The notes beneath the pieces are model-generated. The model was given only the letters and a program-made list of their open reading frames with translations. It was not told the origin of the DNA and searched no databases. From IMG/VR virus record IMGVR_UViG_3300045988_127048: a DNA stretch of 32,537 nt; one strand, 5' to 3'. The stretch comes from a virus. This document shows, piece after piece, positions 1 through 32,537 of this stretch (within the stretch, counting starts at the first letter, position 1; every line of letters starts with the position of its first letter). A program made the translations under genes and the position numbers.

Positions 1-226
1 GACCGCAAGGAGGGGGACAAGGCGAACGCCGACGCGGTGGCTGCCGAGAAGACGCGCGCTCAGGCGGCGGAGAAGGTGAACGCCGACGCCATCGCCAAGG
101 AGACGGAAGACCGCAAGGAGGGGGACAAGGCGAACGCCGACGCGGTGGCTGCCGAGAAGACGCGCGCTCAGGCGGCGGAGAAGGTGAACGCCGACGCCAT
201 CGCCAAGGAGACGGAAGACCGCAAGG
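1..226 (+). repeat. 108-bp tandem repeat (2 copies + 10 nt) encoding DRKEGDKANADAVAAEKTRAQAAEKVNADAIAKETE; duplicated at the window end
   Basis: The unit gaccgcaaggaggggg...gagacggaa occurs at 1-108 and 109-216, with a third copy starting at 217. The same string occurs at 32312-32537. Confidence 0.9.
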
Positions 227-1779
227 CGGCGGACGCGGCCCTGCAGGCCGCCATAGACGCGTTGCCGCCGGCAGCGATTATGCTCACCTACGACCTGGAT
301 GCGCAGGAGCTCTTCGGGGGCACGATGGCCGAGGTCGCCGCAGCCCTTGAAAAGGGGGCGGAGGTGTCGGTAAAAATCCAGAACGCGGACGCGGAGTTCG
401 CCTCTCCGACATCTGTGCTCCGTGTCGTCGGCTACAGCTATACCGCGCCCGACGGGCCGCTGCTGCTGCACGCCGTGTCGCCGCGATATGACGCGGCCGC
501 CGATGTGCAGACCAACTTCAACAGCGTGGTCTTCCAGTGGACGGACGGCGGCGATGTCGCCCTGTACCGGTTCACCCCGCAGGCGGCGCTCGAATCCGGG
601 ACGAACATCAAGACCATCAACGGGAAGTCGCTGCTCGGCCCCGGCGACCTTGCCGTCTCCGGGGGCTTGCCGACCATAAAGGCCGGGGAGGGGCAATATT
701 CTGAAATCTTCAACGCTGGAAGTTCGAGCACTTCAACAGCGTCTGGAGAGCAAAGTCATGCAGAGGGATATAACACAACAGCAAAAGGAAGATTCAGCCA
801 TGCGGAAGGGGGTGGCTCATCCGCATGGGGGGAGATGAGCCATGCGGAAGGGTATGCGACATATGCGGACGACTCCTATTGTCACACGGAGGGAAGGTAT
901 ACAATAGCGAGATGTGCGGCAGGTCACGCTGAGGGGAAAAGCAACACCGGACAATCAGACAGCATTCACGAAGTTGGAATTGGAACTGATACTGTCCGAA
1001 AAGATGCCCACCGCATAACGCAATACGGAAAGCACTACATCCCGGGAGTCGGCAACTTCACCGGGGTCGAGACCTCGCAGCAAATCGCTTCCGGCGGCAT
1101 CAAGGACTTGGCCACCGTCATCTCCGAACTGGAGTCCGCTGGCGGCGGCCCGTTCGCGCTGACGCTCACGCTGGGCACGGGTGACAAGTGGTCGATGGAC
1201 TGCACGTTCGCGGAACTGGCGGCAGCGGTGGACGCAAAGAGGGGCGTCATATTCACGATGAGCGGCGGGAGCTATGACGGGGACGCCTTCACGGCAACGC
1301 TCCTGCTGTATAGCAGCGCGGGGAACGTGGTCGTCATGCAGGGGTATGTCAACAAGGCGTACATCTATGTCGTGGTGACCAACGGCTCTACCGGCCTGAC
1401 GGTCGATGTGTCGGAGGCCAACCTCGTCAACATCGACACGACCATCCCGGTCGCGCCGGGCAACGAGAACGTCCCGGGCACCAAGGCCATCAAGGACTAT
1501 GTGGACAAGTACACGCCGTGCCTCCTCGATGTAGGCACGCTTCCGAAGGCAGGCGTCGCGACAGAATACAGTATCGAAAGAGGAGAATTGTCCCCGGATA
1601 GGGTGATAATCCTTAGAGGCATGGCTACAGGCTTCCGCGTGGTCTCCCTCAACGTGTTCGGCTTCCGGGGTGATAACGGGTCCGGGATACTACACGGTTA
1701 TGTGCTGGCCTCCAACGGGACGATGGTGAAAATCACTTTTGCTGACGGGAAACTGACCCCCGACGCGGACATCGACTGA
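1..1779 (+). CDS. Tail fibre protein, C-terminal portion (5' partial here; same gene as 31250..32537)
   Basis: Frame 1 is open from base 1 (the ORF track starts at an internal ATG, 37). It encodes 36-aa Ala/Glu/Lys coiled-coil repeats, then repeated SHAEG-type motifs. It sits immediately before the lysis cassette. Confidence 0.8.
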   Translation, partial: DRKEGDKANADAVAAEKTRAQAAEKVNADAIAKETEDRKEGDKANADAVAAEKTRAQAAEKVNADAIAKETEDRKAADAALQAAIDALPPAAIMLTYDLDAQELFGGTMAEVAAALEKGAEVSVKIQNADAEFASPTSVLRVVGYSYTAPDGPLLLHAVSPRYDAAADVQTNFNSVVFQWTDGGDVALYRFTPQAALESGTNIKTINGKSLLGPGDLAVSGGLPTIKAGEGQYSEIFNAGSSSTSTASGEQSHAEGYNTTAKGRFSHAEGGGSSAWGEMSHAEGYATYADDSYCHTEGRYTIARCAAGHAEGKSNTGQSDSIHEVGIGTDTVRKDAHRITQYGKHYIPGVGNFTGVETSQQIASGGIKDLATVISELESAGGGPFALTLTLGTGDKWSMDCTFAELAAAVDAKRGVIFTMSGGSYDGDAFTATLLLYSSAGNVVVMQGYVNKAYIYVVVTNGSTGLTVDVSEANLVNIDTTIPVAPGNENVPGTKAIKDYVDKYTPCLLDVGTLPKAGVATEYSIERGELSPDRVIILRGMATGFRVVSLNVFGFRGDNGSGILHGYVLASNGTMVKITFADGKLTPDADID

Positions 1780-1781
1780 CA

Positions 1782-2114
1782 ATGGACTGGACTACGGTAA
1801 TAACAGCGGCACTGTCCGCCCTTGGAGGGGGCGGACTGTGGGCCGTCATCAAGGCGGCGGTGGACAAGAAGAAAAGCCCGTACGACCGATTCATGGAGGT
1901 CATGGACAGGCAAGAGCAACTCTGCTCGGAGATACGGGCCGAACTGGCGGACGAGAGGGAGGACAGCGCGGCGAAGTCGCACGTGATAGCGCAGGCGGCG
2001 AAGTGCCCGCACCGCTTCAAGGACCCGGCGTCCCCGTGCCCGGTCGACGCGGCGAACGACGAGCGCCTGAAGCGCATCTGCAAGCTCTGCAAGGAGGAGG
2101 GCGGAAATGATTGA
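1782..2114 (+). CDS. Holin-like / membrane-anchored lysis protein (one N-terminal TM helix, then a charged coiled region)
   Basis: 110 aa. The N-terminal hydrophobic segment is DWTTVITAALSALGGGGLWAVIKAAV. The gene overlaps the endolysin start and lies directly after the tail fibre. Confidence 0.45.
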   Translation: MDWTTVITAALSALGGGGLWAVIKAAVDKKKSPYDRFMEVMDRQEQLCSEIRAELADEREDSAAKSHVIAQAAKCPHRFKDPASPCPVDAANDERLKRICKLCKEEGGND

Positions 2115-2475
2115 GAGCGTATACTTCAAGGAGGAGGAGTTCGAGCGGTGCTCCCCTCCGTGCTCGCTCCAGGACATGGACGCGCGCCTCGTCTCGATGC
2201 TCGACCTCGCACGCGCCAAGGCCGGCATCCCGTTCGTGCTCAACTCGGCCTATCGCCCCGTCCAGTGGGAGAAGTCCCACGGGAGGACGGGGACGTCGGC
2301 CCACTGCGCCGGCAAGGCGGTGGACATCCGCTGCGGGAGTTCGGCGGCGCGCTTCCGCGTCGTGTCGGGCCTGCTGGCGGCGGGATTCCGGCGGATAGGT
2401 GTCGGCAGGACATTCGTGCACGCGGACTGCGACGCCGGCAAGGCGCAGGACGTCATCTGGGACTACTATGAATGA
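2107..2475 (+). CDS. Endolysin, peptidase M15 family (zinc D-Ala-D-Ala carboxypeptidase-like fold)
   Basis: 122 aa. The spacing SAH ... D ... HAD is typical of M15 H-x-D-x-H zinc ligands (TSAHCAGKAVD, FVHADCD). It sits between two membrane proteins. Confidence 0.75.
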   Translation: MIESVYFKEEEFERCSPPCSLQDMDARLVSMLDLARAKAGIPFVLNSAYRPVQWEKSHGRTGTSAHCAGKAVDIRCGSSAARFRVVSGLLAAGFRRIGVGRTFVHADCDAGKAQDVIWDYYE

Positions 2476-2962
2476 GCGGTTCATTTTCGCGGGTGCGGCC
2501 ACATTGGCCGCGCTCCTTTTCGCCGCGGGTTTCGCGGCCGGCCGCTTTTCGCACACAAAAGGCCGTGAGGAGGCCGTAAAGGTCAAGACGGTAGAAGTGG
2601 TCAGACGGGACACGATAAGGCTGCGTACGCCCGTTTATGTGCGTTCCGAGGTCAAGGACTTCGTGCTCGTCCCGGTACGGGACACGGTGAGGGTCACGGA
2701 CACCGTGTACACGGTCGTCCCGAGGACGGAGCGCGTGTACGAGGACAGCACCTACAGGGCGGTGGTGTCGGGCTACGACCCCCGGCTCGAAGTCCTCGAC
2801 ATCTACCGGCGGACGGCCACGCAGGTGGTCACGGTGACGCAGGTCGAGAGGGCGTCCCGCCTCGGGTTCGGCATCGCCGCCGGCCCGTCGTTCCTGGTTG
2901 ATGTCGGGGGCGCGCCGCGCTTCGGCGTGGGGGTCACCGCCGGCGTCCGGTGGTCGTTCTGA
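2468..2962 (+). CDS. Membrane-anchored lysis accessory protein (N-terminal TM, C-terminal Gly/Ala beta-rich segment ending in Phe)
   Basis: The ATG at 2468 overlaps the endolysin stop (ATGAATGA). It has an N-terminal TM helix (FIFAGAATLAALLFAAGFAAG) and a C-terminus ...GVGVTAGVRWSF. The ORF-track start at 2399 lies inside the endolysin gene. Confidence 0.45.
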   Translation: MNERFIFAGAATLAALLFAAGFAAGRFSHTKGREEAVKVKTVEVVRRDTIRLRTPVYVRSEVKDFVLVPVRDTVRVTDTVYTVVPRTERVYEDSTYRAVVSGYDPRLEVLDIYRRTATQVVTVTQVERASRLGFGIAAGPSFLVDVGGAPRFGVGVTAGVRWSF

Positions 2963-2984
2963 CGGCCTGCACGGCTCAATGGTT

Positions 2985-3012
2985 TCGCCGCCCCTCCGGG
3001 CGGCGATTTTTT
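2985..3012 (+). terminator. Rho-independent terminator after the lysis cassette
   Basis: A 9-bp GC stem tcgccgccc/gggcggcga with loop ctcc, followed by a T6 run. Confidence 0.8.
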
Positions 3013-3030
3013 GCGAAAAGTCAGAAAAAT

Positions 3031-3061
3031 TTTGCAGTTGTTAGAAAAATTACTATCTTTG
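3031..3061 (+). promoter_or_regulatory. Bacteroidota-type promoter for hicAB (-33 TTTG, -7 TAtcTTTG)
   Basis: TTTG at 3031-3034 and TATCTTTG at 3054-3061 are separated by 19 nt. The second box ends 23 nt upstream of the hicA ATG, in an AT-rich stretch. Confidence 0.55.
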
Positions 3062-3083
3062 TATGTGGAAACAATGAACAAAA

Positions 3084-3272
3084 ATGAAGTACAAAGAACT
3101 GCACAAGAAGCTCCGGGACGCCGGATGCTACGACACCGAAAAGGAACGGGCAGGGCATCCGCTATGGTATTCGCCGCGAACGGGCAAATACTTCACGACA
3201 AGCCACCACGGCTCGGAAGAAGTAGCGACCGGAACACTTAACTCAATCATGAAAGCGGCGGGGTTGAAATAG
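3084..3272 (+). CDS. hicA: HicA-family toxin (mRNA interferase) of a type II toxin-antitoxin pair
   Basis: 62 aa: MKYKELHKKLRDAGC...AGHPLWYSPRTGKYFTTSHHGSEEVATGTLNSIMKAAGL. This matches the HicA/YcfA pattern, including the conserved His and the GTLxSIxKxAGL tail. Confidence 0.85.
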   Translation: MKYKELHKKLRDAGCYDTEKERAGHPLWYSPRTGKYFTTSHHGSEEVATGTLNSIMKAAGLK

Positions 3273-3300
3273 CCCCGCACGCTTAAAAAAAGGAAAGAAG

Positions 3301-3711
3301 ATGGAAACAAGGAAAGTAAAGGCAATCATTGAAAAAGGCAGAGACGGGCGATTCAGCATCTACTCGTCTGACGACACGCTCCCTTATCTGGTGACGGGGA
3401 CGGGGGCAACGATCGAGGAGGCAAGGCAGGTATTTCTTGGAGGCTATGACGACATCCGCAGGGTGTTCGCGGAAGAGGGGCGAGAATTTCCGGAGGCGGA
3501 GTTCGAGTTCGTCTATGACGTGCCCTCATTTTTGCAGGAGTTCGCGAACGTGTTCACCCTCGCCGGGCTTTCGCGCCTCACGGGTGTGAACCAGAAGCAG
3601 CTCGGGCACTACGTCAGCGGCTACAGGCATCCTTCAGCAGCGACCGCGCGCAAGATAGAGGAGGGGGTCAAGGGGTTCTGCGACCGCCTCTCAAAGGTCA
3701 AGTTCGCCTGA
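3301..3711 (+). CDS. hicB: HicB-family antitoxin (HicB N-domain plus C-terminal HTH)
   Basis: 136 aa, directly downstream of hicA. The N-terminal KAIIEKGRDGRFSIYS... resembles the HicB fold. The C-terminal FTLAGLSRLTGVNQKQLGHYVSGYRHPS is an XRE-type HTH. Confidence 0.8.
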   Translation: METRKVKAIIEKGRDGRFSIYSSDDTLPYLVTGTGATIEEARQVFLGGYDDIRRVFAEEGREFPEAEFEFVYDVPSFLQEFANVFTLAGLSRLTGVNQKQLGHYVSGYRHPSAATARKIEEGVKGFCDRLSKVKFA

Positions 3712-3737
3712 CGGCGGATTTGTTCATTGTTCCAACG

Positions 3738-3764
3738 GGGAGGGGCGCACGCCTCTCCCTTTTT
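3738..3764 (+). terminator. Rho-independent terminator after hicB
   Basis: Stem gggaggggc/gcctctccc (one G-T pair), a 4-nt loop, then TTTTT. Confidence 0.7.
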
Positions 3765-3868
3765 CATGAAAAAAGATGCATTTTCTTGAAAAAAGTTTGT
3801 ATAATTCAAAAATAAATAGACGGCATCTGGGCGCATTGTCGCTCAGCATTTCCACACCTTTGTTTTGT

Positions 3869-3890
3869 GCCCCGGCAGCGATGCCGGGGC
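3869..3890. terminator. GC hairpin between the hicAB and int 3' ends (possible bidirectional terminator)
   Basis: An 8-bp stem gccccggc/gccggggc with a 6-nt loop. It has a short T-rich tail on the + strand and lies 5 nt past the int stop on the - strand. Confidence 0.45.
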
Positions 3891-3894
3891 TTTG

Positions 3895-5076
3895 TCATTT
3901 GTCCCCGAGCGCGTAATCGATGACCTGCCGGTGCGCCCGGTCGACCTTGCGCAGGTCGATGGCGATATAGACGAGGGTGACGGCGGATCCGTGACTGTGA
4001 CCGAGGGCGGAGCTGATGACCTCCACGGGGATGTCCAGCTCGGCGGCGAAGCTCGCCCAGGAGTGGCGCGCCCAGTAGAAGGTCACCGGGGGGAGGCCGA
4101 GGCGTTCCGCAAGCTGCCGGAGGTGGACATTGAGGTAATTCGCCGTGCCGGTGTACTGGACTTTATGGAGCGGCGCGAAGAGCGCGCCCCGCTTGCGGTA
4201 CGGCTCCAGGACGGCGGAGAGTTCCGGCACGACCGCGACGGAGTAGTGTTTGCCGGTCTTGGCGCGGTCGTACTCGATGCGCCCGTTGACGATGGATTTC
4301 TCCGTCATCCGGGAGATGTCCACGGGGTTGGCTGCGATCATCAGGAACGACGCCTTGAAGAGGTCGAGGGCGAGGGTCTCCCCCCGTCCGCACGGTTCGG
4401 CGTTCCAGAGCTTGCGGAACTGCTCCCGGGAGAGGGAGCGCTTGCGCGTCTGGACGGTCTTCCGCTTGAGCGCCGCGAGGGGGTTGGAACTGACGAGGCC
4501 GTCGCGCTGCGCCTGGAGGAATATCGCCGAGATGCTGACGAGGAACGTGTTGCGGGTGGTCGGGGAGTACTCCTCCGTCACCCAGCTGTCGAGCCGGCGC
4601 GCCCACTGCGGGGTGAAGGCGCCGATGTCGCGCTCCGCCGCCTTGGGGTCGTAGCGATAGAGGCGGTTGAGCATCGTCCTGTAGTTCGCGGCCGTCGCCC
4701 CTTTCTTGCCGGCGACGAACCGGTCGGCGTATTCGCGGAACGGGTGCGCGGCGGCCGTGTCGCCGGAGCCCCACAGGCGCGCCCGGAAGTCGCCGGCGAT
4801 GTCTGTCACGGACATGGACTGCGCGGCCCCCGAAAGGGCCAGCTCCCGCGCCCTGTCCTCGGCGGCGATGAGCAGCTTGCCGAGCCAGGCGTTGAGGTTG
4901 CCGCGCTGCGGGTGGCGGACTATCTTCCGGGAGGGGGCGTGCCACTGGTCGGGGGCGACCTTCACGCCCGTGTCCAGGAGCGCGGTGCGGGAGTGGTTGT
5001 TAATCATCAGGCGCACGCGCCCGCAGCCGTTGGCGTCCAGCCGCCGGCCGTCATAGTAGAGCGAGATGTGTATCAT
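3895..5076 (-). CDS. int: Tyrosine recombinase / phage integrase (Bacteroidota-type, with an N-terminal arm-binding domain)
   Basis: 393 aa. The C-terminal catalytic signature is ARHSWASFAAELDIPVEVISSALGHS...TLVYI (HxxR, H, Y). The N-terminal MIHISLYYDGRR... resembles Bacteroidota integrases. Confidence 0.9.
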   Translation of the reverse strand: MIHISLYYDGRRLDANGCGRVRLMINNHSRTALLDTGVKVAPDQWHAPSRKIVRHPQRGNLNAWLGKLLIAAEDRARELALSGAAQSMSVTDIAGDFRARLWGSGDTAAAHPFREYADRFVAGKKGATAANYRTMLNRLYRYDPKAAERDIGAFTPQWARRLDSWVTEEYSPTTRNTFLVSISAIFLQAQRDGLVSSNPLAALKRKTVQTRKRSLSREQFRKLWNAEPCGRGETLALDLFKASFLMIAANPVDISRMTEKSIVNGRIEYDRAKTGKHYSVAVVPELSAVLEPYRKRGALFAPLHKVQYTGTANYLNVHLRQLAERLGLPPVTFYWARHSWASFAAELDIPVEVISSALGHSHGSAVTLVYIAIDLRKVDRAHRQVIDYALGDK

Positions 5077-5314
5077 TTTTCGTTCATTTTCGGTTCAGTT
5101 TTTCGGCCCTTTGCGGAATTGGCCACACACTCCGCGCACCTTTGCGCACTCATCCCGATTGCGCCTCCGGCCGGGATGTGGCCGTCTGGGCGCGTGAAAT
5201 GCGGAAATACCCCGCAGACAAGTCTCGTTCATAAACAACCGATTGCGTTCCCTTGTAAATATCAGCATGTCACCATTTTACTTGTTTTGCCCGTTGAGGG
5301 TCGGCAGTCTGCGT

Positions 5315-5851
5315 TCAGTCTTTCTCGGATTTTCCCCCGTCCGCGTCCTTTCCGGAGGCGGCGTCCCCGGCCCGGGTGAGCCGGCCCACGAGCTCCCACA
5401 GTCGCTCCTTCTCCGGGTCTCCTCCGCCCTGGTCGCGGCGGAACTCCCGGATGTCGTCCTGGATGGCGGCGACCCGTCGGGCGATGTCGTCGAGGCGCGA
5501 CATCATGGCGGGGAAGTCGACGAGCCACCCGTGAGTCACGGCACCGGCTGGGAGTCCCGGGGCGTCCTCGCGTTCGGGCGCCTTGGACTCCGGGGCGGCG
5601 TAGGCGTTGCCCTCCCCCGGGATGAGGGAGCCGACGCCCGTCAGGAGGAAGGTGACGTCGAAGCCGTAGGCGTCATGCAGCGCGAAGGCGCGCTGCTTGC
5701 CAATCGAGTCGCGCCCTGCAAGCATATTGCTAATGGCGGCGGGGGATACATTTAGCATCTCCGCGATATCCTTGTTCTTTATATTATTAAGCGCAAAATA
5801 CTTGCGCATCTCTTCTGCTTGCGTAATCGGCAATTTTACTTTTTTCGTCAT
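5315..5851 (-). CDS. XRE-family HTH repressor (CI-like immunity repressor candidate)
   Basis: 178 aa. The N-terminal HTH is NKDIAEMLNVSPAAISNMLAGRDSIG. It is divergently oriented to the early + strand operon and adjacent to int. Confidence 0.75.
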   Translation of the reverse strand: MTKKVKLPITQAEEMRKYFALNNIKNKDIAEMLNVSPAAISNMLAGRDSIGKQRAFALHDAYGFDVTFLLTGVGSLIPGEGNAYAAPESKAPEREDAPGLPAGAVTHGWLVDFPAMMSRLDDIARRVAAIQDDIREFRRDQGGGDPEKERLWELVGRLTRAGDAASGKDADGGKSEKD

Positions 5852-5852
5852 T

Positions 5853-5897
5853 TTTGCTAAATAAATTCTGGATTTGCTAAAATCTATACTATCTTTG
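5853..5897. promoter_or_regulatory. Divergent immunity-region control region: two TTTGCTAAA direct repeats and a TAtcTTTG -7 box facing the early operon
   Basis: TTTGCTAAA at 5853-5861 and 5873-5881; TATCTTTG at 5890-5897. The region is AT-rich and lies between the repressor start (5851) and the first early gene (5957). Confidence 0.4.
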
Positions 5898-5956
5898 TAG
5901 TCGAAAGCAACACAAAAGCGATTGCAAAAATAGTAAAATTTTTAAGAATCAAAGAA

Positions 5957-6280
5957 ATGGAAACACAGAACACAATGGAAGAGAAGAAAACCATCACCGT
6001 AAAAGAGGCCAATAAGGCCATCCGGATTCTAAAAACCTTTGCCGAGCAGCACGAAAACTCGGCGCTGATTGTGGCGCTCCACTCCGGCCCTAACACCAGT
6101 CTATGCAGCTACGGACATCGAGGAAGCATTGCGGGTGTGCTCAGTCTGTACGCGGTGAAATGTGAGGCCATCAAGGACATTCTTTCAGCCGTGGATGAGA
6201 TGCTGAAAGATGAAAGCAAAGAGGGGGAGGAGTACCGCGCTATGCTCCAGACAGTACTCGACACGAGCATCGAGCAGTAA
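5957..6280 (+). CDS. Hypothetical early protein (first gene of the rightward early operon, low GC)
   Basis: 107-aa ORF in the Cro position, but I could see no HTH. Composition is plausible for a coding region. Confidence 0.5.
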   Translation: METQNTMEEKKTITVKEANKAIRILKTFAEQHENSALIVALHSGPNTSLCSYGHRGSIAGVLSLYAVKCEAIKDILSAVDEMLKDESKEGEEYRAMLQTVLDTSIEQ

Positions 6281-6293
6281 AAAAATTTTGGGA

Positions 6294-6551
6294 ATGGAAC
6301 GAGTACCGTTGATGACTTATGCGCAGAGGGCGCGCAGGCAGCGCGACCTCCGCCTGAGAGAGCAGTTCGAGGAGCTGCTCCGGCAGTACCCGGGGAGCAC
6401 CACGCAGCAGGTGCTCCTCGAGATGGCCCGCAGGGGATGCGGCGGCCTGCACTCGGCCGCCGGCGTCCGCCGCGCGCTGATAAGCATCGGGGCGCTGGCC
6501 CCGAGGAACAGGAGGAACGCGGCCCCGGAGGCCGAAGGGGGTGCGGAATGA
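6294..6551 (+). CDS. Hypothetical early protein
   Basis: An internal ATG at 6294 follows the previous stop (6280). Its stop overlaps the next ATG (ATGA at 6548-6551). Confidence 0.45.
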   Translation: MERVPLMTYAQRARRQRDLRLREQFEELLRQYPGSTTQQVLLEMARRGCGGLHSAAGVRRALISIGALAPRNRRNAAPEAEGGAE

Positions 6552-6754
6552 CAAGCACGGAACCCGTATGCGAGCGGACTGGCCTGTACACGCTGAGCGA
6601 GGCCGCCGCCATCCTCGGGGTGAACAAGTCCACCGTCACGAAGGCGTCCAACCGCACGGACGCGGGGCGGCTCCCGTACAGGGTGCGGAAGGCGAACGGC
6701 CGCAGGGTATGGCTCGGCCAGGATCTGATAAACTGGTGGAGGTTATGCTACTGA
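6548..6754 (+). CDS. Excisionase-family / MerR-like HTH_17 DNA-binding protein
   Basis: 68 aa. LYTLSEAAAILGVNKSTVTKA ... RRVWLGQDLINWW fits the helix-turn-helix plus wing pattern of excisionase-family proteins. Confidence 0.55.
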   Translation: MTSTEPVCERTGLYTLSEAAAILGVNKSTVTKASNRTDAGRLPYRVRKANGRRVWLGQDLINWWRLCY

Positions 6755-6909
6755 AAATCTTGACGCTCCTGGGATGCGCGGGCGCGCTCCTGTTGACATT
6801 CTCCGGCCGCGTGTGGGCGATGCCCCTGGCGGTGGCCCTCTGGGCGGCGCACGAGAAGACGAATGAAGCGCCGCAGGCCTCACGGCCGGCGACGCCGGAT
6901 AAACAATAA
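6745..6909 (+). CDS. Small membrane protein (hypothetical)
   Basis: 54 aa starting MLLKILTLLGCAGALLLTFSG, with a second hydrophobic stretch. It overlaps the previous gene by 10 nt. Confidence 0.4.
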   Translation: MLLKILTLLGCAGALLLTFSGRVWAMPLAVALWAAHEKTNEAPQASRPATPDKQ

Positions 6910-6953
6910 CCGTGGAAAGTATTAGAACTTTTACACGATAGGGACATAAAGAT

Positions 6954-7274
6954 ATGGAAATAGCGATAAAAAACAAATACACCCTCGAACTCCATCAGAT
7001 GGAGATGGAGGCGATGAACCTCTGGGAGCGGGGCCGCATACGCGGCTACACGGTCAACAACACCCACACGCCTGACCAGTGGGAGATGGCGATAGCGGTC
7101 ACCTTCCTGCCGGAGGGGGACAGGGCCTACGACCAGACGCTGGTGTGGCGTGCGGCGTCCTGGGGGATGTTCGACGGCGGCCTCGGGAGACGCCTGCACG
7201 ACGAGATCCTGCGGATGAACGCGGAGGACAGGCAGGCGCGGATAGACAACGACAAAAAACTCTCGCTCTTATGA
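6954..7274 (+). CDS. Hypothetical protein
   Basis: 106-aa ORF. Its stop overlaps the next ATG (ATGA at 7271-7274). Confidence 0.5.
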   Translation: MEIAIKNKYTLELHQMEMEAMNLWERGRIRGYTVNNTHTPDQWEMAIAVTFLPEGDRAYDQTLVWRAASWGMFDGGLGRRLHDEILRMNAEDRQARIDNDKKLSLL

Positions 7275-7981
7275 ACAATCTTGAATTTTACAACAACTGG
7301 GCGGCGTGCCCGAAGGAGGCGCAGCGCCCGATAGCGGCCGGCAAGCTCAAGGGCAAGACGGACATCAACCCGATGTGGCGCATCAAGATGCTCACGGCGC
7401 AGTTCGGCCCGTGCGGATACGGGTGGACGACCCGCATCACCGAGCACTGGGTGGAGCGCGACAACGGGGAGAGCGTGGCGTGGGTACGCCTGGAGCTCCG
7501 CGTGCGCATCAACGGCGAATGGACCGAACCCATCGAGGGCGTCGGCGGGAGCAAGCAGTGCGGCAAGGGGCAGGGTGACGGCATCAACGACGAGGCCTTC
7601 AAGATGGCGGAGACGGACGCGCTGAGCGTGGCCTGCAAGAAGCTGGGCATGGCGGCGGACATCTACTGGAGCAGCGACCGCACGAAGTACAACCCGGGCG
7701 GCGGCGCCGCCGCGGCCGAGAGTCCGAAGGCCGGGCAGGAGAAGCCGGTGAAGCGGATGCCGGATCGGAAGACGAAGCCGTCGGTGACGGCGGAGATGCT
7801 GGAGGCCGGGCAGCTCCAGAGCCTCGTGGACTGGCTGGCTCCGCACTTCAATCCGGCCACGGGGGAGTTCAATCAGGAAAAATATAACCAGCTGTGGAAC
7901 GGCTACCAGTGGGACAGCCCTGACACGTTCAGCAGGGTGGCCGCCGCCGCGGCCGGGCAGGCAGCGAGAAAAGGACAATGA
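7271..7981 (+). CDS. Rad52/Sak-like single-strand annealing protein (recombinase)
   Basis: 236 aa. GVGGSKQCGKG...DEAFKMAETDALSVACKKLGMAADIY resembles the Rad52-family core (G-x-G ... A-x-T-D-A-x-K-R/K-x-x-x-x-x-G-x-x-x-x-L/I-Y). Confidence 0.6.
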   Translation: MNNLEFYNNWAACPKEAQRPIAAGKLKGKTDINPMWRIKMLTAQFGPCGYGWTTRITEHWVERDNGESVAWVRLELRVRINGEWTEPIEGVGGSKQCGKGQGDGINDEAFKMAETDALSVACKKLGMAADIYWSSDRTKYNPGGGAAAAESPKAGQEKPVKRMPDRKTKPSVTAEMLEAGQLQSLVDWLAPHFNPATGEFNQEKYNQLWNGYQWDSPDTFSRVAAAAAGQAARKGQ

Positions 7982-8613
7982 CAATGGAGAATTTTTACAC
8001 ACTTTCCGGGCGCTTCGCGGAGATGAGCGAGCGCGCCGACGCTCTGGCCGACGAGCTGGAGCAGATGTATGACGAGAACGGGGGCGAGGTGACCGCCGAC
8101 ACCGAGGAACGGGAGCGGGCGCTCGCGGAGCTCCAGGCACTGAAGGAGGACTGCCTCCGGGAGATGGTGGACAACTCGGACGCCTACGCGGAGATCGCGC
8201 TGAACAAGGCGGCGCAGAAGAAGGTGGCGGAGGCGGAGGTCAAGGCCGTCAAGGAGGAGCAGAAGCGGGTGCTCGACCGCTGCATGGCGCGCGTCAACCG
8301 CCTGGGGCGCTCCGTGGACTTCTGGAAGCAGAACTTCGACGAGGCGATGAGGCTCGCGGAGGTGACGCGTCTGGGCGGCGCGAAGAGCGGCAAGCTCCAC
8401 AGCGTCTACTACACCACCACCAAGAGAGTGGCGACGGACGAGGTGATGCTGCTGGGGCCGTACCTCGAGCGCCTCCAGGCGTTCCGTGCGAGCCTGCCGT
8501 CATGGCTGGACGTGGAGTTCAAGGTCAACGCGGCGATGCTCAAGGCCCTGCCGGAGGATGAGCGCCCGGAGGGGTGCCAGATGGTCGAATCCCAAAATAT
8601 CCAGATACGATGA
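7978..8613 (+). CDS. Siphovirus Gp157-like coiled-coil protein (recombination-module accessory)
   Basis: 211 aa. It has an N-terminal NFYTLSGRFAEM... and a long coiled coil. It sits next to the annealase, as Gp157-like genes usually do. Confidence 0.5.
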   Translation: MTMENFYTLSGRFAEMSERADALADELEQMYDENGGEVTADTEERERALAELQALKEDCLREMVDNSDAYAEIALNKAAQKKVAEAEVKAVKEEQKRVLDRCMARVNRLGRSVDFWKQNFDEAMRLAEVTRLGGAKSGKLHSVYYTTTKRVATDEVMLLGPYLERLQAFRASLPSWLDVEFKVNAAMLKALPEDERPEGCQMVESQNIQIR

Positions 8614-9401
8614 AGGGCGACAGATTTATAGTCATCCTTGGGTGGATGATGGATGATTTGAAATTATCCGGGCATGATCTACTCATTTATGCCCTTATCT
8701 ATGGATTTAGTCAGGATGGGAAGAATGAATTTACGGGCAGCCTTGCGAGGCTTGCGGAGTGGATACACACGTCTGACAGTCGTTGCTCTGAAAGGCTTGC
8801 GAAATTAATAGAGCGAGGCTTGCTTAACAAACGGACATTTGTGATGAACGGTGTGACGAGATGTGGCTATATGGCCGTTGTCCCGCATGACCTACCCCGA
8901 AACGGGGGTGGTCCCGAAACGGGGGTGACCCTACCCCGAAACGGGGGTGATACCCTACCCCGAAACGGGGTACATCCTTATATAAAAGATAATAATAAAG
9001 ATATATATAAAAGCAATCAATCTATCGCGGGTGCGCGCACGCGTGAGGAGCTGGTGGCTGACGCCAAGCGGGAGTTCCGCGAGAGGGCCGAGGCCGAGGG
9101 CGGCGCCACCTACACGAAGGAGATGATGGACGCCTTCTGCGACTACTGGACGGAGCCGTACACGAACCCGGTCGGGCGCAAGCTGCTGCGGTGGCAGGGG
9201 GAGAAGACCTGGGACATGGCCGCGCGGCTGCGCACCTGGGCAAGCAGGGACAGGCAGTTCGCGGCGAAGGCGCGCCCGGCGTTCGAGCGCCCGAAGCTGC
9301 GCCCGGCGATAGACCTGACGTTCGACTACGCGGAGAACCAGCGGAAGATCTGCGAGCTCGGGGGCATGCAGGACGGGGAGGACTGCGGCTATGATCACTG
9401 A
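8610..9401 (+). CDS. Replication initiator / replisome organiser (winged-helix N-domain, iteron-encoded linker, C-terminal domain)
   Basis: 263 aa. The N-terminal LSGHDLLIYALIYGFSQDGKNEFTGSLARLAEWIHTSDSRCSERLAKLIERGLL is typical of phage replication organisers. The central LPRNGG repeats coincide with the DNA iterons. Confidence 0.6.
   Translation: MKGDRFIVILGWMMDDLKLSGHDLLIYALIYGFSQDGKNEFTGSLARLAEWIHTSDSRCSERLAKLIERGLLNKRTFVMNGVTRCGYMAVVPHDLPRNGGGPETGVTLPRNGGDTLPRNGVHPYIKDNNKDIYKSNQSIAGARTREELVADAKREFRERAEAEGGATYTKEMMDAFCDYWTEPYTNPVGRKLLRWQGEKTWDMAARLRTWASRDRQFAAKARPAFERPKLRPAIDLTFDYAENQRKICELGGMQDGEDCGYDH
8891..8972. repeat. Four iterons, each a small palindrome CCCCGAAACGGGG (putative origin-binding sites) inside the replication gene
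   Basis: Copies are centred near 8901, 8918, 8940 and 8964 (ctaccccgaaacggggg; the second copy is gtcccgaaacggggg). Confidence 0.7.
8973..9030. promoter_or_regulatory. AT-rich tract immediately after the iterons (putative DNA-unwinding element of the origin)
   Basis: catccttatataaaagataataataaagatatatataaaagcaatcaatctatc, embedded in an otherwise GC-rich gene. Confidence 0.55.
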
Positions 9402-10143
9402 GACTGAGATACGGCAGGCGCGCACGGGTTCGCGGATGTTGTCGGTGCTTTCGCCCGGCGAGGTCAGGACTGCGGTGCACATGGCCGTGCGCTCCCTCCT
9501 CGTGATGTCGGGCTTCACGGTCGCGGACGACCTGGACTCCAACGCGGAGAGGATCGCGGAGGCCATAACCCCGAAGCTGCGGACGCGGTTCCCGGGCATG
9601 TGCGCGGCCGAGGTGACCCTGGCCATAGAGTCCGGGGCCGCGGGCGAGTGGGGGCGGGACACGCGCCCGACGCCGGCGAACTGCCTGCGGTGGCTGGACG
9701 CCTACTGCCAGAGCGAGCCACGCAAGAACGTGATGCTCGGCCTGTCGCGGTCGAGGGGGCCGAGGCCCGAGGAGCTGATGACGCCGGAGATGCGGGCGGA
9801 GGCGAACGAGAGGGCGGAGCGGGAGTCGGCCCTCCAGGCGTGGGAGGACTACAAGCGCGAGGGGCGCCTGGACATAGTCACCAACGGGTTCGCGGCAATG
9901 GTGTGCGACCGCCTGATGCGGGCGGGGGTGCTGAGGCCCACGGCTGAGGCGGTGGAGCAGGCGTACAGGGCGAGCCGCCTCCGCAAGGCGCAGGCCGCGC
10001 GGTTCGGGTCGGTGGCGGAGATGTTCCGCATCGTCGGCAAGGCGCAGGACACGGACGGGATGATGGACTGGGACTGCAAGCGGGAGCTGCTGTCGATGTT
10101 CTTCGGCCACCTCCGCGCAAAAGGGGCGGATTTACGGCTATGA
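9391..10143 (+). CDS. Hypothetical replication-module protein (occupies the position of a helicase loader; function not recognisable)
   Basis: 250-aa ORF overlapping the initiator gene by 11 nt. High GC3; no motif recognised. Confidence 0.5.
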   Translation: MITETEIRQARTGSRMLSVLSPGEVRTAVHMAVRSLLVMSGFTVADDLDSNAERIAEAITPKLRTRFPGMCAAEVTLAIESGAAGEWGRDTRPTPANCLRWLDAYCQSEPRKNVMLGLSRSRGPRPEELMTPEMRAEANERAERESALQAWEDYKREGRLDIVTNGFAAMVCDRLMRAGVLRPTAEAVEQAYRASRLRKAQAARFGSVAEMFRIVGKAQDTDGMMDWDCKRELLSMFFGHLRAKGADLRL

Positions 10144-10319
10144 ACGGAGTGATGCTATCCGATGCCCGTCTTGAGTCCATAAGGCGGAGTCTGGCCATAA
10201 TACGGGCCGAATCCGGGGGAAATCTGAAGTTGCAGAACGCGGAGCGCCGCATATCGCTTGAACTGCGGCGCGCCGGGAACAGGAAAGTTTCAAGCGGAGT
10301 TTCAAAAGTTTCAGAATAA
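10140..10319 (+). CDS. Small hypothetical protein (59 aa, below the ORF-track cutoff)
   Basis: The ATG at 10140 overlaps the previous stop (ATGA). It reads MNGVMLSDARLESIRRSLAIIRAESGG... and ends at TAA 10317-10319. It fills an otherwise empty 190-nt gap. Confidence 0.4.
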   Translation: MNGVMLSDARLESIRRSLAIIRAESGGNLKLQNAERRISLELRRAGNRKVSSGVSKVSE

Positions 10320-10332
10320 AAGGAAAAGAATT

Positions 10333-10857
10333 ATGGCAAGTTTCAATTCAGTAGTGCTGGTCGGAAACGTGGGCGGAGACCCGAACGTCCGGCAGATAGG
10401 CGAGAACAAGGTGGCGGAGTTCAGCCTCGCGACGAGTCAGAAGACCCGGGACGGGGAGCTCACGGACTGGCACCGCGTCGTGGCGTGGAGCCCGAGGGCG
10501 GAGATCATCGAGCAGTATGTGACGAAGGGGAGCAGGCTCCTGGTGCGCGGAAGCATCCGTTATCGGGAGTACACATCCCAAAGCGGGGAGAAGAGGTACG
10601 TCACGGAGATAGTGGCGCAGGAGGTCGTGCTGATGAGCTCGCGTCAGGAGGACGGGCAGAGGGTGCCGTCGGGCCAGCCGCGGAGCGCGCAGGTGTTCCC
10701 GGACAGGACGCAGGCCCCGGCTCCGGCCCCTGCCCCTGCCCCTGCCCCTGCCCCTGCCCCGGCGCCGAAAGCACCGGCCCGTCCGGCGGCGCAGAAGCCT
10801 CTGTTCGACGAGGAGGGCAACCTCAACCCGGAGCCGAAGGACGACCTCCCATTCTGA
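10333..10857 (+). CDS. ssb: Single-stranded DNA-binding protein
   Basis: 174 aa. The OB-fold N-terminus is MASFNSVVLVGNVGGDPNVR...EFSLATS...TDWHRVVAW. It has an (AP)n linker and the acidic tip DDLPF. Confidence 0.9.
   Translation: MASFNSVVLVGNVGGDPNVRQIGENKVAEFSLATSQKTRDGELTDWHRVVAWSPRAEIIEQYVTKGSRLLVRGSIRYREYTSQSGEKRYVTEIVAQEVVLMSSRQEDGQRVPSGQPRSAQVFPDRTQAPAPAPAPAPAPAPAPAPKAPARPAAQKPLFDEEGNLNPEPKDDLPF
10726..10755 (+). repeat. Hexanucleotide gcccct x5 (Ala-Pro linker of SSB)
   Basis: Five perfect tandem copies, flanked by degenerate copies. Confidence 0.85.
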
Positions 10858-10863
10858 CGCGTC

Positions 10864-11304
10864 ATGAAGGTGATAGGCATAGACACGGGCGTCCACACCG
10901 CGGTCGCGGTGTGGGACACCGGGGCGCAGGCCCTCGAGACGCTCGGCACGTTCCACCTCTGGGCGGCCCTCTCCTATGTGAGCCGCCTGAACGGGGGGAC
11001 GGAGGACATCCTCGTGCGCTTTGAGGACGCGCGGCAGCGGACATGGGTGCCGTGGTATCAGGAGGAGCGCCGCAACCGTGGACGGGCGCAGGGCGCCGGG
11101 TATGTGAAGGCCCACTGCGCCATCTGGGCGGAGTTCCTCAAGGACAAGGGCATCCGCCACGAGGCGATAGCGCCGAGGCGCAACGTCACGAAGCTGGACG
11201 CGGACGCCTTCCGCCGGATCACCGGCTGGGAGGGGCGGACGAACGAGCACGAGAGGGACGCGGCGATGCTGGTGTACGGCTTTGACGAGAGGAGGGCGAG
11301 GTGA
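10864..11304 (+). CDS. ruvC: RuvC-like Holliday junction resolvase
   Basis: 146 aa. MKVIGIDTG (first catalytic Asp) and ...TNEHERDAAMLV (C-terminal acidic pair) are typical of RuvC-fold phage resolvases. Confidence 0.7.
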   Translation: MKVIGIDTGVHTAVAVWDTGAQALETLGTFHLWAALSYVSRLNGGTEDILVRFEDARQRTWVPWYQEERRNRGRAQGAGYVKAHCAIWAEFLKDKGIRHEAIAPRRNVTKLDADAFRRITGWEGRTNEHERDAAMLVYGFDERRAR

Positions 11305-12047
11305 TGGAACTCAAAGGCTCGGCACACTGCTTCTTCGAGCAGTCGGGGACTTTCAAGAACGAGTTTGTCAAGCTCGGAATCCCCGCGTTCGATTACGACA
11401 TACAGGACAACTTCGGGCAGACCGACCACGTGGTTGACCTGTTCAATGAGATAGAAACCGCATACAGGGGGGGGCAAAGTGTGTTTGACAGCATAACGAA
11501 AGACGATTTGATTATGGCGTTTTTCCCCTGCATATATTTCTGCTCCATGTCACAAGTCTCGATGTTTTGGGATAATGTCAATTATAGGGGGCTGCCCTAT
11601 GAGGAACGGACGCGCCGGACGCTCGAAAGGGCTGAAAACCGCCTGCGGTTCTTCTCCCTGGCGATAAAGATGCTCACGGTGGCGAAGACAAGGGGGCTGC
11701 GGTTGATAATGGAGAACCCGTGGACGAGTTCTTACCTGTCCAACAATTTCATCCTGCCGCCGAGCGTCGTGGACAACGACAGGTCTTTGCGCGGGGACTT
11801 CTTCGTAAAGCCGACCGCCTACTGGTTCATCAACTGCGCGCCGACTCATGGTCTGACCATCCAGAAGGACAAGAAGGTGAAGCGTGTATCTGACTGCAAG
11901 AGCGCCCCGCACGCGGGCTTGTGCTCCGAAGACCGCTCGATGATTTCCCCGGACTACGCCCGGAATTTCATCCACGACTTCATCCTCGGCAAGGCGCAAC
12001 GCGGCGCGCAGCTCGATTTGTTTGACACGACAATGGCGGAGCCTTGA
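11304..12047 (+). CDS. Divergent C5-cytosine-methyltransferase-fold protein (motifs recognisable but non-canonical)
   Basis: 247 aa. FFEQSGTF sits where motif I FxGxGG would be, AFFPCIYFC resembles motif IV (PC), and LIMENPW resembles motif VI (ENV). The ATG at 11304 overlaps the ruvC stop (TGATG). Confidence 0.45.
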   Translation: MELKGSAHCFFEQSGTFKNEFVKLGIPAFDYDIQDNFGQTDHVVDLFNEIETAYRGGQSVFDSITKDDLIMAFFPCIYFCSMSQVSMFWDNVNYRGLPYEERTRRTLERAENRLRFFSLAIKMLTVAKTRGLRLIMENPWTSSYLSNNFILPPSVVDNDRSLRGDFFVKPTAYWFINCAPTHGLTIQKDKKVKRVSDCKSAPHAGLCSEDRSMISPDYARNFIHDFILGKAQRGAQLDLFDTTMAEP

Positions 12048-12055
12048 TAACAGGA

Positions 12056-12124
12056 GGGCGGGAATGGCCGCGCGGTTCGCGGCGCAAACGCAGGACAGGG
12101 GTTCGACTCCCCTCCCGCCCGCCA
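12056..12124 (+). ncRNA. tRNA-like RNA element 1: perfect acceptor stem, T arm and encoded CCA, but no anticodon arm
   Basis: GGGCGGG (12056-62) pairs with CCCGCCC (12114-20). The T arm is AGGGG-TTCGACT-CCCCT (12097-12113), followed by discriminator G and CCA. Only one 6-bp hairpin, GCCGCG-CGGTT-CGCGGC (12067-83), lies between them. About 66 nt without CCA. Confidence 0.5.
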
Positions 12125-12125
12125 A

Positions 12126-12167
12126 CTCCCGGCTGTGAAGTCCGGAGGAATGGTTTATTTGTTTGTT
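12126..12167 (+). terminator. Hairpin plus T-rich tail directly after tRNA-like element 1
   Basis: ctcccgg...ccggag stem (one bulged C) at 12126-12147, then tggtttatttgtttgtt. Confidence 0.45.
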
Positions 12168-12175
12168 ATACGCAA

Positions 12176-12265
12176 GCGGCCCGTCCGGGTTGACGGGGGC
12201 ACGGCGCTATCTGTAGCAAGCAGGTGCCGGACAACCTCCCCGGGGTTCGACTCCCCGGGAGCCGC
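12176..12265 (+). ncRNA. tRNA-like RNA element 2: the same T arm, degenerate acceptor, two extra hairpins, in the leader of the first cargo gene
   Basis: The 15-mer GGGGTTCGACTCCCC (12242-56) is identical to 12098-12112. One hairpin at 12180-97 has loop CGGGTT, and a second lies at 12202-29. Possible acceptor pairings are only 5-6 of 7. It ends 22 nt before the ATG at 12288. Confidence 0.35.
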
Positions 12266-12287
12266 CGAGACTTAATTTATAAATAAT

Positions 12288-12872
12288 ATGAAAATAGAAA
12301 TTGAAATCCCGAAAGGCTGCAAGGCAGAATGGGTGGACGGCGTGCTGGCGCTGGCTAAAAACAAAAAAGAAGACCTCCGCCCAGTGACGGAGAGAGTGAA
12401 AACCTTTGAGGACGCTGTCGCGGAACTCGGAGAGGCGCACCCTTTATGCATACACTTTCGAGAGATGTACGATAATTTCCTTTTTGAGGGCGGTGATGCG
12501 GTATCTGATATTGTCGCATACCTCAAACTTCGTATCATCATAGCGGCATTGAACGAGGGTTGGATGCCGCAGTTCATAGGCAACGAAAACAGGTATTATC
12601 CTTGGTTCGAACTATACAATGAAGAGGATTGGAACGACCTACCCCTATCCGAAGACACCAAACGAGAGCGTGGCGTTCTGCTTGACGGTAGCGTGTATAA
12701 CGGTGCGTATGGTTGCTTCGTCGGTGTGGGCGCGTACTGCATCCACTCGTATACGGGCTCTCGCCTTTGCTTTAAGACCAGGGAACTCGCCTTGTATGCT
12801 GGAAAACAGTTCGCCTCTCTCTGGTTGGACTTCCGTTATCGCCCCGACACCGAATGCAAACCAATAGAATAG
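12288..12872 (+). CDS. Hypothetical cargo protein (low-GC moron)
   Basis: 194-aa ORF, clearly lower in GC than its flanks. No motif recognised. Begins MKIEIEIPKGCKAEWVDGVLAL...KTFEDAVAELGEAHP. Confidence 0.6.
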   Translation: MKIEIEIPKGCKAEWVDGVLALAKNKKEDLRPVTERVKTFEDAVAELGEAHPLCIHFREMYDNFLFEGGDAVSDIVAYLKLRIIIAALNEGWMPQFIGNENRYYPWFELYNEEDWNDLPLSEDTKRERGVLLDGSVYNGAYGCFVGVGAYCIHSYTGSRLCFKTRELALYAGKQFASLWLDFRYRPDTECKPIE

Positions 12873-12986
12873 TCGCGCCGTGAGGCGCGGATGCCCGGAA
12901 CGCCGGATTTACGGCAGTGGTCTTCATAATGTGATTAGCGGACAGGAGGGTGGAAGCCCCTCGCCGGGTACGAACATTTTTAAGAA

Positions 12987-13517
12987 ATGAAAGAAATGGA
13001 AAAAGAAAACAAAACATTGAATCTCTGCGAGAAGCTCGCGGGGTGTCCGAAAGGGACGATGTTGTGGTCTCCGCTGTTCGGAGAGTGCGAGTTTGTAGCA
13101 CTTGGTGAAGACATGGAAACCACCTATCCTGATGAGTGTGTCGTCATCAGATGTGACGAAATGGGGCGTACCTATTTCGACAAGCACGGCCATTATTTCG
13201 ACTCCTCGGAGGAGTGCATGCTATTCCCATCTAAGGACAACCGCGACTGGGACAACTGGGAGTGCCCGAAGCCGAAAGTGGAGCGCTTTGACCCGAAAAC
13301 GTTCCAGCCGTTTGACATGGTGCTGGTGCGGGATGAGGATGACGACGACTGGGGCTGTGACTTCTTTGAACGTTTAAGAGAGGGAGGCGCGTACCGAAAT
13401 GTCACTCTTTCTACTGCGTGGCATTATTGTATCCCCTACAACGATGACACGAAGCATCTCGTAGGCTCAGCTCAAGAAGCTCCGGAGTATTACAGGTGGT
13501 GGGTGGACAAGGCATGA
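12987..13517 (+). CDS. Hypothetical acidic Cys/Trp-rich cargo protein (low-GC moron)
   Basis: 176-aa ORF, D/E-rich with a DEDDDD run, and many Cys and Trp residues. No motif recognised. Confidence 0.6.
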   Translation: MKEMEKENKTLNLCEKLAGCPKGTMLWSPLFGECEFVALGEDMETTYPDECVVIRCDEMGRTYFDKHGHYFDSSEECMLFPSKDNRDWDNWECPKPKVERFDPKTFQPFDMVLVRDEDDDDWGCDFFERLREGGAYRNVTLSTAWHYCIPYNDDTKHLVGSAQEAPEYYRWWVDKA

Positions 13518-13660
13518 TCTGCTTCGCGGTGATAATGGCGCTGCTGGCGGTGGCCACGGTGTCCGGCCTGCTGTTCATCAGCAACAGGGTCGAGATTGAC
13601 CCGGAGGACGACGACAGCCTCCGGAGTGACGGAAAACGGAAAAACGATAATCAACATTAA
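13514..13660 (+). CDS. Small single-pass membrane protein (48 aa, below the ORF-track cutoff)
   Basis: The ATG at 13514 overlaps the previous stop (ATGA). It reads MICFAVIMALLAVATVSGLLFIS, followed by an acidic/basic tail, and ends at TAA 13658-13660. Confidence 0.45.
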   Translation: MICFAVIMALLAVATVSGLLFISNRVEIDPEDDDSLRSDGKRKNDNQH

Positions 13661-13671
13661 AATTTCAGGAA

Positions 13672-14226
13672 ATGGGAAGAATGAAAATGGGGACGGTCAT
13701 CGGGAAGCTTGACCGCAAGTACAACAGCATCGCCGTCGGGGACACCGTCGGCATCGAGGTGGACGGGAGCATCGTCACCTATACCGTGGACTCGTTCGGG
13801 GGCATCGTGAAGGAGGACGGGACGCGCCTCGCCCCGAAGGAGTGGAAGGGGGAGGCGTTCGAGATCCTGGAACCCGTGGAGCGGGAGCGCATCTCCGACA
13901 TAGAGGACGAGATTCGCCGCGCCGTGGACGAGAGGAGCGGGGAGCGCATGCTGGCGATGAAGAACGCCCTGGAGGATTTCCGCCGGGAGGTCGCCGGGCT
14001 TCGGGATGCCCTGGGATGTCTTGATGCGGCGCAGAAGTCCCTCGCCGCAGATGTGGATGACGCCGTGTCGGCGGTGGCCGCCCTGCGCTCCGAGTCCGGG
14101 CTGCTGGAGGAAGGCGCCGTGGGGCGCGGCCTGGACACGTTCACGGACACGGAGCTCACGGCCGAGCTGAAGAGGCGCGGCTATGCGGGCACGGTGTCGA
14201 AGGTCATCCGTATAGACGCCTGCTGA
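13672..14226 (+). CDS. Hypothetical protein (small beta N-domain plus coiled coil)
   Basis: 184-aa ORF with high GC3, immediately upstream of the sigma-factor ORFs. Confidence 0.55.
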   Translation: MGRMKMGTVIGKLDRKYNSIAVGDTVGIEVDGSIVTYTVDSFGGIVKEDGTRLAPKEWKGEAFEILEPVERERISDIEDEIRRAVDERSGERMLAMKNALEDFRREVAGLRDALGCLDAAQKSLAADVDDAVSAVAALRSESGLLEEGAVGRGLDTFTDTELTAELKRRGYAGTVSKVIRIDAC

Positions 14227-14227
14227 C

Positions 14228-14536
14228 ATGATGAGCGCAGCGGACATAGCGGGGGAGCTGGCGGAGGCCCGCACGGTCGAGGCGGTGGTGTGCAGGATAG
14301 CCCACCGCCCGATGTGCGACGACCTCGCCGACCTGTCGCAGCTGGTGTACGAGGTCATCCTCACCTATGACGCCGCGCGCCTCAACGACTTGCGCGACTG
14401 CGGGCAGCTGGAGAACTTCATCGCCCGCATCGTGCTCAACCAGTACCGGAGCGCGAGTAGCCCGTTCCATTATGTGTATCGCCGTTTCCGGAGCCTGTGC
14501 TCCCGGATAGGCCTGAGCGACTGGCCGGATGCGTAG
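14228..14536 (+). CDS. Sigma-70/ECF-family region 2-only protein (N-terminal half of a split sigma factor)
   Basis: 102 aa. DDLADLSQLVYEVILTY...GQLENFIARIVLNQYRS matches the sigma region 2.1-2.4 pattern (DLxQ ... WLxxIxxN). The stop at 14534-36 lies after the next ORF's ATG. Confidence 0.6.
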   Translation: MMSAADIAGELAEARTVEAVVCRIAHRPMCDDLADLSQLVYEVILTYDAARLNDLRDCGQLENFIARIVLNQYRSASSPFHYVYRRFRSLCSRIGLSDWPDA

Positions 14537-14852
14537 GGACGGGAGGACACTGCAGGAGGTGGTGACGGACATCCGCGAGGACTACCGCCCGGACGGGACG
14601 GTGTTCGACCCCGACCCGGAGAGGGTGTCGGTGCTGAAGGAGGTGGTGGCCGCGCTGCCGGAGGCCGACCGGCGGATGCTCCTGCTGTACGCGGAGTTCG
14701 CGTCATACAGGAAGATGGGGCGCGCGCTGCACCTGTCGCACATGACCTGCCGGCGGGCGGTGGTGCGCATCCGCGCCCGGGTGCTGGAGGCTTTCGAGGC
14801 GGAGACGACCCGCCGCCGTGAATTGATTGACAACGCAAACAAATTTGAATGA
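14529..14852 (+). CDS. Sigma-70/ECF-family region 4-only protein (C-terminal half of a split sigma factor)
   Basis: 107 aa. LPEADRRMLLLYAEFASYRKMGRALHLSHMTCRRAVVRIRARVLEAF matches the sigma region 4 HTH. It is in a different frame from 14228..14536, and that frame is closed by TGA at 14514-16. Confidence 0.6.
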   Translation: MRRDGRTLQEVVTDIREDYRPDGTVFDPDPERVSVLKEVVAALPEADRRMLLLYAEFASYRKMGRALHLSHMTCRRAVVRIRARVLEAFEAETTRRRELIDNANKFE

Positions 14853-14853
14853 C

Positions 14854-15177
14854 ATGAACATCTATTGTCAACTTCTGACAATCGCGGTGGCGGTTGTCTA
14901 TGTCGTGGAGGTGTCGGGGTTCACGGAGTCGTGGCGCTCCGCCCTCGCGAGGCTGCTGAAGGTGGAGAGGCTCCGCGCCCTGCCGCCGTTCGACTGCGCG
15001 AAGTGCGCGGTCTTCTGGGCCTGCATCATCTGGATGCTGTGCACGGTGGGGCTGCGGCTGCTGCCGGCGGCGTTCTGCTGCCTGCTGTCGCTGCTGTCCG
15101 TTCCGTTCGGACGGTTGATGATATTCATAAGGGAGGGGCTGACGGCCCTCGTGGACAAACTGATTGAGAAGATATGA
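14854..15177 (+). CDS. Multi-pass membrane protein (hypothetical)
   Basis: 107 aa with about three hydrophobic helices and a PPFDCAKCAVFW motif. The ATG at 14854 is just after the previous stop. Confidence 0.5.
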   Translation: MNIYCQLLTIAVAVVYVVEVSGFTESWRSALARLLKVERLRALPPFDCAKCAVFWACIIWMLCTVGLRLLPAAFCCLLSLLSVPFGRLMIFIREGLTALVDKLIEKI

Positions 15178-15476
15178 ACTACACTGAAGAACAGTTCCGG
15201 GCCTTGGAGCCTTACGCCGGGCACTTCCGCACGGCGGTGGAGTCGCGGTGGGTGCGCAACCCCGGGCGCCGCGCGCTGAAGACTATCGGGGAGATATACA
15301 ACGCCGCCGCCGGACTCCGGGAGCGGTGGGACACGAACTGCGGCACGTGCGTGCTGCGTCTCCTGACGGAGGCCGGCACGCTGTGGCTTGAGGACGAGGC
15401 GGCACGCCGTGCGGCCATTGACGCGGCCAACGACGCGGAGTGCGCCAGGATGAGCGAGGAGGCGGAGAGGGCATGA
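15174..15476 (+). CDS. Hypothetical protein
   Basis: 100-aa ORF with ATGA overlaps at both ends. Confidence 0.5.
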   Translation: MNYTEEQFRALEPYAGHFRTAVESRWVRNPGRRALKTIGEIYNAAAGLRERWDTNCGTCVLRLLTEAGTLWLEDEAARRAAIDAANDAECARMSEEAERA

Positions 15477-16771
15477 GGACGGTCGGGGATATAAGTTTCG
15501 AGAGGGAGAGGCTTCCTCTCGGGGTGTTCGAGCCGAACCGGGGACAGGTGGACGGTCTGCCGGCCAATCCGCGCAAGTGGACGAAGGCGGTGGTGGAGCG
15601 TCTGGCGCAGTCCATCCGGGAGACGCCGGAGCTGCTGGAGCTGCGTCCGCTCATCGCCCTGCGTCACGGGGACGCGCGGGTGGTGCTCGGCGGCAACCTG
15701 CGGCTGGAGGCGGCGCGGTCGCTCGGGCTGAGGGAGGTGACGGCCGATGTCATCGTCCCGGGCGCGCCGGCTGATAAGCTCAGGGAGATAGTCATCAAGG
15801 ACAACGGCTCGTTCGGGGAGTGGGACACCGACATGCTGGCCAAGGATTGGGGCGATGTGGACTTGCAGGGTTGGGGCGTGCCGGAATGGGAGACCCCGGC
15901 GGATGAGCGCGATGAATATGAGCGCAAGCGCAAGGAGTTCGACGAGCGCATGAAGGCAGGCGAAGACCTGGAGGGGGACGAGGAATATCAGGCATTCTGC
16001 GCGAAGTTCGAGCTGGCCAAGACCACGGACGACTGCTACACCCCGGACATAATCTACGACGCCCTCTGCGCGTGGCTTGAGTGCGAGTACGGGCTTGACC
16101 GCGCGAAGTTCGTGCGCCCGTTCTATCCCGGGGGTGATTTTGAACGTTACAACTATCCGGAGGGGTGCGTGGTCGTCGACAACCCGCCGTTTTCCCTCCT
16201 GTCGCGGATACTGAGGTTTTACGGGGACAGAGGTATCCCGTATTTCCTCTTCGGGCCGACCTTGACCCTGTTCTCCTCCTCCTCCTCCTCCTGTAAAATC
16301 ATCACCGGAGTCGGTGTGACCTATGCCAACGGGGCGAGCGTGAACACGTCCTTTTACAGCGGCCTGCCTCAGGACAGGCATCTGGCCGCGAAATCCTCTC
16401 CGAGCCTTTATAAGGCCATAAAAGAGGCCAATGACGCGAACCTCAAGGAGATGCACAAGGAACTCCCGAAGTACTCGTATCCGCTCAGCGTGGTGACGTC
16501 CACGATGCTTGTGCCTTATGCCCGGCTGGGCATCCCGTTCGAGATGCCGAAAGACGAGAGCGTCTTCATTCGTAAACTGGACGCGCAGACCGGCTCCGGC
16601 ATTTACGGCTCCGGGTTCTTGATTTCGGAACGCTTGCGTGCCGAGAGGGAAAAGGCCGAGAGGGAAAAGGCCGAGAGGGAAAAGGCCGAGAGGGAAAAGG
16701 CCGAGAGGGAAAAGGCGACGGTCTGGGAACTGTCAGACCGCGAACGCGAAATAATCAAGGGCTTGGGATGA
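15473..16771 (+). CDS. ParB-like nuclease domain fused to an N6-adenine DNA methyltransferase
   Basis: 432 aa. The N-terminal ParB-type motifs are PANPRKW and VVLGGNLRLEAARSLG. The methyltransferase catalytic motif IV is VVVDNPPFS. The C-terminal part has a Ser run and (AEREK)x5. Confidence 0.7.
   Translation: MRTVGDISFERERLPLGVFEPNRGQVDGLPANPRKWTKAVVERLAQSIRETPELLELRPLIALRHGDARVVLGGNLRLEAARSLGLREVTADVIVPGAPADKLREIVIKDNGSFGEWDTDMLAKDWGDVDLQGWGVPEWETPADERDEYERKRKEFDERMKAGEDLEGDEEYQAFCAKFELAKTTDDCYTPDIIYDALCAWLECEYGLDRAKFVRPFYPGGDFERYNYPEGCVVVDNPPFSLLSRILRFYGDRGIPYFLFGPTLTLFSSSSSSCKIITGVGVTYANGASVNTSFYSGLPQDRHLAAKSSPSLYKAIKEANDANLKEMHKELPKYSYPLSVVTSTMLVPYARLGIPFEMPKDESVFIRKLDAQTGSGIYGSGFLISERLRAEREKAEREKAEREKAEREKAEREKATVWELSDREREIIKGLG
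16640..16714 (+). repeat. 15-bp tandem repeat gccgagagggaaaag x5 (encodes AEREK x5)
   Basis: Five perfect head-to-tail copies inside the methyltransferase gene. Confidence 0.9.
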
Positions 16772-17001
16772 TGAGGTGGTTCGACCAGATGAGCGCATCC
16801 TGCGCGGGCTGCCTGCGCCGCGTCACGGGGGAGTTCCCGGACGGGACGCCTTACAGGGCGTGCCGCTGGTACGGCTACATCTTCCACGAGGAGCGCGGGG
16901 TGTCGGACGAGCCGTGCCCCCACCGGGTGACGGACACCGTGAAAGCCACGGAGCCGCCGAGGCCGAAGTCCATCAGGCAGATGGGAGGGGGTGCGGCATG
17001 A
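16768..17001 (+). CDS. Small Cys-rich (zinc-ribbon-like) protein
   Basis: 77 aa with CxxC ... C ... CPH spacing, and ATGA overlaps at both ends. Confidence 0.45.
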   Translation: MMRWFDQMSASCAGCLRRVTGEFPDGTPYRACRWYGYIFHEERGVSDEPCPHRVTDTVKATEPPRPKSIRQMGGGAA

Positions 17002-17429
17002 CTTACGACCTTTCCCGCGACCTTGACCGCAGCCGCTTCGAGGCCCGCGTCGCCGCCCTGATGAAGAGGGGGGCGGCCGTCGACCTGTCGGAGCGCACCG
17101 GGCGGACGAAGGCGCAGAACAGTTACCTCCACGCCCTGCTGGGCGCGCTGGCCATCGAGACCGGGGTGACGCTCCAGTACGCGAAGGAATGGTACTTCAA
17201 GCGCCTCGTCAATCCGGACATCTTCGAGGTGAAGCGCGCCGACCCGTACCTCGGGGAGGTGACGGAGCTCAGGAGCAGCGCCGCACTCACGGTCGAGGAG
17301 ATGTCGCGGGCGGTCGACCGGCTGAAGCGCTGGGCGGCGCAGGAGGGGATTTACCTGCCGGAGCCCGGGGATGCCGACCGCCTGCGGGATATAGAGATTG
17401 AGATGGCCCGGATGTCGGGCTGGATTTGA
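16998..17429 (+). CDS. NinB/Orf-like recombination mediator
   Basis: 143 aa. RTKAQNSYLHALLGALAIETG parallels lambda NinB RSLDQNRKLWACLGDVS. A later segment, SSAALTVEEMSRAVDRLKRWAAQEGIYL, parallels STSRMRVGEFAELLELIQAFGTERGVKW. Confidence 0.5.
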   Translation: MTYDLSRDLDRSRFEARVAALMKRGAAVDLSERTGRTKAQNSYLHALLGALAIETGVTLQYAKEWYFKRLVNPDIFEVKRADPYLGEVTELRSSAALTVEEMSRAVDRLKRWAAQEGIYLPEPGDADRLRDIEIEMARMSGWI

Positions 17430-17451
17430 TGACAATGAAAATTGCAACGGT

Positions 17452-17865
17452 ATGGCTTACAATCCGAAATGCCTTGAGAACCTGAAGAACGGGTTCCGGA
17501 CGAAAGAGGCGGCGCAGAGTGCCGCGATGAAGAGCATAGAGGCCCGCCGCCGCAGGAAGAGCGCGGAGGAGATGGCGGACAAGTTCCTGGACGACCTTTC
17601 GAGGATGGCGTTCGGGAAGTCCACGCTTGACGACTTCCGCAAGCTGGCGAACGAGGCGCCGAACCAGGCGCTGCGCGTCATGGCGCTGAGCCTCTGCACG
17701 CCGAGGACGGCGGCGGCGACGATGCAGTGGCTGCTCGAACGCATCAAGGGCAAGCCGAAGATGCAGATAGACCAGAAGGTGGACGCCGGGGACGGTGTCA
17801 CCATCGTCGTGCGCTCGCAGGACGAGAGAGAGAAGATAGAGAACATCGGGGAGCTCGGGGTGTGA
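17452..17865 (+). CDS. terS: Terminase small subunit (by position and size)
   Basis: 137 aa, basic N-terminal half, immediately upstream of terL. Confidence 0.5.
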   Translation: MAYNPKCLENLKNGFRTKEAAQSAAMKSIEARRRRKSAEEMADKFLDDLSRMAFGKSTLDDFRKLANEAPNQALRVMALSLCTPRTAAATMQWLLERIKGKPKMQIDQKVDAGDGVTIVVRSQDEREKIENIGELGV

Positions 17866-17866
17866 C

Positions 17867-19081
17867 ATGGAGTTCTCGGGCGTGTTCTGGAAGCTGTATG
17901 CGGCGGCCGCGCGCCGTCCGCGCATCATCAGCCAGAGAGGGGGGACCCGCTCCGGCAAGACTTTCAGCACGCTGCAGTTCCTCCACCTCGTCATCCCCGA
18001 GGCCGACGGCCCGGGCGATGTGACGTCCGTGGTGTCGGAGACGCTCCCGCACCTGAAGAGGGGAGCGGTGAGGGACTTCGAGCGCATCGTGGGGCGTCCC
18101 CTGTCGGCGTGCGGCGAGTGGAACGCCTCGACCCTCACGTGGACTTACGCCAACGGCGCGCGGCTGGAGTTCTTCAGCGCGGACAGCCCGGACAAGGTGA
18201 TGGGTCCCGCGCGCAAGCGCCTGTTCGTCAACGAGTGCAACCACATCCGTTACGAGACTTACAGGCAGCTGGCCGTCCGCACCACCGGGCTCATCCTCCT
18301 CGACTACAACCCGGCGGCGATGTTCTGGGCCATCGAGAAGGTGGAGCCGCGCACGGGCTGCGTGTGCATCCGCACGACCTACGAGGACAACCGCGACTTC
18401 CTCAGCGCCGACCAGGTGGCGGAGATAGAGAGCAACCGGGGGGACGAGAAGTGGTGGAAGGTGTACGGCCTGGGGGAGATCGGGACGCTGGAGGGGGCGG
18501 TCTACGACTTCGACACCATCGACGCGCTGCCGGAGGAGCGCTCGTCGCTCGTGGAGGTGCAGGGGCTGGACTTCGGCTTCACCAACGACCCGACGGCGCG
18601 CGTGCAGGTGCTGGCGGACACGGGGCGCAAGGTGCTCTACTGCCGGCAGCGGTGCTACCGGACGCGGATGCTGAACTCAGACATCATCGCCGACCTCAAG
18701 GCGGACGGGGTGCCGCCGAATGTGGAGGTGTTCGCGGACTGCGCTGAGCCGAAGTCCATCGAGGAGATACGGCGGGCGGGCTTCCGCATCATGCCGTGCG
18801 ACAAGGACGCGCCGGTGAAGTCCGACAAGCTGGCGTTCCAGCTCCAGTGGATGAGGGGGTGGCGGCTGCTGGTGACGAAGGACAGCCTCGACCTCATCGA
18901 GGAGCTGCGCAACTACACCTGGGCGCAGGACAGGGACGGCAAACCGCTGAACTGGCCCGTGGACAGGTTCAACCACCTCCTTGACGCGCTCCGCTATGCC
19001 GTCTGGACGAAGTTCGGCAGGGACGCCGGGAGGGGGCAGTACAGGATAACGATACGAAAGAACATATATGGACATGATTGA
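17867..19081 (+). CDS. terL: Terminase large subunit
   Basis: 404 aa. The Walker A motif is GGTRSGKT, with a downstream acidic ATPase motif (LFVNEC). The C-terminal half looks nuclease-like. Confidence 0.85.
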   Translation: MEFSGVFWKLYAAAARRPRIISQRGGTRSGKTFSTLQFLHLVIPEADGPGDVTSVVSETLPHLKRGAVRDFERIVGRPLSACGEWNASTLTWTYANGARLEFFSADSPDKVMGPARKRLFVNECNHIRYETYRQLAVRTTGLILLDYNPAAMFWAIEKVEPRTGCVCIRTTYEDNRDFLSADQVAEIESNRGDEKWWKVYGLGEIGTLEGAVYDFDTIDALPEERSSLVEVQGLDFGFTNDPTARVQVLADTGRKVLYCRQRCYRTRMLNSDIIADLKADGVPPNVEVFADCAEPKSIEEIRRAGFRIMPCDKDAPVKSDKLAFQLQWMRGWRLLVTKDSLDLIEELRNYTWAQDRDGKPLNWPVDRFNHLLDALRYAVWTKFGRDAGRGQYRITIRKNIYGHD

Positions 19082-19757
19082 CAATTACAGGTCGCTCCCG
19101 ATAGGGCGCTACCTTGACATCTGCCGCGAGGGCGCGCGGCAGGACATCGACGCGGTGGAGCGGCAGGCCCGTGTGATAGCCATCCTGACGGGGCGGCACC
19201 CGGAGGACATCCTCAATCTCCCGATCGCGGAGTACCGGGAGCTTTCCGAGCGGTCGGCGTTCCTGTCGGCGGAGCCGGAGCATGTCGGCGGCCGCGCGGC
19301 GCAGGTGTACCGCGTCGGGGGCTGGGAGCTCGTCCCGGTGGCGGACGCGCGCAGGATAACGGTCGCGCAGTACGTGGACTTCCAGACGTTCTGCACAAAG
19401 CCCGAGCACATCGTGGAGCTGCTTTCGGTGCTGATGGTGCCGAGGGGGTGCGCGTACAATCAGGGCTACGACGTCGCGGAGGTGCAGGCCGCCATCCGCG
19501 AGGGGATGAGCGTGGAGGAGGTGCTCCGGGTGTCGGCTTTTTTTTTGAGGCGGTTCGCCGGATTAATTCAGGATTCCCTCAGCTTTTCGGAACGGGCAGC
19601 GGAGAGGATGCCGGAGCCGGCGAGGACGGAGACGCGGGAGCGGCTGATGAAGGTGCGGGCGATGTGGAGGCGTTTGACCGGAAATGGGGATGGGTCGCCA
19701 ACGTCGACGCGGTCAGCGGGACGTGCCGGTGCAGCTGGGAGGAGGTCTGGAAGATGA
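19068..19757 (+). CDS. Tail-assembly-chaperone-like protein, zero-frame product (G-like)
   Basis: 229-aa ORF. Third-position GC is high up to about 19675, then collapses for the last roughly 25 codons. Confidence 0.5.
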   Translation: MDMIDNYRSLPIGRYLDICREGARQDIDAVERQARVIAILTGRHPEDILNLPIAEYRELSERSAFLSAEPEHVGGRAAQVYRVGGWELVPVADARRITVAQYVDFQTFCTKPEHIVELLSVLMVPRGCAYNQGYDVAEVQAAIREGMSVEEVLRVSAFFLRRFAGLIQDSLSFSERAAERMPEPARTETRERLMKVRAMWRRLTGNGDGSPTSTRSAGRAGAAGRRSGR

Positions 19758-19849
19758 GCGCGACGGAGTTCCTGAACATCCTCTGCTACCGCCGCGACCG
19801 GGCGGAGCGGGAGAGGCTGGAGGCTGAACGCAGGAGGGGGGCGAGGTGA
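19068..19849 (+). CDS. Putative -1 frameshift fusion product (GT-like) of the chaperone-like gene
   Basis: The -1 frame becomes strongly coding (high GC3, FDRKWGWVANVDAVSG...EFLNILCYRRD) exactly where the zero frame loses coding signal. The heptamer CGGAAAT at 19679-85 resembles lambda G-T GGGAAAG. Confidence 0.4.
19679..19685 (+). promoter_or_regulatory. Candidate -1 ribosomal slippery site C-GGA-AAT
   Basis: It lies at the point where coding signal passes from frame 0 to frame -1. Confidence 0.35.
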
Positions 19850-20334
19850 TGGAGACGAAGATGCTTTTCAGCGCGTCGCACCTGCGTGAGGTGCTCGGGG
19901 AGATGGCCGAAGACCTCGCCACCAACTACCGCGACCAGCTGCTGCGCAGCGACAGGGTGGCGTCGCGCGCCCTGTATAACTCCGTGTCCGCCCGGGTGGA
20001 GGCCAACGGCCACGCCTGGGAGGTGAAGATGTCGATGCTGGAGTATTGGAAGTACATCGAGCGCGGGACGCGTCCGCACTGGCCTCCGGTGTCGAAGATT
20101 CTGGAGTGGGTGCAGATCAAGCCGGTCATCCCCCGCCCGGGGCGGGACGGCAGGGTGCCGACCCCGAAGCAGCTGGCGTACCTCATCGCGCGCAAGATAG
20201 CGCGTGAGGGCACGGAGGGGAAGCCCGACCTGAAGGACACGGTGGACAGGGTCTTGGCGTGGTATCTGCCGCGCATTTCGGAAGCGCTGGGCAAGGATGC
20301 CCTGCAATACGTCACGCGGGTCTTTGAGGGCTGA
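19849..20334 (+). CDS. HK97 gp10-like head-tail/tail-completion protein
   Basis: 161 aa. LEYWKYIERGTRPHWPP resembles the Y-x-x-x-V-E-x-G-T core of the gp10 family. The ATG at 19849 overlaps the previous stop (TGATG). Confidence 0.4.
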   Translation: METKMLFSASHLREVLGEMAEDLATNYRDQLLRSDRVASRALYNSVSARVEANGHAWEVKMSMLEYWKYIERGTRPHWPPVSKILEWVQIKPVIPRPGRDGRVPTPKQLAYLIARKIAREGTEGKPDLKDTVDRVLAWYLPRISEALGKDALQYVTRVFEG

Positions 20335-20342
20335 CGGAGCGG

Positions 20343-20371
20343 CGCGGTGAGGTACAACCCCACCGCGTTTT
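20343..20371 (+). terminator. Rho-independent terminator
   Basis: A 7-bp stem cgcggtg/caccgcg followed by TTTT. Confidence 0.65.
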
Positions 20372-20393
20372 ATATTCCCCGTAAAACGAAGAT

Positions 20394-21401
20394 ATGATAC
20401 CAATCTGGAAAGATACGGAATTGAGCGCGTCCAACACGGGGCGCGCGGTGTACACGCGCATCCGCAAGGGCGGCGCGGACGGGGAGGTCATCTTCCACGG
20501 GCGCGTGACGGATCCCGGGGGCGCGGTTCTGATGAACGGCGTGTGCGCTGACCACCTCCGGGTGCCGCTGCCGCAGCTCGACGAGGGGGAGGAGTTCACC
20601 GTGCACAACCCGGTGGCGTTCACGCTTGAGATAAGCGCGACGGGGGTGGCGTGGCTGACGAAGGGCACGGTCGAGTTTTACCCGAACTGGAGCTACGACT
20701 GGGAGTTCACGGAGAGGGCGCGCCCCCTGACCATGGCCCCGTCCGGGGAGGCGGTGCCGGGGCAGTACCTGTTCGTTACCGTGATGGCGGAGCCGGGAAC
20801 GGCCCCCGCGGCCACGACTCTGACGCTGAAGGGGACGAGGAAGGACGGGACGGAATACACGCGGGAGGTGGCGGTGCCGGCGGGCGCGCTCATCGGGACG
20901 GGGGTCTTCACCCTCCCGGACTTCGCGTCCCCGGGTGACGTGCTGGAGGTGGCCGGGCTGACATTCCGCGTGGAGGAGAACTGCGCGCGCTATGTGCTGT
21001 ACTGGGTGAACGATTACGGCGGCTGGGAGCAGATGCCTGTGCGCAACGGCGCGCCGCAGGCCGACTCCGTGACCCGGTACACGGTGCAGACGGGGAGGCT
21101 GAACACCTCCGGGTGGAACGGCTCGGCAAGGGCGGAGCGCGAGTACGCCAACGTCACGGAGCGGACGGTGCGCCTCGGTACGGGGTGGCTGGACGACCGC
21201 GGGAGCGCGCTGATGCGCGGCCTGTTCAACTCGACGGACATCCTGCTCTTCGACACGCAGGCCACGAGCGAGGCGGGGCGGTTCATCCCGCTGGCGCTGA
21301 CGGACGACGCGGTGGAGTACAAGACGTTCAAGGGGAACGGCGGCCAGATGGTTCGCTACGACTTCGAGGCGCGGGTGGCACTTAATTTCGTGAGGCGATG
21401 A
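20394..21401 (+). CDS. Virion structural protein (tail/baseplate candidate)
   Basis: 335-aa ORF in the late operon, coupled (ATGA) to the next large structural gene. Confidence 0.4.
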   Translation: MIPIWKDTELSASNTGRAVYTRIRKGGADGEVIFHGRVTDPGGAVLMNGVCADHLRVPLPQLDEGEEFTVHNPVAFTLEISATGVAWLTKGTVEFYPNWSYDWEFTERARPLTMAPSGEAVPGQYLFVTVMAEPGTAPAATTLTLKGTRKDGTEYTREVAVPAGALIGTGVFTLPDFASPGDVLEVAGLTFRVEENCARYVLYWVNDYGGWEQMPVRNGAPQADSVTRYTVQTGRLNTSGWNGSARAEREYANVTERTVRLGTGWLDDRGSALMRGLFNSTDILLFDTQATSEAGRFIPLALTDDAVEYKTFKGNGGQMVRYDFEARVALNFVRR

Positions 21402-23545
21402 GACGGCTGACGCTCTACATAGCCGGGAAGCGCGCCGACCTCGATGACGCCTCCTTTCTGCTGATGAACTGGACGCAGGACGAGGCGTCGAGTCCCGCCA
21501 CGGTGCGGAACTCTTACAGCCAGTCCGTGACCCTCCCCGCCACGCCGGCGAACAACGCGATTTTCGGCTACTTCTGGAGGCCCGACAGGGTGACGCCGGA
21601 CGGCGGGTTCGACCCGCTGGCGCGGACTCCGTTCGACCTCGTGTCCGAGACGGGCGACCGCGTCTCCGGGGGATACCTCAAGCTTGACAGCATCGCCACC
21701 GGCCCGGGAGGCGTGGCCTCCTACTCTGTGACCCTTTACGGCGGTCTGGGCGGCTTCTTTTACGCGATGACCAACCGGACGGACGGGCAGAAGCGCAGCC
21801 TTGCGGACATGATGTGGCTCGTCCCCGGGAGCGAGGACGACCCGCTGGTGCCGGAGCATGAGCCGGTGCCGCTGACGGCGGAGACGGTGCGGAACGCCTG
21901 GAACGCGATAGACCCGGAGTTCACGGGGACGAAGTACCCGATTTACCGGCTGCTGAATTTCGCGCCCTGCCTGAACGGCATCCCGACGGAGGGCTTCGAC
22001 GCGAAGCACGCGGTGTACAAGGCCCCGAGTTCAGCCTTGCTGAGAGACAAGGGCTATACGGGTCTATATGTGACAAAGACGGTCGACGGGGTGGAATACT
22101 CCGCGAAGGTCGACAGGACAATCCTGCTCAACCTGCCGGAGAGCGCGACGGAGTGGGAGGCGCAGGACTTGCGCGCCTATCTCCAGCGGCCCGTGCTCAA
22201 CCTCCGGCAGTTCCTGCGCAGCGTGGCCTACTCGTCGAAAGACACGGGCTACGAGCTTGTCCTTGACAGCACGACATTCGGGGGCGCGGACAAGTGGATT
22301 GACGACGTGTGGCTGACGCTTCCCCTGTTCGACCGCAAGAGCTTCGACCCGGCGGAGGCCACGCTGGCGCAGCTGCTGAAGGGCACGCCGTCACCGGCGG
22401 AGGTGCTCATCTCGGTGGCGAAGGCGATGGGGTGGATGTTCGTCTATGATGACGGGCAGGCCACGGTGACGCTGATGGACAGGGCGCTCTACTACTCCGG
22501 GGGCGGGGACGCCGTCGACCTGGAGGGACGGCTTGCCGGGGAGGTGACCATCAGGCCGAACCTGATGGACAGGCGTTTCTACACGTTCGGCACGAAGGAG
22601 GTGCCGGGCGCGTTCGCTAAGCAGTACGACGAGACCTACGGCGTGCAGTACGGGGCGCAGCGGGTCAACACCGGCTACGGCTTCAGCGACGAGGACACCG
22701 AGGCGATGTCCGGGACGGCGCTGAGGGGTGCGGCGGACGTGCTTGACGTGGACGGCCTGTATTTCATCGCGGGGCGGGAATTCACGACAGGCCAGGGGTC
22801 TGACCGCATTGAATACCAGCTCAAGTTCGCGTACAAGGGCGGCGTGTCGTGGCTGCTGTATGCCTCTTCCGGCAAGACGCTTGACTGCAAGGCTTCCGGA
22901 GACACGGCCCCTCAATATCACTACTATGACGAGGCGGTGCCGGGGAGACATTTCGCGGTGCTGCCGCAGTTCTGCGGAGACGACCGCAAAGCGGAGGACG
23001 GGTCGATGGCCCTGCTCTTCCTGGACTCGTTCGCGGTGACGCCTTCGTACGAGGAGGGCGCGGTGTCAGTCCGCCTCCATCTCTCGAACGACACGGCCAC
23101 GATGCTCGACCTCAATGACGGCGTGCCGTGCTGGGACGTCACGCTGGAGCCGTCGGCGGACATTGTAGAAATCACACGGTTCCCGTCCTTCCGCCGGTGG
23201 AAGGTCAACGACGCGGCCGCCGCCACGGAGGGCGTGCCGGTGCTGGATTTCGGGGTGTCGCAGGTGGTGGGCTTTCCGGAACCCCCGGCGAAGACGGTGA
23301 CGCTCTACGGGCGCAGCGGGTGGAACTCGTATGTGGCCGACCGCTTCGACCGCGACACGAAAGTGCTGACGGCGCAGGTCGACCTCTCCGGGCTGGAGGT
23401 GGGGGGCGCGCTGCTCCGCCGCTTCTACAGGTGGGGCGGCTGCGTCTGGAGCCTGAACAAGATTATAAACTACAGCCTCACGACTGACGACCTCACGGAG
23501 TGCGAGTTCGTACAGGTGAAGGACAAGAGCAATTATACGGGATAG
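21398..23545 (+). CDS. Large virion structural protein (tail tip / baseplate candidate)
   Basis: 715-aa ORF between structural genes. No enzymatic motif recognised. Confidence 0.4.
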   Translation: MRRLTLYIAGKRADLDDASFLLMNWTQDEASSPATVRNSYSQSVTLPATPANNAIFGYFWRPDRVTPDGGFDPLARTPFDLVSETGDRVSGGYLKLDSIATGPGGVASYSVTLYGGLGGFFYAMTNRTDGQKRSLADMMWLVPGSEDDPLVPEHEPVPLTAETVRNAWNAIDPEFTGTKYPIYRLLNFAPCLNGIPTEGFDAKHAVYKAPSSALLRDKGYTGLYVTKTVDGVEYSAKVDRTILLNLPESATEWEAQDLRAYLQRPVLNLRQFLRSVAYSSKDTGYELVLDSTTFGGADKWIDDVWLTLPLFDRKSFDPAEATLAQLLKGTPSPAEVLISVAKAMGWMFVYDDGQATVTLMDRALYYSGGGDAVDLEGRLAGEVTIRPNLMDRRFYTFGTKEVPGAFAKQYDETYGVQYGAQRVNTGYGFSDEDTEAMSGTALRGAADVLDVDGLYFIAGREFTTGQGSDRIEYQLKFAYKGGVSWLLYASSGKTLDCKASGDTAPQYHYYDEAVPGRHFAVLPQFCGDDRKAEDGSMALLFLDSFAVTPSYEEGAVSVRLHLSNDTATMLDLNDGVPCWDVTLEPSADIVEITRFPSFRRWKVNDAAAATEGVPVLDFGVSQVVGFPEPPAKTVTLYGRSGWNSYVADRFDRDTKVLTAQVDLSGLEVGGALLRRFYRWGGCVWSLNKIINYSLTTDDLTECEFVQVKDKSNYTG

Positions 23546-23547
23546 TT

Positions 23548-25419
23548 ATGGCGGAGAATACAATGGAGACCCTCACCATCGTCCGGGTGGACTCGGGGGA
23601 GGCGGTCAGGAGCGTCAACGACCTCCGGGACAACATCAAGGCGCTCAAGGGCCAGCTCGGGGAGCTGGAGATAGGGACGCAGGAATATCAGGACACCCTC
23701 AGCGAGCTGAAGGTGAACCAGAACGCGCTCAAGGACGCGATGTATGCCACCTCGTCCTCGATGGACGACCTGGCGGCGGCCGCGACAGGGACGAGCGAGA
23801 CTTACAACTCGCTCGTGCACCGCATGGCGGCGCTGAAGGAGGAGCTGCGCTCCACGGACGTGAGCACCGAGAGCGGGCGCCAGCGGTTCAAGCAGCTGGC
23901 CGACCAGGTCAACGAGGTGAACGACCGGCTGAAGGAGATGGACGCGATGCAGGGGAACTATCAGCGCAACGTGGGCAACTACACGAGCGCGCTGACGAAC
24001 CTGGGCGACATCCTCAAGAGCATGCCGCCGACGCTCGGCAGCACCAAGGAGCAGCTGGGCAGGGTGGGCGAGACGCTCGGCCTCATCGGCAAGCAGCCGG
24101 TGCTGGCCGTCATCGGCCTGCTGGCCCCGGCCATCATGAAGATAACCGAGAGCCTCAAGGACAACGAGACGGTGCTGGCTGCGATAGACAAGGCCATGGA
24201 CGCGCTCCAGCCGATTATCGACCTCATCGGGGTCGCGCTCCAGAAGGTGGCCGAAATCGTGGCCAAGGTGATAGGCTACTTCACGGAGATGGCCGGGGAG
24301 TCCGGGGAGTCGTTCAAGAAAATCATCGCGGGGGCGGTGGGCGTGGGCAATACCGTCCTGCAGTTCCTGCTGACGCCGCTGCGCACGACCATCGAGGCGG
24401 TGAAGGGCCTCGGGGAGGCGGCGAAGAACCTCTTCAAGGGGCAGTTCAAGGAGGCGGCGCGGAGCGCGGGCGAGGCCGCCAAGGGCGTCGGGGAGGCGCT
24501 GCGCAAGGGCTTCGACTTCGAGGCCAACTTCCGCGCAGGCAAGGAGACAGGGGAGAAGTTCGCCGAGGGGCTGGGCTCCACCAAGGATAAGGCCAAGGAG
24601 GCGGGCGCCGAGGTCGGCAAGGCGGCGGGCGAGGGCCTGAAGCTGGCGAAGGTCACGGACGCGATGATCAACGCCACGGACAAGACGATAGCCAAGCAGA
24701 TCGAGGCGCGGAAGGCGGCGGCCGAGGAGATGAAGGCCATCGACGCGCTCATCGAGGAAGACCTCGCCGGGACAATGACCGAGGTGGACGAGGTGCTGTC
24801 CGAAATCGACGCTATGCGGAAGGCGGAGCTGGCCGAGAGGGCTGAGGCTGAGGAGCGCATGCGGCAGCAGCAGGAGGCGGAGCTGGCCGCGATGGCGGAG
24901 CGCGTGCGGCAGCAGAAGGCCCTGATGGAGGGGGCGGCGTCCGCCACGTCCGCCATCCTCGGGAGCATCGCGGACATGTATGAGGCCAACGGGGACGTCT
25001 CGGTGGAGCAGGCAGAGCGCATCAAGGCGATGCGCATCGCGTCCGCCACCATCGACACCATCAGCGGCGCGATAGCGGCATATACAGGCACGATAGAGGT
25101 CATCAAAGGGCCGGCGGGCGTCATCCTCGGTGCCGTGCAGGCGGCGGCCGTGACGGCGACGGGACTCGCGCAGATAGCGCAGATACGCAACACCTCCGTG
25201 ACGGGCGGGGGAGGCGGCAGCGCCTCCGGGGTCAGCGTGGCGCAGGCCGCGCCGTCCACGGCCCTGAACCTGGAGCAGGTCAAGAGCGTCACCGCCGGCG
25301 GGGGGACGGAGCGCCTGAACGCGCGGCAGCGGCAGTCGTCACGCGTGTACATCCTCGCGTCCGACCTGCAGGCGGAGAGGAACGACGCCCGGGCGAGGGT
25401 GGCGGAGACATCATTCTGA
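23548..25419 (+). CDS. Tape-measure-like protein (or internal virion protein)
   Basis: 623 aa. It has a long N-terminal coiled coil, central hydrophobic/Gly-Ala segments (PVLAVIGLLAPAIM; AGAVGVGNTVLQFLL) and a C-terminal AIAAYTGTIEVIKGPAGVILGAVQAAAV. Confidence 0.55.
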   Translation: MAENTMETLTIVRVDSGEAVRSVNDLRDNIKALKGQLGELEIGTQEYQDTLSELKVNQNALKDAMYATSSSMDDLAAAATGTSETYNSLVHRMAALKEELRSTDVSTESGRQRFKQLADQVNEVNDRLKEMDAMQGNYQRNVGNYTSALTNLGDILKSMPPTLGSTKEQLGRVGETLGLIGKQPVLAVIGLLAPAIMKITESLKDNETVLAAIDKAMDALQPIIDLIGVALQKVAEIVAKVIGYFTEMAGESGESFKKIIAGAVGVGNTVLQFLLTPLRTTIEAVKGLGEAAKNLFKGQFKEAARSAGEAAKGVGEALRKGFDFEANFRAGKETGEKFAEGLGSTKDKAKEAGAEVGKAAGEGLKLAKVTDAMINATDKTIAKQIEARKAAAEEMKAIDALIEEDLAGTMTEVDEVLSEIDAMRKAELAERAEAEERMRQQQEAELAAMAERVRQQKALMEGAASATSAILGSIADMYEANGDVSVEQAERIKAMRIASATIDTISGAIAAYTGTIEVIKGPAGVILGAVQAAAVTATGLAQIAQIRNTSVTGGGGGSASGVSVAQAAPSTALNLEQVKSVTAGGGTERLNARQRQSSRVYILASDLQAERNDARARVAETSF

Positions 25420-25423
25420 CGGA

Positions 25424-25450
25424 GCGGCCCTGTTACAGACGGGGCCGTTT
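25424..25450 (+). terminator. Hairpin terminator (weaker)
   Basis: Stem cggccc/gggccg with flanking G-T pairs, then TTT. Confidence 0.45.
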
Positions 25451-25478
25451 CCATATCCACCCGTAAAAACGGCAAAAG

Positions 25479-26993
25479 ATGGGCGATTTGGCGACCATAA
25501 ACGGAATTCCGGTATACGACGCCCGTGTCGGCTCCGACGGCACGGGAATGCTGCGTATATCGCTCGTGGATGACCCGGCGGTGTGCTCCGGCTTCGTGGC
25601 CATGGCCTCGGAGCGGGCGGTGCAGCTGTACCGGGTGGAGGACGAGGAGAAGCGGCTGGTCTTCGGCGTGGTGATGCGCGCGGACTTCCCGATGTACCGC
25701 AAGGACGACAAGAACGGGGAGTATTATGTCATCTACCGCCGCGACACTATCCGTCAGATGGCGGAGCAGTACCTCGCGGACGGGCGGCAGAACGACGTGA
25801 ACCTGATGCACCGGGAGGACTCCGACGTGGACGGCGTGCAGATGGTGCAGTGGTTCCTCAAGGACGGGGACAGGGGGCTCAGCCCCGACGGCTTCGGGGA
25901 CATCGCCGACGGGTCGCTGTTCGCGGAGTTCCACGTCACCAACGACGAGGTGTGGGACGAGGTGAAGGCCGGCACCTATAAGGGCTTCAGCCTTGAGGGC
26001 GTGTTCGACTTCGTGCCCGACCGCAACCAGGACAGGGTCGACAGGGACGCGGCCCGTGCCGGGGAGTTCAGCAGGCAACTTAACAATTCATCGAAGATGA
26101 GAATATCAAAATTCAAGGCTGCGCTGGCCAAGGTGCTGGCGCAGTTCGGCAGCGTGACGACCGACAAGGGCGTCCTCGTCTGGGACGGTGACGGCGACCT
26201 CAAGGAGGGGGACGCCGTGTCCGTGGAGGCGGAGGACGGCACCACGTCGCAGGCGGCTGACGGGGAGTACAAGACCCCCGACAACAAGACGATAGTCGTG
26301 GCGGACGGCAAGGTGAGCGAAATCCGCGACCCGGACGCCGAGGTGGCCACCACCGAGGAGGAGTTCGGAGACGTGGACACTGACAAGGGACGCCTGTCGT
26401 GGGACGGCGACGGCGACCTCAAAGCCGGGGACGAGGTGTTCGTGACCGGCGAGGACGGGGAACGCGAGGCCGCTCCGGATGGAGAGTACGTCACCGCGGA
26501 CGGCAAGGTCATCAGGGTCAAGGACGGCAAGGTGGAGGACATCACCGACGACCGCGCCGAGGTGGCCGCGAGGCGCGTGCGGCAGGCGTACGAGATGACC
26601 TACAACGAGAAGACCGTGCAGCTCGCGGAGGCCGTCGCCGCCAAGGGCTACAAGGATTTCTATCTCACTGAAGCGTCAGATAGCCATGTGGTCATCTGCA
26701 CCTGGGACGAGGACTACAACTCGAAATATGTGCGCATCGCGGTGACGCGCGGGGAGGACGATTCCGTCACCCTCGGCGCCGAGACCGAGGTGAAGCCGGC
26801 ATACGTGCCGGTGGACTACGACATCGACGCCGCGCAGACCGAGGCCACGGCGCTCCGCCGTCAGGTCGAGGAGCTGAAGGCGCAGCCGCTGGCGAAGCCG
26901 GTGAAGGAGGTCGTGCAGACCACCGTGAAGTATGTCCGGACGGGCAACAAGGGCCTCGACCGTCTGGCCGCCATCCTTGAGGCCGGGAAATAA
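25479..26993 (+). CDS. XkdF-like prohead protease domain fused to a scaffold-like C-terminal region
   Basis: 504 aa. The N-terminal roughly 190 aa (NLMHRED...GSLFAEFHVTNDEVWDEVKAGTYKGFSLEG) fits the XkdF-type pattern. The C-terminal half contains two 59-aa repeats (26154-26330 and 26373-26549) and a coiled coil. The gene lies directly upstream of the capsid gene. Confidence 0.6.
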   Translation: MGDLATINGIPVYDARVGSDGTGMLRISLVDDPAVCSGFVAMASERAVQLYRVEDEEKRLVFGVVMRADFPMYRKDDKNGEYYVIYRRDTIRQMAEQYLADGRQNDVNLMHREDSDVDGVQMVQWFLKDGDRGLSPDGFGDIADGSLFAEFHVTNDEVWDEVKAGTYKGFSLEGVFDFVPDRNQDRVDRDAARAGEFSRQLNNSSKMRISKFKAALAKVLAQFGSVTTDKGVLVWDGDGDLKEGDAVSVEAEDGTTSQAADGEYKTPDNKTIVVADGKVSEIRDPDAEVATTEEEFGDVDTDKGRLSWDGDGDLKAGDEVFVTGEDGEREAAPDGEYVTADGKVIRVKDGKVEDITDDRAEVAARRVRQAYEMTYNEKTVQLAEAVAAKGYKDFYLTEASDSHVVICTWDEDYNSKYVRIAVTRGEDDSVTLGAETEVKPAYVPVDYDIDAAQTEATALRRQVEELKAQPLAKPVKEVVQTTVKYVRTGNKGLDRLAAILEAGK

Positions 26994-27023
26994 AGATCGA
27001 CAAACACTCAAAAAACAGCAATT

Positions 27024-28043
27024 ATGGCAAACGTTAATTTTCTTGTGAACACCCTGCCGGACTACGTGCAGACCAACAGGGACATCCTGCTCAAGACCTT
27101 CGCCCTCGCCGGTGCCGGTACGAGGGCGAAGATGACCATCCAGACGGGCGTGAAGCTCAACGCCTATGTCAATTTCCTCGATGTCGACCCGACCCTTCAG
27201 GACGGGACCGCCTGCGGCTTCAACGCGGCGGGTGACGTGGAGCTCTCGCAGCGCCTTCTGAACGCCCCGCCTATCAAGGTCAACATGGAGATATGCCCGC
27301 GCACCCTCATCGGCAAGTATGCCGAGTACCTCGTGCGCAACAACGCCAACGCGGAGAGCCTCCCGTTCGAGGCCGAGGTGATGCAGGGCGTCACCGACGT
27401 GCTCAACAACAAGATCGAGAAGCTCGTATGGCAGGGCGACAAGACCAAGACCAGCGACGCCGACCTCAAGTGGATTGACGGCCTCCTGAAGATTCTCGCC
27501 GGGGAGAGCACCGCGAAGAAGGTGGCCATCGCCGCCGGATCGTCAGCCTACGCCGGCATCATCGCCGTGTTCAAGGCCCTGCCGGCCGAGGCCCGCAAGA
27601 GGGGCGCGACCATCTTCGTGGCCCCGGAGATTTTCGACCAGTTCGCGCTGGAGCTCGTGGCCGCGAACCTCTACCACTACAGCGGCCCTCAGAATGAGGA
27701 GCCGTCCGAGATCGTGCTCCCGGGCACCGCGTGCCGCATCGCCAAGACCTACGGCCTTGAGGGGGCGTTGAAGATTGTCGGCACTTTCGCCCGCAACCTC
27801 ATCTACGGCACCGACATGCAGGGCGACGAGGAGGACATCCGCCTGTGGTACTCCGAAGACCACGACGTCTTCCGCCTGAAGGTTCTCTGGAACTCCGGCG
27901 TGCAGGTGGCGTTCCCTGACCTCTGCGTGGTCGGCACCTTCGCGGCGGCACCGACCAGCCCGGCGGGCGTCGAGAGCATCGCGGCCAACGTGGCCAAGCT
28001 CGCTGACGATTCACACGTCTTCAACACGAAGACGGCGGCATAG
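27024..28043 (+). CDS. Major capsid protein
   Basis: 339 aa. It follows the protease/scaffold gene and is followed by a strong terminator. The N-terminal MANVNFLVNTLPDYVQTNRD... is typical of HK97-fold capsid proteins of Bacteroidota phages. Confidence 0.7.
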   Translation: MANVNFLVNTLPDYVQTNRDILLKTFALAGAGTRAKMTIQTGVKLNAYVNFLDVDPTLQDGTACGFNAAGDVELSQRLLNAPPIKVNMEICPRTLIGKYAEYLVRNNANAESLPFEAEVMQGVTDVLNNKIEKLVWQGDKTKTSDADLKWIDGLLKILAGESTAKKVAIAAGSSAYAGIIAVFKALPAEARKRGATIFVAPEIFDQFALELVAANLYHYSGPQNEEPSEIVLPGTACRIAKTYGLEGALKIVGTFARNLIYGTDMQGDEEDIRLWYSEDHDVFRLKVLWNSGVQVAFPDLCVVGTFAAAPTSPAGVESIAANVAKLADDSHVFNTKTAA

Positions 28044-28072
28044 ACAAGTTTAACGCACGGCTTGTGGACAGG

Positions 28073-28097
28073 GGGCGGGGCGGTGCCCCGCCCTTTT
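28073..28097 (+). terminator. Strong rho-independent terminator after the capsid gene
   Basis: A 9-bp GC stem gggcggggc/gccccgccc with a 3-nt loop, then TTTT. Confidence 0.8.
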
Positions 28098-28125
28098 GCC
28101 TGCCGGCCATAAAACAGACAGACAC

Positions 28126-28653
28126 ATGAGTTGCACACAGACACTCGGCGGCATCGCCCACGACTGCGCCCCATCGATGGGCGGCATCGTGGAGGTGTAC
28201 ATAGCCAACGCGGCGGACGTCTCCGCCGTGGCCGTCAAGGACGGCAAGATAAGCGCGATCACCATGGCCGCGTCCGCGAAGTTCAAGGGTTACAGCTTCG
28301 CCCGTCAGGCGGGGAGCCTGACATCGACCTACACCATCGACAAGCCCAACGGCGTGACCTACGTCCAGAGCGACCTCGTCCTCCCGTTCAACCGGATGGA
28401 GACGGCGAAGCGCGTGGAGATGTCCGCCCTCGCCACGGGCGAGCTGGCCTGCATCGTCAAGGACGCCAACGGCCTGCTCTGGTACCTCGGCAAGGACGAG
28501 CCAGTCATGGCCTCCGCCGGGGACGGGCAGACGGGCACCGCGTGGAGCGACCGCAACGGGTACAGCATCACCCTCCAGGACACCTCCCTCGAGATGCCTT
28601 TCGAGATTCTCACCGGGGAGGGCGGCGTCGACCTGTCGACCATCACGGACTGA
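28126..28653 (+). CDS. Virion structural protein (possible major tail/tube protein)
   Basis: 175 aa from the ATG at 28126, just after the terminator. The sequence looks beta-rich. Function inferred from position only. Confidence 0.35.
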   Translation: MSCTQTLGGIAHDCAPSMGGIVEVYIANAADVSAVAVKDGKISAITMAASAKFKGYSFARQAGSLTSTYTIDKPNGVTYVQSDLVLPFNRMETAKRVEMSALATGELACIVKDANGLLWYLGKDEPVMASAGDGQTGTAWSDRNGYSITLQDTSLEMPFEILTGEGGVDLSTITD

Positions 28654-28682
28654 CACTCTTTCCATGTTCTTTTTCCTTTTCC

Positions 28683-28711
28683 GGGGCGCCCCTTTCACGG
28701 GACGCCCCTTT
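28683..28711 (+). terminator. Hairpin terminator
   Basis: Stem ggggcg(c)ccc/ggg(a)cgcccc, then TTT. Confidence 0.5.
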
Positions 28712-28759
28712 GCGGTTACGGAACGGGCGCGGGACATATACACACGTAAAAGCGACAGG

Positions 28760-29101
28760 ATGATATATCTGAGCAACACAAGCGGGCCGCAGGAGCTGCG
28801 GCTGATGAAGAGCCGGGCGGGGACACCCGCGAGGCTCAGGCTCCGCAGCTGCATCGACCACCGGGAGGTCGACGCCACGGTGGAGGTGGTGTCGTCCGGG
28901 GCGGTGTCCGACACGCTCCGGGTGTCTCTCCCGGAGACGCGCAAGGCGTGGGAGCGCCCGGACGGGGAGTGGGAATACGACCTCCTGGACGCCGGCGGCG
29001 ACAGGCTGGCCACCGGCGTGGCCGTGGTCGGGGACTACGGCGCCGACCGGCAGGAGAACGAGGACAACGAGATAATTTACAGACAATATGGCAACGAATG
29101 A
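28760..29101 (+). CDS. Hypothetical structural-module protein
   Basis: 113 aa from the ATG at 28760, which is preceded by the ATAT..CGTAAAA motif. It overlaps the portal start. Confidence 0.45.
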   Translation: MIYLSNTSGPQELRLMKSRAGTPARLRLRSCIDHREVDATVEVVSSGAVSDTLRVSLPETRKAWERPDGEWEYDLLDAGGDRLATGVAVVGDYGADRQENEDNEIIYRQYGNE

Positions 29102-30224
29102 AATCAAGCGCAAGGCGGTCAGCTTCGCGGCCCTCGACCCGTATCTGGAGACGAAGATCATGTCTCCCCGGGAGAAGGTCGCGCGGGGCCGGGACGGCCT
29201 TGTGGAGTGGGGGGACGGCAACCTGTACCCCGAATACCTGACGGAGCTCTACGACACCGTGCCGACGCTCCAGAGCATCATCGACGGCACGGTGGACTTC
29301 ATCGTCGGCGACGGCGTCGAGATAATGCAGCTCCGGGGAGGGCTGGCCCCGTCGGCGATGAACCTGCGGGGGGACACCATCGAGGAGCAGCTGCGTGACG
29401 TGGCCACCGACCTCAACATGTACGGCGGCTTCGCGCTCCAGGTCATCAGGGGGCGGGACGGACGCCCGGCGGAAATCTACTACATCGACGTCCGCCGCCT
29501 GCGCACGAACCGCGACAACACCGTCTTCTGGTGGTGCGAGGACTGGGAGAAGCGGACGGCGCACGAGACGGTGCGCTATCCGGTGTTCATGCCGTCGCTT
29601 GACTGGGCGGCGCTAGACGAGGAGGGGCGGAGCCTGCACGCGTCGAGCATCGTCTTCGTGAAGACGGTCCGGCGGCGCGTCTATCCTGTGCCGAAGTTCG
29701 CCTCCGCCGTCAAGGCCGGGGAGATAGAGCGCGGAATCGACGACTTCCACCTCAACTCCCTGGACAACGGGTTCACGAGCTCGCAGATCGTGAATTTCAA
29801 CAACGGCGAAACGAGTGACGAGATGAAGGAGCAGATCGAGGACGAGTTCACGGAGAAGTTCAGCGGGCACTCCAACGCGGGGCGTATCCTCTTCAGCTGG
29901 AACAACTCGAAGGACACGGCCACGACCATCGAGTCCCCGACGGTGGAGGACTTCGGCGACCGCTACAAGGCCCTCTCGGAGCGCTCGCGGCAGCAGCTGT
30001 TCACGGCGTTCCGGGCGAACCCGAACCTGTTCGGCATCCCGACCGAGGGGAACGGCTTCGCGAACGAGCAGTACGAGGAGAGCTTCCGCCTGTACAACCG
30101 CACGGCGGTGCGGCCGATGCAGCGGCTGATTTGTGACGCCTACGACCGCATCTACGGCCAGACGGGCGTCCTGACGATAACGCCGTTCTCTTTGGATTAC
30201 GGCACGGAGAAGGAGGTGCGGTGA
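29088..30224 (+). CDS. Portal protein
   Basis: 378 aa. Size and sequence pattern (VEWGDGNLYPEYL..., NMYGGFALQVI, FWWCEDW) are typical of small phage portal proteins. Confidence 0.65.
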   Translation: MATNEIKRKAVSFAALDPYLETKIMSPREKVARGRDGLVEWGDGNLYPEYLTELYDTVPTLQSIIDGTVDFIVGDGVEIMQLRGGLAPSAMNLRGDTIEEQLRDVATDLNMYGGFALQVIRGRDGRPAEIYYIDVRRLRTNRDNTVFWWCEDWEKRTAHETVRYPVFMPSLDWAALDEEGRSLHASSIVFVKTVRRRVYPVPKFASAVKAGEIERGIDDFHLNSLDNGFTSSQIVNFNNGETSDEMKEQIEDEFTEKFSGHSNAGRILFSWNNSKDTATTIESPTVEDFGDRYKALSERSRQQLFTAFRANPNLFGIPTEGNGFANEQYEESFRLYNRTAVRPMQRLICDAYDRIYGQTGVLTITPFSLDYGTEKEVR

Positions 30225-30814
30225 TGGCGGCACAGGTGGAGATACTTCTGACTTCCGAGAAGTTTGTGAAGTCAGTGACGAGCATCAGCGACAACCTCGC
30301 CGGCAAGTACCTGCTCCCGGCGATACGGGAGGCGCAGGACATGCAGCTGCGCAACGTCCTCGGGGGCGCGCTGCTGGCGCGCCTGAAGACGCTCGTGCGG
30401 GCGGACTTCAACGGGGACTTCAATGACGACTTCCTGGCGGCGTATGACGGCAGCGAGCCGGATTACCGCGACCTGCTGCGGCGCTGCCAGTACTTCCTCG
30501 CATACACGTCCGTGGTGGAGGTGCTGTGGAAGGTGTCCTTCAAGGTGGCGAACTTCGGCGTGGTGCGTGACACGGACGACAACCACCAGGGGGCGAGCGT
30601 CGAGGAGCTGAGCCGCACGCAGGCGTATTGGCAGGCGAAGGCGGACGGGTGCTGCCTCGACCTGCAGAACTGGCTCCTCGAGCGTCGGGAGAAGTTCCCG
30701 GAGCTCACGGAGGCGCAGTGCGCGCGCATCGGCTCGAACCTGCGGAGCGCCGCCACGTGCGGGGTATGGCTCGGAGGCCCGAGGGGCAAGCGCCGGGGAG
30801 GGCGCAGGAGATGA
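30224..30814 (+). CDS. Head-tail connector / head completion protein candidate
   Basis: 196 aa, TGATG-coupled to the portal gene, with a basic C-terminal tail. Confidence 0.35.
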   Translation: MAAQVEILLTSEKFVKSVTSISDNLAGKYLLPAIREAQDMQLRNVLGGALLARLKTLVRADFNGDFNDDFLAAYDGSEPDYRDLLRRCQYFLAYTSVVEVLWKVSFKVANFGVVRDTDDNHQGASVEELSRTQAYWQAKADGCCLDLQNWLLERREKFPELTEAQCARIGSNLRSAATCGVWLGGPRGKRRGGRRR

Positions 30815-31236
30815 CGCTCCGTGAGGTGGTGGCCGCGCTGGAGGGCGCGGCGCTGGCGCAGCCGTCCGTGGAGACGGTGGTGCCGCAGGACATCTTCCGC
30901 CTGTCGGCGATGCCGGCGGCGCGGTACGGTGTGTTCGGGTGGACGCAGGGGATGCACGTCCAGCAGGCGGGGAGCCCGCTGGTCACCTACGCGTTCACGC
31001 TCTTCTACGTGGACAGGCTGACGGCCGACCGCGCGAACGAGCTGGAGATTCAGTCGGTCGGGGTGGACACCCTCGCCGACATCCTGAGGGCCGTGGAAGG
31101 TGACGGGCGGCTCTTCATCGCGAACTCCGTCACCTATCAGACGTTTAACCAAAGATTTGCCGACGAGTGCGCCGGCGTGTTTGCAAATGTGTATATCGGA
31201 GCTGCTCAGAGCACTGTGTGCGCGGAAAATTCATAA
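30811..31236 (+). CDS. Structural protein (hypothetical)
   Basis: 141 aa from the ATG at 30811 (ATGA overlap), directly upstream of the tail fibre. Confidence 0.4.
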   Translation: MTLREVVAALEGAALAQPSVETVVPQDIFRLSAMPAARYGVFGWTQGMHVQQAGSPLVTYAFTLFYVDRLTADRANELEIQSVGVDTLADILRAVEGDGRLFIANSVTYQTFNQRFADECAGVFANVYIGAAQSTVCAENS

Positions 31237-31249
31237 CAATTACGACGAT

Positions 31250-32537
31250 ATGAACTACTCGAAGTTAATCGCGGCCATTGACGACCGCATAAGGGCGAAC
31301 GGCCGGAGGGAAATCACCGGCCAGACGCTGCACGATGTCCTTGAGGCTATGGTCAGGAGCCTCGGGGCGGGCTACCAGGTGGCCGGCGTGCTCGGGCCTG
31401 ACGACGACCCGGGGGAGCCTGACCAGCGGTTCGCGTGGCTGGCCTCGGAGGCCGGGGTCTACCGCCACTGCGGGGGCGTGTCCGTGACGGAGCTGTCGTG
31501 GCTCGTCTGGGGCGGCGGGCAGTGGCTGGTGAGGGCGGTGGACGTGCCGTTCGGCGCGTCGGTCCGGGAGTGGATAGCGGACGCGGTGGCCGAGGAGCGC
31601 AGCCGCGCCCTGATAGCCGAGGCCCTTCTGCAGGAGGGCATCGACAAGGAGGTGGCCGACAGGACGGAAGCCGTGGCGGCTGAAGCGCGGGAGCGCAAGG
31701 CTGCGGACGCGGAGGAGAAGGCCGCCCGGGAGAAGGCCATGGCCGACGAGCAGGCGCGTGCCGAAAGGGCCGAGCAGGCCAACGCGGCGGCGATAGCCAA
31801 GGAGGTAGCCGACAGGGCGGAGGCCGTCAAGGCCGAGGCTGACGCGCGCACCGCTGCGGATGCCGCCCTGGGGGACAGGATTGACGCGGAGACCGCCGAG
31901 AGGAAGAGCGCGGACGCCGCCCTCGACGGCAGGGTGACGGCCGTGGAGGCCAAGATACCGGCGCAGGCGAGCGCGGAGAACCAGCTTGCGGACAAGGCGT
32001 TCGTGAATTCCTCCATATCGACGGCCACGGCCACCTTCCGGGGGACGTTCGAGAGCCTTGAGGCGCTGAAGGCGGCGGAGGCGGACAAGAACGATTACGC
32101 CTTCTGGGTGCACAAGGACGAGGCCGGGAACACCTGCTATGACAAGTACACCTACGACGGCGCGGAGTGGCGGTTCGAGTACCGCCTGAACAACTCCAGC
32201 TTCACGGCGGCGCAGTGGGCGGCCCTCAACTCCGGGGTGACGGCCGACGTCATCGCGGCGCTGCAGGCGGCTGACAAGGCCACCGCCGCGGCGTTGGCGC
32301 AGGAGACCGCCGACCGCAAGGAGGGGGACAAGGCGAACGCCGACGCGGTGGCTGCCGAGAAGACGCGCGCTCAGGCGGCGGAGAAGGTGAACGCCGACGC
32401 CATCGCCAAGGAGACGGAAGACCGCAAGGAGGGGGACAAGGCGAACGCCGACGCGGTGGCTGCCGAGAAGACGCGCGCTCAGGCGGCGGAGAAGGTGAAC
32501 GCCGACGCCATCGCCAAGGAGACGGAAGACCGCAAGG
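31250..32537 (+). CDS. Tail fibre protein, N-terminal portion (3' partial; runs off the window and continues at base 1)
   Basis: The ATG at 31250 is followed by no stop before the window end, which is why the ORF track omits it. It begins MNYSKLIAAIDDRIRANGRREITGQTLHDVLEAM..., continues as a long Ala/Glu/Arg coiled coil, and ends in the 108-bp repeats. Confidence 0.8.
   Translation, partial: MNYSKLIAAIDDRIRANGRREITGQTLHDVLEAMVRSLGAGYQVAGVLGPDDDPGEPDQRFAWLASEAGVYRHCGGVSVTELSWLVWGGGQWLVRAVDVPFGASVREWIADAVAEERSRALIAEALLQEGIDKEVADRTEAVAAEARERKAADAEEKAAREKAMADEQARAERAEQANAAAIAKEVADRAEAVKAEADARTAADAALGDRIDAETAERKSADAALDGRVTAVEAKIPAQASAENQLADKAFVNSSISTATATFRGTFESLEALKAAEADKNDYAFWVHKDEAGNTCYDKYTYDGAEWRFEYRLNNSSFTAAQWAALNSGVTADVIAALQAADKATAAALAQETADRKEGDKANADAVAAEKTRAQAAEKVNADAIAKETEDRKEGDKANADAVAAEKTRAQAAEKVNADAIAKETEDRK
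32312..32537 (+). repeat. 108-bp tandem repeat (2 copies + 10 nt), a duplicate of 1-226
   Basis: Units at 32312-32419 and 32420-32527, with a third starting at 32528. In frame with the ORF from 31250. Confidence 0.9.

Follow-up and report, generated by a model that had tools for sequence, protein, structure and literature searches.

Two tRNA-like elements and their surroundings

The window analysed here, i.e. the complete IMG/VR record IMGVR_UViG_3300045988_127048 with a length of 32,537 nt, belongs to a temperate gut phage that probably infects Bacteroidota and the genes of which, as in Bacteroidota, lack Shine-Dalgarno sequences. At the end of its replication/recombination module, the last gene of which encodes a C5-cytosine methyltransferase-like protein, two tRNA-like elements (E1 and E2) lie in tandem, separated by a spacer and followed by a phrog_11581 gene (Table 1). 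The methyltransferase-like gene forms part of the context and lies outside the elements; it was considered as a possible RNA enzyme and set aside, its C5-cytosine methyltransferase-like fold having no specific tie to RNA.

Table 1. Coordinates of E1, E2, the spacer and the genes discussed in the text
Feature	Position	Strand	Basis or remark
HicA toxin gene	3084-3272		
Tyrosine integrase gene	3895-5076		
Upstream gene, C5-cytosine methyltransferase-like, 247 aa	11304-12047	+	phrog_757; motifs in alignment; DNMT3-like fold, TM 0.4
E1, 69-nt RNA resembling a tRNA top half or tmRNA tRNA-like domain	12056-12124	+	sequence, RNAfold, conservation in six related contigs
E1 acceptor stem, perfect 7 bp	12056-12062 / 12114-12120	+	GGGCGGG/CCCGCCC
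E1 D-like hairpin, 6 bp	12067-12083	+	GCCGCG-CGGUU-CGCGGC
E1 GGAC motif and T arm directly 3' of it	12093-12113	+	GGAC at 12093-12096; AGGGG-UUCGACU-CCCCU at 12097-12113
E1 discriminator G	12121	+	
E1 encoded CCA	12122-12124	+	
Spacer	12126-12167	+	8-bp hairpin with one mismatch (12126-12147), GAAUGG, T-rich run UUUAUUUGUUUGUU
E2, 91-nt tRNA/tmRNA-like RNA without encoded CCA	12176-12266	+	cloverleaf-like MFE fold at these ends; conservation
E2 acceptor	12176-12182 / 12259-12265	+	C.A at 12181/12260
E2 hairpin	12181-12196	+	CCGUC-CGGGUU-GACGG
E2 tmRNA D-loop-analogue motif	12187-12194	+	GGGUUGAC, 4 nt past acceptor strand
E2 central arm	12202-12232	+	stem CGGCGC/GYGCCG (12202-12207/12224-12229), 16-nt loop NAUCUGUAGCAAGCAG, then GAC
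E2 T arm	about 12240-12258	+	
Downstream gene, phrog_11581	12288-12872	+	

The original prediction described E1 as an acceptor stem, T arm, discriminator G and encoded CCA around a 32-nt gap holding a single 6-bp hairpin, which is what the sequence reads and what RNAfold returns, with the MFE fold, the centroid and the described structure all agreeing. An anticodon arm is absent from E1, as predicted: the T arm follows position 9 after 32 nt (12065-12096), where around 40 would be needed for a cloverleaf. The GG in the loop of the D-like hairpin would be positioned to contact the T loop. The RNAfold z-scores against shuffled sequences were weak (-1.5 and -1.35), as expected in G+C-rich sequence. 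The window contains two instances of the motif GGTTCRANTCC, both in the E1/E2 region, versus 0.16 expected.

The spacer hairpin and T-rich run that follow E1 may represent a terminator or a processing site. Of the terminator originally proposed here, the hairpin is present; the terminator scan did not call it as intrinsic because the T-rich run only begins 6 nt past the stem.

E2 repeats the 15-mer GGGGTTCGACTCCCC of the E1 T arm at 12242-12256, carries a hairpin with a CGGGUU loop and has its end 22 nt upstream of the ATG at 12288, all in line with the first description. Its acceptor can be drawn either with 5 bp and a bulged A or with 7 bp including the C.A mismatch, and in L466 the change of A12260 to G gives a complete 7-bp stem. 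The motif GGGUUGAC also makes up the loop and the 3' strand of the 5-bp hairpin. E2 had been thought to lack an anticodon arm, and indeed has no canonical one, but a central arm with a 6-bp stem and a 16-nt loop does exist. This loop is unchanged across copies save for its first base (T, G or A), and its stem shows a G-U to G-C change at 12225 and, in one copy, a broken pair. No complement of the loop was found in the rest of the window, and an antisense action on a target within this phage window was therefore rejected.

Distribution and conservation of the cassette

Together, E1, the spacer and E2 make up a cassette of around 210 bp, which is found at 94-97 % identity in six related gut-phage contigs (L001/L094, L338, L339, L342, L466/L467 and L468), so that the elements do recur in related phages. 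Homology sets in with the first base of E1 and stops within a few bases of E2, with different flanks, and in the relatives that keep the cassette the downstream phrog_11581 gene is replaced by other genes or by non-coding DNA.

The silent sites of the adjacent gene show a lower identity of around 85 %, i.e. 80-91 % in pairwise comparisons of four-fold degenerate sites, while E2 reaches 97-99 %. In the five copies first compared, the variable columns numbered 4/91 in E2 and 3/51 in the spacer versus 18/74 at the four-fold sites (p = 0.0003 and p = 0.007, respectively); across seven copies, 6 of the 51 spacer columns vary. Changes in E1 avoid the stems, with 2/36 paired versus 10/33 unpaired columns being variable (p = 0.01, seven copies), and the stem of the D-like hairpin is unchanged in all seven copies, its loop being either CGGUU or CGGCU. 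The least variable part of the cassette comprises the unpaired portions of E2 (1/53 columns) and the spacer (5/35 columns). The covariation that might have been expected did not appear, as none of the helices in the five-copy alignment shows a compensatory change, with 39 of the 44 pairs constant.

The high identity could stem from recent mobile spread instead of selection. The cassette is dispensable, since it is absent from the close relatives L002, L340 and L341. An analogous cassette is present in L011, where the first element has an A3-U70 pair and the second ends 2 nt before an ATG. We consider it likely that E1 and E2 are real, constrained RNA genes.

In the corresponding region, the related phages L032, L077 and L078 harbour tRNA arrays, and many odd tRNA-like genes are carried by related phages. 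When patterns of the elements were scanned for, the matches were dominated by tRNA anticodon loops in metagenomes (mostly CGC, some CGG) and by tRNA arrays in viral sequences.

Relationship to tRNA and tmRNA

A canonical tRNA or tmRNA was rejected. ARAGORN found neither in the window and, on the cassette region, gave calls only at thresholds of 85 % of the default or lower, all of them poor, while Rfam returned no match for E1 or E2 at gathering score. Under relaxed settings, the best clan match of E1 was tRNA-Sec (26.3 bits), and E2 matched mascRNA (18.9 bits). E1 copies without A12097 have an 8/4 acceptor/T split, and the D stem has 6 bp; a truncated tRNA-Sec or an allo-tRNA was considered for E1 and dropped, its support being limited to this 26-bit sub-threshold match. 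Neither element shows the canonical cloverleaf (5-bp anticodon stem and 7-nt loop) when tested against RF00005 or with ARAGORN, or the alanine identity of tmRNA (G3:U70 and A73): both have a G3-C70 pair, with a discriminator G or A in E1, depending on the copy, and C in E2. The mRNA-like domain (resume codon, tag and stop) is absent as well, E1 being too small for it. A tag reading frame in E2 was rejected, as the sole frame across the loop continues through the T arm to a stop that L342 and L466 do not keep. The order of the parts would also suggest a permuted two-piece tmRNA, i.e. the 3' half of E1, the spacer and the 5' half of E2, yet this was rejected because CCCGCCC and GCGGCCC are non-complementary in any register and each element closes on itself.

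The original prediction of tRNA-like, non-decoding RNAs was correct, but it missed that specific hallmarks of E1 and E2 appear to point to the tRNA-like domain (TLD) of tmRNA rather than to tRNA, a resemblance newly proposed here. In all E1 copies, GGAC directly precedes the T stem, which has 5 bp and a UUCGAnU loop, whereas GGAC occupies this place in only 7 of 1092 tRNAs (0.6 %); in E2, GGAC sits 7 nt from the T stem. The 21-mer of E1 comprising GGAC and the T arm was found in 71 ARAGORN tmRNAs versus six tRNAs among 120 viral contigs, and the best blastn matches of E1 among 50,697 phage genomes were tmRNA genes. The six tRNA calls, i.e. five tRNA-Gly and one tRNA-Ser, are all from phages, and given these E1 may conceivably have originated from a tRNA. 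As for E2, the motif GGGUUGAC is found at the same offset in 29 of 39 standard tmRNAs (74 %) versus 3 of 1092 tRNAs (0.3 %), and the Rfam tmRNA consensus at the D-loop analogue reads GGaUUCGAC. In tmRNA, this analogue (GGnUUnGAC) lies 3-5 nt past the acceptor strand and has no D stem; E2 has the matching offset of 4 but is capable of forming a hairpin, and the GGUUCG-C of E1 lies at offset 11, enclosed by the 6-bp hairpin; in both elements, unlike in tmRNA, the D-loop analogue would be closed. The tmRNA bases that contact SmpB are U17, G19 and A334 (PMC8363625). Equivalents of all three can be read from the sequence of both E1 and E2, the G19 equivalent of E1 being predicted to be paired.

These hallmarks thereby provide a precedent, i.e. 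the TLD-only tmRNA of mycobacteriophage DS6A, and a candidate target, the ribosome-rescue protein SmpB. The DS6A tmRNA is described as reduced to the tRNA-like domain (Mao et al. 2009, cited in PMC4131195 and PMC11915505). A similar TLD-only molecule is reported to be a strong inhibitor of tmRNA irrespective of whether it can be charged, which may come about through titration of SmpB (PMC4131195, PMC11915505). We mapped the DS6A gene to L344:28478-28556 and found five further members of this type in IMG/VR. Like E1, they measure 65-80 nt and consist of an acceptor, a short hairpin and a T arm, with the mRNA-like part, anticodon and tag frame absent, and four of the five IMG/VR members share the GGAC before the T stem. 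At 69 nt, E1 has this architecture, while E2 is longer (91 nt) with extra segments. There are also clear differences: the DS6A family has G3:U70 and A73 and is alanine-chargeable, its D-loop analogue GGUUUCGAC is open and accompanied by a P2a hairpin with the loop AAAGCCGCACGCGG where E1 and E2 have a closed D-like hairpin, its members infect Actinobacteria instead of the probable Bacteroidota host of our phage, and the tandem arrangement is seen only with E1 and E2.

The accepted DS6A TLD-only tmRNA itself falls below the curated threshold of the Rfam tmRNA model RF00023 (34.7 versus 47 bits). On an unbiased covariance model (R2), built from DS6A and L164 without reference to E1, E1 scored 30 bits (its copies 18-30), which places it within the range of tRNAs (up to 35) and far below DS6A-family members (58-76), and E2 gave no match, aligning to the TLD models only at the T arm. 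The 40 bits of E1 on another model (R1) were discounted as circular because the 21-mer of E1 had been used to collect the training set. We read E1 and E2 as an independent, apparently non-chargeable variant rather than as members of the DS6A family.

Further likenesses concern the two-piece tmRNA of the crAss-like phage cr7_1 (L343), which matches the 3' part of E1 at 26 of 28 nt and has nearly the same T arm and acceptor strands (5' strand GGGCGUG versus GGGCGGG in E1), and the ssrA genes, in which CCA is likewise followed by a hairpin; compared with tmRNA, E1 and E2 are without the mRNA-like domain, the pseudoknots and G3:U70. With ordinary phage tRNAs and pseudogenes, E1 shares the T loop and the 7-bp acceptor, but the anticodon stem-loop is missing. 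In mascRNA, the 3' tRNA-like structures of plant viruses and YrlA, as proposed for E1 and E2, an upper tRNA half engages tRNA-processing or tRNA-binding proteins in a non-decoding molecule, and the species 1 and 2 RNAs of phage T4 are further non-decoding tRNA mimics. Sequence relationship is absent, the scores for mascRNA (18.9 bits) and Tymo TLS (13.7 bits) being far under threshold, and YrlA is the reverse of E1 in that it ends on the anticodon side with a loop-capped acceptor end. On balance, we lean slightly towards a tmRNA-related origin or mimicry for E1 and E2.

Possible roles of the elements

We tentatively propose that E1 and E2 are tandem, non-decoding, TLD-like RNA genes on a mobile cassette, which may act as decoys for a protein binding the upper half of tRNA, with SmpB as the leading candidate. 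Each element would copy this upper half, i.e. the acceptor, the T arm and a D-like hairpin able to form the elbow, and the cassette, located where the replication module ends, would pass between related temperate phages as a discrete unit of around 210 bp. E1 would be transcribed at the tail end of the early operon, with its 5' end released by RNase P, as with tRNA and tmRNA precursors, and its 3' end made by trimming to the encoded CCA, upstream of the spacer hairpin; E2 would be freed likewise, the CCA then being added by the host enzyme. AlaRS requires a G3:U70 pair. Having neither this pair nor an anticodon, E1 and E2 would therefore neither decode nor be alanylated; they would instead bind SmpB and damp host trans-translation. 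SmpB titration as their function is suggested by analogy, and we put it forward as possible, with considerable reserve.

Alternatively, as also suggested originally, the elements may mainly be RNase P and RNase Z cut sites that detach the downstream genes from the early transcript, leaving the downstream mRNA with a short A/U-rich leader and the small RNAs as by-products, which we consider unlikely. RNase P and RNase Z require only the upper half of tRNA, and a free lower half would suit such enzymes. The positions fit as well: E1 begins 8 nt past the upstream stop codon whatever the context, in four contexts the next start codon follows 13-22 nt past the end of E2, the second element of L011 stops directly before its ATG, and the genes lack Shine-Dalgarno sequences. 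However, in L342, L466 and L468, E2 is followed by different, mostly non-coding sequence instead of a start codon, and neither the near-invariant E2 loops and spacer nor the need for two elements nor the retained tmRNA motifs would be explained.

It is less probable still that E1 and E2 are functionless, decaying remnants of a phage tRNA/tmRNA gene pair, with an apparent conservation due to recent recombinational spread. The anticodon, a tag frame and compensatory changes are all absent, single copies carry lesions (G2U in the E1 acceptor of L342, CCA to CAA in E1 of L466 and an A.C mismatch in the E2 T stem of L468), close relatives lack the cassette, and odd tRNA-like genes abound in related phages. 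Against decay, which the original prediction had listed for tRNA genes, stand the far lower variability of the cassette compared with neighbouring silent sites and the avoidance of stems by changes in E1; moreover, in different contexts the cassette begins and ends exactly where the RNAs do, and both acceptor stems and both T arms are intact despite the loss of internal parts.

A mimic or decoy, also raised originally, is still the leading class of explanation, but the targets then named, i.e. HicA or a tRNA-targeting defence, find no support. The elements would in that case be sponges for an RNase or modifying enzyme attacking the acceptor/T-arm half, such as the phage HicA or a host anti-phage nuclease, and we hold this to be quite improbable. 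The same genome does carry a HicA toxin gene, HicA has been reported to cleave tmRNA besides mRNAs, and it is known that phages use tRNAs of their own against defences that target tRNA. Yet the cut made by most known defence nucleases acting on tRNA falls in the anticodon loop, which is precisely what E1 and E2 are missing.

There is very little to recommend a chiefly cis-regulatory role of E2 and the spacer as late promoter, operator or leader at the level of DNA or nascent RNA, in which the tRNA look would be secondary. Conservation within the cassette is highest in the unpaired parts of E2 and the spacer, and the site lies between the early and downstream modules, where lambdoid phages have their late control regions. 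However, a sigma-70 scan of the spacer found no promoter-like site (nor was a Bacteroidota -7 motif clear by eye), the 16-nt loop has no complement in the window, and a T arm of perfect tRNA consensus flanked by complementary acceptor strands would be needless for a DNA site.

Finally, the phage is temperate and encodes a tyrosine integrase, and integration commonly takes place at tRNA and tmRNA genes. Still, the attachment-site remnants suggested at first, i.e. copies left over from such a gene of the host, can practically be dismissed: the integrase gene lies 7 kb away, each element has both acceptor strands and not the 3' part alone, position 70 of E1 is C, not U, which prevents E1 from being or replacing a tmRNA 3' end, the 3' half of E1 (GGTTCGACTCCCCTCCCGCCC) is shared by none of the tRNAs or tmRNAs in 2.9 million viral contigs, its T arm with the acceptor strand occurs in no viral contig except the homologous phage, and the E1 hairpin-to-T-arm and E2 loop-to-T-arm patterns are absent from 185,579 species genomes.

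Returning to decoys of an upper-half binder, one may speculate, with due caution, that temperate phages of gut Bacteroidota carry non-chargeable TLD copies as sponges for SmpB or another such protein, shutting down ribosome rescue during infection or lysogeny, and that E2 adds a tRNA-scaffolded, invariant 16-nt loop with a target of its own. Under this sponge reading, the analogous cassette of L011 would widen E1 and E2 into a so far undescribed class. Upper-half-only tRNA-like RNAs in phage genomes escape the standard tRNA, tmRNA and Rfam tools. If E1 and E2 do bind SmpB, they would represent a natural RNA inhibitor of trans-translation, a pathway pursued as an antibiotic target, borne by phages of dominant gut bacteria, and the DS6A curiosity would become a recurrent viral strategy that is independent of aminoacylation.

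Two tRNA-like elements in a temperate gut phage

The cassette of about 210 bp consists of two elements, E1 (69 nt) and E2 (91 nt), separated by a 51-nt spacer. Reading the sequence of 12056-12266 and folding E1 with RNAfold bore out how this stretch had been described, i.e. the minimum-energy fold and the centroid structure of E1 both comprise acceptor stem, hairpin and T arm, and the 32 nt from position 9 to the T arm contain a single 6-bp hairpin with a CGGUU loop. The original prediction that both elements lack an anticodon arm holds; E2 does have a central arm, but of another kind than an anticodon arm, and its minimum-energy structure (folded at 12176-12266) is a cloverleaf in which this arm stands beside a 5-bp acceptor stem, a 5-bp D-like hairpin and a T arm of 7 bp. 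The hairpin after E1, proposed as part of a terminator, lacks the textbook form and was not called by a terminator scan.

ARAGORN called neither a tRNA nor a tmRNA in the window, and Rfam gave no match at curated thresholds, i.e. no canonical cloverleaf with an anticodon was called by either; at relaxed Rfam thresholds, the best matches were tRNA-Sec for E1 (26.3 bits) and mascRNA for E2 (18.9 bits). The T-loop consensus GGTTCRANTCC has two sites in 32.5 kb (0.16 expected), one in E1 and one in E2. Their sequences suggest that the two elements are paralogues: they share the octamer GC(A/C)GGACA, and E2 differs in having 8 nt inserted ahead of its T stem.

The window is a temperate phage from a human gut metagenome. 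A Bacteroidota host is probable and fits despite a G+C content of 64%, since start codons mostly lack a Shine-Dalgarno sequence and lie in A-rich leaders. The hicA gene and the following HTH protein gene, beside the integrase, are likely a hicAB-type module carried by the phage. The gene directly upstream of the cassette encodes a very short C5-cytosine methyltransferase-like protein (motifs FEQSGTF, FPC and ENPW) with no sequence match in Pfam, NCBIfam or PDB; DNMT3 catalytic domains come nearest to its predicted fold (TM about 0.4), and its homologues abound in gut phages (>5800 at E <= 1e-60). In related phages, the homologue of window gene 12987-13517 is preceded by a conserved non-coding block of ~320 nt, of which the window retains only the last ~130 nt because gene 12288-12872 replaces the remainder; the blocks of L340 and L342 had no Rfam match.

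Table. Features of the window and of compared contigs (L-numbers)
Feature	Position	Details
hicA (HicA toxin gene)	3084-3272	adjoins integrase region
HTH protein gene	3301-3711	
Integrase	3895-5076	minus strand; Phage_int_SAM_5 domain
Repressor-like HTH gene		in window
Replication/recombination module		exonuclease, Gam-like protein, DnaD-like protein, SSB, Holliday-junction resolvase
C5-methyltransferase-like gene	11304-12047	247 aa
E1	12056-12124	acceptor stem GGGCGGG/CCCGCCC; T arm AGGGG-UUCGACU-CCCCU; discriminator G; encoded CCA
E2	12176-12266	second copy of 15-mer GGGGTTCGACTCCCC; hairpin CCGUC-CGGGUU-GACGG; 3' end 22 nt before ATG at 12288
Terminase	from 17867	
Non-coding block	window 12874-12999; L342:3517-3840; L339:4236-4562; L002:2187-2491; L340:1974-2252; L001:5189-5404	
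DS6A TLD-only tmRNA gene	L344:28478-28556	79 nt; G3:U70; A73
DS6A-type TLD-only tmRNAs	L462:9494-9571; L396:7265-7342; L422:2421-2498; L385:4819-4897; L164:2458-2534	IMG/VR; all G3:U70
Analogous two-element cassette	L011:2423-2689	another gut phage
Long tRNA-like genes	L024:2861-2984; L056:1960-2082; L059:2499-2667; L075:1405-1511; L079:1528-1652; L080:1033-1146; L040:1346-1475	107-169 nt
Minihelices	L217:10731-10771; L201:242-290; L175:590-646; L137:9152-9202	41-57 nt; encoded CCA in two

Likeness to the tRNA-like domain of tmRNA

When searched by blastn against all phage genomes, E1 mainly returned tmRNA genes and not tRNAs, i.e. tmRNAs of mycobacteriophages and Streptomyces phages and the permuted tmRNAs of the crAss-like phages cr7_1 and cr124_1 (26/28 nt). 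The tmRNA of cr7_1 has GGGCGUG as its acceptor 5' strand and GGACAGGGGUUCGACUCCCCUCACGUCCA as its 3' piece, the counterparts in E1 being GGGCGGG and GGACAGGGGUUCGACUCCCCUCCCGCCCG; these differ only in that U6-A67 is replaced by G6-C67, a compensated change, and that U70 is lost. The annotated permuted tmRNA of cr7_1 (L343:540-903) overlaps at its 3' end an annotated tRNA-Cys(aca), which appears to belong to the tmRNA region and not to be a gene of its own.

An E1 21-mer retrieved 120 viral contigs, with 71 tmRNAs and six tRNAs (five tRNA-Gly, one tRNA-Ser) called by ARAGORN and tmRNA-type CUCC-A ends in most of the remainder. As in E1, GGAC immediately precedes the T stem in 7 of 1092 tRNAs. 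E2 carries GGGUUGAC, a motif of the Rfam tmRNA consensus, 4 bases past the acceptor strand; the motif has this offset in 29/39 standard tmRNAs versus 3/1092 tRNAs. On sequence grounds, E1 probably acts like, and derives from or mimics, the tRNA-like domain (TLD) of tmRNA; it may instead have a tRNA origin, e.g. a tRNA-Gly with an identical GGAC-plus-T-arm. Both elements fail the defining alanine identity because of G3-C70.

A ‘TLD only’ tmRNA has been described for mycobacteriophage DS6A in tmRNA database papers (PMC4131195; PMC11915505). According to these papers, which cite Mao et al. 2009, a similar molecule strongly inhibits tmRNA whether or not it can be charged, perhaps by titrating the ribosome-rescue protein SmpB (PMC4131195; PMC11915505). 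The DS6A gene scores 34.7 bits with RF00023, and among five more such RNAs in IMG/VR contigs the P2a helix shows a full compensatory change (L462 versus L422).

Membership of E1 in the DS6A family was rejected: with an unbiased model (R2) built from DS6A and L164, members score 58-76 bits and E1 copies 18-30, within the range of tRNAs (up to 35). E2, judged by its sequence more divergent still, had no match with R2. Another model (R1) gave E1 40 bits and tRNAs at most 27.8, a score we discount because its training sequences were retrieved with E1's own motif.

A rare and bounded cassette

The cassette is rare. Two patterns did not find it in 185,579 species genomes and IMG/VR holds it in one contig (L001, the same as L094), while five further distinct copies (L338, L339, L342, L466/L467 and L468) were reached in Logan and ENA assemblies via homologues of the upstream protein. 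Homology between all copies begins at E1 base 1 and stops within a few bases past the E2 acceptor strand. An additional 69-aa ORF lies before E1 in L001, L339 and L468, different genes precede a truncated methyltransferase gene in L466, three different sequences follow E2, and the cassette is missing from the close relatives L002, L340 and L341. Given its sharp borders, differing flanks and absence from these relatives, the cassette behaves as a discrete accessory unit. In L342 (3285-3310), a deletion at a short microhomology joins the small ORF seen before E1 in L001 and L339 to E1 itself, turning acceptor base G2 into U.

Pairwise identity is 94-97% in the cassette and 80-91% at four-fold degenerate sites of the adjacent gene. 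In five copies, 18/74 four-fold columns vary, compared with 4/91 in E2 (p = 0.0003) and 3/51 in the spacer (p = 0.007); for E1 (10/69) the difference is not significant. With seven copies, variable columns of E1 number 2/36 paired versus 10/33 unpaired (p = 0.0098), and E2 shows the opposite trend (5/38 versus 1/53). Since variation in E2 falls mainly in paired columns, either constraint at sequence level acts on its loops or its structure model is incomplete. No helix in the E1 and E2 copies has a compensatory double change; among 44 pairs in the five-copy alignment, 39 are invariant, three have G-U in place of G-C or A-U, and two are each disrupted in a single copy. One change is informative, i.e. 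the C.A of the E2 acceptor is C-G in L466. The high conservation may also have come about through recent spread.

Candidate function and similar RNAs in other phages

In every context, the first base of E1 lies 8 nt past the stop codon that comes before it. E1 would be transcribed as part of the early operon, its 5' end freed by RNase P and its 3' end trimmed to CCA; E2 would be processed likewise before CCA is added, and neither could be expected to take part in decoding or to accept alanine. Both elements have counterparts of the SmpB-contacting bases U17, G19 and A334 (PMC8363625), that of G19 being predicted to be paired in E1. Titration of SmpB is the leading specific hypothesis, albeit a tentative one. 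As rival explanations, the elements may be processing or punctuation signals, neutral remnants, or decoys for HicA or defence nucleases, and E2 with the spacer may have a cis-regulatory role; that they are remnants of attachment sites is very unlikely.

The cassette is genuine, has defined borders, is conserved and had so far gone unannotated. Its elements are best filed as a phage TLD-only tmRNA-like RNA, a class assignment with predicted function only, set apart by the missing alanine identity, closed D-like hairpin, tandem arrangement and probable Bacteroidota host.

In L011, the first element of the analogous cassette matches the tmRNA model over its full length (RF00023, 23.6 bits) and has A3-U70, ACCA and 44 nt where the mRNA part would be; a hairpin follows, then a tRNA-like second element (39.3 bits to Rfam tRNA) whose anticodon region contains an insert of 41 nt and which ends 2 nt before the next ATG. 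Related phages contain long tRNA-like genes, none called by ARAGORN and several directly 5' of a gene, in which acceptor stem and T arm are intact, the D arm is recognisable in several and 30-100 nt of unrelated sequence replaces the anticodon arm. Minihelices of acceptor stem and T arm, with neither D nor anticodon arm, occur within phage tRNA arrays. Taken together, these three kinds suggest that RNAs which reproduce just the upper half of a tRNA and do not decode recur in phages and mostly escape standard tools.

Follow-up and report, generated by a model that had tools for sequence, protein, structure and literature searches.

A candidate two-subunit ECF-like sigma factor encoded by overlapping genes of a temperate gut Bacteroidales phage

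Introduction

Only a few sigma factors that naturally consist of two pieces have been studied, namely SigO-RsoA, Tn916 Sig7-8 and the late factors of phages T4 and SPO1. The last of these, T4 gp55 with gp33 and SPO1 gp33/gp34, are phage late switches in which a σ2-like protein and a separate binder of the β flap replace the host sigma factor. T4 gp33 is not known to carry a DNA-binding helix-turn-helix, transcription by the T4 factors depends on the sliding clamp, and the late promoters of T4 consist of a −10 element only. In Bacillus subtilis, SigO-RsoA (YvrI-YvrHa) places functions of the σ2 and σ4 type on two co-transcribed polypeptides and has been described as having 'sigma2 and sigma4 domains in two separate polypeptides' (PMC7826278). 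In Tn916 both parts of Sig7-Sig8 (orf7/orf8) associate with RNA polymerase and drive the main promoter of the element, Sig8 having been recognised through its similarity to RsoA (bioRxiv 10.64898/2026.10.01.756105). The 2021 reclassification of the ECF sigma factors was made with a search that split ECFs and phage ECFs escaped (PMC7826278).

Here we analyse a pair of overlapping ORFs in a temperate phage genome of about 32.5 kb (IMG/VR record IMGVR_UViG_3300045988_127048; 32,537 nucleotides, the whole of which we call the window). A preliminary description of this DNA, made by reading the sequence, had proposed that the pair encodes a sigma factor with regions 2 and 4 on separate polypeptides, and had called two-subunit sigmas rare with SigO-RsoA as the described bacterial case. 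Such factors do remain few, but the statement is weaker than it was put, since Tn916 Sig7-8 has now been described (bioRxiv 10.64898/2026.10.01.756105). We consider it likely that in this temperate phage of gut Bacteroidales an ECF-like (group 4-type) sigma factor is naturally split, the two ORFs encoding its subunits, which would assemble on the host core RNA polymerase for transcription from structural-gene promoters.

Results

Two ORFs share eight nucleotides

The features of the locus, with the parts that we assign to them from homology, are as follows.

14228..14536, + strand: ORF1, 102 amino acids, ATG start; putative σ2 half (core-binding and −10-reading) with a short C-terminal tail that would be the first part of the broken linker
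14529..14536, + strand: start/stop overlap ATGCGTAG, 8 nt; the start of ORF2 lies within the end of ORF1, with ORF2 in the +1 frame
14529..14852, + strand: ORF2, 107 amino acids, ATG start; putative remainder of the linker and σ4 half (−35-reading helix-turn-helix)

The coordinates of both ORFs, the peptides quoted for them in the preliminary description, their different frames and their 8-nt overlap were all recovered. So was the closure of the ORF2 frame by a TGA at 14514-16, 15 nt upstream of its ATG, and the junction (CCG GAT GCG TAG) has no slippery sequence, as had been claimed. The window thus does not hold both sigma domains on one polypeptide but has them in two ORFs of different frames, an arrangement that is conserved. 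The preliminary description had also pointed to start/stop packing elsewhere in the genome, and the neighbouring genes have it: the gene upstream ends at 14226, just ahead of the ORF1 start at 14228, the stop of ORF2 at 14852 is followed by an ATG at 14854, and the junction after that is an ATGA overlap at 15174-77. The stop/start overlap ATGCGTAG probably couples the translation of ORF1 and ORF2, so that the two proteins would be made together.

The split is kept across the family while its junction varies

On 68 contigs from independent assemblies the gene calls include an ORF1 protein identical to that of the window (P0173), and 56 proteins make up the ORF2 cluster. When 5.8 billion proteins were searched by words, the homologues obtained for either ORF were all 97–109 amino acids long. 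Seven contigs of the same clade (two from IMG/VR, five metagenomic) keep the two genes with a changing junction sequence, the alternatives being ATGCGTGA, ATGGGAGGTGA with a 9-nt insertion, ATGAGTAG and ATGAACGATGA; throughout this clade, which is that of the window, ORF2 takes the +1 frame. In a profile-guided scan of IMG/VR, an ORF2 homologue lay directly downstream of ORF1 in 31/31 related viral contigs and in none of them were the two fused, with ORF1 identity falling to about 31–35% and the ORFs intact. A scan of MAG contigs gave three loci.

Over all lineages the junction types comprise ATGCGTAG, ATGCGTGA, ATGGGAGGTGA, ATGAGTAG, ATGAACGATGA, ATGA and small gaps. The non-redundant offsets between the two genes are −4 (ATGA; ten cases), −8 (seven), −11 (six), −14, −23 (two), −65, −1, +1 (two) and +4, and, depending on the lineage, ORF2 is in the +1 or the −1 frame relative to ORF1. 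The class of junction is therefore what the relatives conserve; its sequence, length and frame vary. A fused close relative differing by a single base at the junction, which the preliminary description had named as the observation that would point to a sequencing error or pseudogene, was not found among these relatives: junctions differ between lineages and there are always two genes.

Two longer proteins in the 90% cluster of ORF1 (P0178 and P0179; 202–204 amino acids, each from one single contig) were considered as ORF1-ORF2 fusions and rejected. Here the upstream gene is fused in frame to ORF1, and the products still stop at ...DWPDA, before ORF2. In these relatives of window positions 13672-14536 the upstream 184-amino-acid gene has an internal replacement. 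In a rumen-type relative (L017:675-1514) the ORF2 (σ4) homologue is 280 amino acids long, with a C-terminal extension that by eye resembles an HNH/NUMOD-type homing-endonuclease-like module.

On these sequence comparisons the ORF1/ORF2 split is a real, conserved two-gene arrangement, neither chance nor error.

Homology to ECF sigma factors is clearest at the level of the family

The window's own proteins fall below every curated cut-off. ORF1 has no meaningful match in Pfam, NCBIfam or PHROGs. ORF2 matches Sigma70_r4_2 (E 4.2e-4; 20.3 bits, below the cut-off of 25.7), positions 106–164 of the 165 in TIGR02937 (E 4.1e-4) and phrog_1740, 'RNA polymerase sigma factor' (E 5.8e-5); the generic helix-turn-helix families HTH_50 and HTH_38 match it as well as Sigma70_r4_2 does.

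We then turn to the family. With the ORF1 profile as query, an exhaustive HMM search gave 522 representatives at 50% identity (E<=1e-3). Among the best 149 of these, a set that leaves out the query's own clade, 144 are about 83–133 amino acids long and five are 173–226. The five (P0044, P0060, P0096, P0102 and P0116) are one-piece relatives, in which the N-terminus resembles ORF1, the C-terminus resembles ORF2 and a variable linker joins them. Four of these match TIGR02937 (sigma70-ECF) collinearly over nearly the whole model, in alignments that start at positions 6–15 and together span 6–165, with E-values from 3e-11 to 5e-6 (P0044, 5.8e-9; P0060 and P0096, about 5e-6). In P0102, residues 15–184 correspond to TIGR02937 positions 6–164 with a score of 43.2 bits against a cut-off of 42.9. 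Since the fused relatives match this model collinearly, ORF1 and ORF2 would correspond to one ECF-type sigma factor cut in the linker between σ2 and σ4. Separate domain models agree with this, Sigma70_r2 matching 8/140 members of the ORF1 family (best E 4.2e-5) and Sigma70_r4_2 matching 18/25 members of the ORF2 family (best E 2e-8).

We also compared the family alignments by hhalign with seven genuine ECF sigma factors from a Bacteroidales MAG. ORF2 aligned to the σ4 columns with a probability of 93% (E 2.9e-7), and ORF1 to the σ2 columns in the right register, with E 3.2e-4 and a probability of only 39%. With the Sigma70_r4_2 matches of its family, this identifies a σ4 helix-turn-helix domain in ORF2. 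The most conserved columns of ORF1 read DLxDLxQxVYxxLL and FFIARIxxNQxxS, which we take to be ECF region 2.2 (core binding) and regions 2.3/2.4, respectively.

Sequence-profile searches of the PDB with ORF1 profiles returned no sigma factor. An AF2 model of ORF1 built on a 28-sequence alignment has six helices and a pLDDT of 89.8; an earlier model from six sequences (pLDDT 66) gave meaningless Foldseek matches and was discarded. Against the PDB, all Foldseek matches to the retained model have E-values >1; sigma factors make up four of the top eight, and the best TM-score is 0.55, to Mycobacterium tuberculosis SigL (6tye_F). Against predicted viral structures (BFVD) the top matches have a probability of 1.00 and TM-scores of 0.64–0.75 and are phage proteins of 160–230 amino acids, the size of a whole ECF sigma factor; those at ranks 8, 17 and 22 (TM-scores 0.65, 0.61 and 0.40) are named as sigma-70 region 2, sigma-70 family or sigma70-ECF.

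The claim that regions 2 and 4 lie on separate polypeptides is thus upheld at the family level, where the placement of the fused relatives on TIGR02937, the hhalign alignments and the fold matches agree. The expectation that each ORF would hit sigma-domain HMMs held in part: it fails for ORF1 of the window, which has no match, and for ORF2, which stays below the cut-off, and is borne out within the family by P0102 and by the members matching Sigma70_r2 and Sigma70_r4_2. Taken together, these comparisons support ORF1 and ORF2 as the halves of one ECF-type sigma factor, with σ2-like and σ4-like parts on separate, co-transcribed proteins; the evidence is weak for the window alone and much stronger for the family.

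One-piece relatives are scattered among split ones

A maximum-likelihood tree of the σ2 part (152 rows, midpoint rooting) has few columns and many unresolved forks. It scatters the five fused proteins over at least four positions, all of them next to split members; support is starred for one of these placements, that of P0060 within the P0050/P0037 group. The simplest reading of this tree suggests that the split is old and that the halves have occasionally been re-fused; assembly artefacts may account for some of the fused proteins.

The phage and its probable host

The pair lies in a stretch where PHROGs name a DNA methyltransferase (11301-12047), a ParB-methyltransferase (15440-16771), NinB (16998-17429) and the large terminase (17867-19081). 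The sigma genes had been placed just upstream of the late genes. This does not hold, as about 2.6 kb containing the ParB-methyltransferase, NinB and other genes separates the pair from the terminase genes, and the first candidate late promoter (below) is 5.5 kb away.

ORF2 is followed by genes for a 107-amino-acid hydrophobic, Cys-rich protein, probably of the membrane (14854-15177), and a 100-amino-acid CxxC protein (15174-15476). Neither has a match in Pfam, and both have homologues immediately after the sigma pair in 39/39 related loci checked. Their position may recall that of the anti-sigma gene beside ECF sigma factors, or alternatively may reflect synteny within one phage group.

Near-identical prophage copies (L044 and L045) adjoin host genes for a pectinesterase, a cytidylyltransferase (CTP-transferase-like) and a guanylate kinase. 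The end of these prophages has a leftward HTH_3 repressor-like gene. The flanking guanylate kinase shares 72% identity with its counterpart in a Bacteroidales MAG which itself carries a family member, and 50–61% with those of other Bacteroidales. The −7 motif of the Bacteroidetes primary sigma factor is TAnnTTTG (PMC7366714). The window has four such sites (3054+, 5890+, 5932− and 3814−), all in intergenic gaps of the early or lysogeny-control regions, and two of them (3054+ and 5932−) have a TTTG at about the expected −33 distance. The sites at 5890 (+) and 5932 (−) form a divergent pair. From the guanylate kinase identity and the TAnnTTTG sites we take the host to be, probably, a Bacteroidales bacterium.

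A bipartite motif precedes structural genes

Three sites in the late region of the window share a sequence pattern, all on the + strand and 20–24 nt before an ATG.

20352..20378, + strand: candidate promoter 1, GTACA-N14-TATAT; 20 nt before the ATG of gene 20394-21401, at the head of a block that includes a tape-measure-like gene
25433..25459, + strand: candidate promoter 2, TTACA-N14-CATAT; before 25479-26993 (head protease-like) and 27024-28043 (capsid-like)
28716..28742, + strand: candidate promoter 3, TTACG-N14-CATAT; before a small gene, 28760-29101, and the portal gene, 29088-30224

Relatives at a greater distance show the conserved unit to be a bipartite TTACR-N14-YATAT, of which the site at 20352 is a GTACA variant. 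The window has two matches to the strict pattern against 0.04 expected, and three to the relaxed pattern (+ strand) against 0.14 expected. The motif is also present in the orthologous gaps of three genomes of 49–59% GC (G002, G004 and G006), site 1 among them. In ten further genomes with a split pair it occurs in eight, with 28 sites on the strand of the sigma genes and one on the opposite strand; a reversed-pattern control gave seven on both strands together. Gene calls for this analysis were crude. All told, 11 of the 13 related genomes examined carry the motif, and TTACR-N14-YATAT as written is absent from G003 and G212. Another genome (G213, the contig of L039) has eight copies scattered along its length, every one on the strand of the sigma genes, so that in this genome at least the motif is not limited to three structural-gene gaps.

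The N14 spacer is made up of a C/G-rich core (CCGG, GCGG or similar) flanked on both sides by A/T-rich stretches, a composition conserved in the window and its relatives. At window sites 1 and 2 the −35-like part lies within a GC-rich hairpin after the preceding stop codon. A simple terminator scan called none of the hairpins of the three late gaps, and because their T-runs are only 3–4 long we do not name them terminators.

A second pattern, ATAT-N5/6-CGTAAAA, has three matches in the late gaps of the window against 0.01 expected; as a family-wide motif, ATAT-N3-8-CGTAAAA was rejected, being confined to close relatives of the window. Translation start regions of Bacteroidetes are enriched in A and have no Shine-Dalgarno sequence (PMC7366714). 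The CGTAAAA (or GGAAAAA) stretch is more likely such an A-rich translation-start region than part of a promoter.

Co-occurrence with the split pair and plausibility thus make TTACR-N14-YATAT a candidate promoter of the ORF1/ORF2 sigma factor. With terS and terL placed ahead of the first site, at least some late genes would not depend on the motif.

Discussion

How the pair might act

We propose the following scheme. The early and middle operon is probably driven by promoters of the host type, TAnnTTTG, judging from the sites in the window. The overlapping stop and start codons would lead to both subunits being produced from this operon in a coupled manner. ORF1 would be expected to bind the clamp helices of β′ and to read or melt the −10 element, and ORF2, through its σ4 helix-turn-helix, to bind the β flap and read the −35 element. 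As homology and the distribution of the motif suggest, the two would assemble on the host core RNA polymerase, and the resulting holoenzyme would initiate at TTACR-N14-YATAT before three structural blocks (tail-like, head protease/capsid and portal).

Two other accounts of the locus concern the junction itself. Programmed +1 ribosomal frameshifting at the overlap could join ORF1 and ORF2 into one polypeptide, and the constant +1 position of ORF2 in the window's own clade is in line with such a mechanism. The overlap has no slippery sequence for it, however, and no junction sequence is conserved across the family, in which ORF2 is in the +1 or −1 frame according to lineage, overlaps run from 1 to 65 nt, and some pairs are separated by small gaps with each gene having its own start codon. 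With neither a shared slippery site nor a fixed frame, these observations argue against a conserved programmed frameshift, which we regard as very improbable. The other account, in which a one-piece sigma gene appears broken through a sequencing or assembly error or has recently decayed into a pseudogene, finds no support, the one-piece relatives being only distant members of the family. Against it stand the 68 contigs with the identical ORF1, the intact ORFs of split pairs down to about 31% identity, and the ...DWPDA ending that P0178 and P0179 retain even where the upstream gene has been fused on. We take the conserved two-gene layout with its varying junctions to rule out sequencing error and recent pseudogenisation, to which we attach a vanishingly small probability.

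More serious, and still in our judgement unlikely, is that the pair is of sigma descent and no longer acts as a sigma factor. Here ORF2 would be a helix-turn-helix activator working with the host primary sigma, and ORF1 a co-factor that binds RNA polymerase, or an appropriator or anti-sigma-like protein. The equal scores of ORF2 on generic helix-turn-helix models and on Sigma70_r4_2, the great divergence of ORF1 from Sigma70_r2 and the AT-rich character that the −10-like TATAT shares with many promoters are all compatible with such a role. Against a loss of sigma function stand the fused relatives, which are collinear with the ECF model over the whole of that model, and the fact that the most conserved columns of ORF1 are those resembling region 2.2 (DLxxLxQxVY) and region 2.4 (FFIARIxxNQ). 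The motif, too, speaks against it, being unlike the host TAnnTTTG consensus. We therefore retain the two-subunit sigma factor as the preferred reading.

For this large family of uncultured phages as a whole we put forward, with confidence that goes no further than an even balance, that the two-subunit sigma is the ancestral and normal state of this type of phage protein, the one-piece form a rare secondary fusion, and TTACR-N14-TATAT its own bipartite class of promoter for the structural genes of Bacteroidales phages.

If the proposal is true, it identifies a late-gene switch and a promoter class for common temperate Bacteroidales phages of gut and rumen, makes this family the most extensive collection of naturally split sigma factors, and offers an orthogonal sigma/promoter pair for Bacteroides engineering. 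Hundreds of clusters at 50% identity, together with the occasional one-piece relatives, would then form a natural test of why a sigma factor is cut in its linker, for which possible reasons are stoichiometry, an assembly on RNA polymerase in a set order and separate regulation of the parts.

Comparison with known systems

We found no published description of the ORF1/ORF2 family. Scans with Pfam and NCBIfam name no SigO/RsoA or Sig7/Sig8 family for either ORF; in NCBIfam ORF2 matches only models of sigma factors or helix-turn-helix proteins in general, each below its cut-off, and no specific relationship in sequence to SigO-RsoA was detected. In 50,697 GenBank phage records, tblastn with ORF1 and ORF2 of the window and with one more central member of the ORF1 family gave no match, and a DNA search of the same records returned nothing.

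With SigO-RsoA the present pair shares the distribution of σ2- and σ4-type functions over two polypeptides. It differs in being phage-borne with a Bacteroidales host, in having the σ2 gene first (the order of the domains), in the overlap of the two genes and in its one-piece relatives, which show a clean cut in the linker. Tn916 Sig7-8 is likewise a two-subunit sigma of a mobile element, and its role is that proposed here for ORF1 and ORF2. It belongs to a conjugative element of Gram-positive bacteria and has experimental support. The T4 gp55/gp33 type of late switch is a more distant likeness: ORF2 instead keeps the σ4 helix-turn-helix, and the candidate promoter is bipartite, so that on both counts the pair departs from that type.

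The one-piece ECF (group 4) sigma factors represented by TIGR02937 have the same domain content in the same order (σ2, linker, σ4) and a similar promoter geometry. ECF promoters have the layout AAC-N16-CGT, a spacing that the candidate motif matches when counted as TAC-N16-ATAT, and the motif is unlike the TAnnTTTG consensus of the Bacteroidetes primary sigma. In the present family a single chain is the exception (five of the best 149 representatives), and the fused members come up to the TIGR02937 cut-off or near it. Two-subunit sigma factors as such are known, and what would be new in this pair is that a Bacteroidales phage carries it, that the cut falls cleanly in the linker with the genes ordered as the domains are, that a whole family has the split as its norm, and that there is a candidate class of promoter.
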